Shown in pieces: positions 1-64,000 of a DNA stretch of 64,000 nt. The DNA is from Candidatus Dojkabacteria bacterium. Lineage in GTDB: Bacteria > Patescibacteriota > Dojkabacteria > B142 > OLB20. The notes under the pieces were generated by a model, which was not told where the DNA came from, did no database searches, and worked only from the letters and a program-made list of their open reading frames with translations. The position numbers and the translations under genes are program-made. Numbering within the stretch: position 1 is the stretch's first letter; each line of letters starts with the position of its first letter. Where the stretch lies: contig DAOMOX010000001.1 of assembly GCA_035444565.1 (NCBI GenBank), positions 322,335 to 386,334 of the forward strand, written 5' to 3'.

Positions 1-117
1 ATCAGAGCAGTTATGATTGAAGTAATATTTTACTCAATTTAACAGATATTTGCTCTAGCTGTCAATCTCAGCCTCTTAATAGCAATAGTAACAAAACAAA
101 ATGGGGAATTTATGATT

Positions 118-1338
118 TTAGACTTTTTTAGCATATTGGGTTGAAATCCAACCTTGTCCATTTGCACCTACATCAATTTTTACCCAACTGGAACCAGATC
201 TCTCCATAACAATAAATCTCTGACCTGGTGAAACCTTCGTTACCACCCTACTACTTGTATTTGCTTGTTCTCTGACATTTAAATATCCGACAGGTGTATT
301 TGCAATTTCAATAACATCCATATCTGATTTGTTGACATCTAAAGTGATTTCAAACTCCGAGCCAGCATAAGCCTCTCCCAATACGTTTACTAGTTGGAAC
401 TTCTCTGTCTGTTTGTCGAAGTGTAATGGAACTCCCACTCTCACTTGGAATGTCTTTGATTCACCGGGACGTATACTAGTGCCTTCCGCCATTATTTTGG
501 TTTGCTTAGGTCCAGACCAAACTCCGTTTACAAAGAATTTACTGAAGTCATCACTCCCAACCTTAGTCATAATTGGTTCAAAATCTGAACTTTCATAGAG
601 TGAAATCGAACTGTTATTTTTTATTGTGATTTCTGCAACAACTTGATCCCCGTATTTAACTTTTTCTGTTGGAGTTTTAACCGAAGTTATAGATAGTTCA
701 AATTTAAACTTCGCAGGGTCATACATTGCTGCAATCTCTTTAGTCATCTCAGTCAGAGACCTCTCCCATCGACCAGCGACAATATCGGGAACTCCGACTA
801 TTTGCTGTTGTTCAGTTGCCTGATAATAAAAACTTTTTACAAATATGTTTTCTAATTTAATTCGGTTTCTATTGGCAACCTCAACAATTAATGAATTCAG
901 TGCCTCTCTACCTTCAGTGGAGAAATCATCTGAGTCATTTTCAGCAAGATATCCAATTATTACTGGTTTTTCCTGCGTGTCTTTTAATGCAAATCTTTGT
1001 TCCTCCCCTTTACTATTGCCCTCTAGAACTTTTCCATCCTTAGTTACGAAGTAGTGAAACAAAAAATCGCCTTGATTCAATCGAAAAGTTTGATAGTAAT
1101 AAATACCTTTGTACCAGTCATTTGTTGTTACATATTCGTCAAACTCCAGCTTCAAAGGAACTATATAGACACTATCAGGCAGAGAAAATGCTTCTTTTTG
1201 CTCCTCGATGGATTTAGGAAATTTCAGGGAATCTTTTGTCTGATCAATAATTTGAGCGAATGTCTCAATAGATAGCAACCCAAAAACAAACAGGGAGATT
1301 AACACTACTAGAAATTTGGGCAATCGAATTCTAGACAC
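118..1338 (-). CDS. Secreted protein with N-terminal signal/TM, a possible Amidase_2/PGRP-like segment (FHYFVTKDGKV...), a CARDB-like middle and a C-terminal SH3b-like domain (putative peptidoglycan amidase-like)
   Basis: ORF track 406 aa. Hydrophobic N-terminus. Motif resemblance to Amidase_2. C-terminal GQGWISTQYAKKV resembles SH3b. Domain calls by eye only. Confidence 0.4.
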   Translation of the reverse strand: MSRIRLPKFLVVLISLFVFGLLSIETFAQIIDQTKDSLKFPKSIEEQKEAFSLPDSVYIVPLKLEFDEYVTTNDWYKGIYYYQTFRLNQGDFLFHYFVTKDGKVLEGNSKGEEQRFALKDTQEKPVIIGYLAENDSDDFSTEGREALNSLIVEVANRNRIKLENIFVKSFYYQATEQQQIVGVPDIVAGRWERSLTEMTKEIAAMYDPAKFKFELSITSVKTPTEKVKYGDQVVAEITIKNNSSISLYESSDFEPIMTKVGSDDFSKFFVNGVWSGPKQTKIMAEGTSIRPGESKTFQVRVGVPLHFDKQTEKFQLVNVLGEAYAGSEFEITLDVNKSDMDVIEIANTPVGYLNVREQANTSSRVVTKVSPGQRFIVMERSGSSWVKIDVGANGQGWISTQYAKKV

Positions 1339-2248
1339 TTGAAATTAACAATATTAAACCTAACTTAGCATTCATTTTACCTTGCTTAACTTTAAAATCC
1401 AAGTTAGTAATTTTAGCAAAAAGTAGTTTGATAAAGGATAATTCAAATTTGTAAACGTTTCTTTTAATACCTCCTATCGTGTATGGATGTATTTTAAATA
1501 CAGCTTTCATATCATCCTCAGATACCTCACCTGATTTAAGCCAGTATATTAATTTCAACTGTCTAGCCAACATAGAACTGATGTATGGGAAATCGTTGTC
1601 GTTACTGTACAAATCTTCAAAAATTCTTAAAGCATTTTTCTTGTCTCTATTTGTAAGAGCATCGAGTAATTGAAAAATTATTACATCTTTGTTCTCAGTG
1701 AGAATATCTAAATCATCTTCAGTTAATTCAGCCCTGTTCTCTGATTTTGCTAATAGAATTAATTTGTCTAATTCAGTTGACAGAACTTGTTGATCAACAC
1801 CCACCTTTTGGATGATCATTTCACAAATCCTTGAATTCAAAGTAATACCGTCCCTTTTTAACACCTGTATAATCCATTTTTGTAATATTTTGGGTTCAAG
1901 GTTCTTAGTCTCTATAACATTTCCAATTTTTTTTAATGTTTTATAAAGTTTTGTCCTTGCATCCAATTTGCCATTTTCATAGATTATCATATCAATATTA
2001 TTTACCTGCTTTTCAATATATTCAGACAAATCATTTGAGATAGTTTTCTTTCTGTTTTTGGAAATATCACGAATTATAGAAATTTTTTGTTCATTTCCAA
2101 ATATAGAAAGATTATCTGATGGAAAAATTAGTTCAGTAACTCCATTTGCTTTGTCTGCGTATGTGCTGGAGATTTGCTTACCTTTGATTAACTTCGAAAG
2201 TTCAATTCTGGATTGATAGGGATTTAGTCCATGAATCAAAGTTACCAT
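1331..2248 (-). CDS. holA: DNA polymerase III delta subunit
   Basis: 305 aa. C-terminal region IFQLLDALTNRDKKNALRIFEDLY...LARQLKLI matches the HolA C-terminal helical domain pattern. Size typical. Confidence 0.55.
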   Translation of the reverse strand: MVTLIHGLNPYQSRIELSKLIKGKQISSTYADKANGVTELIFPSDNLSIFGNEQKISIIRDISKNRKKTISNDLSEYIEKQVNNIDMIIYENGKLDARTKLYKTLKKIGNVIETKNLEPKILQKWIIQVLKRDGITLNSRICEMIIQKVGVDQQVLSTELDKLILLAKSENRAELTEDDLDILTENKDVIIFQLLDALTNRDKKNALRIFEDLYSNDNDFPYISSMLARQLKLIYWLKSGEVSEDDMKAVFKIHPYTIGGIKRNVYKFELSFIKLLFAKITNLDFKVKQGKMNAKLGLILLISSV

Positions 2249-2251
2249 TTT

Positions 2252-3976
2252 TTATACCTTGAAAAAACTTAATTTCTTGAACGTTCTGATCATAAACCTC
2301 ATGAATACATTCACTTCTTCTATGCGAAGAAGTTTACAGGTAAGAAGATAAATTAAAAATGCTGTCAATGCTGTAGTTGTAGTTAGGAAAATCAATTGAA
2401 CAGTTTTATCTGTTTGGAGAATACCTTCCCAAACCTTTGCCATTGTATATGCACTCATCATCATTACCAAAGTCGCAAAAAGTTTGATTATCATCTCTTT
2501 GCCTAAACCTCGTAAATTTGTTATCACCTTTTTGTATCTTAAGATGAATAATAGTAAGAAAAACTCTGCACTAAAGACTAGACTAGAACTCAGTGCCAAT
2601 CCCCCAACCGCTAGTGGTCCATCTGATCTGTTAAGAAAGTATGATGGATTGAAGGTGATTTTTAAAATTGAAAATTCGTAGAAATTGCTGAAGTAATTTG
2701 TTAGTAGGATACCAGTGATAACCCCAAAGATTAGAACGAAGACACTTGATATTAAGGGAACTATAGAATTATGAATCGCAAAGTAAACCCTAAATAATGT
2801 AGTACGAAGAGTTTCTAGACTTATTCCTATGGCGAAAAACATCAGAACCCAAGAAACTTGAAGTGTGTCTGCCCATGTGAAGCTTCCTCCTAAAATTCCA
2901 TATACCAACCTAACAATTGGAACTCTTAAGATGATAAATAATCCACTAACTGGCAAAGCCAAGAACAAAACTTGGTTAATAATTTTCCTAACTAATATTT
3001 CAAATTCTATCTTAGAACCATTTGACCACAACCTTGATAGTGAGGGGAATGAAGCAATTGCATAAGATGTGCCAAACAAGTTCAGAGGAATTGCAGTTAA
3101 TCGAAGTGCATACTGATAAGAAGCTAGTGAACCCACTGTCAAACTAAACGAAATCAGAGTGTCTGCAATCCTAGCTACCTCTTCTACACTAAGACCTAGA
3201 ACACGAGGCAATCCCAATTTCATTGCCTCCACGAAATTTTTATCTCGAAGGTTTACATATAGAAACCTATAACCAATTTTTAACTCTCTCCATAAAGGTA
3301 TCTGTATTAGAAGATGTAAAACTGCACCAATTAAAGTGCCCCAAACTAAAGCCCAAATCTTGTCGTCCACGATTGGGATAAGAAAGATTATTCCAATTAT
3401 CTTTCCAAGATTATAAAGTAGCGGTGCTAGTTGAGGAATAATAAACCGATGATGGATATTAAGACCAGAAGACAAGAAAGCGCTTGCCCCCAGAATTATT
3501 TGAGGAATCAAAAGAACTCTAGTCATTAAAATGACATTTTCAATATCTTCTGGTGATAAATCTCCGCTTCTCTGAGTGATTTCAACGGCGAACGGAACAG
3601 TGAATTTTGCAAAAATCATTACCAAGACAGAAAGGAAGACAAAGAGTAACATTCCTAAATTCATTATCGTGCTAAAAGACGATGAGAACTTCTCGTCTCC
3701 TTCTTTTTCTTTAATTTTGACCAAAACTGGAATTATAGAGCCGGAGATTGCCCCGAGCAAAATAATATTCGTGATTGTTTCAGGAACCGCTGATGCAAGA
3801 TAGAAAAGATCAAGTTCTGCTGATGCACCAAACTGAGAGGAGACCAGTGAAAGAAAAACCATACCAACAATTTTGGTAGCAAAAAGCAGTACCATCAGCA
3901 TTGCGGCCGCTGAGAGTATCTCATTTTGCTCCCTTGTCAGAATACTTCTGATTGAAGATATGGTCTTCTTTACCAT
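2252..3976 (-). CDS. murJ: Lipid II flippase MurJ/MviN family
   Basis: 574 aa polytopic membrane protein. N-terminal ILSAAAMLMVLLFATKIVGMV...FGASAELDLFYLASAVPETI matches the MurJ N-terminal signature. Confidence 0.7.
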   Translation of the reverse strand: MVKKTISSIRSILTREQNEILSAAAMLMVLLFATKIVGMVFLSLVSSQFGASAELDLFYLASAVPETITNIILLGAISGSIIPVLVKIKEKEGDEKFSSSFSTIMNLGMLLFVFLSVLVMIFAKFTVPFAVEITQRSGDLSPEDIENVILMTRVLLIPQIILGASAFLSSGLNIHHRFIIPQLAPLLYNLGKIIGIIFLIPIVDDKIWALVWGTLIGAVLHLLIQIPLWRELKIGYRFLYVNLRDKNFVEAMKLGLPRVLGLSVEEVARIADTLISFSLTVGSLASYQYALRLTAIPLNLFGTSYAIASFPSLSRLWSNGSKIEFEILVRKIINQVLFLALPVSGLFIILRVPIVRLVYGILGGSFTWADTLQVSWVLMFFAIGISLETLRTTLFRVYFAIHNSIVPLISSVFVLIFGVITGILLTNYFSNFYEFSILKITFNPSYFLNRSDGPLAVGGLALSSSLVFSAEFFLLLFILRYKKVITNLRGLGKEMIIKLFATLVMMMSAYTMAKVWEGILQTDKTVQLIFLTTTTALTAFLIYLLTCKLLRIEEVNVFMRFMIRTFKKLSFFKV

Positions 3977-3993
3977 AAGTCATTAGGTTTATA

Positions 3994-6084
3994 TCAATTT
4001 AAACCCTTCATGGAGAAGCTTATTCTACCATTTTCTAATTTTATTACTTTAACTTTTACAGTTTGTCCTTCTTTAACGATTTCTTCAGGATTTGAAACAA
4101 ACTTATCGCTCATTTCTGATTTGTGAACCAACCCCGAGATGTTTGGAGTTACGTCTACAAATGCTCCGTATTCTTTTACGGAAGCTACTTTACCCTCATA
4201 TACCCTGCCAATTTCAGGTTCTACCACAATATCCTCTACCATAGCTTTGGCAAGTCTTCTCTGCTCTTCATCCATCGAAGTGATCGTTACGGTTCCATCG
4301 TCTTGAATATCTATCTCTACATCACCACCTGCTTTTTCTACAATTCCTTTTATTACCTTCCCTCCTGGACCAATTAATTCACCAATTTTTTCTTGAGCAA
4401 TTTTAATAACATCAACTTTAGGTGCATATTCGCTTACCGATTTCCTAGGTTCTGCAATTACATCTGTCATTGCTTTCAAAATTTCAAGTCTAGCTTGTTT
4501 TGACTTTGTGAAAGCTTCCTTCATAATCTCTACAGGAATACCTCTGAGTTTGTTGTCTAGCTGAATTGCTGTAATTCCCTTGTCAGTACCAGTAACCTTG
4601 AAATCCATATCTCCATAGAAATCTTCAACATCTTCAAGATCAACTATTAATTTATAGGTTTTCTCGTCTTTGTCTGTTACCAATCCCACAGAAATTCCAC
4701 CAACTGGTGCTTTGATTGCAACCCCTGCATCCATCAATGCCAATGTTGTTCCGCAAGTTGCAGCCATCGAACTTGAACCCTGTTGTGACAATATTTCTGA
4801 AACTACACGAAGGGTGTAAGGGAATTTATCGACTTCAGGAATCATTTTTAGTAATGCGTTTTCACCGATATTTCCATGACCAACTTCTCGTCTACCTGGA
4901 ATATAATTAAATCTTCCAGCCAACCCTAGTGAATAGTTCGGTCCATTGTAATGGTGCATCCATCTCTTTGCATCTTCTCCTTCAAAACTTTCTAGTTGTT
5001 GTACGAGTCTAGTAGACCCTAATGTGACTACTGAGAGACATTGAGTGTTACCTCTTTGGAAAATTGCGGATCCATGAACTCTGGGTAGTACTCCAACCTC
5101 GATATAAAGTGGTCTGATTTCATCCAACTTTCTTCCAGTAACTCTTTTCTCCTCAGTAAGTATAAGATTTCGAACATATTTTTTAGCGACATATTCTAAG
5201 GCGGATGCAATAGAACCGGCATCCCAACCCTCTTCATCTTTATGACTCTCTAATACTTCATCTCTAATTGCCTGCATTAAGTTATCCCTATTTTCCTTGT
5301 CTAGCATTGCCTGCTCTAACTTCTGTATGTATTTGTCTTGAAGGTCTTTTATAATTTCTTCATTTGGTGTTTGGTCTACAAATTCAACCTTCTCCTTGCC
5401 CATTTCTTTAGTAATTTCTTCCTGAACATCAAGCAATGGTTTCATCTCTGCCAATGCGAAATCAATCAAACCAAACATTTTTTCTTCAGGATATTCATTA
5501 CCAAAACCCTCGATATTTAAGATTCTCTTGTCGTTCCTAGCCGAAATAATGAATTCAGAATCAAATTCGTCAGTTTCTGTCAAATTTGACGGATTTAAGA
5601 TCATTTCACCATCTTTTACTCCAACAACAACACTAGCAACAGGTCCCATAAATGGAACATCTGAGTTCATAAGTGCAAGTGATGCTGATGTAACAGCCAA
5701 AGTCTCTGGATCATGAACATTATCGTAAGCCAGCACTGTTACAGTAACACTAACTTCATTTTTGTAGCCGTGTGGAAATAAAGATCTTAGTGAATGGTCA
5801 ATTTGACGTGCCTTTAAGACCGCATCGTCACTTGGCCATCTTTCTCTTTTCTGAAATCTGGATCCAGAAATCCTTCCACCTGCATAGAATTTCTCAATAT
5901 ATTCTATTGATAGAGGGAAGTAATCTAAATTTGGGTTTTCTCTACCAACTGTTACGATAGTAAGAACTACAGTCTCTCCCATTTGAGCCCATACTGTAGA
6001 ATTCGCTCTTGGTGCAAGTCCGCCGAGTTTAAAAGTCAGCTTTTTGCCGTTAAAGTCTATGGATTTCGTGTATTGTTTATCCAT
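3994..6084 (-). CDS. pnp: Polynucleotide phosphorylase (PNPase)
   Basis: 696 aa. Two RNase PH-like halves, then KH (KIGELIGPGGKVIKGI) and S1 (GKVASVKEYGAFVDV) C-terminal domains. Confidence 0.9.
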   Translation of the reverse strand: MDKQYTKSIDFNGKKLTFKLGGLAPRANSTVWAQMGETVVLTIVTVGRENPNLDYFPLSIEYIEKFYAGGRISGSRFQKRERWPSDDAVLKARQIDHSLRSLFPHGYKNEVSVTVTVLAYDNVHDPETLAVTSASLALMNSDVPFMGPVASVVVGVKDGEMILNPSNLTETDEFDSEFIISARNDKRILNIEGFGNEYPEEKMFGLIDFALAEMKPLLDVQEEITKEMGKEKVEFVDQTPNEEIIKDLQDKYIQKLEQAMLDKENRDNLMQAIRDEVLESHKDEEGWDAGSIASALEYVAKKYVRNLILTEEKRVTGRKLDEIRPLYIEVGVLPRVHGSAIFQRGNTQCLSVVTLGSTRLVQQLESFEGEDAKRWMHHYNGPNYSLGLAGRFNYIPGRREVGHGNIGENALLKMIPEVDKFPYTLRVVSEILSQQGSSSMAATCGTTLALMDAGVAIKAPVGGISVGLVTDKDEKTYKLIVDLEDVEDFYGDMDFKVTGTDKGITAIQLDNKLRGIPVEIMKEAFTKSKQARLEILKAMTDVIAEPRKSVSEYAPKVDVIKIAQEKIGELIGPGGKVIKGIVEKAGGDVEIDIQDDGTVTITSMDEEQRRLAKAMVEDIVVEPEIGRVYEGKVASVKEYGAFVDVTPNISGLVHKSEMSDKFVSNPEEIVKEGQTVKVKVIKLENGRISFSMKGLN

Positions 6085-6281
6085 TTAATAAAACTAATAA
6101 GTAAATATTAGCCTCAATAATGATCAGGATTTAGGATTTGTGGAGGAATCTGTAAGAGGATTAAAATCATTTGAATACTCTTTAAATTCCTTCACCTAAC
6201 ATCCCTTTCAATTACGAAGACTTATTCATTATAACATTCATGGACTATCGGTAGAAAGCATTTGTTCACAATGTTTTGGAA

Positions 6282-8387
6282 TTATCTCGCTTTATACTGG
6301 AAATAACCATTACAGTGAAGTAAATCACGAGAATAAAATCCTCCAACACATGCTCCAGCCTCGTTACTCCAAGTGCCTGTTGAAAAGGTATCAGGATCTT
6401 CGGTCTGATAGACAGTAGTTCCAATTGTAATCTTATCTACGTATACGTCCCTCTGAGTACCATCGTTAATAAATTTAATTTTTACCTGAGTTACATCAAA
6501 CGGAACGTTGTGTGTGTATCTATAATTCCCATATGTCGTTCCCATAACATCAAAAGTATGAACTGTAGGCTGTGTTGTTGTAGGATCACCTATTTTAATT
6601 TCTAGTTTCGGCCATACTCCTGATTCACTCCTGGGATATCTAGCCTTAGCTCTCACAATTATGCGTTTTGCACTTGGGTAGGTAGTAGTCGGAACAATTG
6701 TGCCAACTGATGTTGGGATTGGTGTATTATCAGGAGCATTTTCAGAGTTTAATTCAATTGCACCAATATCTGGCATTGATACTCTGGCACTCTTCAAATA
6801 ATCCTGTGATCTAACCGATGTAGGTATACCTGTGTTATTAGAAGGACCAGCACTTGTACCTGCATTTATCGAGATACTATTACTTATTGGATAATAATTA
6901 GCAACATTTACTGCTGTTAATAGCTCACTCAGATTTAAATTGTCTGGTCCAATATTTGGATATTTAATGTTTAAAGGAATCGTAGAATTAACCAATCCTG
7001 GATTATCCTGAAAAACATTACCGGTGCCTTTTATAGAGGTTGATAGTGCCTTAGGAAAAATATTATTACGCACTGTCAGGGCATCATTACCACTTAATTT
7101 GATTGTGATTTTTGATGTTGGGTTTTTTCTTCGATCAAATATGTTATTCTCTAATATTCCACTAACTTTAGGATCCCCACTTTTAGCTGCTTCATGCTGA
7201 ACGCTCAAAAGTGTAGATAATTCATTTCCCGCAATCAATGTGTTGTTTCCAAAATATATTCGATTATTATCGCCTATATGTGATTTATTTGAGCCAGTAA
7301 TAAAAAACCCCATATTTACTATCAAATTATTGTAAATGGCAATGTTTGTATTCATTACATTTCCTGTTTTTAGATGACCCTTTTCATTTCTAAGTCCAAA
7401 CCTCCAAAATCCTGTGGCATCGGTATCCTCATCTCCACCTGCCTTAGGTTTCTTCTCTTCAGGAGCGTAGAAAAGATTATTCCTTACTACTGCATCTTCA
7501 ACCATCCCAGCATAAAAGCTATTTTTGTTTCCAACTACTGTGTTATCTTCAAACAATAAGTCTTTTGAACCGGGCTGGGGTGCTAATTCACCCTCTCCCC
7601 ATGCAAAAGTATTACCTCTAACAACAGAATTCATCCCACCTATGGCTGCACTAATATTTACACAATATTTCAATTCTAATTCACTTAGTGGGGTATCTTT
7701 TGGTTGACAAGCACCTGGTACCCGAACATGATACTCATCTCCCACAGAAGTTCTGGTCATACTATTATTAAGAAATTGAAAATTATCCATTCTTGCAGGA
7801 TAATCACTTTCAGATTCATCAGGATTTGCATACAAACCAGATGAAATCGTCCAGTCAATGATTACATTTTTTACAGTCACATTCTTCATTGTTCCACCAT
7901 TCTCTGTAGAAATTCCCAAACCTCTACCACAAGAGTTTCTTAGGAATAGGCCATCAATAGTTACATTGTTAGTATTCCTTAGTGATAGCAGTGCAGCGAA
8001 TCTTCCTTGTGATGAACACCTACTATTCCATACATTTACAATATTGTCCCAGCTATTATTTAACATTCCAGGCGCAAAACCTCCGTCTATAATAGCTTTA
8101 TGACGATTTTCAGCTTTCCAAGTCAGTCCACTTTTTTCAATTCGAGAATATGCAGGATAAATACCATCTTTGAGAATAATTGTGTCGCCAGGAGAAGCTG
8201 AAGTATCGGCTTTTTTCATGGTTTTCCACGGACTAGTATTTGTACCTGCGTTGGTATCGGACCCATTTGGCGAAAGATAATAGATCGACGCAGCAGAATT
8301 ATCTTCAGGAGCTAAATCCCCCATGAATAAAACTAAATAAACAGACAGAGAAATCACCGATAATACAAGAACTATACCAATAAACAA
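6282..8387 (-). CDS. Secreted right-handed parallel beta-helix protein (DUF1565/pectate-lyase-like) with C-terminal beta-sandwich (possible CBM); paralog 1
   Basis: 701 aa. N-terminal TM/signal. YYLSPNGSDTNAGT...PWKTMKKA...PGDTIILKDGIY start typical of DUF1565 beta-helix proteins. Repetitive N-rich beta-helix rungs. No dockerin-like tail. Confidence 0.6.
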   Translation of the reverse strand: MFIGIVLVLSVISLSVYLVLFMGDLAPEDNSAASIYYLSPNGSDTNAGTNTSPWKTMKKADTSASPGDTIILKDGIYPAYSRIEKSGLTWKAENRHKAIIDGGFAPGMLNNSWDNIVNVWNSRCSSQGRFAALLSLRNTNNVTIDGLFLRNSCGRGLGISTENGGTMKNVTVKNVIIDWTISSGLYANPDESESDYPARMDNFQFLNNSMTRTSVGDEYHVRVPGACQPKDTPLSELELKYCVNISAAIGGMNSVVRGNTFAWGEGELAPQPGSKDLLFEDNTVVGNKNSFYAGMVEDAVVRNNLFYAPEEKKPKAGGDEDTDATGFWRFGLRNEKGHLKTGNVMNTNIAIYNNLIVNMGFFITGSNKSHIGDNNRIYFGNNTLIAGNELSTLLSVQHEAAKSGDPKVSGILENNIFDRRKNPTSKITIKLSGNDALTVRNNIFPKALSTSIKGTGNVFQDNPGLVNSTIPLNIKYPNIGPDNLNLSELLTAVNVANYYPISNSISINAGTSAGPSNNTGIPTSVRSQDYLKSARVSMPDIGAIELNSENAPDNTPIPTSVGTIVPTTTYPSAKRIIVRAKARYPRSESGVWPKLEIKIGDPTTTQPTVHTFDVMGTTYGNYRYTHNVPFDVTQVKIKFINDGTQRDVYVDKITIGTTVYQTEDPDTFSTGTWSNEAGACVGGFYSRDLLHCNGYFQYKAR

Positions 8388-8455
8388 TTTCCTTTTTATT
8401 TATATTGTTTTGAATAAATAAATTATCTAAATTAAATTTTTTAGTTACTTAGTCT

Positions 8456-10537
8456 TTATAATGCACAACTAGTCTTCGGATAATACCTCTGTGCAAATCC
8501 TATTCCAGCTGCTCCAAAGTCTGCAATATTTAACTTCCCATCTCTATTTACATCTCTTCCTCCACAAGAACCATACTCAACATCTTTATCTGCACAAGTA
8601 TTTTTTCCAGTTCCATAGCTTTTAGCAAATTCTGCAAAGTCAGCAATACTGAATTTTCCATCTCCATCCACATCAGCTTTACCACAGATATTCCCTGTAA
8701 CTGGAAGTGTTGGTGTGGCACTTGGAACTGGTGTCAGTGCATTTGATGGTGTTGGTGTTGTACTTGGAGTAATTGAAGGCCCAGGTGTTCGAGTTAATGT
8801 CGGAGTTAAAGATGCACCAGGTGTTTGAGTTGGCGTCGCGGACTGTATTGGTGTTGGGGTACTGGTGTTATAGACCCCTCCGAACTCTATTGCCCCTATA
8901 TCAGGAGTTCCTGTCCTGGTATTTCTCAAAAAATCTTGCGATCTCACTAATTGTGGGATATTAGTTTGGTTAGCACCAGTCCCATTTGATCCTGTATTTA
9001 TTGCGGGACTATTTTGTTTTAATCGATAATTATTAATGTCTAAAGCAGCCCTTAATGCTGCGATATCTAGTGTCTCAGGTCCGATATTTGGATAAACAAG
9101 ATTCAATTCTATTAATGAGTTTACTAATCCAGGATCGTTAGTATAAACATCTCCTGTTCCTTTAACTGAATTGTCAACATTTGTTGGTAATATATTATTT
9201 CTGCGTAGGAATTGGTCATTTCCACTCAGTTGGACATTAATTCTAGCTGATGGATTCTTTCTTCGGTCGAAAATATTATTTTCCATGATTCCTGTTAACA
9301 CTCCATCACCTGAAGATCCTCCCCCATGCTGGATGTGTAGGAGCGAATCCAGTTCCTTTCCAGCAACCAAAGTATTATTTCCAAAGTATATTTGTCTGTT
9401 GTCCCCTATGTGACTACCATTTGTCCCTGTAATAAAGAATCCCATATTAACTATTAAATTATTATAGATAGCAATATTTGTATTCATTGTAGTGGCCTCA
9501 TCCGTATGCCCCTTTTCATTTCGTAGTCCAAGTCTCCAATACCCAGTGGCCTCACTATCTTCATCACCGCCAGCTTTGGGTTTTTTCAATTCTGGGGCAT
9601 AGAATGTATTATTTCTTGCTATAGCATCCTGTACCATTCCAGCATAAAAACTATTTTTATTTCCAACTACAACATTATTTTCAAATAAAAATCCTTTGGA
9701 CCCTGGTTGGGGAGCCAATTCACCTTCACCCCATGCAAATACATTTCCTCTTATAATTGAATTCACTCCACCAAAAGAGGCACTAATATTGACACAATAC
9801 TTTTTAATCTTTTCGTTCTCAGGAGTCGTTTTCGGCTGACAAGCACCTGCCACCCTGACATTATATTCGTCACCTATAGATGTTCTTGTCATAACGTTAT
9901 CAATAAACTGAAAATTATTCATTTTTGTTTGAAATACATCTTTTTGACTGAAAGCCGGCTCTGCATATATACCCGAGGTAGAAGTCCAATCTATCATCGA
10001 ATTTTTGATGGTAATGTTATTGGCAGTTGCACTTGTTGTAGACGTGGAAACTCCTATCCCTCTACCACAGGAATTCCGTATGAAAAGACCATCAATTGTC
10101 ACGTGATCAGCATCTCGAATAGCCAATAAGGCAGCAAACATCCCTTTGTTTGAGCATTTTGTATTCCAAACTGAAACGATATTATTCCAGTTGTTATTCA
10201 ACATCCCCGGAGCGAAGCCCCCATCAATTATAGCTTTATGCTTATTTTCAGCTCTCCAAGTAACGTTCGATTTCCTAAGGGTGATGTAACCGGAATAGAC
10301 ACCATCTTTAAGAACAACAGTATCGCCAGGAGAAGCGCTTGCATCAGCCTTCACCAAAGTTTTCCATGGACTCGAAGTTGTCCCTGGGTTGCTATCGGAT
10401 CCATTTGGAGATAAGTAGTAAATTGTTGCTGCCGAGTCATCCTCGGGTGACCACTCTTGGAACACTAATAAACTCGAAACCATAAGGACTAGTATCCCTA
10501 TTACTGCTAAAGCTAGTGTAAATACTGGTTTCCTCAT
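8456..10537 (-). CDS. Secreted parallel beta-helix protein with Thr/Pro linker and C-terminal Cys-containing dockerin-like Ca-binding module; paralog 2
   Basis: 693 aa. About 70% identical to paralog 1 in the beta-helix part. C-terminus DVDGDGKFSIADFAEF...DVNRDGKLNIADFGAA has two dockerin-type DxDxDG loops plus 4 Cys. Confidence 0.6.
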   Translation of the reverse strand: MRKPVFTLALAVIGILVLMVSSLLVFQEWSPEDDSAATIYYLSPNGSDSNPGTTSSPWKTLVKADASASPGDTVVLKDGVYSGYITLRKSNVTWRAENKHKAIIDGGFAPGMLNNNWNNIVSVWNTKCSNKGMFAALLAIRDADHVTIDGLFIRNSCGRGIGVSTSTTSATANNITIKNSMIDWTSTSGIYAEPAFSQKDVFQTKMNNFQFIDNVMTRTSIGDEYNVRVAGACQPKTTPENEKIKKYCVNISASFGGVNSIIRGNVFAWGEGELAPQPGSKGFLFENNVVVGNKNSFYAGMVQDAIARNNTFYAPELKKPKAGGDEDSEATGYWRLGLRNEKGHTDEATTMNTNIAIYNNLIVNMGFFITGTNGSHIGDNRQIYFGNNTLVAGKELDSLLHIQHGGGSSGDGVLTGIMENNIFDRRKNPSARINVQLSGNDQFLRRNNILPTNVDNSVKGTGDVYTNDPGLVNSLIELNLVYPNIGPETLDIAALRAALDINNYRLKQNSPAINTGSNGTGANQTNIPQLVRSQDFLRNTRTGTPDIGAIEFGGVYNTSTPTPIQSATPTQTPGASLTPTLTRTPGPSITPSTTPTPSNALTPVPSATPTLPVTGNICGKADVDGDGKFSIADFAEFAKSYGTGKNTCADKDVEYGSCGGRDVNRDGKLNIADFGAAGIGFAQRYYPKTSCAL

Positions 10538-10586
10538 AACTAACGATAATAATTATTAAATATCTAAATTTCTTTATACTTCAATC

Positions 10587-12566
10587 TTATATTGCGCAGC
10601 TTAATTTCGGATAATACCTCTGTGCAAATCCTATTCCGGCTGCTCCAAAATCTGCTATATTTAATTTCCCATCTCTATTTACATCTCGACCACCACAAGA
10701 TCCATATTCAACATCTTTATCTGCACATGTATTTTTTCCTGTTCCGTAACTTTTAGCAAACTCTGCAAAATCAGCAATACTAAATTTTCCGTCTCCATCG
10801 ATGTCTGCTTTCCCACATATATTTCCCGTAATTGGTGGAGTTGGAGTATTTGACGCAGCAAGAGGTGGTGTTGGCTTCAAAGTTAGAGTCGGTGTCAATG
10901 TTGGGGTGGACCCAAGACTTGTAGTAGGTGTTGGTGATGTTTGCACTTGTGTAGCTGTCACCAAAGGCGTAGGAGTACTGGTATTGTATACACCGCCGTA
11001 TTCGACTGCCCCAATATCTGGATTTCCTACTCTACTATTTTTGAAAAAATCTTGTGATTTCGCTAACTGTGGAATTTGATATGTAGTATGAGTTGTTGTA
11101 CTAATGCCTGCATTTATTGCTGGACTCGATTGTTTCAATCTGTAATTATTAAGATCCACAGCTGCACGCAAAGCAGTCATGTCAACAGTTGCAGCACCTA
11201 TTGCAGGTATTGGATAATTCAACTGAACCAATGAATTTTGCAATTCCGGATTCGTTGTATAGATATCACCAGGTCCTTTGGTATTGCTTTGAGCAGAAGC
11301 TGGTAAAATATTATTTCTGAATACCAAGTCATCATTCCCACTCAGCGCTGCTTTAATTGTTGCAGAAGGGTCTTTGCTTACATCGAAAATATTATTCTCA
11401 ATTAATCCTGTAATTTTGGAGTCAGACCCATCTCTGGGTGCAAAAACAATATTAAACAAATCATTTGTCTCTTTACCGGTCACTAATGTATTATGACCAA
11501 AATAAACGTTTGTAGTATTCGACGAATAATCTTTATGGTAACCGGAAAAAAGGAAACTGTTATTAAGTATTATATTGTTATAGTAAGCGACATTATTTAA
11601 TCCTGAGGCATAATTTCCCCAACGAGCATCTTTCTCATTACGTGACGAAATGTGCCAATCGTTCTCGTTACCGTTTTTCTTCTCCCAGTGGGTATTTGGA
11701 TTAAGTTGTGATTCAGGAGCCCAGAAGAGATTATTGCGCACAATCACACCATCGGCCCAACCATTATAAAAATTGTTTTTATTTCCAATAATAATATTAT
11801 CTTCAAATAATAGGTTTCGAGAACCCGTCATTGCAATTTCTCCACGTCCCCAAGCAATGATATTGCCTCTCACTACCATGTCCTCACCACTCATATGAAT
11901 ACTAATGTTTACATTGTAGTCATTGCTTGTATATACAGTATATTGATCGTTAAACGAAATTCTTGTAAGTTCATTATTTATCATCTGCAAACCTTTAGTC
12001 TTTCCAGAAACGTAAAATCCAGATACAAAAGTCCAATCAATTCTATTATTTAAAAACTTCGAGTAGTTAACATTCTCGGCAACTAAAACACCTCGACCAC
12101 AGGAGTTTCGCAAGAATAACCCCTCTACCTCAACATTATCAGCCGAAACCGCTACTAACGGAGACCACATCCCTATATTTTTACATTTAGAATCCCAGGC
12201 TGAAACAATATTCTTCCACTCCCCATTAAGTAAACCAGGTCCAAAACCTCCGTCGATAATCGCTTTATGTTTGTTTTCTGCTCTCCAAGTGGTATTGGGT
12301 TTATTGATATTAAAATATGCGCTATATGTACCGTCTTTCAGGATAACAGTATCTCCTGCAGAGATACTACTCATAGCCTTAGAGATAGTCTTCCAGGGAG
12401 ACGAGTTACTTCCGTTATTAGAATCATTCCCATTTGGGGAGAGATAATATACTGATGCTGCGCTATCGTCTTGTGGTGCCCTATCCTGATAAAACAAGAA
12501 TGCGGTGATTGCCAACAAAAAAATACCTAAGGAAAATAATCCTAAAACTACGGCTTTTTCTCTCAT
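10587..12566 (-). CDS. Secreted parallel beta-helix protein with C-terminal dockerin-like module; paralog 3
   Basis: 659 aa. Same N-terminal YYLSPNGNDSN signature. C-terminal 79 aa nearly identical to paralog 2. Confidence 0.6.
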   Translation of the reverse strand: MREKAVVLGLFSLGIFLLAITAFLFYQDRAPQDDSAASVYYLSPNGNDSNNGSNSSPWKTISKAMSSISAGDTVILKDGTYSAYFNINKPNTTWRAENKHKAIIDGGFGPGLLNGEWKNIVSAWDSKCKNIGMWSPLVAVSADNVEVEGLFLRNSCGRGVLVAENVNYSKFLNNRIDWTFVSGFYVSGKTKGLQMINNELTRISFNDQYTVYTSNDYNVNISIHMSGEDMVVRGNIIAWGRGEIAMTGSRNLLFEDNIIIGNKNNFYNGWADGVIVRNNLFWAPESQLNPNTHWEKKNGNENDWHISSRNEKDARWGNYASGLNNVAYYNNIILNNSFLFSGYHKDYSSNTTNVYFGHNTLVTGKETNDLFNIVFAPRDGSDSKITGLIENNIFDVSKDPSATIKAALSGNDDLVFRNNILPASAQSNTKGPGDIYTTNPELQNSLVQLNYPIPAIGAATVDMTALRAAVDLNNYRLKQSSPAINAGISTTTHTTYQIPQLAKSQDFFKNSRVGNPDIGAVEYGGVYNTSTPTPLVTATQVQTSPTPTTSLGSTPTLTPTLTLKPTPPLAASNTPTPPITGNICGKADIDGDGKFSIADFAEFAKSYGTGKNTCADKDVEYGSCGGRDVNRDGKLNIADFGAAGIGFAQRYYPKLSCAI

Positions 12567-12648
12567 TTGATAATTAGTGAATATATTCAGTTTATTATAA
12601 TATTAATAAATCATCAAATCTTAAGTTACTCTAAAAAGAATGACTCAT

Positions 12649-14976
12649 CTACAATGAACAACTCGGTGCTGGATAGTACCTCTGAGCGAACGCTGAAAAA
12701 TCAGCAATAGAGACTTTTCCATCATTATCTCGATCTATTCCCCCGCAAGGTCCGTGGTTTACACCTCTATCTGAACAACTACTTTTGTATTTTCTTGCAA
12801 AATTAGAAAAATCATACAAATCAAACCTTCCGTTACTATCCAAATCTGCTGGACCGCATACAATTGCATTTACATTTGTGGGTGTAACAGTGGATGGTGT
12901 CACAGAAATACTTGGTCGTGCTGTAGGAGTTGTAGATGTAACAGGCTTAATTGTCGGAGTAACCGAGACATTTGGACTAACCACAGGACTCGAAACAGGG
13001 GTGCTAGGCCTTGGTGTAGGAGTATTAGAAGGAGTTGTGCCCCCAGTCTGCTGAGCCTTTACCATTGCACTATGAGCATTAATTCTCTTCCCTGTTACTA
13101 TTTTTCCAGATAGCGCAGGTAAAGGATCCCCTGTTTCTAAAATAATATTTTGCACTTGTGTGGTAGTCAAACTTGGCTTATAACCCCAAATTAAACCAGC
13201 CAATCCGACGACGTGGGGAGTAGCCATAGAAGTTCCTTGAAAAAATTCATATTTATTACTCATTCCATCAGAGTAATGAGCAATATTTAAATCCTCGATG
13301 AAACAGCCCATGTATACGTTATCGGCTGCATTTGTATTCCATACAAACCGTAGTCTCATGTTCTCAGTTAAAAATTTTTGAGAAACTGGCACACTATCAA
13401 AATAATATTGAGATACTCCACTCTCGAGTGTATCCCCGGTTAACGCATCTAGAACATGTTCGTTCCATCTAAAGGCAAAGGTTGGAGCACCTGGGAAAGG
13501 TATAGACTCGAAGTTGATACCATCCGCACTCATTTGTAATTCAATATTATCCCATGGTTCAACTGAATCATATTCCGTATCACACAAGGCAACAAAACTT
13601 ATAGAAGCATTATTCTTTTTCAAGTTTGCTTTTGGAGATGTAATATAGTTATTCGCTTGATTGGTATATGGGGGTGCATCCTTCTCTGTTTTTAATAAAT
13701 TCCCAACAGATTCATCTAGGTATAAAGTTCCCCATTTAGGGTTTGTGCCTCCTGTAGTCCATCCTGTCGGCAAAGCAGGTGCTTGTGCATTATTAAAGTT
13801 TTCATCCATCAATTTCTCATGTGAGACAGAACTATAGATTGATTGTCCAGGAGCTGCTATATCAACACGGCCTAATCCATAATCAGAGAAATCCGCCAAA
13901 CTATCGTTTTGGTCTGTTGCAGCTACGCAAATAATATTCGCCGAGTCGTAGTCACAAGGATATCCACTCAAGGTGTTATGATCCCTATTTGAATTTCCAG
14001 CCGATGCAACGAATAATCCAGGGTATGCCTCTATAGCCTGTTTCATTGCATAGTCATACGAAGGACCTCCAAAACTAGCATTAATAACTTTTGCACCATT
14101 GTATTTGGCAAAATTAATAGATTTGACTATTCCTATAGATGTTAATTCTGTCTTTATTGCCATAATTTTGGCATTTGGTGCAACCCCCACTATTCCATAG
14201 TTGTTATTCTTGGCGGCAGCAATAGTACCTGCAATATGTGTTCCGTGTGAAGAATTAGTAGGCAATGGAATTTTATCGTTGTCTTCGAAATCATAACCAT
14301 ACATACATCCACCTAATGTTTGATTGTTTTCATTTTTACAATTCTGTCCATTCCACATATTTGCCTTTAAGTCAGGGTGGTTATAGGCAACACCCGTATC
14401 TATAACTGCGACAATAATTTCACCATTTATCCCTTCATTCACTGCCCAAGCCTCAGGCGCATCGATATCGGCATCCGCTACAGACGGACTCCCCTCTATC
14501 ACTTGACCAGAATTGTGTAAACCCCAAAGCTTGTCTTTATCGGGATCGTTTGTATTTATTGAAGCATACCTGTAGATATAGTTAGGCTGAACGAATTCAA
14601 CATTCTCATCTAATTTCATTTCGTTAATAATTTCATCAACATTTCTATCAGTTCTAAAGAGTTGCACATTTGAGGATAAATCAGCGTCAACATCTCTAAC
14701 TTCATGCTTATTCATAAACATCCACAGCTTAGGAGCAACCAAGGAAGATTGTAGATTGATTTTTTCCTTTTTATATTTAACAATAAATTCTCCAGGTACA
14801 ACATTTAGGTCTGTATCCTCCGAAATAGATTCTGTTGGAGCTTTTGCATTAACATCGTCAATACCTGCACTATAATTCCCAGGTGAGAAATCTCTAAATA
14901 TAAAATAAGTCGCTACACCTACTACTATTAGGAGGAATAGCCCTAGGGAGAACATTATTCGAACTGCTGTTTTCAT
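12649..14976 (-). CDS. Subtilisin-like serine protease (peptidase S8) with I9 propeptide, Pro/Thr/Ser linker and C-terminal dockerin-like module
   Basis: 775 aa. Catalytic triad motifs DTGVAYNHPDL, HGTHIAGTIAA, GTSMATPHVVGLAGL. C-terminal CGPADLDSNGRFDLYDF...DRDNDGKVSIADFSAF shows the same Cys/dockerin pattern. Confidence 0.8.
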   Translation of the reverse strand: MKTAVRIMFSLGLFLLIVVGVATYFIFRDFSPGNYSAGIDDVNAKAPTESISEDTDLNVVPGEFIVKYKKEKINLQSSLVAPKLWMFMNKHEVRDVDADLSSNVQLFRTDRNVDEIINEMKLDENVEFVQPNYIYRYASINTNDPDKDKLWGLHNSGQVIEGSPSVADADIDAPEAWAVNEGINGEIIVAVIDTGVAYNHPDLKANMWNGQNCKNENNQTLGGCMYGYDFEDNDKIPLPTNSSHGTHIAGTIAAAKNNNYGIVGVAPNAKIMAIKTELTSIGIVKSINFAKYNGAKVINASFGGPSYDYAMKQAIEAYPGLFVASAGNSNRDHNTLSGYPCDYDSANIICVAATDQNDSLADFSDYGLGRVDIAAPGQSIYSSVSHEKLMDENFNNAQAPALPTGWTTGGTNPKWGTLYLDESVGNLLKTEKDAPPYTNQANNYITSPKANLKKNNASISFVALCDTEYDSVEPWDNIELQMSADGINFESIPFPGAPTFAFRWNEHVLDALTGDTLESGVSQYYFDSVPVSQKFLTENMRLRFVWNTNAADNVYMGCFIEDLNIAHYSDGMSNKYEFFQGTSMATPHVVGLAGLIWGYKPSLTTTQVQNIILETGDPLPALSGKIVTGKRINAHSAMVKAQQTGGTTPSNTPTPRPSTPVSSPVVSPNVSVTPTIKPVTSTTPTARPSISVTPSTVTPTNVNAIVCGPADLDSNGRFDLYDFSNFARKYKSSCSDRGVNHGPCGGIDRDNDGKVSIADFSAFAQRYYPAPSCSL

Positions 14977-15092
14977 AAAAGTTTATTAATATTATTAACC
15001 TATAAATGTATCTTAAAATTAAGGTTATGACAATTAATACTATCAAGATAACCATAGGTTTTTTTAATTTATTGGTATGTTAAAATTGATCT

Positions 15093-15491
15093 ATGAAGAT
15101 ACTATCAATCGATCACGGAAACAAAAGACTTGGCATTGCTATCTCTGACGAGCTTGGAATTTCTGCCCAAGCATTACCCACTATCCAGGTGAATAACGAA
15201 GATTTCGCAATTAAACAAATCGTTAAATTATTAGACGAACACAAGTGTGACACAGTTTTGATAGGAGTTCCTATTGGGTTTGAAGGAAAAGATTCTAGCC
15301 AGACCAAAATAGTTAGAGGATTTATTAATAAACTGAAGTCTCAAATTCACTCACCAATTATAGAATGGGACGAAACATACTCCTCAAAAATTGCATCTAG
15401 GAACATCAAGGGGAAGAAAAAACGAAACATTGACAGCGAATCAGCCAAGGTAATACTGCTAGAGTACCTAAGTTCCCAATCTTCAGATTGA
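15093..15491 (+). CDS. ruvX: Holliday junction resolvase-like protein YqgF/RuvX
   Basis: 132 aa. N-terminal MKILSIDHGNKRLGIAISD is the canonical RuvX start. Confidence 0.8.
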   Translation: MKILSIDHGNKRLGIAISDELGISAQALPTIQVNNEDFAIKQIVKLLDEHKCDTVLIGVPIGFEGKDSSQTKIVRGFINKLKSQIHSPIIEWDETYSSKIASRNIKGKKKRNIDSESAKVILLEYLSSQSSD

Positions 15492-15540
15492 CCACATTAT
15501 CCACAACCGATACAATAACTCATCTCTTAATAAAACAACT

Positions 15541-16605
15541 ATGTCAAAAATCATAATATTTTTACTTTTGCTTTTATCTTTAGGGGTAATAGGAGGAATC
15601 CTAGGTTTTTCTTATTACAAAAGCACCTTGGATAATAGCTTAGGTTTGGAAGAAGATAAAATTTTCACTATCAAAGCTGGGGATAGTGTTGAAAAGATCT
15701 TAGATAACCTTGAGAAGGAAGGCATCCTGAAAAATAAACAATTATTTTTAATTTATCTCAAGCTTAACTCGGAAGAAGCTGCGAATTTCAAAGCAGGTAA
15801 ATTTATTATAGAAAAAGACTCAAATCTACTTGAGCTTACAAAAACTTTCCAAGATGCCTCCACCAACAGAGATGATATTGCGGTATTAATTCAAGAAGGG
15901 CTTCGTTACGACGAAATCGCAGATATACTAAAAGAAGCCTACACCGAAGTTCCAGAGAGTAAATTTCTTGCATCGGAGTATATTTCAATTTCGGAGAATC
16001 CAGATGATTACAAATTCACGCAAAATGTTGCGACTTTCCTAGCCGACTACAAACCTGCCAATAAAAATCTTGAAGGCTTCTTATACCCAGAAACATATTA
16101 TTTCTCTAAAACAGCAACTGCACAAGATGTAATTGAAAAGCAGATTTTAACCCTCTCGGAGAAAATTTCCACAGATGATTACAAAGAAATTGATAATAAT
16201 GATTACACATTTTACGAACACCTTGTAATTGCAAGCATGATTGAGAGAGAAGCATTTTCTTCGGACGAAAAAGCCGACATTGCAGATGTAATTTTCAAAA
16301 GATTAGAAAATGGGATTCAAGGAGTAAAGTTGTTACAAATTGATGCAACTTTGCTCTACCAAGCAAAAGATTGGAAAGCAAACCCCTTTTTAATAAAAGA
16401 TGTAGATGGACCATACAATACATACAAAAGGACAGGTTTACCACCAACCCCAATTTCAAATCCTGGTATTGACTCGCTTCTTGCCTCACTATATCCTAAT
16501 AGTAATAATTACTATTTCTATCTTCACGATTCTGATGGAAATATTCATTTCGCAGAAGACTCATCAGAGCATAACGCTAACGTGAGGAAATACATAAATA
16601 ATTAA
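15541..16605 (+). CDS. mltG: Endolytic murein transglycosylase MltG (YceG-like)
   Basis: 354 aa. N-terminal TM. Motifs FLYPETYYF, LVIASMIEREA, YNTYKRTGLPPTPISNPG are characteristic of the YceG family. Confidence 0.8.
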   Translation: MSKIIIFLLLLLSLGVIGGILGFSYYKSTLDNSLGLEEDKIFTIKAGDSVEKILDNLEKEGILKNKQLFLIYLKLNSEEAANFKAGKFIIEKDSNLLELTKTFQDASTNRDDIAVLIQEGLRYDEIADILKEAYTEVPESKFLASEYISISENPDDYKFTQNVATFLADYKPANKNLEGFLYPETYYFSKTATAQDVIEKQILTLSEKISTDDYKEIDNNDYTFYEHLVIASMIEREAFSSDEKADIADVIFKRLENGIQGVKLLQIDATLLYQAKDWKANPFLIKDVDGPYNTYKRTGLPPTPISNPGIDSLLASLYPNSNNYYFYLHDSDGNIHFAEDSSEHNANVRKYINN

Positions 16606-16964
16606 TGAAACTTAAGAAAAAGCTTGGAAAACTGAAATTTGAATTAAATTTGACACGATTTCAGGTTTTTGGCGTTATCACCTGGATTTTTTTAATTCTG
16701 GTTTTACCTATTTCAATAGATTTGTATTCAAAATATAACGCTACAGAAGCCAATGGTTCTACACAAACTCAGAACAGAGTTGCTGGAGCAGCAACAGAAA
16801 GTGATAATCCATTCACATATACAGTTAATCTAGAAGACAAAAAAGAACTCGTATCTACCCTCACCATGGTTTTTGGTGGTATTTCTACTGTGATAGCTTT
16901 GGTCAGCCTCGTTTTATTATTCAAAGAGAATAAAAAAGAACGCACAGGTGTATTTATCAACTAG
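16605..16964 (+). CDS. Small membrane protein, hypothetical
   Basis: 119 aa. Two hydrophobic segments. No recognisable family. Confidence 0.3.
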   Translation: MKLKKKLGKLKFELNLTRFQVFGVITWIFLILVLPISIDLYSKYNATEANGSTQTQNRVAGAATESDNPFTYTVNLEDKKELVSTLTMVFGGISTVIALVSLVLLFKENKKERTGVFIN

Positions 16965-17223
16965 GAAAATTCATTATTATATTGAGGCAACCGTTAGCTC
17001 CGTAGAGCCGATGGGTTCGTTTACCTTGGTAAGGTTTGGGAAGCGTCATCTCGCGAAACCTCCTTCTGAATGTTTATTACAAGAAGGACAGAAAGTAGAA
17101 GTCACTATAGATCCGTACAAGAATACACTCATTAATATTGCGTCAGTAACATGTACAAGGTGTCCGTTAAAAGGGAATGCGTGTAGATATGGGATTGAGG
17201 GTTATAAAAGTAAACCTCTATGA
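16948..17223 (+). CDS. Small Cys-motif protein (paralog A of a tandem triplet), hypothetical
   Basis: 91 aa. Shares ...C.L.EG..V.V.I......L...AS..C..CP... pattern with the two following ORFs. Confidence 0.4.
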   Translation: MYLSTRKIHYYIEATVSSVEPMGSFTLVRFGKRHLAKPPSECLLQEGQKVEVTIDPYKNTLINIASVTCTRCPLKGNACRYGIEGYKSKPL

Positions 17224-17304
17224 ATCTACCGTAACTTCAGCCTCCGATTGACCATTTGACACTGATGATGTATTATCGCAATTAATAATTAACTCTAAAT
17301 AATA

Positions 17305-17562
17305 ATGGGAGAAGATATCTATACAGTATGTTCTATAAAATTTAACCCAAATACTAGGCGAAATGATGTTGAATTTGAGGGTGGATTCACCTCGGACACA
17401 GCAGAAGGTTGTACGCTTAATCCAGGAGAGCAAGTGGGAGTACCTATTCAAATCGATGTGCGAACAGTATTATTTAAATCTGCTGCTGAAGCATGTCAGT
17501 CATGCCCTGTTTTTGATGAATGTGGGAGAGGCTTGATAGGCTCTTATCCAGAAACTGTATAA
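17305..17562 (+). CDS. Small Cys-motif protein (paralog B)
   Basis: 85 aa. GCTLNPGEQVGVPIQID...AAEACQSCP aligns with A and C. Confidence 0.4.
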   Translation: MGEDIYTVCSIKFNPNTRRNDVEFEGGFTSDTAEGCTLNPGEQVGVPIQIDVRTVLFKSAAEACQSCPVFDECGRGLIGSYPETV

Positions 17563-17611
17563 TTTAAAGATCTTAATCAGTTAATATAATTACCTTTGTT
17601 AAATTAATACT

Positions 17612-17845
17612 ATGGCTTTCGAATTTCAGACAGTAACTGCAGTGATGAGAACTCCATCGAATACGCAAGTTCAAATATTGGAAGGTTATTCAGGTGCCAC
17701 TACGCCAGACGGCTGTATCATGGAAGAGGGAAAAATTTTAAAGGTCAAGTCCCCAATAAAGCACGTACTTGTTCAATTCGCCTCAGCAGCATGTAAAAAC
17801 TGTCCATTATTGGATGATTATACAGTAGGAAGTGTTCTCAGATAA
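17612..17845 (+). CDS. Small Cys-motif protein (paralog C)
   Basis: 77 aa. GCIMEEGKILKVKSP...ASAACKNCP aligns with A and B. Confidence 0.4.
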   Translation: MAFEFQTVTAVMRTPSNTQVQILEGYSGATTPDGCIMEEGKILKVKSPIKHVLVQFASAACKNCPLLDDYTVGSVLR

Positions 17846-17965
17846 CTAACATAGTAAGTGCATCTTTTTAGATAGAAAATCGATTTCCCCTTTTCATTTG
17901 TAGTCTACTATTTATTTGCTTCTTTCGATAGAAATACTAAATTAAATTTTTTACTAAGAAAGAAT

Positions 17966-19006
17966 TCACGGATTCACGATAACCTTCCCAGGATAATCAA
18001 CTTCCCCAATACTCATTTCGTATATCAACTTGGGAAAATCTTCTAAGCTGACTTCAAGCGAAACCATCTTTTGAACAGGGAATGCCTCTGGGTATTCGGT
18101 TTTAAGTTTGAAAGCTTCCAGAAAATCATCTCTTCCACATCCATAAGCACCGGCAAGATAAAGTATTTTATTTTCAAATTGTATCTTTTGAAAATCCTCA
18201 TTTCTTCTAATTGAATCAATGTTGATTTCTGAATTTAGATAGGTGTCTGCTTTCTTGGTTCCACCATAAAGAAATACGACTCCCTCCTCTTTAACCATTT
18301 GATGTGCCACATTCAAAGTTTCATCGCTGATAATTGTGGGTACGACTACAACAATGTCAAAAGTATCTTTGTAGCTTTCATATTCTTCCAGTCTAATTAA
18401 TTTAGCTTCTGACAATAGTCCCTGTTCCTTCACAAAGCTTAGTCTCTCATCTCCTCTATTAAATACAGAAATCTGAGCTCCATAATGACTAAATAACATT
18501 GAGAATAATGTTCCGGAATTCCCTGCGCCTATTACTGCGATATTCTTTCCGTTGAATTCGTCGACTTTCATGTGATGCCTTAACACATTTACACTATGAA
18601 CGATGCACGCAAATGGTTCTGGTTGCCATTTTGGGTTTATTGCGGTCTCGGCAGGAATTTCTATCAGAGCTTCGTGTAAAGTATCTTTGTCCCCTGTTAC
18701 TTTAAAAAAGTGTGCATAACCAGTTGTCCGATTCGGAGTAATATTGGGATTAAATGTGACCATAGTTCCTCGCGTATAACCAGTATGTGAACCAGCAAAT
18801 TCTATTTCTCCAATAATCTCATGACCAAACAAAGGTCCTCTATCTTCTGGGATATCACGGGAACCAGTTAATTCTTTAACATCTGCTCTACAAATACCCA
18901 TATAGTGAAGTTTTACTATTACTTCGTTTTCATTTCCTGTCTCGAATGAGTTATCGACAATTTCTACTTTACCATTATTTAATTTAGCAGACTTAAATTT
19001 GATCAT
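17966..19006 (-). CDS. Zinc-dependent alcohol dehydrogenase family (MDR superfamily) oxidoreductase
   Basis: 346 aa. GHEIIGEIE zinc-ligand region and NIAVIGAGNSG Rossmann motif. Confidence 0.6.
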   Translation of the reverse strand: MIKFKSAKLNNGKVEIVDNSFETGNENEVIVKLHYMGICRADVKELTGSRDIPEDRGPLFGHEIIGEIEFAGSHTGYTRGTMVTFNPNITPNRTTGYAHFFKVTGDKDTLHEALIEIPAETAINPKWQPEPFACIVHSVNVLRHHMKVDEFNGKNIAVIGAGNSGTLFSMLFSHYGAQISVFNRGDERLSFVKEQGLLSEAKLIRLEEYESYKDTFDIVVVVPTIISDETLNVAHQMVKEEGVVFLYGGTKKADTYLNSEINIDSIRRNEDFQKIQFENKILYLAGAYGCGRDDFLEAFKLKTEYPEAFPVQKMVSLEVSLEDFPKLIYEMSIGEVDYPGKVIVNP

Positions 19007-19008
19007 AA

Positions 19009-19461
19009 TTATTTATTTAATAAATAAACCACCAACATTAACAGCGCACTCCACCACCCCAGAAAGGAGATAATAAAGCTAATTGTGACATTTCTTTGCC
19101 AACTTGATGGCAAAAGTTCAGCAGATTTCCCCTCTTTTTCTCTTCTTAGGAGAAATGGACTAACTTTAAATGATAGAAATAGACCGTTTAATATTAAGAC
19201 GATTGCAATTATTAGGTGATACAAAGGTATCCCTTCCAAACTTTCATTTCGATAGAAAACTGCTCCCCCTAGAACTGCCAAGGTGATACCTGCCCATATT
19301 AAAGGTTTTGTAACTTTGTGGGTACGCGTGGTGGCTTCTGTCCAATATGATGATTTCCTACCTAGGAATCCATGTAAATCGATGACTGTTACGGCACCAA
19401 GACCCAGGATAAAGCCAGCAATAAACATAAATAATGACAACACATCTAATAAAATTGGCAT
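19009..19461 (-). CDS. Membrane protein, hypothetical (4 TM)
   Basis: 150 aa. Hydrophobic helices. No family recognised. Confidence 0.35.
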   Translation of the reverse strand: MPILLDVLSLFMFIAGFILGLGAVTVIDLHGFLGRKSSYWTEATTRTHKVTKPLIWAGITLAVLGGAVFYRNESLEGIPLYHLIIAIVLILNGLFLSFKVSPFLLRREKEGKSAELLPSSWQRNVTISFIISFLGWWSALLMLVVYLLNK

Positions 19462-19653
19462 TTCATTAAGTTATGATGTAAAGAATACTTGAAACTTGCT
19501 AGGTCGTTAATAGAATGAATTATACAATTTAATTACCTCAAAATGTTAATTTCTTTATTCAACACTTTATAATACTCTATGCTAATTGGTATAATAACCA
19601 ACATTGTATAGTTTCTAAAAGTCATTTGAAAACAGTTATTTAATACTTTCGAT

Positions 19654-19725
19654 TCCGCGGTAGCTCAATGGTGGAGCGATCGGCTGTTAACCGAATGGTT
19701 AGAGGTTCGAGTCCTCTCCGCGGAG
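19654..19725 (+). tRNA. tRNA-Asn (anticodon GTT)
   Basis: Cloverleaf folded by hand: acceptor TCCGCGG/CCGCGGA, D arm GCTC-AATGGTG-GAGC, anticodon arm ATCGG-CTGTTAA-CCGAA (one A.A mismatch at 27:43), T arm AGAGG-TTCGAGT-CCTCT, discriminator G. No encoded CCA. Confidence 0.8.
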
Positions 19726-19871
19726 TTGAAGGTATTAATGCATTACTAACCAATCTCATTTTAATTAGGTTCTCCCCCTCCGCAAAAGCTTCGGGGGACT
19801 AACCAGCAGTAGCGTTCGCAAGCTCACCAACTGCTGGTTTAGGAGTCCTCTCCGCGGAGTTGAAGGTATTA
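19709..19871 (+). repeat. 29-bp perfect direct repeat of the tRNA-Asn 3' end (GAGTCCTCTCCGCGGAGTTGAAGGTATTA) at 19709-19737 and 19843-19871, flanking a 105-bp structured spacer
   Basis: Read directly from sequence. Spacer 19738-19842 contains hairpins GGTTCTCCCCC...GGGGGACTAACC and CCAGCAG...CTGCTGG. Confidence 0.85.
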
Positions 19872-19894
19872 TTTAATTACAATTCAATACCTAG

Positions 19895-20182
19895 ATGATG
19901 GCAAAAAAGGTGTGTGATAAAGGGCATAAGTTTACAAAAAGCAGCGATTGTTTGACCTGCCCTATCTGTGCAAAGGAAGAATCAGAATCAATCTACACAA
20001 ATGGATATCCAAAAGTCGGGTCTCCAGCTTTGAATGCGCTAAAACACAATGGAATTACTCCCTCGGATTTAACAAAATATTCAGAAGAAGAATTGCTTAA
20101 AATTCATGGTATTGGCCCAAAGGCTATAGACATACTACGTATATATCTTAACGAAAAAGGCTTAAAATTTAGAAATAAGTAA
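19895..20182 (+). CDS. Small zinc-ribbon plus helix-hairpin-helix protein, putative nucleic-acid binding
   Basis: 95 aa. CDKGHKF...CLTCPIC zinc ribbon. LLKIHGIGPKAIDILRIYL HhH motif. Confidence 0.4.
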   Translation: MMAKKVCDKGHKFTKSSDCLTCPICAKEESESIYTNGYPKVGSPALNALKHNGITPSDLTKYSEEELLKIHGIGPKAIDILRIYLNEKGLKFRNK

Positions 20183-20341
20183 AGTTTCTTCATCTAGTAA
20201 TCGTCAATTATGAGAGTTCTTTTCCCATTTCGAAGATACTCCACAAATTCTGACCATGAAAAGACAAAAGTTAAACTTTTTCAGAATTTCCAAATCATAC
20301 AATTAAATTATATAATTCCCTATATTTATTAACTCGTTAAT

Positions 20342-20935
20342 ATGCTGGATGAGCGATTCGTAATAATTGCAGGAATCATTAATATTTCCGGAATCTTACT
20401 ATATGTCTACGACACCATTAAAGGCCACTCAAAACCAAATCGAGTAACTTGGTTTCTATGGTCGCTTGTTCCCTTTATTGCCTTCTCCGCACAAATTAAA
20501 CAAGGCGTAGGACTTACATCTATCCTTACTTTTACATCAGGGTTTGGTCCATTTATGGTTTTGGTCGCTTCTTTGTTGAATAAAAATGCTTATTGGGAAC
20601 TTAAACGTTTTGATTTGGTTTGTGGGGCAATCGCAGTCCTCGGAGTAATCTTGTGGTTAGTGACAAAAAATCCTAATTTAGCAATCATTTTTTCAATCAC
20701 TGCAGATGGATTTGCAGCCTTACCCACATTAGTAAAGTCATTTAAATTCCCGGAGACAGAGAGTATGGTTACTTATTTATTAGCTTCGTTTGGAGCTTTA
20801 TTAACTTTATTCACCATAGACACTTGGAAACTTGAATTCTTTGCTTTTCCTTTGTACATCTTCATCTTGTGTTTAACCATAACAATATTTATAAAATTTA
20901 AAGTGGGGGCTAGATTTGGATTTAAAAAGATTTAA
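20342..20935 (+). CDS. Membrane protein, hypothetical (about 6 TM)
   Basis: 197 aa, hydrophobic throughout. Confidence 0.35.
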   Translation: MLDERFVIIAGIINISGILLYVYDTIKGHSKPNRVTWFLWSLVPFIAFSAQIKQGVGLTSILTFTSGFGPFMVLVASLLNKNAYWELKRFDLVCGAIAVLGVILWLVTKNPNLAIIFSITADGFAALPTLVKSFKFPETESMVTYLLASFGALLTLFTIDTWKLEFFAFPLYIFILCLTITIFIKFKVGARFGFKKI

Positions 20936-21008
20936 GGAAAAAACTAGATTTCACAGATATATCCAACCTCATTAAATATGCTAAAATCAAATAATTAGAG
21001 TTTCCCTG

Positions 21009-21695
21009 ATGAACAGAACTTTCAACACCCTTTTCTTACTTATTTCTGTCGACGGAAAGATTTCAACGGGAAGCGTTCCTGATAGAGATGTAGACAAAGA
21101 TTACAAAAACCTACCCGGTATTAAAGAAGGTCTTCATCAATACTACGAAATCGAGAAAACTACAGACAATTTCTCCCTGAACTCTGGCTTTGTGATGTCA
21201 AAAATAGGTGTAAATACTGACCAAAATCCAATTCATTGTCCAGGTGTAAACTTTATAATTATTGATAACAAGAACCTAAACACACAAGGGATTAGAAATC
21301 TTTGCGATAACGTAAAAACTTTATTTTTAGTAACAACCAACGAGAACCATCCAGCTTTCAAGCTTGAAAATGACAATCTAGAGATCATTTTTTACGAAAG
21401 TGAAGTAGATTTTAAAGATTTATTTGCTCGATTAAGGAATGATTACAAAGCGGAAAGAGTCACAATACAATCTGGGGGGACACTTAACTCTGTTTTCCTA
21501 AGGAAGGGATTAATCGATAGGGTTTCAATTGTAGTAGCACCTTGTTTAATAGGAGGAAAAGACACCTCCTCACTTATTGATGGGGATTCACTAATATCTG
21601 AGGCCGATTTAAAAAACATTAAATCCCTTACACTAGAAAGTGTGAAGCAATTACGAGACAATTATTTGCATATTATCTATAACGTTAATAATTAA
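21009..21695 (+). CDS. Dihydrofolate reductase family / RibD C-terminal domain protein
   Basis: 228 aa. N-terminal NTLFLLISVDGKIS...G and overall size resemble RibD_C/DHFR-like reductases. Confidence 0.5.
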   Translation: MNRTFNTLFLLISVDGKISTGSVPDRDVDKDYKNLPGIKEGLHQYYEIEKTTDNFSLNSGFVMSKIGVNTDQNPIHCPGVNFIIIDNKNLNTQGIRNLCDNVKTLFLVTTNENHPAFKLENDNLEIIFYESEVDFKDLFARLRNDYKAERVTIQSGGTLNSVFLRKGLIDRVSIVVAPCLIGGKDTSSLIDGDSLISEADLKNIKSLTLESVKQLRDNYLHIIYNVNN

Positions 21696-21697
21696 TT

Positions 21698-22273
21698 ATG
21701 AAGAATGCCATCATCCTACACGGAACCTGCTCAGAACAAGAATATCTGGATACCCAATCACCACCTTTATCGTCAAATCATTGGATTCCATGGCTACAAA
21801 AACATCTTTTAATTTCGGGTATTCATGCTAGATCTCCTCAAATACCAGAAGCTCATAAACCTGATTACCAAAAATGGAAAACCGAATTTGAAATGAATAT
21901 CGATAAAGATGTCCAAATCTTAGTGGGTCATAGTTGCGGCGGTGGTTTTTTGACAAGATGGCTTTCAGAAAATACTAGAAGCTTTGAAACAGTAGTCTTA
22001 GTAGCTCCTTGGCTCGATCCAGACAGAGTGAAAACTACCGATTTCTTCAATTTTGAAATCGATACAAACCTACCCTCTCGTATAAAAAATTTTTCATTGT
22101 TTATATCGAAAGACGACGATAAAGATATATTGGAGTCAGTAGAAATGATTAAAAGTAAGATACCTTCAATAAAGCTTTATGAGTTCGAAGACAAAGGTCA
22201 CTTCACAATTGAAGAGTCAAAAAGAAACGACTTCCCAGAATTACTCGAAGTAATAATAAGGGAAGCCGTATAG
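21698..22273 (+). CDS. Alpha/beta hydrolase (RBBP9/YdeN-like serine hydrolase)
   Basis: 191 aa. GHSCGG nucleophile elbow. Confidence 0.55.
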   Translation: MKNAIILHGTCSEQEYLDTQSPPLSSNHWIPWLQKHLLISGIHARSPQIPEAHKPDYQKWKTEFEMNIDKDVQILVGHSCGGGFLTRWLSENTRSFETVVLVAPWLDPDRVKTTDFFNFEIDTNLPSRIKNFSLFISKDDDKDILESVEMIKSKIPSIKLYEFEDKGHFTIEESKRNDFPELLEVIIREAV

Positions 22274-22291
22274 ATTCAAAAGAAGATTTAC

Positions 22292-22594
22292 TTACGCATC
22301 CATTTTCTTTTTGGCATCTTTCTTTGCTTCATTTACATCTTTTTTCAATTCTTTTTGTGCATTCTCAGCCTTTTCTTTCCATGCTTCGGCTTTTCCCTTT
22401 AATTCCTCACCTTTTTCTTTAGCTTTTACTTTTGTTTCTGCAAGTTTGGATTCAGCATCAGCTTTCATTTTCTTAGCTTTGTCTGATTTTGCGAAAACTC
22501 CTAATGCTGTACCTACAGCTAAACCTGCTGCTGCTGCACCAACTGCTAATTTCTTTCCATTGTCTTTTGACGTATTTGCCATATGAAATAACAT
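22292..22594 (-). CDS. Small Lys/Glu/Ala-rich YtxH-like protein
   Basis: 100 aa. Gly/Ala-rich hydrophobic N-terminal segment followed by charged coiled-coil-like tail. Confidence 0.35.
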   Translation of the reverse strand: MLFHMANTSKDNGKKLAVGAAAAGLAVGTALGVFAKSDKAKKMKADAESKLAETKVKAKEKGEELKGKAEAWKEKAENAQKELKKDVNEAKKDAKKKMDA

Positions 22595-22726
22595 AAAAAT
22601 TAAATTATCTGTATATATTATACCTATGAAAATCCTTGAATTGGGAATGTTTACACAATGTTGATGTAAATATTACAGACCCGAAACATAATTTCTATGT
22701 GAAAACCAATGATATTGATTGTCACT

Positions 22727-23605
22727 TCATTTGATAACCAACAGGATTAACCCTATGAAACTTAATGATGCAGCTATTAATTTCTTTGATAAATCTTTTC
22801 TTTCTTTTAACAAGACAATACCCAAAAGTACGGTAACTATACTTCCAACCTGTCCAACACCAGAGACTAGAGAGGCATTATCCGCCTGTGTTAATGCAGC
22901 AAAGAATGTTATTGCTGCGATAGCGTACAAGGTCGAGAATAGTAAAATCTTGGGTCCAAGTTTTTCTTTCAATAATTCCACTGATTCAGGGATGGATTTC
23001 GGCCTAGCAAGAAATAGAATCATTCCTGGGACTATGAAATCCACGAAGAGATAAGGGACATAATCAAACCAATCCAATAAATATTTATCACTGACTGTTG
23101 CAACACCAAATGTAACAGCCGCTAATAGAGCGTAGATTTCTCCTCGCGTGAATTTAAAGAGTCCTTTAATTGACGTTGTATTCAGGAAAACTATTGCAGA
23201 TAAAATTAACAAAGCACCAAATAATTGAATGATTGTTAATTTCTCATCTAAAAAGAGTGTGGCAACAAGAATGGTAATAACCGCTCTTAGCGAATAAATA
23301 ACAGTAAATCTAGAAACTTCCACACTTTGGAGTGCTTTGAAACCAAACACAGCATGGAGGGCATATAAAATACTTGAAAATAGTATGAACAGATAAAGAT
23401 TATTTGAGAAGATTTGTTCGATAGTGGGGAAATTCTGACTACCGATAATAAATGCTATTACCAAACAGACAATAGCACTAATTACTTGAGTCAAGGCGGA
23501 ATATGCATACGAGCCCGAAACTTTATTTTTCATGAGGACTCGTTGCAAAATCGAACCTAAAGATCCCGTTATAACCGAAAGTGTTATGAAAAACAACCAG
23601 TTCAT
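22727..23605 (-). CDS. EamA/DMT-family transporter
   Basis: 292 aa, about 10 TM. Two-repeat architecture typical of drug/metabolite transporters. Confidence 0.5.
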   Translation of the reverse strand: MNWLFFITLSVITGSLGSILQRVLMKNKVSGSYAYSALTQVISAIVCLVIAFIIGSQNFPTIEQIFSNNLYLFILFSSILYALHAVFGFKALQSVEVSRFTVIYSLRAVITILVATLFLDEKLTIIQLFGALLILSAIVFLNTTSIKGLFKFTRGEIYALLAAVTFGVATVSDKYLLDWFDYVPYLFVDFIVPGMILFLARPKSIPESVELLKEKLGPKILLFSTLYAIAAITFFAALTQADNASLVSGVGQVGSIVTVLLGIVLLKERKDLSKKLIAASLSFIGLILLVIK

Positions 23606-24447
23606 TCTACTTCCCCTTGTTTAACATACGAAAACTCAGGCTCATCCTCTTTTGACCTATCGGTGTACTCAACTTCTTTTACCATATTGTTAATCATTTT
23701 CTCTGCTAAGCCTGGGAAGAATCTGTAAACGTTTGAAAAAGTTTGACTTGATCCAGGAATAACAATTCTTCTTTTGTCAGTGAATGTTGCTTCGTAAACC
23801 TTTTCTGCCACTTCATCAACTGTAAGAGCTTTACCCATCTTGGAAATATCGATATCTGCCTTGGAAGGATCAAAGAACTCTGTTATGACTGCTCCAGGAT
23901 GTAAAGTTGTGATTCTGACATTAAATTTCTTAAGCTCTGATCTGATGGAATCAGCAAAACCTGTAATAGCCCATTTGCTAGCGACATAGACAGACCATTG
24001 AGGCATGGTAATCAGTCCAGCCAATGACGAACAGAAAATAATGTGTCCGAAATTCTGCCTCACCATCACCTCTGTTGCAAATTTCGCAACCATAATCATT
24101 CCTTTTACGTTTACATCGAGGACTTTTTCAATTTCGTCTGCTGGTAATTCATAAATATTCCCCACAAAACCGATTCCTGCATTATTAAAAACTACATCAA
24201 TTTGTCTACCGTCTTTCGTTGCATCCAAAAATAGATTTCTCACATCGTCAATTTTTGTTACATCAGTTTGGAAAACTTCTGCTTTTCCGCCAAGTTCTTC
24301 AACCTTCGCCTTTACCTCTTCTAGTTTTTCTAATCTTCGTGCAGCCAATAATACAGTGGCGCCATCCTTAGCTGCTCTTAATGCGAATCCCATTCCAATT
24401 CCGCTAGATGCTCCGGTAACTAAAACTACTTTGTCTTTAAGTTTCAT
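23602..24447 (-). CDS. Short-chain dehydrogenase/reductase (SDR) family oxidoreductase
   Basis: 281 aa. TGASSGIG cofactor motif and YxxxK (YVASK) catalytic motif. Confidence 0.8.
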   Translation of the reverse strand: MKLKDKVVLVTGASSGIGMGFALRAAKDGATVLLAARRLEKLEEVKAKVEELGGKAEVFQTDVTKIDDVRNLFLDATKDGRQIDVVFNNAGIGFVGNIYELPADEIEKVLDVNVKGMIMVAKFATEVMVRQNFGHIIFCSSLAGLITMPQWSVYVASKWAITGFADSIRSELKKFNVRITTLHPGAVITEFFDPSKADIDISKMGKALTVDEVAEKVYEATFTDKRRIVIPGSSQTFSNVYRFFPGLAEKMINNMVKEVEYTDRSKEDEPEFSYVKQGEVE

Positions 24448-24538
24448 AAATTAGTTATAAAAATTAATATATTCTCGAACACATAATAGCGGATTAATTA
24501 GTGGAATTAAACATAGGTGGATTTATTTAGTATTTTGA

Positions 24539-24829
24539 TTAATTCGGGTAAGCTGTTCCCTCTTCGTTAACAATAACTAAGTACTCTTCTAATAAGGTTT
24601 GATAGTCAACCTCTTTTGGAATATGCAAAGCTAATATTGCGAACGGGCCACCTAAATCGTGAAAATCTTTATTAAATAGAGGATATAAAGTTACAAAGTC
24701 CACACGATTTCCATCAAAGGGGCTTACATAGTAAAACAGACCGTCTGGAGACATCACAAGTGAGCCAGATATAATGTGTGTTCTTGGAATTAATTCTATT
24801 TTTCCATCGCCTTCTTCCATTGTTATCAT
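24539..24829 (-). CDS. Hypothetical protein
   Basis: 96 aa ORF, no recognised domain. Confidence 0.3.
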   Translation of the reverse strand: MITMEEGDGKIELIPRTHIISGSLVMSPDGLFYYVSPFDGNRVDFVTLYPLFNKDFHDLGGPFAILALHIPKEVDYQTLLEEYLVIVNEEGTAYPN

Positions 24830-24917
24830 TCAATACTCACGATTATACACCAAGTCATTACTAGAATAATGTCCGAATTTATGGAATAATGTATATAATA
24901 TTTATTATTGAAAATTT

Positions 24918-25214
24918 ATGGATATCAATGATTTTGCCAAATTGGTTCTAGTACTTTCTCTCTCTTTCAGTTTAGTTGGAATCGCAATACAAATCATGCG
25001 ACTACTTGGGACAACTAACGAAACTCTAAAATTGTCTCATGATATTCTAAAGAGCTTAACAAAACTTGGTGAGAAAGTTACAGAAGATTATTCAAAATTT
25101 AGTACTCACCTATTAACTCTCTCAGAATCTGTTTCAAGAATTGGTACGGATGTAATAGTGCCGGTTGTTGGCTTATTTAGTTTTCTTGATAGATTCAAGT
25201 CTTCAAAAAAATAA
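24918..25214 (+). CDS. Hypothetical small membrane protein
   Basis: 98 aa, one N-terminal TM. Confidence 0.3.
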   Translation: MDINDFAKLVLVLSLSFSLVGIAIQIMRLLGTTNETLKLSHDILKSLTKLGEKVTEDYSKFSTHLLTLSESVSRIGTDVIVPVVGLFSFLDRFKSSKK

Positions 25215-25250
25215 TAGTATTTAATTATTTCTACTTATTAAATATTTAAA

Positions 25251-25559
25251 ATGTCCGAATATTCAAAAAGGAAAGCTCAATCTTCAGGGGGATTACTCGG
25301 TGGAATAGTTCTAGGTGGATTAATTGGCGCGACTCTAGGTGTATTATTCGCTCCTAAAAAAGGTGAGGATACCAGAAAACAAATTAAGAAAACTGGAGAG
25401 AAATATTACAAAACGGGGAAAGTAAAAGTAGAAGAACTAAAAAAGAAGGAAATTGATCCTAGATTGAAAACACTCGAGAAAGAAGCGAAGAAGCGCGTTT
25501 CCGATGTCGAAAGAAGTGTAAAAAAAGTTGTTGCTGATAAAACTCCAAGCAAAAAATAG
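25251..25559 (+). CDS. YtxH-domain protein
   Basis: 102 aa. GGLLGGIVLGGLIGATLGVLFAPKKGEDTRKQI matches YtxH/DUF948. Confidence 0.5.
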   Translation: MSEYSKRKAQSSGGLLGGIVLGGLIGATLGVLFAPKKGEDTRKQIKKTGEKYYKTGKVKVEELKKKEIDPRLKTLEKEAKKRVSDVERSVKKVVADKTPSKK

Positions 25560-25699
25560 TATTTGAATATAACTAAGAATCTCAAATATACTGTCACTAG
25601 GCAATTTCTGTAAGTGATGATATAATATTAATACTTATTCTTTGGCTGTTAGTTGCCGTCTACAGCTGAGGATTCTAGTTAAATTATTAAAAACATAAA

Positions 25700-25969
25700 A
25701 TGGCACTTACAAAAGAACAAAAGTTGGATGTTATTTCCAAATACCGTACTAGTGATAGTGATACAGGATCACCACAAGTTCAAATCGCACTTCTTACTCA
25801 CGAGATAAACGATCTTATCGAGCACCTTAAAATTCACAAGAAAGACAAACACTCAAGACGTGGTCTACTTGGAATGGTTGGAAGCAGAATGAGGTTGATG
25901 AAATATCTTGAGAAAAAAGAAGGAGTGGATGCTGTGAATAAACTCAAAAAACAGCTAAAGCTTAACTAA
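25700..25969 (+). CDS. rpsO: 30S ribosomal protein S15
   Basis: 89 aa. [13 protein letters not shown]...[12 protein letters not shown] is the canonical S15 signature. Confidence 0.9.
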
Positions 25970-26021
25970 ACTTTCCTTACAACTCTTTTTCCAATACCCT
26001 CTTTTTTGGGTACAATAGGTT

Positions 26022-27074
26022 ATGGCTTACGGAAATTATAAAGCACAACCCAAATACTCAAGTCTGAGACGTAAACGTAGGATGAATGTTGTTCGTACTC
26101 CGGACATATCCGGTTCTAGAAATATTTTTTTAGGTGTAATAGCTCTTCTAATTATTGTTTTGCTGATTTTCTCATTATTAAAATTTATAACATCCGGGTA
26201 TTTCAATATAAAAGAACTTAACATTATCGGACTTAGGGGCATTGAATATAACGAGGTTGATAAAAACCTCAGTGAATACTATGAGGAAAACATATTATTT
26301 ATAAGTAGTAACGAGTTAGAAAGGAAACTTTCAGAAAGTTTCCCTTCTTTTAAGTCAGTAAAAGTGAAAAAGTTTTGGCCTAACAAAATTCAAATCTACA
26401 TTTCAGAGAAACAACCACTACTCTATTATGTTAACTTTACAGGGGTTTACATAGTTGACGAAGATGGATTAATCACCAAAATTATTTATTCTGATCAAAT
26501 CAATTTCAACGATGAACAATTAAACGTTATTACAGGTGCAGAAGGCATAAATTCCAAACTGGTCGTAGAGCGTCTTGCGTCAGAATATGCCTTGACTCAA
26601 GAGGAACTTCCTGACGGAGAAAAGGTTGATTTTGACTTTAACACCGTCCCTATTGACCGAAAATTTGAGATGTTGAATACAATAAGAGAAGAACTCATTG
26701 ATCAATCCCTAACAATTCTCCAAAACTATGCACTTCAGTTCGACCCAAGTGTATACCCCGATTTAAAAACAGTCTATGTATTTGAAAACAAGAAATACGA
26801 GATTCGCGAACCAGTAGATGAAAATAGAGTTACTCTCACAAGTGAAGTTTTGAGGTTTTTAACGCTAAAAAACATTACAATCGTTGAGGTAAACTGGGAG
26901 GGTAAATTTCTTGTCAGATTTAAGACTGATACGGGTAAACAGTATATCTTTGGAACCACCAGAGTTTTGTCAGAACAACTTGAAGATTTCGAGATTCTGC
27001 TAGCAGAATTTAGTAAAGAAAATAAAAATTATTCCGAATTTGATTTTAGCTCTCGCAAAGTTTCTGTAAAATGA
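26022..27074 (+). CDS. ftsQ: Cell division protein FtsQ/DivIB-like (POTRA)
   Basis: 350 aa. Single N-terminal TM after basic tail. Position immediately upstream of ftsA-ftsZ. Confidence 0.55.
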   Translation: MAYGNYKAQPKYSSLRRKRRMNVVRTPDISGSRNIFLGVIALLIIVLLIFSLLKFITSGYFNIKELNIIGLRGIEYNEVDKNLSEYYEENILFISSNELERKLSESFPSFKSVKVKKFWPNKIQIYISEKQPLLYYVNFTGVYIVDEDGLITKIIYSDQINFNDEQLNVITGAEGINSKLVVERLASEYALTQEELPDGEKVDFDFNTVPIDRKFEMLNTIREELIDQSLTILQNYALQFDPSVYPDLKTVYVFENKKYEIREPVDENRVTLTSEVLRFLTLKNITIVEVNWEGKFLVRFKTDTGKQYIFGTTRVLSEQLEDFEILLAEFSKENKNYSEFDFSSRKVSVK

Positions 27075-27172
27075 TATACTTTTTACTCTACTTGCGCATT
27101 GCTATGTAGTTAGATACATTTACATCGCACATCCGCTATAATAGAATATATTGATATTTCATTGAAATAACT

Positions 27173-28507
27173 ATGGCCGGTAGAATAATTACTGCGATTG
27201 ATATTGGATCTACGAAAATCTCAACTATTATCGCTTCTATGGAAGAAGGCGGAACACCTGCAGTTATTGGTGTTGCGACATCTCCTAGTCAAGGATTGAA
27301 GAAAGGCGTCATTGTGAATATTGATGATGCGATTAACTCTATTGCGAATTCTTTAGAAGCAGCCGAAAGAATGGCCGGACTCACTGTGTCCTCTATTTAC
27401 ATCTCAATCAACGGTAAACACATCACAAGTTTAAACAATAAAGGTGTTGTTGCTATTGCACAGGAAGAGATTACAACTGAAGACGTATTCCGCTCTATCG
27501 AAAGCGCTAGGACAGTTTCAATACCACCATCTAGAGACATTTTACATGTAATCCCTCGTGAGTTTATTGTGGACGCACAAGGCGACATAAAAGATCCTAT
27601 CGGAATGACTGGCACTAGACTAGAAGTAAACGCTCACATCATTTCTGCCACTACCTCTGCTCTTCATAATCTTGTGAAATGTGTTCAACAAATTGGACTA
27701 CAAGTAGACGATATTGTCTTCACAGGTTGGGCATCGTCTACAAGCGTATTGACACCTACAGAGAAAGAACTCGGAATCATGTGTTTAGATATTGGTGGTG
27801 GCACTACATCTATTACAACATTTGTGGAGGATGCCATTACTTACAGTAGCTCAGTTCCTTTTGGAGGTATTAATATCACAAGCGACTTAGCAATCGGTTT
27901 ACGTGTTTCACTAGAAGAAGCAGAAAAAATTAAACTAAACGCTGAAGAATTGATGAAAAACACATATGTAGCAGACGAAGAGAGCGAAGCAACAAAAAGA
28001 AGGAAAGCCCTTCTAGCAGGTGAATCAGAAGAGGAAGAAGACGATGATAAAAAAGAAACCAAAAAGAAAAAAGACGTTGTAGACATTTCCTCTCTAGATA
28101 TCAAAGGCATGAAAACGATGTCGAGGAAGCTATTTAACGAGATTGTCGAAGCTAGATTGAGCGAGATTTTTGATATCGTAATCAGACAGGTAGAACAGTC
28201 CGGAAACGAAACTCGCCTACCAGCTGGAATTGTTATCACTGGAGGATCAGCTCTTATACCAGGGATTGCTTCAGTTGCGAAGAAAGTTTTTGGTGTACCT
28301 GCACGAGTTGCTTATCCTAAAGGACTTGGTGGACTTGTTGATGAAATCTCATCCCCTGCATATGCTGTAGGACATGGCCTTGTACTTTACGGCTCATCTG
28401 AAGAAGGTTTTGAAACTAGCACAAAAAGAACAACAGCCAAATCGTCTAAGAAATCAGGAGGAATCGGTAATCGTATTTCCAGTTTCTTTAAGAATTTATT
28501 GCCATAG
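27173..28507 (+). CDS. ftsA: Cell division protein FtsA
   Basis: 444 aa. Actin-fold motifs IITAIDIGSTKIS, GLKKGVIVNIDDA, CLDIGGGTTSI. Confidence 0.85.
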   Translation: MAGRIITAIDIGSTKISTIIASMEEGGTPAVIGVATSPSQGLKKGVIVNIDDAINSIANSLEAAERMAGLTVSSIYISINGKHITSLNNKGVVAIAQEEITTEDVFRSIESARTVSIPPSRDILHVIPREFIVDAQGDIKDPIGMTGTRLEVNAHIISATTSALHNLVKCVQQIGLQVDDIVFTGWASSTSVLTPTEKELGIMCLDIGGGTTSITTFVEDAITYSSSVPFGGINITSDLAIGLRVSLEEAEKIKLNAEELMKNTYVADEESEATKRRKALLAGESEEEEDDDKKETKKKKDVVDISSLDIKGMKTMSRKLFNEIVEARLSEIFDIVIRQVEQSGNETRLPAGIVITGGSALIPGIASVAKKVFGVPARVAYPKGLGGLVDEISSPAYAVGHGLVLYGSSEEGFETSTKRTTAKSSKKSGGIGNRISSFFKNLLP

Positions 28508-28639
28508 TACTTGCACAAATGGCATTTATTCATTAGACTGTTGTATTGCACACTCGCCTTACTTGATTAAAGCAAAGCTTTAATCTTATGCCTCTTGTTT
28601 ATATTTTTTCAATATTTTCATTTTGGAATTATTACAATT

Positions 28640-29788
28640 ATGCTTGTTAAACCTCAATCAACCAGTTTTGCGAAAATAAAAGTAGTAGGAGTTGGTGGTG
28701 CTGGCGGAAACGCTATAAACAATATGATCAAAAATCACGAAATTGAAGGCGTTGAATTCATTGCTGTAAATACAGATGCACAGGTACTCGCAAGCAACAG
28801 CGCAGAGATCAAATTGCGAATCGGAGAAGAGATTACAAGAGGCTTGGGTAGTGGAGGAAACCCTCAAATCGGGAGAAAAGCTGCTGAAGAGTCAGTCGAT
28901 TTACTACATGAACATTTAGCTGGTGCTGATATGGTTTTCATTACCGCCGGTATGGGTGGTGGAACTGGAACTGGTGCCTCTCCAGTAATTGCCGGAATTG
29001 CAAAAAATCTAGGTGCACTTACAATTGGAATCGTAGAGAAACCCTTCAATTTCGAAGGTCGAAGAAGGATGGAGACCGCAATACAAGGTATTGCAGAAAT
29101 TAAAGACAAAGTCGACACACTAATCGTTGTTCCCAATCAAAGATTACTTGATGTAATCGAAAGAAACATTTCTTTCATGGAAGCTATGAAAAAAGTTGAT
29201 GACGTCCTTGCTATGGCTGTTAAAAGTATTTCAGAACTTATCACTCAAGGAGGAATGATCAATGTAGACTTCGCGGATATTAAATCAATTATGTTAAACG
29301 CAGGGACAGCTTTGATGGGAATGGGTGTTGCTAGTGGTGAGGACAGAGCCAAAGAAGCCGCTAAAATGGCCATGGAGAGCCCCCTTCTCGAGGCTTCGAT
29401 AGAAGGTGCCACTGGAGTGCTCTTTAACATTTTCGGAGGCGATGACCTAGCAATGTACGAGATTGATGAAATTGCGAGAACTATCTCAGAAGTGGTTCAC
29501 CCTGATGCAAATATTTTCTTTGGTGCAAATGTTGACCCGTCTATGGACGAACAGTTACAGGTAACCGTCTTGGCAACTGGATTTGATACGAACAACCAAG
29601 GTATTCCTGTGCCCGCCGCACAGCCTAAACCAGTTCAAGAAGCTCCACGTAGTCCTGTTAATCCTATTAGAACACAACCTACAAAACCATCTAAACCAAT
29701 TTTTGACGACGATGACGATGATGATGACTACGATATGGACAGTTTGGAATCTACTCCATCATATATGAGGAGGAAGAAAGAGTATTAA
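28640..29788 (+). CDS. ftsZ: Cell division GTPase FtsZ (ORF opens at 28595; likely start at MLVKPQ)
   Basis: Tubulin signature GGGTGTGASPVIA. IKVVGVGGAGGNAINNMI. Poly-Asp C-terminal linker. Confidence 0.9.
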   Translation: MLVKPQSTSFAKIKVVGVGGAGGNAINNMIKNHEIEGVEFIAVNTDAQVLASNSAEIKLRIGEEITRGLGSGGNPQIGRKAAEESVDLLHEHLAGADMVFITAGMGGGTGTGASPVIAGIAKNLGALTIGIVEKPFNFEGRRRMETAIQGIAEIKDKVDTLIVVPNQRLLDVIERNISFMEAMKKVDDVLAMAVKSISELITQGGMINVDFADIKSIMLNAGTALMGMGVASGEDRAKEAAKMAMESPLLEASIEGATGVLFNIFGGDDLAMYEIDEIARTISEVVHPDANIFFGANVDPSMDEQLQVTVLATGFDTNNQGIPVPAAQPKPVQEAPRSPVNPIRTQPTKPSKPIFDDDDDDDDYDMDSLESTPSYMRRKKEY

Positions 29789-30648
29789 ACAGGATTCGCC
29801 ACTACAACAAATCTATTCGCACTATTACCGTCAGGGTAACACGTGAAAAGTGTGAGAGTATCTTTGCCAATTTCTCCGGTAACTATTGAAACATCGTGAG
29901 GTTGTACAATCTTACTCTTTGCTACTCGATATTTGTATTCTTTTCCTTCCATCTTGACGATTACCTCATCACCAATTTTTACATTCTTTAATTCCGAGAA
30001 GGAAGCAGTTGGATCTTTTGTTCTTTCGTAATAATTTCCAGAAGCGCTATGACCATATATCACAGTATTATTTTTCATATCCGAGATTGGTAAGCCAGTA
30101 CCATTAAAATGTGCTAAACCACCTTCTAAGTAACTGTCATAAATTTCTTCTACTCCACTTTCGACATTTGCTATTACTCGAACGTCTTTAATGCCAAGTG
30201 ACGGAATTGATAATTGGAATTTACCTTTGTATTCATTACTAACTGGATCAGCTAAAAGTTGATTCGTTGCATAGGCTTCGTCTTTTAGCTCTTTAAAGTA
30301 TTCAGCTCCAGGGTTTGAAATGTACTCTGCTCTTGATACGTAGTTTTCGGAAGCAAGAGCAACATTTGTTGTATCGTAATAATCAACTTTTAGTTTTAGA
30401 TATTCTTTAAAATCAGGGAAGAATTGTTGATAAATCATTGTGAATCCCGCCACAATCAGAAAAACAGGAATCAATGCTCCAATGAATTTTGAGTTAATCA
30501 GGAATTCTTGAGTATTACCAACTACAGAAAATACAACATCACCAAGAGTAGTTTTCTTCTTTGGGAAATTATCATAATAATAGATGTTCGCCGAGGCAAC
30601 GGTGCCTACAGAGCGTACGGGGGCTTTAACGTACGAATACAGAGCCAT
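29785..30648 (-). CDS. Sortase family transpeptidase
   Basis: 287 aa. N-terminal TM. TVIYGHSAS (His) and C-terminal TLFTCYP (TLxTC catalytic Cys) motifs. Confidence 0.6.
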   Translation of the reverse strand: MALYSYVKAPVRSVGTVASANIYYYDNFPKKKTTLGDVVFSVVGNTQEFLINSKFIGALIPVFLIVAGFTMIYQQFFPDFKEYLKLKVDYYDTTNVALASENYVSRAEYISNPGAEYFKELKDEAYATNQLLADPVSNEYKGKFQLSIPSLGIKDVRVIANVESGVEEIYDSYLEGGLAHFNGTGLPISDMKNNTVIYGHSASGNYYERTKDPTASFSELKNVKIGDEVIVKMEGKEYKYRVAKSKIVQPHDVSIVTGEIGKDTLTLFTCYPDGNSANRFVVVANPV

Positions 30649-30805
30649 ATTCAGTAAAAAATAGTTAGTGCAAATAGTTTCCTAACGAAGAGTGCAAGTC
30701 CGCATTAGGTCGTAAAAATATAATACAATTTCCGTAAACAAATCTCAACAGATAAATGCATTTTATGATAGAATGATAGCAGTTTGTAACTCATAATCTT
30801 CTTCT

Positions 30806-31912
30806 ATGGCTATTAATCAAAAAATCAAAAAAGACGTAAAAGCTCTCGTCGTCAAAGGAAAAGAGCAAGGATATCTCACCCAAGATGAGGTTTTGGATGC
30901 ATTCCCTGACGTCGAGGAAGATATGAACCTTTTGGAATACATTATCTCTACCCTCCAGGAGGAAGAAGTAGAAATAATTGAACCGTTAGCAGAACTTCCC
31001 GAAGAAATTGTAGCTATTGTTCCAAACGCAAAGGGAATGACTTTTGAACAGAAAATCAAAATACTGAAGAAGATTCGATCACATGTTACAACTGATCCCA
31101 TCAGAGCATATTTACACGAAATTGGAAGAATTCCTTTATTAAACGCAGAAGAAGAAGTTATCTTAGCCAAGAGAATCGAAAAAGGTGATCAAGAAGCAAA
31201 AGACTTATTAACAACTGCCAATCTTCGTTTAGTTGTGTCCATTGCGAAGAAATATGCAAAAAGAGGTTTGGACTTACTAGATTTAATCCAAGAAGGAAAT
31301 ATCGGACTTATAAGAGCAGTAGAGAAATTCGAATACAGAAAAGGTTTCAAATTCTCTACATATGCAACTTGGTGGATTAGACAGGCTATTACCAGAGCGA
31401 TTGCAGACCAAGCTCGTACTATCCGAGTTCCCGTTCATATGATTGAAACAATCAATAAATTAAGTAAAGTCTCCAGTCAGTTAGCTGCCAAACTTGGACG
31501 CAGGCCCACCATTAAAGAAATCGCCGACGAAATGGATATTGATGTTGCAAAGGTAAACGAAATCATCCGAATCGCACAAAGACCGGCTTCCCTTGAGTCA
31601 CCTATTGGAGAAGAGAAAGATTCTAAATTAGGAGACATTATTCCTGATGAGTTTTCTGCATCCCCTACTGAAATTGCTACTTGGGCATCATTAAAAAAAC
31701 AAATCAATGAAATCCTTAGCGGATTAACAGATAGAGAAAGAAAAGTATTAGAACTCAGATTTGGATTAAAGGATGGTGTTTCAAGAACTCTAGAAGAAGT
31801 CGGCCACGAATTCAAAGTTACTAGAGAGCGTATCAGACAAATAGAAGCTAAAGCCTTAAAAAGACTCAAAAGTGAAGAAATCGCACAAGCACTCAAAGAT
31901 TATCTCAGATAA
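30806..31912 (+). CDS. rpoD: RNA polymerase sigma-70 factor (primary sigma)
   Basis: 368 aa. Regions 2-4 present ([34 protein letters not shown]...TRERIRQIE). Confidence 0.9.
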
Positions 31913-32477
31913 TCCAGACACTGATGTTACACTTCTGAAAAACCAACTCCGGCAATCTTTGTTGGATATTCGCAGTGATATCCCTAATAAAGCGGACAAA
32001 TCCAAAAGCATCGTTAATACAATTCTTCAACTCCAAGAGTTAGTCTCCGCTAAAACAGTATTACTTTATTACCCAACTAAACAGGAGGTCGATATTTCTG
32101 CATTATTTCAGATACTACAAGAAAAAGGCAAAGTCATTTTTCTACCGAAAGTAAAAAATCATAAAATTGCAAAATTCTCTGCGGGGACTCCCCTCACAAA
32201 GAAAGATAAAGGAATCTATGAACCCGACATAAGAGTTAATAGAAACCCCGAAAAAGTTGATGTTGGCATAATTCCAGGACTTGGCTTTGATTCTCAAGGT
32301 AATAGAATCGGACATGGTGGTGGCTGGTATGACAGGATTTTTCATGAAATCAAATTTATATACATAATTGGTGTTTGTTTTGACTCCCAAATCATTTCTA
32401 AAGTCCCCACGGAGACACATGATAAATCTGTCGATGTGGTCATTACCGAAAAACGGATTATTAATACAAGATATTAG
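31872..32477 (+). CDS. 5-formyltetrahydrofolate cyclo-ligase
   Basis: [24 protein letters not shown] signature. Annotated start overlaps the rpoD 3' end, so the true start is uncertain. Confidence 0.7.
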
Positions 32478-32537
32478 TGCGTTTTACTTATTTTTTTCTC
32501 GAGAACTGGTTATAATAAAATATATTTGTACCCATAG

Positions 32538-33881
32538 ATGAGGAAATTATTTAACGCACTAGTGATTGTGATTTTATTATCGCAAACTGCACTGACTGCA
32601 CACGCACAGGAAATCGAACCTTCCGCCACACCTGTCCCACAAGAGATAATTAATAAAGTGGTTAAGACTACTCCTGCAGACATACTTGTCTCGGGAGTTA
32701 ATAAATCAAACCAGCTTTCAGGTGAAATTGTTGCAGATTTTACAGAAATTCCTCCTAGTGCAGAAGTTCTTGACATTGATTTGATCTTCAATCAGGTCGG
32801 GACAAGTGAAGGCATTATTAAATTATTAAATAAGAGATCCTTTAGCATAATCGATAGCATTTCCTTGGGGAGAGAAGGTATCAAAACAACAACCCGTGTG
32901 GACACAACTGTAAAAGAGTGGATAACTAATCCAGAGAAGAATTTCGGGCTTGTATTTCAGACTAGTGAATTAGGAACTGATAGTGAAGTCACTTTTAGTG
33001 ATATCACATTCAACGTTGAGTATTACCTTCCTGATAGAACCAACCCAGAAATTACAAAACTAGACATAAAAATCGTTGATGCATTTACTACTCAAATTCA
33101 ATGGGAAACCAACGAACCTGTAATTGTGAATGTCAAATACGGAAAGACATCGAATTATGAAAAGGATGTGGCTGGTGAAATAGAGTTTGCAGATTCTGGG
33201 GTGGTGAGATTAACAGATTTGAGTGAAAACATCACCTACCATATGAAATTCTACGCAAAAGACTCTAGCGGAAATACCGCAGAAACAGCGAACACAGTTT
33301 TTACAACAAACAAAGGGACAACTACAAATGCCATCACCGAGGATCAAGCTGTACTCGCACCCAGATTATTAAATTACGAAATAGTCCCAGAAAAAAGCCA
33401 TTACAATGTTGAACTAGCCTGGTCAAAAAGTGAATCTACCAACATCACGGGTTATGTACTATTTCGAAACACTGGAGACGGAGAATATTCAGAATACTCA
33501 CGATTTGATAGTGCCGTTACTAGGTATACTGACACCAAGGCAGAATCGAACACCACTTACAGTTATTATGTTATCGCATATTCTGGTACTGTCCAATCAA
33601 GTCGTTCTCCGGTTGTACAAGTTAAAATCCCTGAGGGTTCGAACGTCTTGGGAATTGATAGTATGTTTGAGAGAGGGAATTCGAATTTAGCAATCTTCTT
33701 TATCTTGTCTGGATTCGCAATATTATTAGGAGTTAGCTACTTTGTCTGGAAAAAAGTCCGCCTCAACATGGCTTATAATGAAAAACTCAACCGACACTCT
33801 AGACTACACAATGTACTACACGACCCTGATTATTATATTAATGGGTACGAAGATTCTGTTATCGAGAAAGTAAGTGACTGA
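32538..33881 (+). CDS. Cell-surface protein with signal peptide, fibronectin type III-like domains and C-terminal TM anchor
   Basis: 447 aa. Signal peptide LTAHAQE. FN3-like segments. Hydrophobic LAIFFILSGFAILLGVSYFVW near the C-terminus. Confidence 0.45.
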   Translation: MRKLFNALVIVILLSQTALTAHAQEIEPSATPVPQEIINKVVKTTPADILVSGVNKSNQLSGEIVADFTEIPPSAEVLDIDLIFNQVGTSEGIIKLLNKRSFSIIDSISLGREGIKTTTRVDTTVKEWITNPEKNFGLVFQTSELGTDSEVTFSDITFNVEYYLPDRTNPEITKLDIKIVDAFTTQIQWETNEPVIVNVKYGKTSNYEKDVAGEIEFADSGVVRLTDLSENITYHMKFYAKDSSGNTAETANTVFTTNKGTTTNAITEDQAVLAPRLLNYEIVPEKSHYNVELAWSKSESTNITGYVLFRNTGDGEYSEYSRFDSAVTRYTDTKAESNTTYSYYVIAYSGTVQSSRSPVVQVKIPEGSNVLGIDSMFERGNSNLAIFFILSGFAILLGVSYFVWKKVRLNMAYNEKLNRHSRLHNVLHDPDYYINGYEDSVIEKVSD

Positions 33882-33949
33882 CAAGCACGAACTTTGGGCT
33901 TTGATATACGCCCAATCTATGGTAAAATTCCTTTGTTGTTTAGAAAATT

Positions 33950-34132
33950 ATGAAAAGAACTTATCAACCAAGCAAAATCAAAAGAATCAGAAAGTTCGGA
34001 TTTCGAGCTAGAATGGCTACAAAAGGTGGTCAAAATGTCTTGAAAAGCCGCAGAGCCAAAGGGAGACACTCACTTACCGCTTCAAACGAAATTATTGCAG
34101 ACAAAACAAAACGTTTTTCACGCAGTAGATAA
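33950..34132 (+). CDS. rpmH: 50S ribosomal protein L34
   Basis: [39 protein letters not shown] is the canonical L34. Confidence 0.85.
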
Positions 34133-34136
34133 TTAA

Positions 34137-34484
34137 ATGCTCAAGCAACTCCAAAGAGTCCGACTAGAATCTGACTACAAATATATCCTAAATCGTGGGA
34201 AAAAATCTTATTCTCAATTTTTCTTGTTGTCGAAAGCCTACCAAAGAGAGAATTCTCTTGTCTCGAGTAGATTTGGCTTTATCACGAGTAAGAAAGTCGG
34301 GAAAGCCCACATCAGAAATAAACTGAGGCGTCAGTTTCGGGAAGTAATCAGAGCAGAAATCGATAATATCAAACCAGGTTTCGATATAGTCATCGTCGTC
34401 TCACCAAAGGCAGTTGGTGCAACATTCTCGGAAATACAAAAAGAGCTGTTAAAACAGCTCCGTTTGAATGATTTGTTGGAATAA
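34137..34484 (+). CDS. rnpA: RNase P protein component
   Basis: 115 aa. FGFITSKKVGKAHIRNKLRRQFRE matches the RnpA RNR motif. Directly downstream of rpmH. Confidence 0.8.
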   Translation: MLKQLQRVRLESDYKYILNRGKKSYSQFFLLSKAYQRENSLVSSRFGFITSKKVGKAHIRNKLRRQFREVIRAEIDNIKPGFDIVIVVSPKAVGATFSEIQKELLKQLRLNDLLE

Positions 34485-34487
34485 TCC

Positions 34488-34958
34488 TTACCAAGTCAAA
34501 TGACCGAACGCTTTGTTTGCTTCTGCCATTTTATGTGTATCTTCTCTCTTCTTGTATGCATTACCCTGTCTATTAATCGCTGACAAGGATTCATTGTATA
34601 ATGCTTCTGCGATTGGTTTTGAGCCTCTGGTATCTCTGGCTGCACCAACCAACCATCTCAATGCAAGATCAACTTGTCTTTTCTCTGAAACTGGAACTGG
34701 AACTTGATAGTTTGCTCCTCCGACTCTTCTAGATCTAACCTCAACCTTTGGTTTTAAATTCTCCATAACTTTGTCAAAAGCGGCCTTTGGTTCTAATTTG
34801 GTCTCTTTAGAAAGTTTATCTAACATTTCATAGACGATTTTTCTAGAGACGTCTTTTTTGCCATCAACCATCACGTAGTTAATCAGTTTCCCGAAGACTT
34901 CACTTCCGTAAACAGCATCGGGGGCAATTTTTCTAACTCTTATACTTTTTCCTCTCAT
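34488..34958 (-). CDS. rpsG: 30S ribosomal protein S7
   Basis: 156 aa. Canonical S7 sequence throughout. Confidence 0.9.
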   Translation of the reverse strand: MRGKSIRVRKIAPDAVYGSEVFGKLINYVMVDGKKDVSRKIVYEMLDKLSKETKLEPKAAFDKVMENLKPKVEVRSRRVGGANYQVPVPVSEKRQVDLALRWLVGAARDTRGSKPIAEALYNESLSAINRQGNAYKKREDTHKMAEANKAFGHLTW

Positions 34959-34975
34959 TTTATAAATTCAATAAA

Positions 34976-35419
34976 TTATTTAGGTTTTTTAGCACCATAT
35001 AATGACCTTGATGTTTTGCGTCCTTCTACACCAGCAGCATCATATCGACCACGAACTATCTGATATTTAACACCAGGTAAGTCAGGTCTTCTTCCAGCCC
35101 TTACAAGCACTACAGAGTGCTCCTGAAGGTTGTGTCCTTCTCCTGGGATGTAAGCTGTGATTTCCTGTTTATTAGAAAGTCTAACTCTAGCTACTTTACG
35201 CAAAGCAGAGTTAGGTTTCCTAGGTGTTCTAGTGAATACAGCAATACATACTCCCCTTCGAAGTGGATTTGATCGTTTTGTAAATTTGTTTTGTATGCTG
35301 TTGTAGTTGAACTGCAACTGCTTGTATTTAGTTGTTTCGCTGAAATTTAGACCCTTGTAGCGAACTATACCTCGCTTTTTTGATCTTCCTTTTCTAACTA
35401 ATTGTGATACTCTTGCCAT
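34976..35419 (-). CDS. rpsL: 30S ribosomal protein S12
   Basis: [13 protein letters not shown]...[24 protein letters not shown] signature. Lineage-specific N-terminal insertion. Confidence 0.9.
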
Positions 35420-35452
35420 AATTAAATTTGCTTTTTAAATTATTCAAAATTA

Positions 35453-38400
35453 TTAACGGACTTCGTCTCCTAATGGAACAGTCCTGCCGATTATAACATT
35501 TTCTTTCAATCCTCTCAAATAGTCGACCTTCCCAATCAAACCTGCTTCGCTTAATACCCTGACCTGTTGCTCGAATGAAGCAGCTGATAGGAAACTATCA
35601 GTTTTGATTGCAGCGAAGGTAATTCCGAGTAATTGTCGTTTACTTTTCACTGTTCTCTTTCCTTCGTTCTTCAACTGTTCGTTTAATTGTCTCAACTCGA
35701 TATGATCAGCATAGTCGCCTGGTAGATATTCAGAATCCCCTGCATCAGTCACTCTTGAGAATCTTGATACCTGTCTGACCACTACCTCAACATGCTTATC
35801 ATCAATACCAATACCTTGAATACCGTATGTTTCCTGTACATTATCGATAAGATATTGTTGAGCTTGTTTGATATCGTCAATCTTCATAATCTCTTTAGGA
35901 TCTTGTGATCCACTTGTAAGAGGTGTACCTTTAATGACATTATCTCCGTCTTCTATGTTTATGATTGCGTCTTCGTCTACTTCGTATTCGACTAAAAATT
36001 CTTTGTCGATGATGTAGATAATCTTATTACCATCTTTTGTGGCTTTACCTTCCATTTCTGCATTTACTTTTTCACCACCTTTTTTAACATAGATGACTTC
36101 ACCTTCTTTAAATTTCTTAGTTCTTTTCATCTCAGTAGTATCGCCTTCTTCCAATTCGTATACTTTTTGCATTTGCTTTCGGTTTGAAAGTCGGATTTTG
36201 TCTACTTTTTCAGTTTTATCCTTGAAAATGAATTCTACTTTTCCGTCAATCTCTGCCAAAACTGCTTTTCTCTTTGGAGTTCTAACCTCGAATAGCTCTT
36301 CTACTCTAGGAAGACCCTGAGTGATATCAGTTCCCGCTCTACCTGCAAGATGCTTGGTATTTAAAGTAAGCTGTGTTGCAGCCTCTCCCATGGATTGTGC
36401 TGCAATGATACCTACTGCGATACCTTTGTTAACTACTTTACGTGTACCAAGATCATATCCATAACATTTTTGACAGACTCCGTGCTTTGTTTCACAAGTC
36501 AATACTGATCGTACTTCAACTTGTTTCAGGTCAGTCTTAGCAATTAGTTCAGCCTTTTTCTGTGTAATTTCTTCATCTTTTTTAGCAATAATTTCTCCGG
36601 TTTTTGGATCTGCGATATTCTCACCAGCAAATCGACCAGTAATTCTCTCATCAAAACTCAATCTTCGAGTATTGTCTCTAACAATTGTAAAGCTGTTTTG
36701 AGTACCACAATCTTCTTCTTTTATAATCACATCTTGAGCAACGTCAACTAACCTTCTAGTCAAGTATCCTGATTCTGCAGTTCTAAGTGCAGTATCTGCA
36801 AGACCTTTTCTTGTTCCTCTAGCTGCCACAAAATATTCTAAGTTTGATAAACCTTGTTTGTAGTTAGATCTAAGTGGCAATTCGACGATATTACCTAGAG
36901 GATCAAGAATCAAACCTCTAATTCCAGAAATCTGTCGTAGTGGGTTTTGTACTGGAAGAGCTCCAGATTCTTGAAGAATCACCAAGTTGTTATTTGGATC
37001 TTCTGCATATTTTGCCCATGTAATCTCTGCTACCTTCTCTACCAAATCCATCCAGAGTTGTTCTGAAAGTCTTCTTTTCTCCTGGAGTGTCAAAAGACCA
37101 AGATTATAATCATTGTTTAATTGATTGTCTTTGTCTTCTACTTCATTTAGGAGCACGTCTTTTTGATCATCGATAACTAACTCATCTGTTCCAACTGAAA
37201 CGCCAGATTTGGTAGCGTATTTGAATCCTAATCCTTCGATTGAATCTAATACTTGAGTAGCTGTTTTTCTCCCGTATTTTTCTAATACTTTTGCAGAAAT
37301 CTTTGCTACGTCTTTTTTGTTTAATTGTTGATTAACATATCCATAACCTTCTGGAAGAATATCATTCAATAGTAATCTTCCAACGGTTGTTTCAACAATT
37401 TCGTTACCAATCAACACTTTAATTTTATCTCTTAGGTGAAGTTGGCCGTTTTCATATTTACCAACTGCTTCGTTTTCAGAAGCGAAATATTTCACTTCTT
37501 TGTTATCGTTTACACCTGTTAAGTAGTAAATCCCCAAAGCCATATCTTTCTCTACATTTACAACTGGCTGACCATCAGCACTAAGTAGTAAATTACTTTC
37601 GGCAAACATTTTGTCTATTGCTTCTTCTATTGCTTTCTTTGACAATGGAACATGAACTGCCATTTGATCTCCATCAAAGTCAGCATTGAATCCTTTACAT
37701 ACCATAGGGTGCAGTCTGATAGCATCACCTTCAGTAAGGACAGGGAAGAATGCTTGAATACCTTGTTTGTGGAGAGTAGGAGCTCTGTTCAATAGAACTG
37801 GTCTGTTTTGAATAACTCTTTCTAGAATATCCCAAACTTCAGTACTTTTTGATTCGAAGAAGTGCTTTGCACTCTTGATATTAGGTGCCAATCCATCAGC
37901 AATAATTTCTCTCAAAACGAATGGTTTGAATAATTCCAATGCCATTGTTTTTGGAAGTCCACATTGACTGATTTTTAAGTCTGGACCTGGAATGATTACC
38001 GATCTACCAGAATAATCCACACGTTTACCTAACAAGTTTTGTCTGAATCGACCTTGTTTACCTCTCAACATATCAGAGAGGGATTTGTAAGGTTGACCTC
38101 TTGAGTTTAATACAGCATTACCAGGTCGATGATCGTTATCTACCAAGGCATCAACTGATTCTTGAAGCATTCTTTTCTCATTTCTAAGAATGATTTCAGG
38201 TGCTCCTAAATCAATAAGTCTTTTCAACCTGTTATTTCTGTTTATAACTCTTCTGTACAAGTCATTCAAATCCGATGTAGCAAATCGTCCTCCTGGAAGT
38301 TGGATAATTGGTCTTAAATCTGGCGGGATTACAGGTAACATAGAAACAATCAACCATGTAGAGTCGATTCCCGCTCGATACATGCCCTCTATTACTCTCA

Positions 38401-39304
38401 ACCTCTGAATAATTTTTCTTTTCTTTAATGCTGATTTTGTAGTTTCTTTTTCTTCTTCAAGTTTTTTCAGCTCGTCTTCTAGATTAATTTTTTCTAATAC
38501 TTTCTTTACAGCCTCTGCACCCATTTCTACGGTCATGAAACTTGTGTCGAACCCATACAATTTAGCTAAATCGTCTTCTGAAAGTGTAGATTTTTCTTCT
38601 AAATCTTTAATCAAGCTTGTAATCTCACTGTACTTGTTCTTCGTAGATTCTTCCTTCTGAGAAAAAATTGACTTCATCTTTGCTTTTTCTTTTTTGAAGT
38701 CGTTATTAATTTTCTCTAATTTGAACTCTACTTTAGATTTATCTTTAGCTTCATCCTTTACTTCTTTTACTTTTGTATCATATTCCTTTTGCAATTCATC
38801 AAGTTTGTCTTCTAATTCCTTTTTGATGCTTAGTGTTTCTTCTTCTTTTGCTTTCTTAATCTCTTCTAGAACAGTTTTCTTAGCTTCATGATCAATTTCG
38901 GTAACCAAATATCTAGCAAAGTAAATAACTGTTTCTAATTTTTTCTGAGGAATACCCAATAAAAGAGACATTTTATTTGGAACTCCATGTGAATACCAAA
39001 CGTGAGTTACAGGGGAAGCAAGTTTAATATGGCCCATTCTCTCTCTTCGAACTCTCTTGTGTGTGACTTCAACTCCGCATTTGTCGCAAATAATGCCCTT
39101 GTATCGAATTTTCTTGTACTTTCCGCAATAACATTCAAAGTTTTTGGTTGGACCAAATATTTTCTCGTCCATCAAGCCATCAACTTCAGCCCTGTGTGTT
39201 CTGTAGTTAATTGTTTCGGCTTTTCGTACTTCTCCGTGAGACCAACTCATTATCTGCTGTGGTGAAGCTACTGTTATTTTGAGTGCTTTAAAATCTTTGA
39301 TCAT
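35453..39304 (-). CDS. rpoC: DNA-directed RNA polymerase subunit beta'
   Basis: 1283 aa. Zinc-binding CYCGKY...CDKCGV. Catalytic NADFDGDQMAVH. Confidence 0.95.
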   Translation of the reverse strand: MIKDFKALKITVASPQQIMSWSHGEVRKAETINYRTHRAEVDGLMDEKIFGPTKNFECYCGKYKKIRYKGIICDKCGVEVTHKRVRRERMGHIKLASPVTHVWYSHGVPNKMSLLLGIPQKKLETVIYFARYLVTEIDHEAKKTVLEEIKKAKEEETLSIKKELEDKLDELQKEYDTKVKEVKDEAKDKSKVEFKLEKINNDFKKEKAKMKSIFSQKEESTKNKYSEITSLIKDLEEKSTLSEDDLAKLYGFDTSFMTVEMGAEAVKKVLEKINLEDELKKLEEEKETTKSALKKRKIIQRLRVIEGMYRAGIDSTWLIVSMLPVIPPDLRPIIQLPGGRFATSDLNDLYRRVINRNNRLKRLIDLGAPEIILRNEKRMLQESVDALVDNDHRPGNAVLNSRGQPYKSLSDMLRGKQGRFRQNLLGKRVDYSGRSVIIPGPDLKISQCGLPKTMALELFKPFVLREIIADGLAPNIKSAKHFFESKSTEVWDILERVIQNRPVLLNRAPTLHKQGIQAFFPVLTEGDAIRLHPMVCKGFNADFDGDQMAVHVPLSKKAIEEAIDKMFAESNLLLSADGQPVVNVEKDMALGIYYLTGVNDNKEVKYFASENEAVGKYENGQLHLRDKIKVLIGNEIVETTVGRLLLNDILPEGYGYVNQQLNKKDVAKISAKVLEKYGRKTATQVLDSIEGLGFKYATKSGVSVGTDELVIDDQKDVLLNEVEDKDNQLNNDYNLGLLTLQEKRRLSEQLWMDLVEKVAEITWAKYAEDPNNNLVILQESGALPVQNPLRQISGIRGLILDPLGNIVELPLRSNYKQGLSNLEYFVAARGTRKGLADTALRTAESGYLTRRLVDVAQDVIIKEEDCGTQNSFTIVRDNTRRLSFDERITGRFAGENIADPKTGEIIAKKDEEITQKKAELIAKTDLKQVEVRSVLTCETKHGVCQKCYGYDLGTRKVVNKGIAVGIIAAQSMGEAATQLTLNTKHLAGRAGTDITQGLPRVEELFEVRTPKRKAVLAEIDGKVEFIFKDKTEKVDKIRLSNRKQMQKVYELEEGDTTEMKRTKKFKEGEVIYVKKGGEKVNAEMEGKATKDGNKIIYIIDKEFLVEYEVDEDAIINIEDGDNVIKGTPLTSGSQDPKEIMKIDDIKQAQQYLIDNVQETYGIQGIGIDDKHVEVVVRQVSRFSRVTDAGDSEYLPGDYADHIELRQLNEQLKNEGKRTVKSKRQLLGITFAAIKTDSFLSAASFEQQVRVLSEAGLIGKVDYLRGLKENVIIGRTVPLGDEVR

Positions 39305-39338
39305 TTTTCTAATTAAGATAACTAATTAAAATATTTAA

Positions 39339-42300
39339 TTACTCCTGCATAAGCTCTTCGGCTTCTTCATCAATCACCCCAGCAGCAACTGCTGAGTCGT
39401 CTACGTAGTCTTCTTTCAATTCTAACAACTCAGGATTTAATCCCAATGCTCGAAGTTCGTTTATGAATACCTTGAATGATTCAGGAATATTTGGTGCTTC
39501 AATTTCAGTACCTTGAATGATTGATTTGTATGCAGATGCTCTTCCAACAACATCGTCAGATTTGATAGTAAGCAACTCTTGTAAGTTGTGTACAGCTGCA
39601 TGTGCTTCTAGTGCCCACACTTCCATCTCTCCAAATCTCTGACCTCCAAACTGTGCTTTTCCACCAAGTGGCTGCTGTGTAACTAATGTATACGATCCTG
39701 TAGATCTGGCATGAATCTTATCAGATGAAAGATGGTTCAATTTCACAACATATCTAGAACCAATTAAAACTTTCTTATCAAATGGTTCTCCAGTCCTTCC
39801 ATCGTAAAGTGTTCTTTTTACATCAACGCTATCTTTTGGCATTAATTTCTCAAGAATATCCATGTCCAGCTGTGCGAATGGAGGAACTTCGACTTTTACT
39901 CCAGCTTGTTTTGCTTTTTGTGCAACTTCAAGCTCTTTCAATTGACCGATGTTCATTCTTTTTACAAACATAGGAGAGAGAACGATGTCTATTTTTGTTC
40001 CGTCCTTCAAGAATGGCATATCTTCGTCAGGCAAGATTCTGGATACAACACCTTTGTCTCCGTGTAACCCTGTAAGTTTGTCGCCAACAGAAATCTTTGA
40101 AGTTCTAGCAACCCAAACCTTTACTTGTTTAATAACGCCTGGGTTTAATTTATCACCTTTTATTTTGTCTAATAATTGCACACCGATAACAATACCTTCG
40201 TCTCCATGTGGAAGTCGAAGTGAGTTATCTCTTACATCACGTGCATACTCTCCGAAAATTGCTCTTAGTAATTTCTCTTCTGCTGTTAATTCTGTTTCTC
40301 CTTTTGGTGCAATAATACCCACCAAAATGTCCTGAGAACTGACAGATGCTCCAATTCGAACAATACCCTCATCATTAAGATTTCTAAGTGCGTGTTCGCC
40401 GACGTTAGGGATGTCTCTCGTTATTTGTTCGTCTCCAAGTTTTGTTTCTCTAATATCTTGAACGTATTCTTTGATGTGAATTGAGGTTAAAATATCTTCT
40501 CTTACCAATCTCTCTGAAATTACAATTCCGTCCTCGTAGTTATATCCATCAAAAACCATTACAGCGGCTGTTAAATTTCTTCCAAGTGCTAATTCACCGT
40601 CTGCCATGGAAGGTCCGTCTACGAGAACATCACCCTTTGAAATTTTTTGGCCTTTTACAACTCTAACTTGTTGAGAGAAACATGTGTTTTGGTTCGTTTT
40701 TATGAATTTGTCTATTAAATGTACTACTGGTTTTTTGTCACCATCATATTTAATTGTCAATTTACCAGCCTCGCTAGCAACTACAACTCCTGCTTTCTCT
40801 GCTTTTATCAACCTGCCTGATGATTCTGCAACTACTTTCTCATAACCAGTTCCGACAATAGGAGTTTCTGGCTCTAGCAGAGGAACAGCTTGTCGTTGCA
40901 TGTTTGATGCCATAAGGGACCTTGTAGGGTCATCGTTCTGAGCAAAAGGCACCAAAGAGAAACCTAATCCAGCAATTTGTCCTGGATTAATATCTACAAA
41001 ATCAAGTTGTTCTGTAGGAATATTTACATAAGAACCATCATATCTAGCATACGTATTACCTGATCGAAGTCTTCCTTTCTCATCTTTTTCCAAGTCAGCT
41101 CGACCAATACGATATTCTTTTTCACCATCTGCATCAAGATAAACTACTTCGTTCGTGACTACAGGTTCGACTTTTAGTGTATCAACACCCAGATCCTTAA
41201 GTTTTGCAATATCTTCTTTTGTTAATGCTTTCCCTTTTTTGAGTACCACCTTTTCTTTTGAATCCTTGACATCCTCTCTTAGCACATGCCCTATTAGACT
41301 TCTTGTATCAATTCTGGATGGAGATACATTGCTCAATACTCTGAAGTAAGGTGCCTCTAAGAAACCAAACTCGTTCACCCTGGCATATTTTGCCATATGT
41401 GAAACGATACCGATGGAAGGACCTTCTGGAGTCGTCACTGGACATAGTTTTGAGTAATGTGAGCTATGTACGTCACGAACAGAGAAAGATGCTCTTTCTT
41501 TTGTTAATCCCCTAGGACCTCCGGCTGTAATTCTTCTCTTTGTTTCTAGCTCTGATAGGATATTCTCCTGATCCATGTATCTAGAAACTGCACTACTTCC
41601 GAAAAATTCATTTAATGATGATGAAATTGGTTTAGTGTTTACCAACAACGAAGGAGTTACTAGGTCCTCTGCTCCATAAGTACTCATACGATCTCGTGTA
41701 TTTTTCTCAACTCGTAATACTCCGATTCTCAATCGGTCTCCAATCAACTCTCCCACACCTCGAATTCTTCTATTTGCTAGCGAGTCAATATCGTCGATTT
41801 GTCTCTCGCCATTATTTAGCTGGATTAATGAGCGAACAACATGCACCAAATCCTCTTTATTTAGAAGATAATCTTCTTCTGTGATTGATGTATTTACTCC
41901 AAGTTTCTTGTTTAATTGGTATCTACCTGTTTTCCCAAGATAAAATCTCCTCTTGTTAAAGAAAATGTTATCAAGAAATACTTTTGCATTATCAATATTT
42001 AGTGAATCCTCAGGTCTTAATTTCCTGTAAATCTCTAATAAAGCTTCTTCTGTGTTTGTTGTGGTGTCTCTCCTCAATGTGTTTTCCAGCAATCTCAAAT
42101 CTCCAATACCTGACATTGCGTTTTTCAAATCTCTGTCAGTTGAGTAACCGAGCGCACGAAGCAATGTTGTAAGTAACACTCTTGGTCTTTTATCTAATAA
42201 CTTGATGGACATAACTCCATACTTGTTTACTTCAAAATCAAACCATCTTCCCCTTAGTGGCATAAGTTTTACAGCAAATAGAGGGGATTTTGATGTTGAA

Positions 42301-42734
42301 GTTTTTTGCTCAAAAAAGAGAACCCCTTCGGCTCTCATTATTTGCATTACTACTACTCTCTCGTTTCCTTTTACTACAAATGTTCCTCTTTCGCTCATTA
42401 CTGGAATATCGGAAACAAAAAGTTTTTGTTTTTTAATTTCTCCCGTCTTTTTGTTTATCAACTTAACAAAAACATACAATGGCATCTGATAAGAAAGTCC
42501 CAACCTTTGTGCCTCTTGCATTCCCATATTAACCTCTCCCCACTCTAATTCCTCAAAGTAAAGCTCCCAAGTTTCTCCTGTATAATCCAAAATTGGATTT
42601 ACTTCATGAAAAATTTCTTTTATTCCTGCTTTTATGAAGTCTTGAAAGGATTCGAGTTGAGCCTGTATTAAATTTGGCTCGATTCTTTCTAATTTATGTA
42701 TTGCGAGGTTAATTCTTTCGTTTGTATTTTTCAT
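39339..42734 (-). CDS. rpoB: DNA-directed RNA polymerase subunit beta
   Basis: 1131 aa. Conserved rpoB blocks throughout. Directly upstream of rpoC. Confidence 0.95.
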   Translation of the reverse strand: MKNTNERINLAIHKLERIEPNLIQAQLESFQDFIKAGIKEIFHEVNPILDYTGETWELYFEELEWGEVNMGMQEAQRLGLSYQMPLYVFVKLINKKTGEIKKQKLFVSDIPVMSERGTFVVKGNERVVVMQIMRAEGVLFFEQKTSTSKSPLFAVKLMPLRGRWFDFEVNKYGVMSIKLLDKRPRVLLTTLLRALGYSTDRDLKNAMSGIGDLRLLENTLRRDTTTNTEEALLEIYRKLRPEDSLNIDNAKVFLDNIFFNKRRFYLGKTGRYQLNKKLGVNTSITEEDYLLNKEDLVHVVRSLIQLNNGERQIDDIDSLANRRIRGVGELIGDRLRIGVLRVEKNTRDRMSTYGAEDLVTPSLLVNTKPISSSLNEFFGSSAVSRYMDQENILSELETKRRITAGGPRGLTKERASFSVRDVHSSHYSKLCPVTTPEGPSIGIVSHMAKYARVNEFGFLEAPYFRVLSNVSPSRIDTRSLIGHVLREDVKDSKEKVVLKKGKALTKEDIAKLKDLGVDTLKVEPVVTNEVVYLDADGEKEYRIGRADLEKDEKGRLRSGNTYARYDGSYVNIPTEQLDFVDINPGQIAGLGFSLVPFAQNDDPTRSLMASNMQRQAVPLLEPETPIVGTGYEKVVAESSGRLIKAEKAGVVVASEAGKLTIKYDGDKKPVVHLIDKFIKTNQNTCFSQQVRVVKGQKISKGDVLVDGPSMADGELALGRNLTAAVMVFDGYNYEDGIVISERLVREDILTSIHIKEYVQDIRETKLGDEQITRDIPNVGEHALRNLNDEGIVRIGASVSSQDILVGIIAPKGETELTAEEKLLRAIFGEYARDVRDNSLRLPHGDEGIVIGVQLLDKIKGDKLNPGVIKQVKVWVARTSKISVGDKLTGLHGDKGVVSRILPDEDMPFLKDGTKIDIVLSPMFVKRMNIGQLKELEVAQKAKQAGVKVEVPPFAQLDMDILEKLMPKDSVDVKRTLYDGRTGEPFDKKVLIGSRYVVKLNHLSSDKIHARSTGSYTLVTQQPLGGKAQFGGQRFGEMEVWALEAHAAVHNLQELLTIKSDDVVGRASAYKSIIQGTEIEAPNIPESFKVFINELRALGLNPELLELKEDYVDDSAVAAGVIDEEAEELMQE

Positions 42735-42847
42735 AGTTGTTGCGAAAGTAATACACTAAAAATAAAAATCTTTGAGATTTCAAAGTTTTTTGTTATGCTA
42801 AAAATTCTACAAGTTTTCTAGGCAAAATTTCGTACTAGCTACGAAAA

Positions 42848-42919
42848 CATTTAACTAAATAAAAAACACGCACTATGAAACGTGCGTCTATGTATATGTA
42901 TGTTATTTAGTTAAATAAG
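42848..42919. promoter_or_regulatory. Nested palindrome in the rpoB upstream / divergent intergenic region
   Basis: Arms CATTTAACTAAATAA (42848-42862) and TTATTTAGTTAAATAAG (42903-42919) are inverted repeats. They enclose the hairpin ACGCAC-TATGAAAC-GTGCGT (42868-42887). Confidence 0.3.
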
Positions 42920-43085
42920 CCAGAAAATTTAATAATCTTCAAGAGAATTTTTTGCTTAAGCAGCTTCCCTTATAACATAGAATTCGAATAGAAGTCAATA
43001 CTTTTGGAACGTTTTAAGGCTATTTTTTTTATTAGATAATTACTCTTTACATATGATTAATTTTTACCTATGCTATTGGTATTAA

Positions 43086-43724
43086 TTGAGAATTTTTAAT
43101 ATGAAAAAGTTATTATTTACGTTTTCACTGGTTGTACTATCTTTATTAGTCCTCCCAACTTCTGTTTATGCCTACACTGTTTCGCCTGATTCTGGATCTT
43201 ATGCTCCTGGTGACGAACAAACAATCGCTATACTTGCTTCCCCTCCAGGAGAAACGTCTACATTACAGCTTAGACTTGCCGTTGTAAATGCTACCATTGT
43301 TCCTGGTTCGATAAATACTTCTGCTGCAGAAGAAAATGGATATCTTTTTATAGGTGTTTGTCCAGACAATACTAAGTATACAACCACAACGCTTTGTATA
43401 GACGTTGCCAAAACGACAGGAATGATTGCAAATGGAGATTTGTTAGGTCAGTTTAAGATTAAATTTAACTCCGGTGTTTCTTCGGCCACACTAGTTACAA
43501 ATACTGAAAATGGTTACTTGATTGGTAGTAGTGTCCAACCAGATGAAGGTAGAGGTCTTGGATCCTACCTTGTTAGCGTAATAAATACACCAACACCTAC
43601 AGATTTGCCAGTAACAGGAATAGAGGATTACCCTGTATTAGTTGTCGCAGGAGGTGTTTTCCTAGTATTCGTTGGAATGGGCTTCTTTATCGTTAGATCA
43701 AGATCACAGAGTTTACAATCATAA
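43086..43724 (+). CDS. LPXTG-motif cell-wall-anchored surface protein (sortase substrate), possible cohesin-like beta-sandwich
   Basis: 212 aa. Signal peptide. C-terminal sorting signal LPVTG + hydrophobic stretch VLVVAGGVFLVFVGMGFFIV + basic tail RSRSQ. Confidence 0.65.
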   Translation: MRIFNMKKLLFTFSLVVLSLLVLPTSVYAYTVSPDSGSYAPGDEQTIAILASPPGETSTLQLRLAVVNATIVPGSINTSAAEENGYLFIGVCPDNTKYTTTTLCIDVAKTTGMIANGDLLGQFKIKFNSGVSSATLVTNTENGYLIGSSVQPDEGRGLGSYLVSVINTPTPTDLPVTGIEDYPVLVVAGGVFLVFVGMGFFIVRSRSQSLQS

Positions 43725-43733
43725 TTAAATAAA

Positions 43734-44345
43734 ATGTCAGAAGAAAAAGACAGAAGTATTAAATCTGCAAGAGAGGAGTTAGATGCTCTTGATACTCAAA
43801 TATTAAAAGCAAAGGCGCTAAGAGAAGCCTTAGAAGAAGAGCGGAAACCAATTTTTAGTGTATACAAGTGGGTTTCACCAGAGAGAGTCTTTGAGCCAAA
43901 GGACAAAAAGTGGTACTTGATTGTGAGTAGTATTTCGATGTTTATCATTGTTTTGTCGCTTCTCACAGAAAATTACGGACTTGTCGTGGCCATCGTAGCT
44001 TTGATTGTTCTTTTATATGCACTAAATAGTGTTCCAGCTCAAAGTGTAAACCACGAGATTACAAACAAAGGAATATCTCTAAACTCCGTCTTATATACTT
44101 GGAAAAAAATCTCTAAGTTTTGGATTTCTACTCGTGGAGAACACACATATCTGAACACTATTATAGAAGAGAAAGAAAATCAAGAAGAACAATTAATAAC
44201 TTATCTAGGAAATGCAGATGTAAAAAAAATTGTGTCTTATCTCTCCCAATATGTCGACTATATTACTGAAACTGAAACCAATAATAATTTTATAAATAGT
44301 CGCTTATTTGGGAATATCGAACCACTAAGCAAATTTATAGATTAA
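43734..44345 (+). CDS. Hypothetical membrane protein
   Basis: 203 aa. N-terminal coiled-coil. Two TM helices. Confidence 0.3.
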   Translation: MSEEKDRSIKSAREELDALDTQILKAKALREALEEERKPIFSVYKWVSPERVFEPKDKKWYLIVSSISMFIIVLSLLTENYGLVVAIVALIVLLYALNSVPAQSVNHEITNKGISLNSVLYTWKKISKFWISTRGEHTYLNTIIEEKENQEEQLITYLGNADVKKIVSYLSQYVDYITETETNNNFINSRLFGNIEPLSKFID

Positions 44346-44413
44346 GCACATCTTCCTCTAATATTTTCTCCTATAATTCATTCTAGAGTATAATACTGTT
44401 GCAAATTATTCTC

Positions 44414-44487
44414 GCACCAATAGCTCAGATGGATAGAGCGCCACTTTGCGGAAGTGGAGGTCGCAGGTTCGAATCCTGCTTGGTGCA
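44414..44487 (+). tRNA. tRNA-Arg (anticodon read as GCG; verify)
   Basis: Hand fold: acceptor GCACCAA/TTGGTGC, D arm GCTC-AGATGGATA-GAGC, anticodon arm CCACT-TTGCGGA-AGTGG, T arm GCAGG-TTCGAAT-CCTGC, discriminator A. G37 fits CGN readers. Confidence 0.75.
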
Positions 44488-44611
44488 ATCCTTGAAATAC
44501 GTTTTCACCACACAGACATAATCTCAAGGTTAGACCCTTGCTTTCGCAAGGGTAACTCATCCCTATACCTCATGCTTCTGTAAGGGCTGAGTTAATCCTG
44601 CTTGGTGCAAT
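44472..44611 (+). repeat. 18-bp direct repeat of the tRNA-Arg 3' end (AATCCTGCTTGGTGCAAT) at 44472-44489 and 44594-44611, flanking a 104-bp structured spacer
   Basis: Read directly. Spacer 44490-44593 has hairpins CCTTGA...TCAAGG and CCCTTGC-TTTC-GCAAGGG. Confidence 0.85.
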
Positions 44612-44679
44612 TAATGTTAGCTCATTTCCTTAGAAAGTGTCCTTTACCCCCTCAGCAATTCTAATGCTATAATCAAAGC

Positions 44680-45675
44680 ATGATTAAAACCGCTTTCGAA
44701 TTAAAAACTGTAAGTAAATTACTCGCTGAGAAGAGGATTGCTAAAAAGCTTTCCTATGACGAGATTTCGGAAATCGTTAAGATTAATCCAGAATATCTTG
44801 AAGCGCTCGAAAATGCGGACTACTCGAAGTTTCCTTCTGAAGTCTACGTGAAAGGTTTTCTGAAGAATTATTCCAAGTTCCTAGGGATAGATCCAGAGCA
44901 CGCACTCGCTCTTTACAGAAGAGAGAGAGAAAAAGCCATGACAAAACCGAAACTCGGAGTTAGTGAGAAAATTAAAAGCAGTAAGTTCAATTTTTCACTA
45001 TCTTCAGGAAAAGTTATTGCATTATTTGCCCTGTTAGTATCATTAATTACGGTACTCTATATAGGAAATTATGTATTTGATATTTTTCAAAACCCTACAC
45101 TAGAACTTCGAAAGCCAGTTGAAATAATAGCCAATGAAAGCGGAAACTTTGTCACCGAAGAGGACTCTGTACAACTCGAAGGTATTTCGGAAATTGGAAA
45201 CAAACTTTCAATTAACGGACAAGAATACCGAGTGAATAGCTTTGAACAATTTACTGTAGACCTGAGACTTGAAGAAGGTTTGAACGAAATCAGAATTTCT
45301 TCACAGAACCAGATTAACAGATCAAGCGAGATAGTATTAAACGTTTTGTACAACAAAAAAGAGCCTGAAGTTGTATCAGTGAATCCAGAAGTAACGGAGG
45401 AAGGACAAGTAAATATTAATTTCCCAATTATTGCTAAGATTGAAGTAACAGGCGAAGGCGCATATCTCGAAGCCAAGGTCGATGGAGAATTACAGGCATC
45501 GAAAGTCTATCCGGTAAATGAAGTTGTACTATTTAATGCACAAGAATCCTTTGAACTCTACATCCCCAGATTTGAATCTATCAATTTATTCATTAACGCA
45601 GAATTGCAAACATTGACAAATCCTCGTGTTAAATTTGCTTTGGTAGATGGTCAGGTTTCTAAGATTAATCCTTAA
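44680..45675 (+). CDS. RodZ-like helix-turn-helix cytoskeleton-associated protein
   Basis: 331 aa. N-terminal XRE-type HTH (LSYDEISEIVKINPEYLEALEN), one TM, C-terminal beta-rich domain. Confidence 0.5.
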   Translation: MIKTAFELKTVSKLLAEKRIAKKLSYDEISEIVKINPEYLEALENADYSKFPSEVYVKGFLKNYSKFLGIDPEHALALYRREREKAMTKPKLGVSEKIKSSKFNFSLSSGKVIALFALLVSLITVLYIGNYVFDIFQNPTLELRKPVEIIANESGNFVTEEDSVQLEGISEIGNKLSINGQEYRVNSFEQFTVDLRLEEGLNEIRISSQNQINRSSEIVLNVLYNKKEPEVVSVNPEVTEEGQVNINFPIIAKIEVTGEGAYLEAKVDGELQASKVYPVNEVVLFNAQESFELYIPRFESINLFINAELQTLTNPRVKFALVDGQVSKINP

Positions 45676-45676
45676 T

Positions 45677-45916
45677 TTACTTTTTGGGGACTTCGTCCAC
45701 TCCACCCTTGAAGAAAATATTACACCTAAGTAGTCTGAATAGCCCTAGACGAATACCTTTAATCAATCCAAACCGTTCAATTGCTTGATAAGTATATTCG
45801 GAGCAACTTGGGTAGTGAATGCATACTCTGAACTTGTGAGGTTGAGCCCAAAAAGCATGATCAAAGGAAAAAAGCTTCTGATAGATTCTAATACTTTTCA
45901 AAATTACTTGTTTCAT
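45677..45916 (-). CDS. yidD: Membrane protein insertion efficiency factor YidD
   Basis: 79 aa. CIHYPSCSEYTYQAIERFG matches the YidD Cys motif. Confidence 0.8.
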   Translation of the reverse strand: MKQVILKSIRIYQKLFSFDHAFWAQPHKFRVCIHYPSCSEYTYQAIERFGLIKGIRLGLFRLLRCNIFFKGGVDEVPKK

Positions 45917-45969
45917 TTTGTTCTTTAATTAAGGAATTTTAACATAATTTAGTTTTTTCCCTTGTCAAG

Positions 45970-46004
45970 TTATCCACAAATAAGCTATTCTATTTTTATC
46001 CACA
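45970..46004. promoter_or_regulatory. Two perfect DnaA boxes TTATCCACA (45970-45978, 45996-46004) upstream of dnaA
   Basis: Exact consensus 9-mers read in the sequence, 26 bp apart, same orientation. Confidence 0.6.
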
Positions 46005-46095
46005 TTTTCTTCGAGTGCGTGGTCCCTCAGAAAGCCCGACGGATGTCGCATATGTTTATACTGCCTGTTATTATTATTTATATTTTCAATTTCTA

Positions 46096-47475
46096 ATGAC
46101 AGACAATTTAACTGATATCTGGAAAATAACACTTGCTCAGATTGAAATCAAAATCGACTCCCCTGCTCATTTTAAGACATGGTTTCAAAATACTAGTTTA
46201 CTAGAACTTAGTGATAAAGAAGGCAAAATTGGTGTGAACAACTCCTATACTGCCGATTGGTTGAGAAAGCATCACTACAATACAATCACAAAAACCTTGT
46301 CTTATATAGTCGGACGAGAACTTGAAATTGATTTTAATATAGATGAGAAACTAGCCAACAAAAGAAATCCTGTAACCGATAATTCCGTATCAGCAAGTTC
46401 ACCATTATTAAATTACTCCCCTGCAGAGGAAAATATTCATGTTTTGAAAAGAGCCTCTCTAAATGAGTCATATAACTTTGACAACTATATTGTTGGACCG
46501 TCAAACAAATTAGCCCACGCAGCAGCAAAAAGTGTCTCACAGAAACCAGGATTTTCTTATAATCCGCTATTTATCTATGGAGATACTGGACTAGGGAAGA
46601 CACATCTCGCACAGGCAATCGCTAGAGAAATTCTTGAAAGAGACGCTACAAGTAAAATTCTATATATTTCAAGTGAAAGATTCTTGATAGATATGGTTAA
46701 TGCTATTAGATCGAACAGAAGTACACAGTTCCGAGAAAAATACAGAACCCTTGATTTATTAATTATAGACGACATTCAATTCATTTATAAATGGAAAGAA
46801 ACACAAACAGAATTCTTCCATACTTTCAATGTCCTCTATAACGATAAAAAGCAAATAATTCTAGTCTCTGATAGACCCCCAGAGGAAATTCAAAATCTCG
46901 AAGGCAGATTGCGTTCTAGGTTTCAAGGAGGAATGACGGTAGACATAGCAAAGCCTGACTATGAGACGAGGCTGGCTATTCTAGAAAAGAAAATTGAACA
47001 AGTTGGAGGAGATCTTCCTGACTACATACTAGACTTTATCGCAAGCAATATCTCAGACAATATTCGAGAATTAGAAGGAGCACTTCAAAAGATTGCACTC
47101 TTCAACAACATGAAGGATGGAGATTTATCTCTTGAAGAGGTGAAGCACATTTTAGGAAGAGATGACCAGAACAAAAGAAAAAAAATTAAAGCCCCTCAAG
47201 TAATTAAGCAAGTTGCAACAGAGCTAAACGTTACAGCGAAAGATATAAAAGGTCCACGAAGAACAGCAGACGTGGCATTCGCTAGACAGGTTTGTATGTA
47301 CATATTAAGAGAAGATTTCTCATACAAGCTCGAAGATGTTGCTAGTTTATTAAATAGAAAAGATCATACAACAGTTATCCATGCTGTAGATAAAATTAAA
47401 AGTAAGATAATGCTCGATGAAGGATTCAAAGATCAAGTAAATTTAATCAGAGAAAAAATTAACGAACTTTACTGA
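46096..47475 (+). CDS. dnaA: Chromosomal replication initiator DnaA (ORF opens at 46015; likely start MTDNLTDIWK at 46096)
   Basis: Walker A GDTGLGKTHLAQAIA. AAA+ and C-terminal DNA-binding domain (RTADVAFARQVCMYILRE). Confidence 0.9.
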   Translation: MTDNLTDIWKITLAQIEIKIDSPAHFKTWFQNTSLLELSDKEGKIGVNNSYTADWLRKHHYNTITKTLSYIVGRELEIDFNIDEKLANKRNPVTDNSVSASSPLLNYSPAEENIHVLKRASLNESYNFDNYIVGPSNKLAHAAAKSVSQKPGFSYNPLFIYGDTGLGKTHLAQAIAREILERDATSKILYISSERFLIDMVNAIRSNRSTQFREKYRTLDLLIIDDIQFIYKWKETQTEFFHTFNVLYNDKKQIILVSDRPPEEIQNLEGRLRSRFQGGMTVDIAKPDYETRLAILEKKIEQVGGDLPDYILDFIASNISDNIRELEGALQKIALFNNMKDGDLSLEEVKHILGRDDQNKRKKIKAPQVIKQVATELNVTAKDIKGPRRTADVAFARQVCMYILREDFSYKLEDVASLLNRKDHTTVIHAVDKIKSKIMLDEGFKDQVNLIREKINELY

Positions 47476-47684
47476 TTTTCTACACAAATTTGTCCACTTT
47501 TGGGTAATACCGAAAAAGAATAAGACACATAGATAATCAGAAATATGAAAAAAACTTATCCATAAATTATACACATCAGTTTTTTTCTATAAGAGTTCTC
47601 TGTACAATCAAATTGAAATAAATATACACTTATACACGTACACTAATATAACTACTACTATTTTTAATTAATATATATATAGTA
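47476..47684. promoter_or_regulatory. AT-rich dnaA-dnaN intergenic region with degenerate DnaA boxes; candidate oriC/DNA-unwinding element
   Basis: TTATCCATA, TTATACACA, TTATACACG variants plus a very AT-rich stretch (ttttaattaatatatatatag). Confidence 0.4.
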
Positions 47685-48815
47685 ATGAAAATCTCTTTAA
47701 TACAAGAAAATCTTGCAAAAGCTTTACTGTACATAAATAAGGCAGTTAGCTCTCGACCGAACATTCCAATTTTAGCGAACGTATTGCTGGAAACCGAGAA
47801 GGGGAAGCTAAAGCTGTCGGCTACGAATCTGGATATCGGAATTAGTACCTGGATTGGTGCAACTGTAGCGGAAGAAGGAAAGATAACAGTTTCAGCAAAA
47901 ATGCTCTCAGACTTCGTGAATTCCTTGAAGTCAGGGAAGATCGAACTTCTTCAGCAAGGACAAACACTTGTGGTTAAGTCTGTGGATAACATCGCCGAGT
48001 TTTATATTATTCCTGCAGAAGACTTTCCAAGGGTACCCCAAGTAGAAGGTGACCCATTACTGGAGATTGATTCGACGACATTGTCAGAGACTTTCACAAA
48101 GACAGCTTTTGCAGCTAGCAATGATGAGTCCAGGCCAGTATTAACAGGACTTTTGTTCAAAGGGAGTAAAAAAAGACTGACAATTGTTGGAGTTGATGGT
48201 TTTCGATTATCAAAAAAAGAAATTATGCTAGAAGAAGATTTGGGAAGTAAAGAGTTTGAAGAGATAGTTCCTGCTCGTGCCGTTTCAGAAGTAGAAAGTC
48301 TAATAAAAGACATGACAGGAAAAAACGACAAGGTTCAAGTTTATCTACTTGGAAATAAAAACCAAATGTTGTTTAAAATTGGAGATGTGGAGTTGAGCAC
48401 AAGACTTATCGAAGGTAAATTTCCAGAATATGACAATATTTTGCCAAAAGATCATAAATTCGAATGTAAAGTAGAAAAATCAGGTCTGAACGATATGTTA
48501 AAAGTTGTTAGTATCTTTGCTAGAAATGTAGTGGGAAATAAAACAAAGTTTAAAATTGATGGCTCAGAATCAAAACTCAAACTTTCCACATCTGTTGTAG
48601 ATATCGGAAACAACGAAAGTGAAATTACAGTAAAAGAGCTTGATGGTGAAGACTTTGAGACTGCCTTTAATGTCAAATTCCTTCAAGACATGGTCAATAC
48701 CATGACAAGTGAAATTATCACATTTCAGACAAACGGGCCAACAGCTCCCGGAGTTTTCCTCGATCCCAAAGACAAAAACTTCATACATGTCGTGATGCCA
48801 ATGAGAGTTGAGTAG
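47685..48815 (+). CDS. dnaN: DNA polymerase III beta sliding clamp
   Basis: 376 aa. N-terminal MKISLIQENLAKALLYINKAV...LANVLLE. Three-domain length. Confidence 0.9.
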   Translation: MKISLIQENLAKALLYINKAVSSRPNIPILANVLLETEKGKLKLSATNLDIGISTWIGATVAEEGKITVSAKMLSDFVNSLKSGKIELLQQGQTLVVKSVDNIAEFYIIPAEDFPRVPQVEGDPLLEIDSTTLSETFTKTAFAASNDESRPVLTGLLFKGSKKRLTIVGVDGFRLSKKEIMLEEDLGSKEFEEIVPARAVSEVESLIKDMTGKNDKVQVYLLGNKNQMLFKIGDVELSTRLIEGKFPEYDNILPKDHKFECKVEKSGLNDMLKVVSIFARNVVGNKTKFKIDGSESKLKLSTSVVDIGNNESEITVKELDGEDFETAFNVKFLQDMVNTMTSEIITFQTNGPTAPGVFLDPKDKNFIHVVMPMRVE

Positions 48816-48897
48816 TAAACTAAAAGTCTTCTCTTTAATCAAGTATAAATGTGCTAATAACTTTGATATTATTAAGAATAGTTATTATCATTATTTG

Positions 48898-50223
48898 ATG
48901 AAAAGTTATAAAGCAGTACTATTCCTAGCTTCCCCATTAATATTCATAATTTGTATCTTCGTCCTGTTTATAATATTTGGATCAACTTCGTCATCTGAGG
49001 GTCCAACTGTATTAATATCTACTACCCCAAAACTTCAAAAAAGTAAGTTAATCACACCTAAGCTCGTAAACGAGGCATATAAAGGAGATCTCCAATATAC
49101 TGTATTGACTTCAGAAGATAAGGTTATAACAAAAGACGTTTCGGGAAAGAGTCTGAACGAATTCCAATTAAATCTGATTTGTAATAATGGCGAAAAGGCT
49201 TTTGATTTCGAAATACTAGAATATGAACAAAAAGTAACCTTTTATACTGTTTGTTCAGAAGGTATTAGATTAATGGAAAATAATGAATTAATAAGACTTA
49301 TTGAATACTCAGAAATTGGGATTAATGAAAAATTAAACTATAAAGAGTATTATTTTACAGTAAAGTTCTCAGAAGATTTGGAGTATATGTTTTATTCTAT
49401 TAAAACTGATGACTCAGAAAGAACAGAAAATGCCTATAGAAGTGGATTATTAAACCTCGGAACAAATAAAGTTGTCTTGATTTCCCCTGATAGAACAGAT
49501 TTTACAAGAGAAGGTCTGGGGATTGTGGGCTATTTTAGTAATAATAAAATAATAATTTTTTATCAAAAAAGCCCATCAGGTGCTCTTGCAGAGGGTTTAT
49601 ATGAATATAACATTGAGAAACAATCCTATGAGAGTTTTCATAACTATGGGATTTCTCCAAGTGATGTAATACAAGGTAGAAATATCTTGGGCAATAAACT
49701 CGTCTTCCATAATGCGTACAAACCATATTCTGATGAATTATATAAGGATAAAGCATATTTAGTTGAAATTGATTTTGGGGAATATGTAAACGAACAAGAA
49801 TATGAACTCCCTACTCGATTCTACTTTCATTCTGTTGCAGATTTTGCAAATGGTTTGCAACAAGTTAGTGATGATGGAAAGATTTCAATACTAAAAACCT
49901 CTTCGCCAGAATGGGAGGGAAATTATGAAACAATTACTAAGAGTGCCTACGTCGACAGTAAAATCGTAGTGTCAAGTGAGGGGAAAATATTGAAAGAATA
50001 TTTTGTAGATCCTCGAAAGATTTTTAGATACTCGCATGTTGATAATGAAAAAATAGTATTTGCAGAACTAAAGTTAGAATACCGAGCAAGTGAAGATGGT
50101 GTAGGGGTGTATAGTGAATATGTCTACGATTCATTACATTTACTTGATATGAAAAAAGACGAAGTAAACAAAGTCACTGATTTAGGGAAAGACACAATAT
50201 CACTACTGGGAGTTAAATTTTAA
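48898..50223 (+). CDS. Hypothetical N-terminally membrane-anchored protein (ORF opens at 48808)
   Basis: One TM (AVLFLASPLIFIICIFVLFIIF) then about 400 aa with no recognisable domain. Confidence 0.3.
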   Translation: MKSYKAVLFLASPLIFIICIFVLFIIFGSTSSSEGPTVLISTTPKLQKSKLITPKLVNEAYKGDLQYTVLTSEDKVITKDVSGKSLNEFQLNLICNNGEKAFDFEILEYEQKVTFYTVCSEGIRLMENNELIRLIEYSEIGINEKLNYKEYYFTVKFSEDLEYMFYSIKTDDSERTENAYRSGLLNLGTNKVVLISPDRTDFTREGLGIVGYFSNNKIIIFYQKSPSGALAEGLYEYNIEKQSYESFHNYGISPSDVIQGRNILGNKLVFHNAYKPYSDELYKDKAYLVEIDFGEYVNEQEYELPTRFYFHSVADFANGLQQVSDDGKISILKTSSPEWEGNYETITKSAYVDSKIVVSSEGKILKEYFVDPRKIFRYSHVDNEKIVFAELKLEYRASEDGVGVYSEYVYDSLHLLDMKKDEVNKVTDLGKDTISLLGVKF

Positions 50224-50235
50224 TAGGAAGAGAAT

Positions 50236-51333
50236 ATGACTGTTGGTAGTTTTAAAGAATTTAACGAATCAGAAAAAAGCGAATGGAATTCATTTGTTGA
50301 CTCTACTCCATACGCTACTATTTTGCAGTTCTGGGAATGGGGGGAACTTAAGAGAAGCGAAGGTTGGCAACCCTATAGAATGGCTCTAGTTGATTCAGGA
50401 GAAATATTAATCTCCGCACAGTGCTTACTAAAAAAAGCTCCCGTACTAGGGAATTATTTATATGTGCCTTATGGTCCAGTATTTAGAGATATAAGCGTTT
50501 TTAAACAAAACCTACCTGATTTTTTGTCTGAACTGAAAAATTTCGCTGATTCAAAAGGCTGTTTTGTGATTGAATTTGATCCATTGATTGGAAAATTAGT
50601 CGATGAAATTGAACCCTCAGAAAACTTACTCCCCTATTTAAACACAGAAATCAAAGAGATTCTCGAGGTGAACGGATTTTCAATAAGCAAAAGGAATATG
50701 CAACCTAGACATAAACTTTTCTATGATTTAAGCAAAACAGAAGAAGAACTGCTGATGTTGATGAAGAAAAACACAAGGTATAACGTTCGGTTAGCTGCGA
50801 AGAAAGGAGTGGAGGTAACCCCTCTCGAGATTTCAGATGAAAAAATGTCAAAGAAAATTGACGAATATTATGAATTACTACTTTCAACACAGGAAAGAGC
50901 AAAAGGTTATCCAATTAGACCAAAGAGGACATTCACTACGCTACTTGAGGTTTTTAAAAACTCGAACTTACTGAAATATTTCGAAGCTAGATTCCAGGGT
51001 GATTTAATTACCGCCAATATTTCACAATTTACATCTTATTGGTCTTCATCGTTTTATGGTGCCTCAAATCGACTTCATCCAGATACAAAGGCCCCATATT
51101 TATTGAGATGGGAATCAGTTCTTGAAGCAAAGAGACGTGGATGCAAAGTTTATGATTTTTGGGGGATTATTCTCGATTCGAAACAACACAGTGGTTACTC
51201 TGAAACCAAACTTAGCTTTGGAGGAACTAGGATGGATACTTATGGATTGTTTGCCTTGCCCTTATCAGATTGGAAATATACGGTTTGGGATAAGTTGTTG
51301 CCCCTTAGAAATAAGATTCCGTTTATTAAATAA
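50236..51333 (+). CDS. FemAB-family peptidoglycan interpeptide-bridge aminoacyltransferase-like protein
   Basis: 365 aa. YATILQFWEWGELKRSEGWQP resembles the FemAB N-terminal region. Adjacent sugar aminotransferase. Confidence 0.5.
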   Translation: MTVGSFKEFNESEKSEWNSFVDSTPYATILQFWEWGELKRSEGWQPYRMALVDSGEILISAQCLLKKAPVLGNYLYVPYGPVFRDISVFKQNLPDFLSELKNFADSKGCFVIEFDPLIGKLVDEIEPSENLLPYLNTEIKEILEVNGFSISKRNMQPRHKLFYDLSKTEEELLMLMKKNTRYNVRLAAKKGVEVTPLEISDEKMSKKIDEYYELLLSTQERAKGYPIRPKRTFTTLLEVFKNSNLLKYFEARFQGDLITANISQFTSYWSSSFYGASNRLHPDTKAPYLLRWESVLEAKRRGCKVYDFWGIILDSKQHSGYSETKLSFGGTRMDTYGLFALPLSDWKYTVWDKLLPLRNKIPFIK

Positions 51334-51339
51334 TCAAAT

Positions 51340-52578
51340 ATGAGACCAGTATTTATCGGAGCTTCTCCAAATACAGAAAAAGACGATATAAAACTAGCTT
51401 TGAAGTTGCTTTTTCAGCCATGGAACTGGAGAGAAGATAAGGGAAATAGCGTAAATAAGTTCGAAGAGATGGTTAGCAAATATCACGATGGAATAAATGC
51501 TGTTGCAATGGACTCTGCCAGGTCGGCATTTTATCTGTTGTTGAAAGCATATGGAATCGGACCTGGTGACGAAGTGATTCTCCCCTCTTTTTCCTGTTTA
51601 GTTATTGCCAATCCTGTGATTTGGGTAGGCGCAAAACCAGTGTATGTAGACATTGACAAGGAAACATTTAATTTGAGCTTGGATGATTTAAAGAAAAAGT
51701 TGTCGAACAAAACAAAAGTGATTCTTGTTCAACATACTTTCGGTCTTCCAGTAGAACTCGAAAAAGTTCGTGAAATAGTCGGAAGTGATGTGAAAATTGT
51801 CGAGGATATCGCTCATTCTCTGGGTGGAATCTACAAAGGTCAGAAAATTGGCACGATAGGAGATGCCTCGGTAGCTACCTTCGGAATAGAAAAAGTAATT
51901 TCGAGTGTTCGTGGAGGGATGGTGTTAATCAAAGATGACAAAATTGCAGAGAAAATTAGAAGTGAACTCAAAACTGCCCCACATTTTTCATTAGTAAGAA
52001 TAAAAATCGCATTACTAAATCCAATTCTGTGGTGGCTTATCACGCCTGTTTATTATGTCGGAATTGGAAAAGCAACAATTGGTAGGGCTTTTAGTTTTGT
52101 AGCACATAAATTAGGAATTATGGGAATAATGATAGAGAAGTGCGAGTATGATACCCAAAAACCGAGCTGGCTTCCTGCAAGAATGCCATCGGCACTAGCA
52201 AGATTAGGAATGAACCAGTTCAAGAAATTAGACAGGTTTAATAACCATCGTAGGGAAATTGCGAAAATTTACGAAGAGATGTTTGGAGCTTACGAAGTAG
52301 ACCGAAATAGTAAACATAATTATCTTCGCTATCCACTCTTAGTTGAGCCGGAAAATAGGTCAAAAATTTATAGTTCTGCTTCTAAAAAACATTTCGTTTT
52401 AGGAAATTGGTATAAGAACATTTTATATGCGCCCGATACATCTCTGTCAAAATTAGGCTACACAAAAGGAGACACACCGAATGCTGAGTGGGTGGCTGAG
52501 AGAGTTGTTAATTTACCGACCGCGGTGAATGTGTCTACTGACGAGGCGAAGCATCTCGTTAAAATTATAGGTGTTTAA
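51340..52578 (+). CDS. DegT/DnrJ/EryC1/StrS-family PLP-dependent aminotransferase
   Basis: 412 aa. DEVILPSFSCLVIANPVIWVGAKPVYVDID and VEDIAHSLGG motifs typical of DegT sugar aminotransferases. Confidence 0.6.
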   Translation: MRPVFIGASPNTEKDDIKLALKLLFQPWNWREDKGNSVNKFEEMVSKYHDGINAVAMDSARSAFYLLLKAYGIGPGDEVILPSFSCLVIANPVIWVGAKPVYVDIDKETFNLSLDDLKKKLSNKTKVILVQHTFGLPVELEKVREIVGSDVKIVEDIAHSLGGIYKGQKIGTIGDASVATFGIEKVISSVRGGMVLIKDDKIAEKIRSELKTAPHFSLVRIKIALLNPILWWLITPVYYVGIGKATIGRAFSFVAHKLGIMGIMIEKCEYDTQKPSWLPARMPSALARLGMNQFKKLDRFNNHRREIAKIYEEMFGAYEVDRNSKHNYLRYPLLVEPENRSKIYSSASKKHFVLGNWYKNILYAPDTSLSKLGYTKGDTPNAEWVAERVVNLPTAVNVSTDEAKHLVKIIGV

Positions 52579-52588
52579 GACACACGAA

Positions 52589-53491
52589 TTATTTTATAGA
52601 AAGGTTCTTGAAAAACTCATCACACATTGCAACCGCTTTGTCCATATCATTGTCGTACTTACACGATGCATAATAAGCGTGGTCGAATAACATTCCTGTT
52701 CCACAAACATCGATATCTGTTGATTCTGATATGTATGGGTTTACATACTCAGAGCATTTCGTTGTCTCGTAACTATCCGTATAGAGGATTGACTTCGTTT
52801 CAGGACTAACAATTCTATATAAACTTAATCCGTTATTAACAACTGCTGGAATCTCCTCGTAGTAAGTATAAACCCCTTCGCTCTGAACTATTGAAATTTG
52901 AACATTGGTAACATTCGGGGAATCATAGGAATCGAAGGAGAAATTAATGGAGTTCCCTAATCCTGAACTTGTAGTCGAATCCGTACCAAATGCATGAGAG
53001 ACTGGTGCAATTCCTGAAATATTTCCACCAAAAGGTAATTCGTAGTCAAAAACCGGCCATTCGGTACCAAAGAGAGTAAGACTGGATTGTGAAGGTTGTG
53101 TAACTTGCACCTGGTCATCGGGACTATTATCAGCGACAGGATCAGTACAATATTCTTTGTAATATTCTTCATCTTTTCCACTAAAAGGCTCGTTTTTCAT
53201 GATAATTTCATTTAGGTATTCACACCTGTTGCAGATTGTTCCATTTTCTCCGTTATTTTGACAATCTTCACAACCTTGAGTATTGGGAGAATTTAGGCAT
53301 GTCTGATACAAATCAGGAGTATTTGGCCTCGGGACAAAGACAAAAACGATAAATAAAACCACTCCGATTAGGATAGTAACTACTACGAAAACAATTACCA
53401 ATAAAGCTACAACTAGATTGTTGTTATTAGACTTTGCAGATTTGGGCTCATTCTGACTAGGTACTTGGGAAGGATTATTAGGGGTTGTCAT
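52589..53491 (-). CDS. Cys-rich type-II membrane protein, hypothetical (paralog of 53605-54114)
   Basis: 300 aa. N-terminal low-complexity plus TM. Ectodomain with P..YQTCL.SP...GC..C pattern. Confidence 0.35.
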   Translation of the reverse strand: MTTPNNPSQVPSQNEPKSAKSNNNNLVVALLVIVFVVVTILIGVVLFIVFVFVPRPNTPDLYQTCLNSPNTQGCEDCQNNGENGTICNRCEYLNEIIMKNEPFSGKDEEYYKEYCTDPVADNSPDDQVQVTQPSQSSLTLFGTEWPVFDYELPFGGNISGIAPVSHAFGTDSTTSSGLGNSINFSFDSYDSPNVTNVQISIVQSEGVYTYYEEIPAVVNNGLSLYRIVSPETKSILYTDSYETTKCSEYVNPYISESTDIDVCGTGMLFDHAYYASCKYDNDMDKAVAMCDEFFKNLSIK

Positions 53492-53604
53492 TTATTAAGA
53501 ATAATATGTTAAATAATACTCTATTTATTCAGGGATTTATATAAGAATTTTCTCATTTTAGATTGCTATAACAGACAATGTAGGACTATTTTTACCAAAC
53601 TCTA

Positions 53605-54114
53605 TTAGAATGGCTTACTATCTGTTGAAAAAGGATCTATGGGTAACTCTGTATTAGAGTCTGTGCACTTCTCAATAAGAAACGAGTAATCCATATTATT
53701 CATATCCCCGGAAGAATAGTATTTTGAATACAAATCTTCACATTTCTGACACATTTCCATATCAACAGGTATTGGAGAAGGATGCGATTTCATATTAAGT
53801 GAAAACGTATCGACATAATTTTCAACACAGGATTGTCCATGATTCCATATGTACCCATAATTTTGTCCAATACATGATAGACAACCAAGACTGTGTGGAG
53901 CAGAGAGACAGACTTGATATATACCCGGTGATACACGAGTTGTATGGCATGGATCAAACAACCAGTAAAGGAACAGAATAATACAGATGAAAGGGAGACC
54001 TAAAAACATAAAAACTAGTATGATTCGATTTCTGGATAATTTTTTCATTCTAGAGTAATGATATTTTTTAATATCACTCCAGTTTGTCGGAGATTTGTAG
54101 TTAAATCTTCTCAA
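53605..54114 (-). CDS. Cys-rich type-II membrane protein, hypothetical (paralog)
   Basis: 169 aa. Same P.IYQVCLSAP...GC.SC and EKCTD motifs. Confidence 0.35.
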   Translation of the reverse strand: MRRFNYKSPTNWSDIKKYHYSRMKKLSRNRIILVFMFLGLPFICIILFLYWLFDPCHTTRVSPGIYQVCLSAPHSLGCLSCIGQNYGYIWNHGQSCVENYVDTFSLNMKSHPSPIPVDMEMCQKCEDLYSKYYSSGDMNNMDYSFLIEKCTDSNTELPIDPFSTDSKPF

Positions 54115-56239
54115 GCCTCACATATTCCAATGCCAATTCTTTCAACCCAGCGGAAAACCTAATCAACACAACGAAGTTATCAATATCAACCACCTCCCCT
54201 ACTCCGAAAATCTCGTGTTTTACAAGATCGCCTTTGCTTATGTCAGTAGTTGGTTTAAATTCATCAACTTCGTCTACATCAGACCAGCCAGAAAAAGCGT
54301 CTTTTTTCTTTTCGGCGAAGGTATTACAATATATGAGCAATTGTTCAGGTATGTCGTCTATGAACCTCGAAACAGGATTGGAGTTTCTCGATCCGAAATA
54401 CATTCTGGATTCTGCATGTGAGACGTATACTTGTTTCTTAGCTCTCGTGACGGCAACATAAGCTAGTCTCCTCTCTTCTGCAAGTTCTTGAGGATCATAT
54501 TTCGAATTCGCATGTGGGAAAAGGTTTTCTTCCATCCCGGCGATAAATACATGTTCAAATTCCAGTCCTTTGGCAGCGTGCACTGTCATAAGCGTGATGT
54601 GTTCTTCTTCGTCTTTTGTTGCCTCGTAGCTACTTTCAATGAGCGCAATTTCTTCCAAAAACTTTTCTAGACCAGTCATATAGTCAAGCTGGTCGAACTT
54701 CTTTGCAAGTGATTTCAACTCTTGGATATTTTCTAATCTCGTTTCACCCTCGGATGTTTGTTGAAGTTCCGCTTTGTAGCCTGTGAACTCGATAACATCT
54801 TCAATCAGTTCTGACACGGGTTGTTTACTACTCAAATCTATCAATTTTGCGACAATTCTCGCAAAATCTTGAAGAGATTTCGGAAGTTCGTCAGGAGAAG
54901 TCTTTTGAGTGTCTAGTAAGTATTTTAATAAACTTTTACGTTGTTCATTTGCAAGTAATGTGAATTTTTCGATTGTTTTAGCACCTACTCCACGTTTCGG
55001 AACGTTAATAATTCTTTGTAGTCCAACTGTGTCATCGGGATTAAACAAAATCCTCAAATAGCCAAGTACGTCTTTAACTTCAGCACGGTTGTAGAACCTA
55101 ACGCCTCCCACGATTCTGTAGTTCACATTGGCTGTCAGAAGAGCTTCTTCGAGATTCCTAGACATCGCATTAGTCCTATACAATACTGCGATTTCGCTTG
55201 GACTTACATTGTTCAGAATTAATTGACGTACTTCTTGGCTTATCCATTCTGCTTCGTCTTTTTCGTCCATCGCTTCATAAATCATAATTCCTTCTCCGTC
55301 TGAGTTCTCTGTCCAAAGTACTTTTTTCTTCTGTTCTGGATTTTTGCTAATAATCTGGTTCGAAGCTTCTAGGATTTTCTTGGTTGATCTGTAATTTTGC
55401 TCAAGTTTTATAATTTTCGCCTTTGGGTAATCTTTCTCAAAACTAAGAATATTAGTGATATTTGCACCTCTGAAGCTATAAATTGATTGTGCGTCATCCC
55501 CTACTACGCATATGTTTTGGTTTTTATCTGCTAACAGCTTGGAAAAAACATATTGCGCATTATTTGTGTCTTGATACTCGTCAATAAGTATAAATTTGAA
55601 TATATTCTGATATTTTTCTAAGATTTTGGGATTTTTCTGAAAAAGCTCAACAGTCTTCATTATCAAGTCGTCAAAGTCAAGTGCAGAGTTCTCACCAAGC
55701 ATGTCTTGGTAGATTGGATAAACTTCAGCAACAATTTGCTCAAAATATCCTCTTGCCATTGATTTATATGCTTCTGGGGTGATAAGTTCTGACTTTGCTG
55801 AGGAAATCATTGATAATACAGCGTTCGGATTAGTTTTTTTATCGTTAAGGTTTAATTTCTTCAATACTTTCCTTACTACATCTTTCTGATCAGTCGTATC
55901 GTAAATACTGAAATACCTGCTAATCCCAATCTCCTGACCATCTCTTTTTAATATCTGGACACAGATTGCATGGAAAGTACCTACCCAAGGAAGGAATACC
56001 TTCTCAGAACCTGGTTTGAGCTTCAAAAGCTGAACTATTCGTTCTTTCATCTCGTTGGAAGCTTTATTTGTGAAGGTCACAGCTAAAATATTGTCAGAGG
56101 TTGCGTGATGGTGTTCAATCAAGTATGCAATCCTTTGGGTAAGTGTACGCGTCTTCCCACTACCCGCTCCTGCGAGTATCAATATCGGTCCATTTACCGT
56201 TTCCACGGCGATTTTTTGTTGTTTGTTAAGGGAGTTCAT
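54101..56239 (-). CDS. pcrA: ATP-dependent DNA helicase PcrA/UvrD family
   Basis: 712 aa. Walker A AGAGSGKTRTLTQRIAYL. Helicase motifs II-VI. C-terminal Tudor-like tail. Confidence 0.85.
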   Translation of the reverse strand: MNSLNKQQKIAVETVNGPILILAGAGSGKTRTLTQRIAYLIEHHHATSDNILAVTFTNKASNEMKERIVQLLKLKPGSEKVFLPWVGTFHAICVQILKRDGQEIGISRYFSIYDTTDQKDVVRKVLKKLNLNDKKTNPNAVLSMISSAKSELITPEAYKSMARGYFEQIVAEVYPIYQDMLGENSALDFDDLIMKTVELFQKNPKILEKYQNIFKFILIDEYQDTNNAQYVFSKLLADKNQNICVVGDDAQSIYSFRGANITNILSFEKDYPKAKIIKLEQNYRSTKKILEASNQIISKNPEQKKKVLWTENSDGEGIMIYEAMDEKDEAEWISQEVRQLILNNVSPSEIAVLYRTNAMSRNLEEALLTANVNYRIVGGVRFYNRAEVKDVLGYLRILFNPDDTVGLQRIINVPKRGVGAKTIEKFTLLANEQRKSLLKYLLDTQKTSPDELPKSLQDFARIVAKLIDLSSKQPVSELIEDVIEFTGYKAELQQTSEGETRLENIQELKSLAKKFDQLDYMTGLEKFLEEIALIESSYEATKDEEEHITLMTVHAAKGLEFEHVFIAGMEENLFPHANSKYDPQELAEERRLAYVAVTRAKKQVYVSHAESRMYFGSRNSNPVSRFIDDIPEQLLIYCNTFAEKKKDAFSGWSDVDEVDEFKPTTDISKGDLVKHEIFGVGEVVDIDNFVVLIRFSAGLKELALEYVRLEKI

Positions 56240-56339
56240 AGGTATCTATTGTACTGGATAAATTCTTGTTGAGGAAATAGATTTTGACAAATTTATTCGA
56301 TTACTTGTAGAATCGGGCACATTTATTATTCTATTTCCA

Positions 56340-56714
56340 ATGTCGGAATTGTCAACAAGCATAGATGAATATCAAGAAATTGGTGAGGGGTTATTCACGA
56401 AAGTAGTGATTGATCAAACCTCAGGTGAGCACACTAGATATTTGTTAGAGGAAAAAGGAGAGATGCGCGGCCTTTTAACAAGGGCGACATATAACCCCAA
56501 TTCTGGAGACCTTTATTTCGTAACATTTACTGATTTTGGTTCAAGGAGAACGATGAGGAGAGGGGAGGACATAACTGATGTTTTACTAATTCCTGAAGAG
56601 GAAAACGGTTATGCAGTAAAAGAACAAGAACCTCCTACGGAATTTAGGCTGAATTCTATCATTAAATTTGTCCTTAATGGTGAGATTCTTCCATCTCTTA
56701 TCAAGGGAGAATAA
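56340..56714 (+). CDS. Hypothetical protein
   Basis: 124 aa, no recognised domain. Confidence 0.3.
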   Translation: MSELSTSIDEYQEIGEGLFTKVVIDQTSGEHTRYLLEEKGEMRGLLTRATYNPNSGDLYFVTFTDFGSRRTMRRGEDITDVLLIPEEENGYAVKEQEPPTEFRLNSIIKFVLNGEILPSLIKGE

Positions 56715-56869
56715 TAGAGATTCCCTCATCAATAGAGCAACAAATTAATTATGTCAGATTATATCATCTGGTGTAGAAACGTTTATTACTGTTTCAAATA
56801 ACCGAAAGTTTTCTTGACACAATTTTTAGAATATGTGATAAACTATATACTGATTATATCGTAACAATA

Positions 56870-57313
56870 ATGAAAGATTTTGAACCAATTCGAACAAATA
56901 TTAATAAAAGAATATTAGCATTGCTTCTCGTTACTAAGCTTGCGTTGGCATTGGCTGCTTGTGGGGGTGGTGACTCTGTTTCTGCCAATAATCTACCATT
57001 AAGAGTTCCTGAACCCACTGACAAAGTAGAGGTACCAGGTCCTTTTTGTGGTCTTTGGTTAAATGGAGTTCAAACAATTCCTGGTACGGGTACTACGGTT
57101 GAGAGACAGGTTCTATCATCTAGCACACGAGGAGATTTAAATACACCTGAACAATTAACTTATGACGGGCAAGAGATTGAAACTCCTGAATGCGGAACCG
57201 TAACATTCACAGGTGATACAACTTATATGAAAAATGGTTATTTAACTGAAGGTGGTGCAGGATTCGTTCTACCACCCAAGGACCTTACTCAAGGGGATAC
57301 TGTTCAGAACTAA
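56870..57313 (+). CDS. Putative lipoprotein
   Basis: 147 aa. Lipobox LALAAC|GGG after the signal peptide. Confidence 0.4.
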   Translation: MKDFEPIRTNINKRILALLLVTKLALALAACGGGDSVSANNLPLRVPEPTDKVEVPGPFCGLWLNGVQTIPGTGTTVERQVLSSSTRGDLNTPEQLTYDGQEIETPECGTVTFTGDTTYMKNGYLTEGGAGFVLPPKDLTQGDTVQN

Positions 57314-57326
57314 GTATATCCCAGTT

Positions 57327-59027
57327 CTACAACCCCCCCAATTCCTGACTCAACTCCTGCAATTTATCCAGCGCAGAATCGTCGTCAGAATTGCGAAGAG
57401 CATTAAGTTGTTTTTTGATAAATAGCTTCCTCAATCTATTCACACTGGTCTCAAGCTCTTTCTCAAATTCCTCTTTGTGGCCAAATACTTCAATATCGCT
57501 CATTTTGACATTAACAATTAAATCCTCAAATTCTGATGGAATTGTTTTGTCGTTTAAGATGAGGTTGAATAGGGTAGTGTTATCTCCATTTTGAAATAGT
57601 TTCACGGGGTCGAGGGCTTTCGCTAAGTCCTTCCATTGAACATGTTGCACCAATAGTGCCAATAGGTACGTCTCTTCATCCAACTTAAAAACTCGCTTGA
57701 TTAGAGTAGGTTTGTTCTCTTGAATATTAAAATTCTGACCTGCGGGAAGTTTCTTCAATTGTTCAAGCAAAGTATCTCTGTCAACATTTGATTTTTTGGA
57801 AAGTTTTTCAATGTAGTCGGATATCTCAATGTCGTTTTCAATTTTGGTGACGTATGTCAATATTTGTTTTACAAACTCTGATTTTTGTCGGCTATCTTCA
57901 AGATTGTAGTTTTTTGAAAGTGTTTTGATTAAAAAATCTATCACTGGTTTTGCTTTTGAAACGATTTTTTGCCAATCTCCACCACTAGTTATCATTTCGT
58001 CGACATCTTGATATTCGCCAATGTCTATCGCTAGTGTTTGAAGTCCAACTTTTTCCGCAAGTTCGAGAGATCTCAGAAGCGCTCTTTGACCAGCACTGTC
58101 TGTATCAAAAGATAGATAGATTTTCGTACAATAACGCTTTAATAGTTTTAGCTGATCTTCGGTGAGAGCGGTTCCTAGAGGTGCAACTATGTTTTTCACA
58201 CCTGCCTGATAAGACGAGATAATATCAATATTTCCCTCAACGATTATTGCGAAATCCTCTTTTCTCACAGTCTCTTTTGCTTGATACAATCCGTATAGAA
58301 GCTTACTTTTGTTGTAAACGGGAGTTTCGGGCGAATTTAGGTATTTGGGTCCTTTCTCGTCCTTATCAATCGCTCTGCCACTAAACCCGACAATTTCACC
58401 CTGATGATCCATAATCGGGAACATCAGACGATTCCTAAATTTGTCATAAATTCGGTTGTTTTTCTCAACCAATAATCCCCAATCAACAAGATCTCTAAGC
58501 TCAAAACCTCTCTTCAAAAGGAAATTCTTAAGATTTTCAAAACCAACGGGAGCGAAACCAAGTTTGTAGGTTTCGATAGAGTGAGCTGTGAGTTTCCTCT
58601 TTTTAGCATATTCGCGAGCAATTTCGCCGTTCTTGTGTTTGGTCAGAAGATAATTGAAATATTGGGCTGTTAATGTGTTTGCCTCAAGGATTTTTTGTTT
58701 TTTAGCGCGTTCTTTAGCTAATTTAGGGTTGGTATTTTTGACAAGTGTGATACCCACTCTTTTGGCAGCATTTTCCAATGCGTGTGAAAAGTCTAGTCCT
58801 TCAATCTTTTCAAGAAATTTAATCGCATCACCACCTTCGCCACAACCAAAGCACTTAAACATACCAAGCTCAGAATTTACCGAGAAAGATGGTGATTTCT
58901 CTTGATGGAATGGGCATAGTCCAAAATAGTTTCGACCGGATTTCTTGAGCGAGGGGACATATTCCTGGACAACTGAAACTATGTCCAGTCTTTCTTTTAT
59001 TTCTTCAATTTGGCTTCGATCTGACAT
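57327..59027 (-). CDS. dnaG: DNA primase
   Basis: 566 aa. Zinc finger CPFHQEKSPSF...CFGCGEGGD. TOPRIM EGNIDIIS...D.D. Confidence 0.85.
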   Translation of the reverse strand: MSDRSQIEEIKERLDIVSVVQEYVPSLKKSGRNYFGLCPFHQEKSPSFSVNSELGMFKCFGCGEGGDAIKFLEKIEGLDFSHALENAAKRVGITLVKNTNPKLAKERAKKQKILEANTLTAQYFNYLLTKHKNGEIAREYAKKRKLTAHSIETYKLGFAPVGFENLKNFLLKRGFELRDLVDWGLLVEKNNRIYDKFRNRLMFPIMDHQGEIVGFSGRAIDKDEKGPKYLNSPETPVYNKSKLLYGLYQAKETVRKEDFAIIVEGNIDIISSYQAGVKNIVAPLGTALTEDQLKLLKRYCTKIYLSFDTDSAGQRALLRSLELAEKVGLQTLAIDIGEYQDVDEMITSGGDWQKIVSKAKPVIDFLIKTLSKNYNLEDSRQKSEFVKQILTYVTKIENDIEISDYIEKLSKKSNVDRDTLLEQLKKLPAGQNFNIQENKPTLIKRVFKLDEETYLLALLVQHVQWKDLAKALDPVKLFQNGDNTTLFNLILNDKTIPSEFEDLIVNVKMSDIEVFGHKEEFEKELETSVNRLRKLFIKKQLNALRNSDDDSALDKLQELSQELGGL

Positions 59028-59130
59028 TATTCAGGCTTTAATATGCTAATTTTAGCACGTGCACAAAATGTTGGGATTAAACACAGCGAGAAATAGAATA
59101 TAAATTGATAATCAGCTATAATCTGGAGTT

Positions 59131-61041
59131 ATGGATAAAGATAATCAATCAAAAAAAGTGGCGTTCTACAAAGATTCCACACATAAATTACTTGAACCAA
59201 ATGCTTGGGATAAATCAAAGGTCGTAGAGACAGAAATCTCTCGTATTTTGTCGGATACGTTGAACAACTGGAATAATGAAATCTCAGATTCTGAAATCCA
59301 ATTATCAATCCCAACAGAGCGGACCCATGGTGACTTTATGACCAACGTGGCTTTTCAATTAGCAGGGAAATTACATAGAAATCCGAAAGAAATCGCAGGT
59401 GAGATTATTGCAGAACTAGAAAAATCTACCGAACTGAAAGAATTCGTTGAGAAGATTGAACAAGCTGGTGCAGGGTTTATTAATTTCAGAGTAAGAAAAT
59501 CAGTATTAATCGAACTTGTTAAAAATACTGTGAGTGATATTAATGGGCAACTTGGAGTTCTTAAAGGGAAGAGAATCATGTTCGAGTACGGTCATCCTAA
59601 TCCTTTCAAAATGATTCATATTGGCCATTTACGGAATTTTGTACTTGGAGAATCTTTGATTAGAACGCTTGAATATTTGGGGGCAGACGTAATTAGAACG
59701 AATTATCAAGGTGATGTGGGAATGCATGTTGCAAAATCTGTGTGGGGAATGAAAGAAAAATTAAAAAACGAAGGATTAAAAATTGAAGAAGTTTCGGAGT
59801 GGAGTTTGGATAAGCGAGTGAAATTCATAGGAGAGGCATATGTCCTGGGAGCGTCTGCATACGAAAATGACGAAGTTAAAAAAACCGAAATCCAGCAAAT
59901 CAACACTGCAGTTTATACGGTTGTTCAAGGAAATCTAATCAAGAAGACGGGTTGGGAACCTACGAAGAAATATTCCGATTTCCTCACTTCCGAAATCAAT
60001 CTCGATGAAATAAGAAATCTTTGGGAGCTTGGGAAAAAGTGGAGTTTAGACGAATTTCATAGAATATACGATATGTTGTATTCGAGCTTTGATCGTGAGT
60101 ATATGGAATCCGAGACTTTGTACGAAAGTGACATAGCTGTCAAAGAAGCTCTAGAAAAAGGCGTTTTGGAGGAAAGTGAAGGTGCTGTGGTATTCAAGGG
60201 GGAGAAGTACGGACTCGATACTCGAGTGTTTATTAACTCTTTGGGATTGCCCACATATGAAGGTAAAGAGCTCGGATTGGCAAATCTGGAATTTACAGAT
60301 TTTGGAGAGATTGATTTATGTATTCACAACGTTGCGATTGAACAAATTAGCTTCTTTAAGGTCACGTTTAAAACCGAATCATTATTAAATCCAGAAAAAT
60401 TTGCTGGGAAACAGTACCATAATGCATATGAATTCGTAGGACTGAAAAGCGGAAAAATGTCATCACGGAAGGGTAGTGTGGTTCTTGCGAAAGATATTAT
60501 CAACGAAGCGAAAGGAATGCTGAAACCTTACTTGGAAAATCGTGATATGTCAGAAAGTGAGAAGGAAGACACATTACAAAAGATAGCGGTGGGTGCTATT
60601 AAATATTCGTTCTTAAGCATAAGTGCCTTTAAATATCTAGCATTTGATTTGGAGACAAGTGTCAATATGGAAGGGAATTCTGGTCCTTATGTTATGTATA
60701 CATTCGCCCGAGCAAATAAAATCGTTAGAGATGCGAGAAGTCACTTTGAAGAAGGTGATTTATCTTTGTTGACGAATCCAGAGGAAGTCGATTTGATGAG
60801 AGTATTGGCAACTTTCCAGACACAGGTAATCGAAACAGCTAAAAACCTATCCCCGAACACGCTATGTAATTATGTTTATGACTTGGCACAAACTTTCAAT
60901 GTGTTCTACAAAAAATATCCAATTCTTACGGAGAAAGACGAAAACATTAGGGATGCAAGGATTAATCTTACAGAAAGTACAGCGAAAGTTCTTCGAAAAA
61001 GCTTAGAATTATTAGGTATCAAGACGGTAGAGAAGATGTAA
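59131..61041 (+). CDS. argS: Arginine--tRNA ligase
   Basis: 636 aa. HPNPFKMIHIGHLRN (HIGH region). GKMSSRKG (KMSK-like). C-terminal DALR anticodon-binding domain. Confidence 0.85.
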   Translation: MDKDNQSKKVAFYKDSTHKLLEPNAWDKSKVVETEISRILSDTLNNWNNEISDSEIQLSIPTERTHGDFMTNVAFQLAGKLHRNPKEIAGEIIAELEKSTELKEFVEKIEQAGAGFINFRVRKSVLIELVKNTVSDINGQLGVLKGKRIMFEYGHPNPFKMIHIGHLRNFVLGESLIRTLEYLGADVIRTNYQGDVGMHVAKSVWGMKEKLKNEGLKIEEVSEWSLDKRVKFIGEAYVLGASAYENDEVKKTEIQQINTAVYTVVQGNLIKKTGWEPTKKYSDFLTSEINLDEIRNLWELGKKWSLDEFHRIYDMLYSSFDREYMESETLYESDIAVKEALEKGVLEESEGAVVFKGEKYGLDTRVFINSLGLPTYEGKELGLANLEFTDFGEIDLCIHNVAIEQISFFKVTFKTESLLNPEKFAGKQYHNAYEFVGLKSGKMSSRKGSVVLAKDIINEAKGMLKPYLENRDMSESEKEDTLQKIAVGAIKYSFLSISAFKYLAFDLETSVNMEGNSGPYVMYTFARANKIVRDARSHFEEGDLSLLTNPEEVDLMRVLATFQTQVIETAKNLSPNTLCNYVYDLAQTFNVFYKKYPILTEKDENIRDARINLTESTAKVLRKSLELLGIKTVEKM

Positions 61042-61049
61042 GGGGCGCA

Positions 61050-62825
61050 CTAAATAGTTTTTTCCGAATGTCTATTTTTGAAAGAATTTACTATCATACC
61101 TAAGAACAGGATTCCCGCTAATCCAATCAACCCAACTCCAACATAAATAACATATTGTGCATTTTGGCTAATTACAGGTGGAATGTTTGCTGTCTGAATA
61201 CGAAGTGTTAATTCGTCAATTATCAACTCCAGTCTATTCTTATCAATTTGGGGGTATAGAATTATTAATTCTTCGTGAGTGAATAATTCTGCACTCTCGA
61301 CCATAGTTTCAATGGCGTCAATTTCGAACTGAGGTGCTTCTAGACCGACTTGTTTACCGTAACTTGTACGTTGAACTGAAGGTGGAGAATCTGGGTCGAG
61401 AGAGGCGATGTGAGTGTAAAAATGATTTAAGTCTCCTCCGATCAATGATGGTCCTGATTCACCCCATGTAACATCAACACTCAACCACTCATTCATTCCT
61501 GGAAGATAGACCTGTACCCATTGATGTGCGTCTTGTTGATTTTCTCCAATTCGAGCATCATAGCCATATCCAAAAGCTGCCCTGGCAGGGATTCCTTGGG
61601 CTCTTGCCAAAGTCAAAAACAAATCCGAATATTCCATACAAACTGCAGCGCCTCCTTGTAGAGTTTTCAACGCACCCTGTCTGTCATTAATTCCAAAGCG
61701 TTTAATATCCGAATAGTCTATAGTGTCTACAATATGCGAATAGTTGGATTCAACAATAGAATAAATATTTGTTTCTTCAGCTTTCAATTCATTTGCTTTG
61801 CTAATTATTTCTGGATTATCAACCTCCCAGAACTCAGCTGGCTGCAAATACTGTGAGAAAATCGTGGAATCGATATCTGAAATTGTACCGCTATTTTCAG
61901 GAGTTGCTTGTACTTCAACTTTGTCGACTTGGGCGTAGCCCTCGATCAGAATTGTTTTATTTTCATGACTAGGAATTTTAAATGTTGCGATTAAGTTCCC
62001 GTCTTCGTCTTCAACAATTTGCTTTGGTAGAGGATCAAAAATTGTATAGAAAACTTTTTGTGTGGTTTCAGCTTCGTCAATATTTCGAGGTATCACTAGG
62101 TGGTATTCATTGGAGTACCCTTTGTTAATGGTGTCCGAAGCCATCACTTCTTGTTTGATGTTGAATTTATAATATTGTGTCTTTCCAATCTGAATCCATA
62201 TTTTGCCTCCCACTAGACTCTCTTGTGAAATCTCATAAACAATAAACTCTCCGTCCGTGGTAGTATTGGCAGGGGAGGGGACTACAAAACCAACATCTCC
62301 GAGAGATTTATTAAGTCTTATTATAGTCTTGTAATTGTAACTAGTAGAATTGCTTTCGAATTGGTAGTTCTCACTAAAACCTGGGGCATATATATCTAAG
62401 AGAGCACCAGTTTTTTTAGTCAGTCCTGTATTGGTGTATTCGATTTTAAATTGTTTCGATTGACCAATACCTATAGATCCGTCATATGGAATGTTGAGGT
62501 CAAGAGTATCAATTCCGGCATCCCCCTTATTGTTTTGAACTAATCTGCCGTCAATAAAACTTTTTGCCGATAAAAATGAAGTAGAAAGCTGATCTGTGTT
62601 TTCACTTAGTACAATTATTTGGAAAGTTTCTGTATTGTCTGAAGATATGAGTCTATTTTGTGAAGCATTCGTGATTTTCCTAGTCTCGGTAATGAAGATT
62701 TCGTTTGGAGAATTAATCTCGTAAATCTTTTCAATTTCTACATTAAAGTCAGCAGCAAATGCTTTTGTTTGAAAGCCAAATAGAAATAATATTGAAAATG
62801 CAATTATGAAAAATGCGCGCTTCAT
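61050..62825 (-). CDS. Transglutaminase-like domain protein with N-terminal signal and C-terminal TM
   Basis: 591 aa. Core AAVCMEYSDLFLTLARAQGIPARAAFGY...DAHQWVQVY...DVTWG (Cys-His-Asp transglutaminase-like fold). Confidence 0.6.
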   Translation of the reverse strand: MKRAFFIIAFSILFLFGFQTKAFAADFNVEIEKIYEINSPNEIFITETRKITNASQNRLISSDNTETFQIIVLSENTDQLSTSFLSAKSFIDGRLVQNNKGDAGIDTLDLNIPYDGSIGIGQSKQFKIEYTNTGLTKKTGALLDIYAPGFSENYQFESNSTSYNYKTIIRLNKSLGDVGFVVPSPANTTTDGEFIVYEISQESLVGGKIWIQIGKTQYYKFNIKQEVMASDTINKGYSNEYHLVIPRNIDEAETTQKVFYTIFDPLPKQIVEDEDGNLIATFKIPSHENKTILIEGYAQVDKVEVQATPENSGTISDIDSTIFSQYLQPAEFWEVDNPEIISKANELKAEETNIYSIVESNYSHIVDTIDYSDIKRFGINDRQGALKTLQGGAAVCMEYSDLFLTLARAQGIPARAAFGYGYDARIGENQQDAHQWVQVYLPGMNEWLSVDVTWGESGPSLIGGDLNHFYTHIASLDPDSPPSVQRTSYGKQVGLEAPQFEIDAIETMVESAELFTHEELIILYPQIDKNRLELIIDELTLRIQTANIPPVISQNAQYVIYVGVGLIGLAGILFLGMIVNSFKNRHSEKTI

Positions 62826-63070
62826 TTTTTCATCTAAAGGAATATATTAAATAATATCAGGAAATCCACCCGAAGTTACAGAGAACTTAAAAAATGAAAT
62901 CTCATGATTTCTCTAAACACTCTTTTATAAGTCGTTTAGAATGGATTCTTAACAACATAAATTAATTCAGGTTTAATTGTTAATTTTCTTAAAATAGTGA
63001 ATACTTTCAGTATTTCAACTGTTATGTTAAATTTATGTACTATTAATGGCTAAATATTTTTACCAACAGC

Positions 63071-64000
63071 ATGAGAAAAAGACGCAAGCCCAAACCAACT
63101 TATGACAGTGAAGAAACAAAAGTTGTTATCGGATTAATCTTTTTGTTTATTTCGATTATTATTACTTTGAGTTACTTTTTAACCGGACCATTATTCGTAT
63201 TCGTGAAGTCACTTAGTGGGACTGGTACCGCCCTACTTTCAGGATTCTTCTTGCTATTTGCATTATATTTGTTCAAAGCGTCTATTCCTTTTGCTACAAA
63301 GCGTTCTGTCTTTGGGATGTTGCTTCTCACAGTATCCTTTTCTTCAATTATGGCTTCACTTTTCTCTTCATCTGGGGATGAAAGGGCACTAAAGTACGGT
63401 GGATTAATAGGCTTCCATGTCTATAATTTCATCAACGAACGACTTTTTTTAAATTTCACTCCGGTATTTTTGGTTTTCGTAATGGCATTCTCTTTACCAT
63501 TAGTAATGTCTGTCAGTTTTGTAGTCTTCTTTGAAAAAATCGGCCGTGGATTTAGTTGGTTAATTGAAAAAATCAGAAAAGATAAAAGTGGCGACCCAGC
63601 TACTTTGTCACCATCCACTGAAATCAATACTTTTGGTGATTTTCGTAGACAAAACAACATGCCAGCAAATAAAGTCACAAATGTTAGCGATAAAGAACAA
63701 GACAAGCCACAGTCTGTAGCTAAAATGTCTGGGGACAAACAGTCTGGGCCGAAAGTCGCAATTGTAGAAAAATCCGTAGAAGGAGCGTTTGTAAACGAAG
63801 AGTTACTTTATCCTAATTGGAAATTACCTCCTGCTGATATCTTAGATTCATTCAAAAAGAAAAAACCATCACAAGCCAACATCAATAAAAATGCAGACAT
63901 TATCGAGCAAACACTTAAAAGTTTTGGGGTAAAAGCAAGTGTGGTTGATGTTTTAATCGGGCCTACTGTTACGCAGTACGCTTTGGATATTGCATTAGGA
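63071..64000 (+). CDS. ftsK: DNA translocase FtsK/SpoIIIE (N-terminal part; continues beyond window)
   Basis: Not in ORF track (runs off edge). ATG at 63071. Four N-terminal TM. Linker then LPPADILD...IEQTLKSFGVKASVVDVLIGPTVTQYALDIALG matches the FtsK alpha-domain start. Confidence 0.75.
   Translation, partial: MRKRRKPKPTYDSEETKVVIGLIFLFISIIITLSYFLTGPLFVFVKSLSGTGTALLSGFFLLFALYLFKASIPFATKRSVFGMLLLTVSFSSIMASLFSSSGDERALKYGGLIGFHVYNFINERLFLNFTPVFLVFVMAFSLPLVMSVSFVVFFEKIGRGFSWLIEKIRKDKSGDPATLSPSTEINTFGDFRRQNNMPANKVTNVSDKEQDKPQSVAKMSGDKQSGPKVAIVEKSVEGAFVNEELLYPNWKLPPADILDSFKKKKPSQANINKNADIIEQTLKSFGVKASVVDVLIGPTVTQYALDIALG

Follow-up and report, generated by a model that had tools for sequence, protein, structure and literature searches.

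Putative miniature integrative elements with a two-hairpin core at the 3' ends of tRNA genes in Candidatus Dojkabacteria

We describe a family of short structured sequences that lie directly 3' of tRNA genes in Candidatus Dojkabacteria and end in a partial copy of the tRNA they adjoin. In our preferred reading, which we regard as only just probable, they are a miniature, gene-less and non-autonomous family of integrative elements that enter Dojkabacteria tRNA genes by T-loop site-specific recombination catalysed in trans. A precise empty site in near relatives, a core maintained by compensatory base changes, and its recurrence at three different tRNAs are the main observations.

The window, i.e., the whole 64-kb stretch of DNA that was analysed, is ordinary chromosome, with rpoB/rpoC, the S12/S7 genes, ftsA/ftsZ, rpoD, rnpA, dnaA, dnaN, dnaG, and pcrA. 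Judged by its relatives, the host is Candidatus Dojkabacteria, a CPR lineage. The source genome is present in several public assemblies, e.g., GCA_035445885.1 (contig DAOMRO010000001.1, 620 kb), and we examined about 84 kb of it together with some 30 related loci (L numbers below). Only two tRNA genes were found in the window, both on the plus strand (ARAGORN, Rfam), and none in the 10 kb of the extended source contig beyond either end; both tRNA genes carry the element. On the minus strand of the window (6282-12566) are three tandem paralogous genes for Pel9A-like beta-helix proteins of about 660-700 aa with near-identical N-termini. The features of the two tRNA loci, all on the plus strand, are as follows.

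44414-44487, plus strand: intact tRNA-Arg(GCG), the target gene (ARAGORN; Rfam tRNA, 70.6 bits)
44472-44489, plus strand: tRNA-Arg direct repeat copy 1, AATCCTGCTTGGTGCAAT (repeat search, 100% identity)
44490-44526, plus strand: leader of the Arg element, 37 nt of inserted DNA (absent from the empty site of L022/L023/L024)
44527-44593, plus strand: structured core of the Arg element (inverted repeats, fold z-score, match to covariance model R1, covariation counts)
44527-32, plus strand: AGGTT(A) of the Arg core, which resembles the 5' half of the T-arm and is able to form helix P1 with AAT-CCT in repeat copy 2
44534-41 pairing with 44546-53, plus strand: Arg hairpin 1 (hp1), CCCTTGC-TTTC-GCAAGGG
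44553-56, plus strand: TAAC linker of the Arg core
44554-64 pairing with 44583-93, plus strand: Arg hairpin 2 (hp2)
44594-44611, plus strand: tRNA-Arg direct repeat copy 2, an exact AATCCTGCTTGGTGCAAT, partial tRNA 3' end (repeat search)
19653-19726, plus strand: intact tRNA-Asn(GTT) (ARAGORN, Rfam, inverted repeats)
19709-19737, plus strand: tRNA-Asn direct repeat copy 1, 29 nt exact, starting at T-loop position 57 and stopping where the leader/trailer helix ends (repeat search)
19738-19842, plus strand: Asn element, 105-bp spacer (R1 match at 19763-19851, 83 bits)
19738-19766, plus strand: leader of the Asn element
19767-72, plus strand: AGGTTC of the Asn core
19773-98, plus strand: Asn hp1 (CTCCCCC..GGGGGAC)
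19800-03, plus strand: TAAC of the Asn core
19801-10 pairing with 19830-39, plus strand: Asn hp2
19843-19871, plus strand: tRNA-Asn direct repeat copy 2, 29 nt exact (repeat search)

A preliminary description of this DNA had reported that 18 nt of the tRNA-Arg 3' end recur 122 bp downstream (start to start), with spacers of 104 bp at tRNA-Arg and 105 bp at tRNA-Asn, and these coordinates were exact. The positions it gave for AATCTCA (19752-58 / 44520-26), AGGTT (19767-71 / 44527-31), and the two hairpin strings were also correct. Its proposal that these motifs are conserved flanks held for AGGTT and TAAC, which recur throughout the family, but not for AATCTCA, which only some members possess. 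The single hairpin it assigned to each spacer had to be replaced by two conserved ones, the second lying at 44554-44593 and 19801-19839.

The tRNAs upstream of both spacers are complete (66-71 bits, Rfam), and the tRNA-Arg gene does not encode CCA. Both repeats start within the T-loop, after GGTTC(G). Copy 1 at tRNA-Arg, which belongs to the functional tRNA, starts at T-loop position 58 and extends 2 nt beyond the discriminator base; copy 2 forms the distal junction of the insertion, where the post-tRNA sequence of the empty-site strain resumes. An exact 18-nt repeat within a few hundred bases is expected by chance at a rate of about 1e-6, so a repeat this close is far beyond chance. At tRNA-Asn, the 5' leader and 3' trailer (19638-19653 with 19726-19739) lengthen the acceptor stem by about 12 bp, and the 29-nt repeat stops exactly where this helix ends. 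The leader/trailer helix is also kept in L155, with wobble changes. An intact tRNA followed by an insert and a partial tRNA repeat from the T-loop is the hallmark of integrase-mediated integration, as known from tycheposons (10.1101/2020.12.28.424599) and from CIME accretion (PMC5704250).

The inserts themselves carry no genes. Neither spacer contained an ORF of relevant size, the 104-105 bp between the repeats are too short to encode an integrase, and the genes of the window are all of housekeeping type. The repeat search revealed no inverted repeats at the element ends. Rfam (Rfam 15, gathering and permissive thresholds, E up to 10) returned only tRNA at the two loci; its other matches were far below threshold and overlapped the tRNA. 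There was no group I intron match, and the element does not interrupt the tRNA, so the criteria for a tRNA intron (group I, bulge-helix-bulge) are unmet. A promoter or terminator role was unsupported: terminator-like sites were absent from both the Arg and the Asn region, and all promoter-like sites in the two regions lay outside the spacers. As the whole element has about the size of a bare attP, lacks genes, and has a covarying core, we read it as miniature and non-autonomous, and as mobilised in trans.

Across the related loci, the family unit measures about 122-145 bp. Its parts are 17-29 nt of tRNA sequence, beginning mid-T-loop and continuing to the 3' end, a leader, and a core of 65-75 nt. 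In every copy, AGGTT lies 39-46 nt beyond the end of the tRNA. The core opens with AGGTTC, a hexamer that also stands ahead of the junction in the T-arm of the tRNA itself, and closes with GGTT plus 3 nt immediately before the repeated T-loop half; the A-type core at tRNA-Arg in the window closes with GAGTT and no extra nucleotides. The consensus layout is T(T/A)AGGTTC - hp1 - GA(C/T)TAACC - hp2 (AACCAGC...GCTGGTT) - GA(A/G)G - T-loop 3' half and 3' end of the host tRNA. The leader of the Arg element is little conserved across the family. The left-hand end of the repeat is fixed in the T-loop and the right-hand end varies (17, 18, about 20, or 29 nt), reaching 0 to 3 nt past the discriminator at tRNA-Arg and tRNA-Gln and 11 nt past it at tRNA-Asn.

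These three tRNAs (Arg, Asn, and Gln) are the ones at which the element was found. The Gln copies came from a pattern scan of metagenomes, which returned no more than the window's own Asn locus, carried in identical form by the activated-sludge contig L013, and a further contig, L012; the scan pattern was narrow, and abundance is therefore understated. In L012, two tandem units follow tRNA-Gln(CTG), and a tRNA-Gln 3' repeat closes each of them.

Two copies bear additional insertions, and the variant with a nested hairpin exceeds the usual unit length. At L001:9800-9829, hp2 contains a further nested insert of about 30 nt (TCAGCCAAAGGCTGATCAGCCACTGGCTGA), part of which forms a small hairpin of its own in the MFE fold. 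On the minus strand of L159 (4105-4135), a 23-nt GC-rich hairpin (GCCCCTGTCTAACGACAGGCAGG) splits the T-loop part of the distal tRNA repeat in the older tRNA-Gln unit.

The unity of the family was assessed with R1, a covariance model built from seven copies, none of them an Arg A-type copy. R1 matched the Arg locus of the window (44523-44601) with 35 bits and E = 3.7e-6 in 281 kb, and it recovered A-type copies at E 1e-5 to 1e-6. In the 64-kb window, it detected nothing beyond the Arg and Asn copies, and in the 281 kb of Dojkabacteria DNA it matched only directly 3' of tRNA genes, where the contig reached far enough upstream. The preliminary description had allowed that the motifs shared by the Arg and Asn spacers might coincide by chance. 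On the strength of the model, the two spacers are one family and their likeness is not chance, because R1 finds the Arg spacer without having been built on A-type copies. The broader suspicion, that the family as a whole rests on accidental similarity or on an artefact of assembly or duplication, can practically be dismissed: it has nothing beyond the AT-rich context to recommend it, whereas the same loci occur in independent assemblies (ENA, NCBI, JGI, and Logan), the E-values of the covariance model range from 1e-6 to 1e-24, and the repeats are exact at 18 and 29 nt.

The presence of the element differs between strains. Syntenic loci were fetched via the gene for a RodZ-like protein that follows tRNA-Arg. 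In L022, L023, and L024, where both flanking genes share 94-96% nucleotide identity with those of the window, the tRNA-Arg site is empty, and the window has exactly 122 bp more, i.e., leader, core, and one 18-nt repeat. The more distant L004 is also empty at tRNA-Arg, and L160 (ThrRS protein identity 79%) is empty at tRNA-Gln. L159, whose ThrRS protein is 92% identical to that of L012, has only the older distal tRNA-Gln unit and lacks the proximal copy of L012. Conversely, the type A element of the window is 96.2% and 94.2% identical to those of L026 and L025, respectively, whereas identity between the window and these two loci is no more than 74-77% in the flanking genes and 69% in the tRNA promoter spacer. 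The Asn elements of the window and L155 are 94.3% identical, with flanks at 80-85%, and all six differences fall in the hp1 loop or just 5' of AGGTT. Absence from the nearest strain combined with near-identity in distant ones implies recent gain or loss, i.e., mobility.

The number and order of units also vary. In L025, the order is tRNA, type B, repeat, type A, repeat; in L026, L027, and L028, it is tRNA, type A, repeat, truncated type B. In both L025 and L026, the Arg leader accompanies the core. L001 and L003 each combine a fresh unit on the proximal side with a decayed unit on the distal side, and L030, L031, and L032 have arrays of near-identical 132-bp units at tRNA-Arg, the copy number of which differs among samples. 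Where copies are unequal in age or intactness, the fresher, intact one adjoins the tRNA and the distal one is truncated or diverged, an order that, like the layout, points to conservative site-specific integration; the tRNA is intact in every case. The mobile element family suggested in the preliminary description gained strong support from the precise empty site, the contrast between element (94-96%) and flank (69-77%) identity, the three tRNAs, and the variable tandem number, and the copy-number variation it had proposed to look for was found: strains have no copy, one, two, or arrays of 132-bp units.

It is nevertheless conceivable, if unlikely, that the units are immobile scars resembling CIMEs, each the remnant of a larger integrase-carrying prophage, plasmid, or island, with the arrays recording successive large integrations. 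The arrangement fits an att signature, distal copies are truncated, and accretion and decay of older elements are documented elsewhere (10.1101/2020.12.28.424599; PMC5704250). Independent deletions, however, would not yield the same boundaries, the constant 39-46 nt, and a two-hairpin core at three tRNAs. Nor would they account for an element A that retains 94-96% identity where flanks have fallen to about 75% and is missing in the closest strain, for tandem amplification of near-identical 132-bp units, or for hairpins maintained by compensatory changes. No parent element was found in the viral, phage, and plasmid collections or in the fetched loci.

Several details of these loci were recorded separately. 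A run of N lies inside the tRNA-Arg array at L030:2270-2385; the 132-bp repeats break metagenome assemblies or leave scaffold gaps in them. Three independent distal units (L026:2391-2451, L031:1470-1537, and L001:9919-9975) are truncated at nearly identical positions, where the 5' strand of hp2 begins (TTAACCA/, the slash marking the end), and lack the remainder of hp2 and the tRNA repeat. This common truncation point could reflect recurrent deletion at the hairpin or a site-specific event. Window positions 44612-44656 (..GTC(A/C)TTTA(A/C)CCCCTCAG..), which also form the post-tRNA flank of the empty strain, resemble the type-B leader CACATGTCGTTTACCTCAGG (L026:2347-2390), and this resemblance raises the possibility that an old unit, deleted for the most part, is present even at the empty site.

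The secondary structure of the core was evaluated by folding and by covariation. The Arg spacer plus repeat folds more stably than shuffled sequence (z = -3.4). For covariation, 12 distinct copies were aligned to R1 and compared with 500 shuffles, and sliding the partners by 1-3 columns served as a control. Standard pairs filled 88.5% of pair cells versus 77.4% in shuffled data (0 of 500 shuffles reached the observed value), 13 pairs had changes on both sides (1 of 500 shuffles), and the covariation score was 0.305 versus 0.124 for shuffled data and at most 0.098 for the slid controls. The fifth pair of hp1, for example, is T-A, C-G, or G-C depending on the copy, and hp2 is AACTCA-T-CCCT/AGGG-C-TGAGTT in type A and AACCAGC-T-CTA/TAG-T-GCTGGTT in the others. 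The alignment follows the model itself, and a large share of the signal stems from the contrast between type A and the other copies. With these caveats, it is statistically supported that hp1 and hp2 are kept by compensatory changes and that pairing rather than sequence is conserved; the covarying stem of the preliminary description thereby extends to two hairpins. A third helix, P1, joins AGGTTC of the core with GAA(T)CCT of the distal repeat in a T-arm-like stem that encloses both hairpins. P1 is compatible with all copies but hardly varies, and it is not proven. G-T and A-C mismatches were equally frequent (11 versus 11); therefore, neither the folded strand nor its nature as RNA or DNA can be assigned.

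A conserved fold raises the question of a function for the host. In such a case, the sequence would be a structured RNA co-transcribed with the tRNA as a processing, stability, or regulatory module, and the repeat would be a by-product. The covarying hairpins, the z-score given above, and sequence conservation exceeding that of neighbouring genes agree with this, and an element without its own promoter or terminator would be read through from the tRNA promoter. We nonetheless consider a host-serving RNA improbable, given its presence or absence between near-identical strains, the empty sites of distant relatives, the varying copy number, and the free decay of distal copies. In addition, G-U is not in excess of A-C on the transcribed strand, and there was no Rfam match.

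In the integrative reading that we prefer, conservative site-specific recombination would take place between the T-loop/3' region of the tRNA (attB-like) and the same segment on the element (attP-like), by way of an intermediate that is either circular or single-stranded. A tyrosine recombinase is the likeliest enzyme; it would be encoded elsewhere in the genome or on another element, and the hairpin core would be its recognition module. The core may act as a folded single strand in which AGGTTC and GAAT-CCT are joined in a T-arm-like helix.

Part of the evidence counts against such an att mechanism. The preliminary description had suggested looking for a trans-encoded recombinase in the genome; none was found in the element, the 64-kb window, or the approximately 20 kb fetched beyond it (10 kb at each end), and the viral, phage, and plasmid collections yielded no parent element. 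For recombination between double strands, a circle of 122-145 bp would be very small. At the distal junction, the sequence is GCTGG-TTGAAGAAT-CCTGC versus GCAGG-TTCGAAT-CCTGC in the tRNA, with identity from position 57 only, and its T-loop (GGTT-GAA-GAATCC) is 2 nt longer than that of the tRNA (GGTT-C-GAATCC). A classical exchange of the whole 7-nt T-loop is therefore unlikely, and the crossover would have to fall inside the block that is identical. The Asn trailer has a lineage-specific SNP, with G in the two repeat copies of the window and A in the two of L155, which a simple attP x attB reaction does not predict without gene conversion or re-insertion. That one core family carries the correct 3' segment of three tRNAs remains unexplained by the att reading. 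Loop length, the three tRNA ends, the variable right end, and the trailer SNP fit a target-duplicating mechanism or else require gene conversion.

Under target duplication, only leader and core would move, and the tRNA 3' repeat would be a target-site duplication. It could arise by staggered structure-guided cuts (in the T-loop and just past the pre-tRNA helix), or else by template switching or target-primed copying. A repeat that matches the local tRNA at three targets is then explained automatically, as are lineage-specific variants shared by both copies, such as the trailer G/G in the window and A/A in L155; the 5' duplication of L155 (see below) likewise has an L155-specific leader variant. 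The variable right end and the left end fixed in the T-loop also fit. Set against these points are the absence of terminal inverted repeats, the lack of any transposase or reverse transcriptase gene nearby (window plus 10 kb on either side), and a duplication length that is not fixed as in transposase duplications. Moreover, the Asn boundary is identical in three lineages, for which one old event with conversion is as good an explanation as repeated precise cutting. We judge this mechanism doubtful. A duplication of 51-60 nt with the leader as duplicated native trailer, suggested by L001, was considered separately and rejected for element A, as the empty site lacks the leader and the leader moves with the core. 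A tRNA-like fold of the leader CACCA with the repeated acceptor strand was likewise set aside, the pairing not being conserved in other copies or tRNAs.

Searches for relatives and parents were negative. Three DNA patterns in IMG/VR gave chance matches only, and none of the 129 such loci screened with R1 matched at E up to 1. The core had no blastn match among INPHARED phages or PLSDB plasmids, and no larger parent element with the same core was detected in viral, phage, or plasmid collections or in the fetched loci. For the loci fetched with gene tables, we noted no HUH gene in the Pfam annotation of the called genes. Literature searches, including a paper on Patescibacteria tRNA introns, yielded no equivalent element. 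The earlier impression that the element is undescribed thus stood up to Rfam, the phage, plasmid, and viral collections, and the literature searches.

Other insertions were noticed at neighbouring tRNA genes. In L155 (positions 2510-2760; JGI 3300061720), the 5' leader and tRNA-Asn nt 1-19 (ATTTAGTACTTTCGATTCCGCGGTAGCTCAAT) are duplicated upstream of the full tRNA, a mirror-image insertion. An unrelated structured insert of about 205 bp, without R1 or Rfam match and absent from the window, lies between the copies, and the junction carries a perfect inverted repeat, AGCTCA-ATTTAA-TGAGCT, that mimics the D-arm. Downstream of tRNA-Gly(TCC), L012 (3328-3560) and L159 (2815-3075) have a different array with partial tRNA-Gly 3' copies that start from the T-stem 5' strand. 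Its units consist of GGTTCGAxGxAG, a hairpin, and CCGCTTTTT, and the tRNA-Gly site of L160 is empty. These arrays look like a second family of T-loop-associated mini-insertions.

We also entertain, tentatively, the possibility of a new class of mobile element, namely a self-contained, structure-defined recombination module of about 120 bp that propagates as folded single-stranded DNA, or through an RNA intermediate, and is inserted into any tRNA by a T-arm-recognising host or helper enzyme. AGGTTC and GAAT-CCT would re-form a T-arm-like helix around the two hairpins, and the displaced tRNA 3' end would be copied or restored. Such a module would be an attC-like or viroid-sized parasite of CPR tRNA genes, and the D-loop insertion of L155 and the tRNA-Gly arrays would be sister families of the same process.

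If the integrative reading is true, these are, to our knowledge, among the smallest site-specific integrative elements, with about 120 bp and no genes, in genomes of less than 1 Mb. CPR tRNA genes would then be turnover hot spots even without a visible prophage or island. The element would represent a minimal natural att module with seemingly structure-dependent recognition, which could make the reading of sites by tRNA-targeting recombinases testable and could bring to light a recombinase, or another kind of enzyme, that acts in trans in CPR bacteria. Partial tRNA copies in arrays could also complicate tRNA annotation.

Finally, we compared the element with known systems. Measured against the criteria for an integrase-type tRNA element, the tRNA/repeat ends and an empty attB are met, whereas an own integrase is not. 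In its behaviour, the element resembles a CIME or a satellite of a tRNA-integrating element, although it lacks defining features of each known kind. CIMEs are ICEs or IMEs in decay that measure kilobases and whose parent can be recognised. Among streptococcal ICEs and IMEs, they lack integrase and transfer genes, keep attL and attR, and occupy the 3' end of the target gene, where new elements integrate beside them and form tandems (PMC5704250). The Dojkabacteria element shares the absence of genes, the retained attL/attR-like repeats, the position at the 3' end of the target gene, and the tandems, but differs in its 122-145 bp unit, its conserved covarying hairpin core, its three tRNAs, and the lack of a detected parent. 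In the tycheposons of Prochlorococcus, the full tRNA is restored, a partial repeat marks the far end, older elements are pushed outward, and degenerate remnants occur (10.1101/2020.12.28.424599). The intact tRNA, the far partial repeat, and the outward position of older copies are likewise common to our element, the tycheposons, and tRNA-integrating prophages and islands. Those systems, however, have a tyrosine recombinase, cargo, and kilobases of DNA, whereas the Dojkabacteria element has no genes and its spacer is a conserved structured module.

Integron attC sites are imperfect hairpins that are conserved by pairing and flanked by AAC...GTT, and the newest cassette adjoins a fixed site. The element is similar in having structure-defined hairpins flanked by AAC...GTT and the newest unit proximal. 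It departs from attC in that GAYTAAC and GTTGARG are each one position off the RYYYAAC and GTTRRRY consensus, and in that the unit boundary lies 3-4 nt 3' of GTT (3' of GTTGAA) rather than between the G and TT. It also lacks intI and attI (no integrase was seen in the window), and integrons do not have a target repeat of 17-29 nt. IMEX such as the CTX phage use the host XerCD, have no recombinase of their own, and possess a folded single-stranded attP. The absence of an own recombinase and a folded single-stranded hairpin that can create a site are points of likeness; unlike IMEX, the element targets the tRNA T-loop instead of dif and is about 40 times smaller.

MITEs, REP/BIME, and the Rickettsia palindromic elements are, like our element, gene-less, about 100-150 bp long, hairpin-rich, and non-autonomous. 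The Dojkabacteria element, in contrast to these, has no terminal inverted repeats, its duplication is 17-29 nt and variable rather than short and fixed, it is strict in targeting tRNA T-loops, and a 3' segment, whether carried along or duplicated, restores the essential gene. It is set apart from IS200/IS605-derived PATE and from REP/RAYT by hairpins that are adjacent and internal, by the long target repeat, and by the absence of a noted HUH gene, and from an intrinsic terminator by the lack of a GC-rich hairpin with a T run (0 sites).
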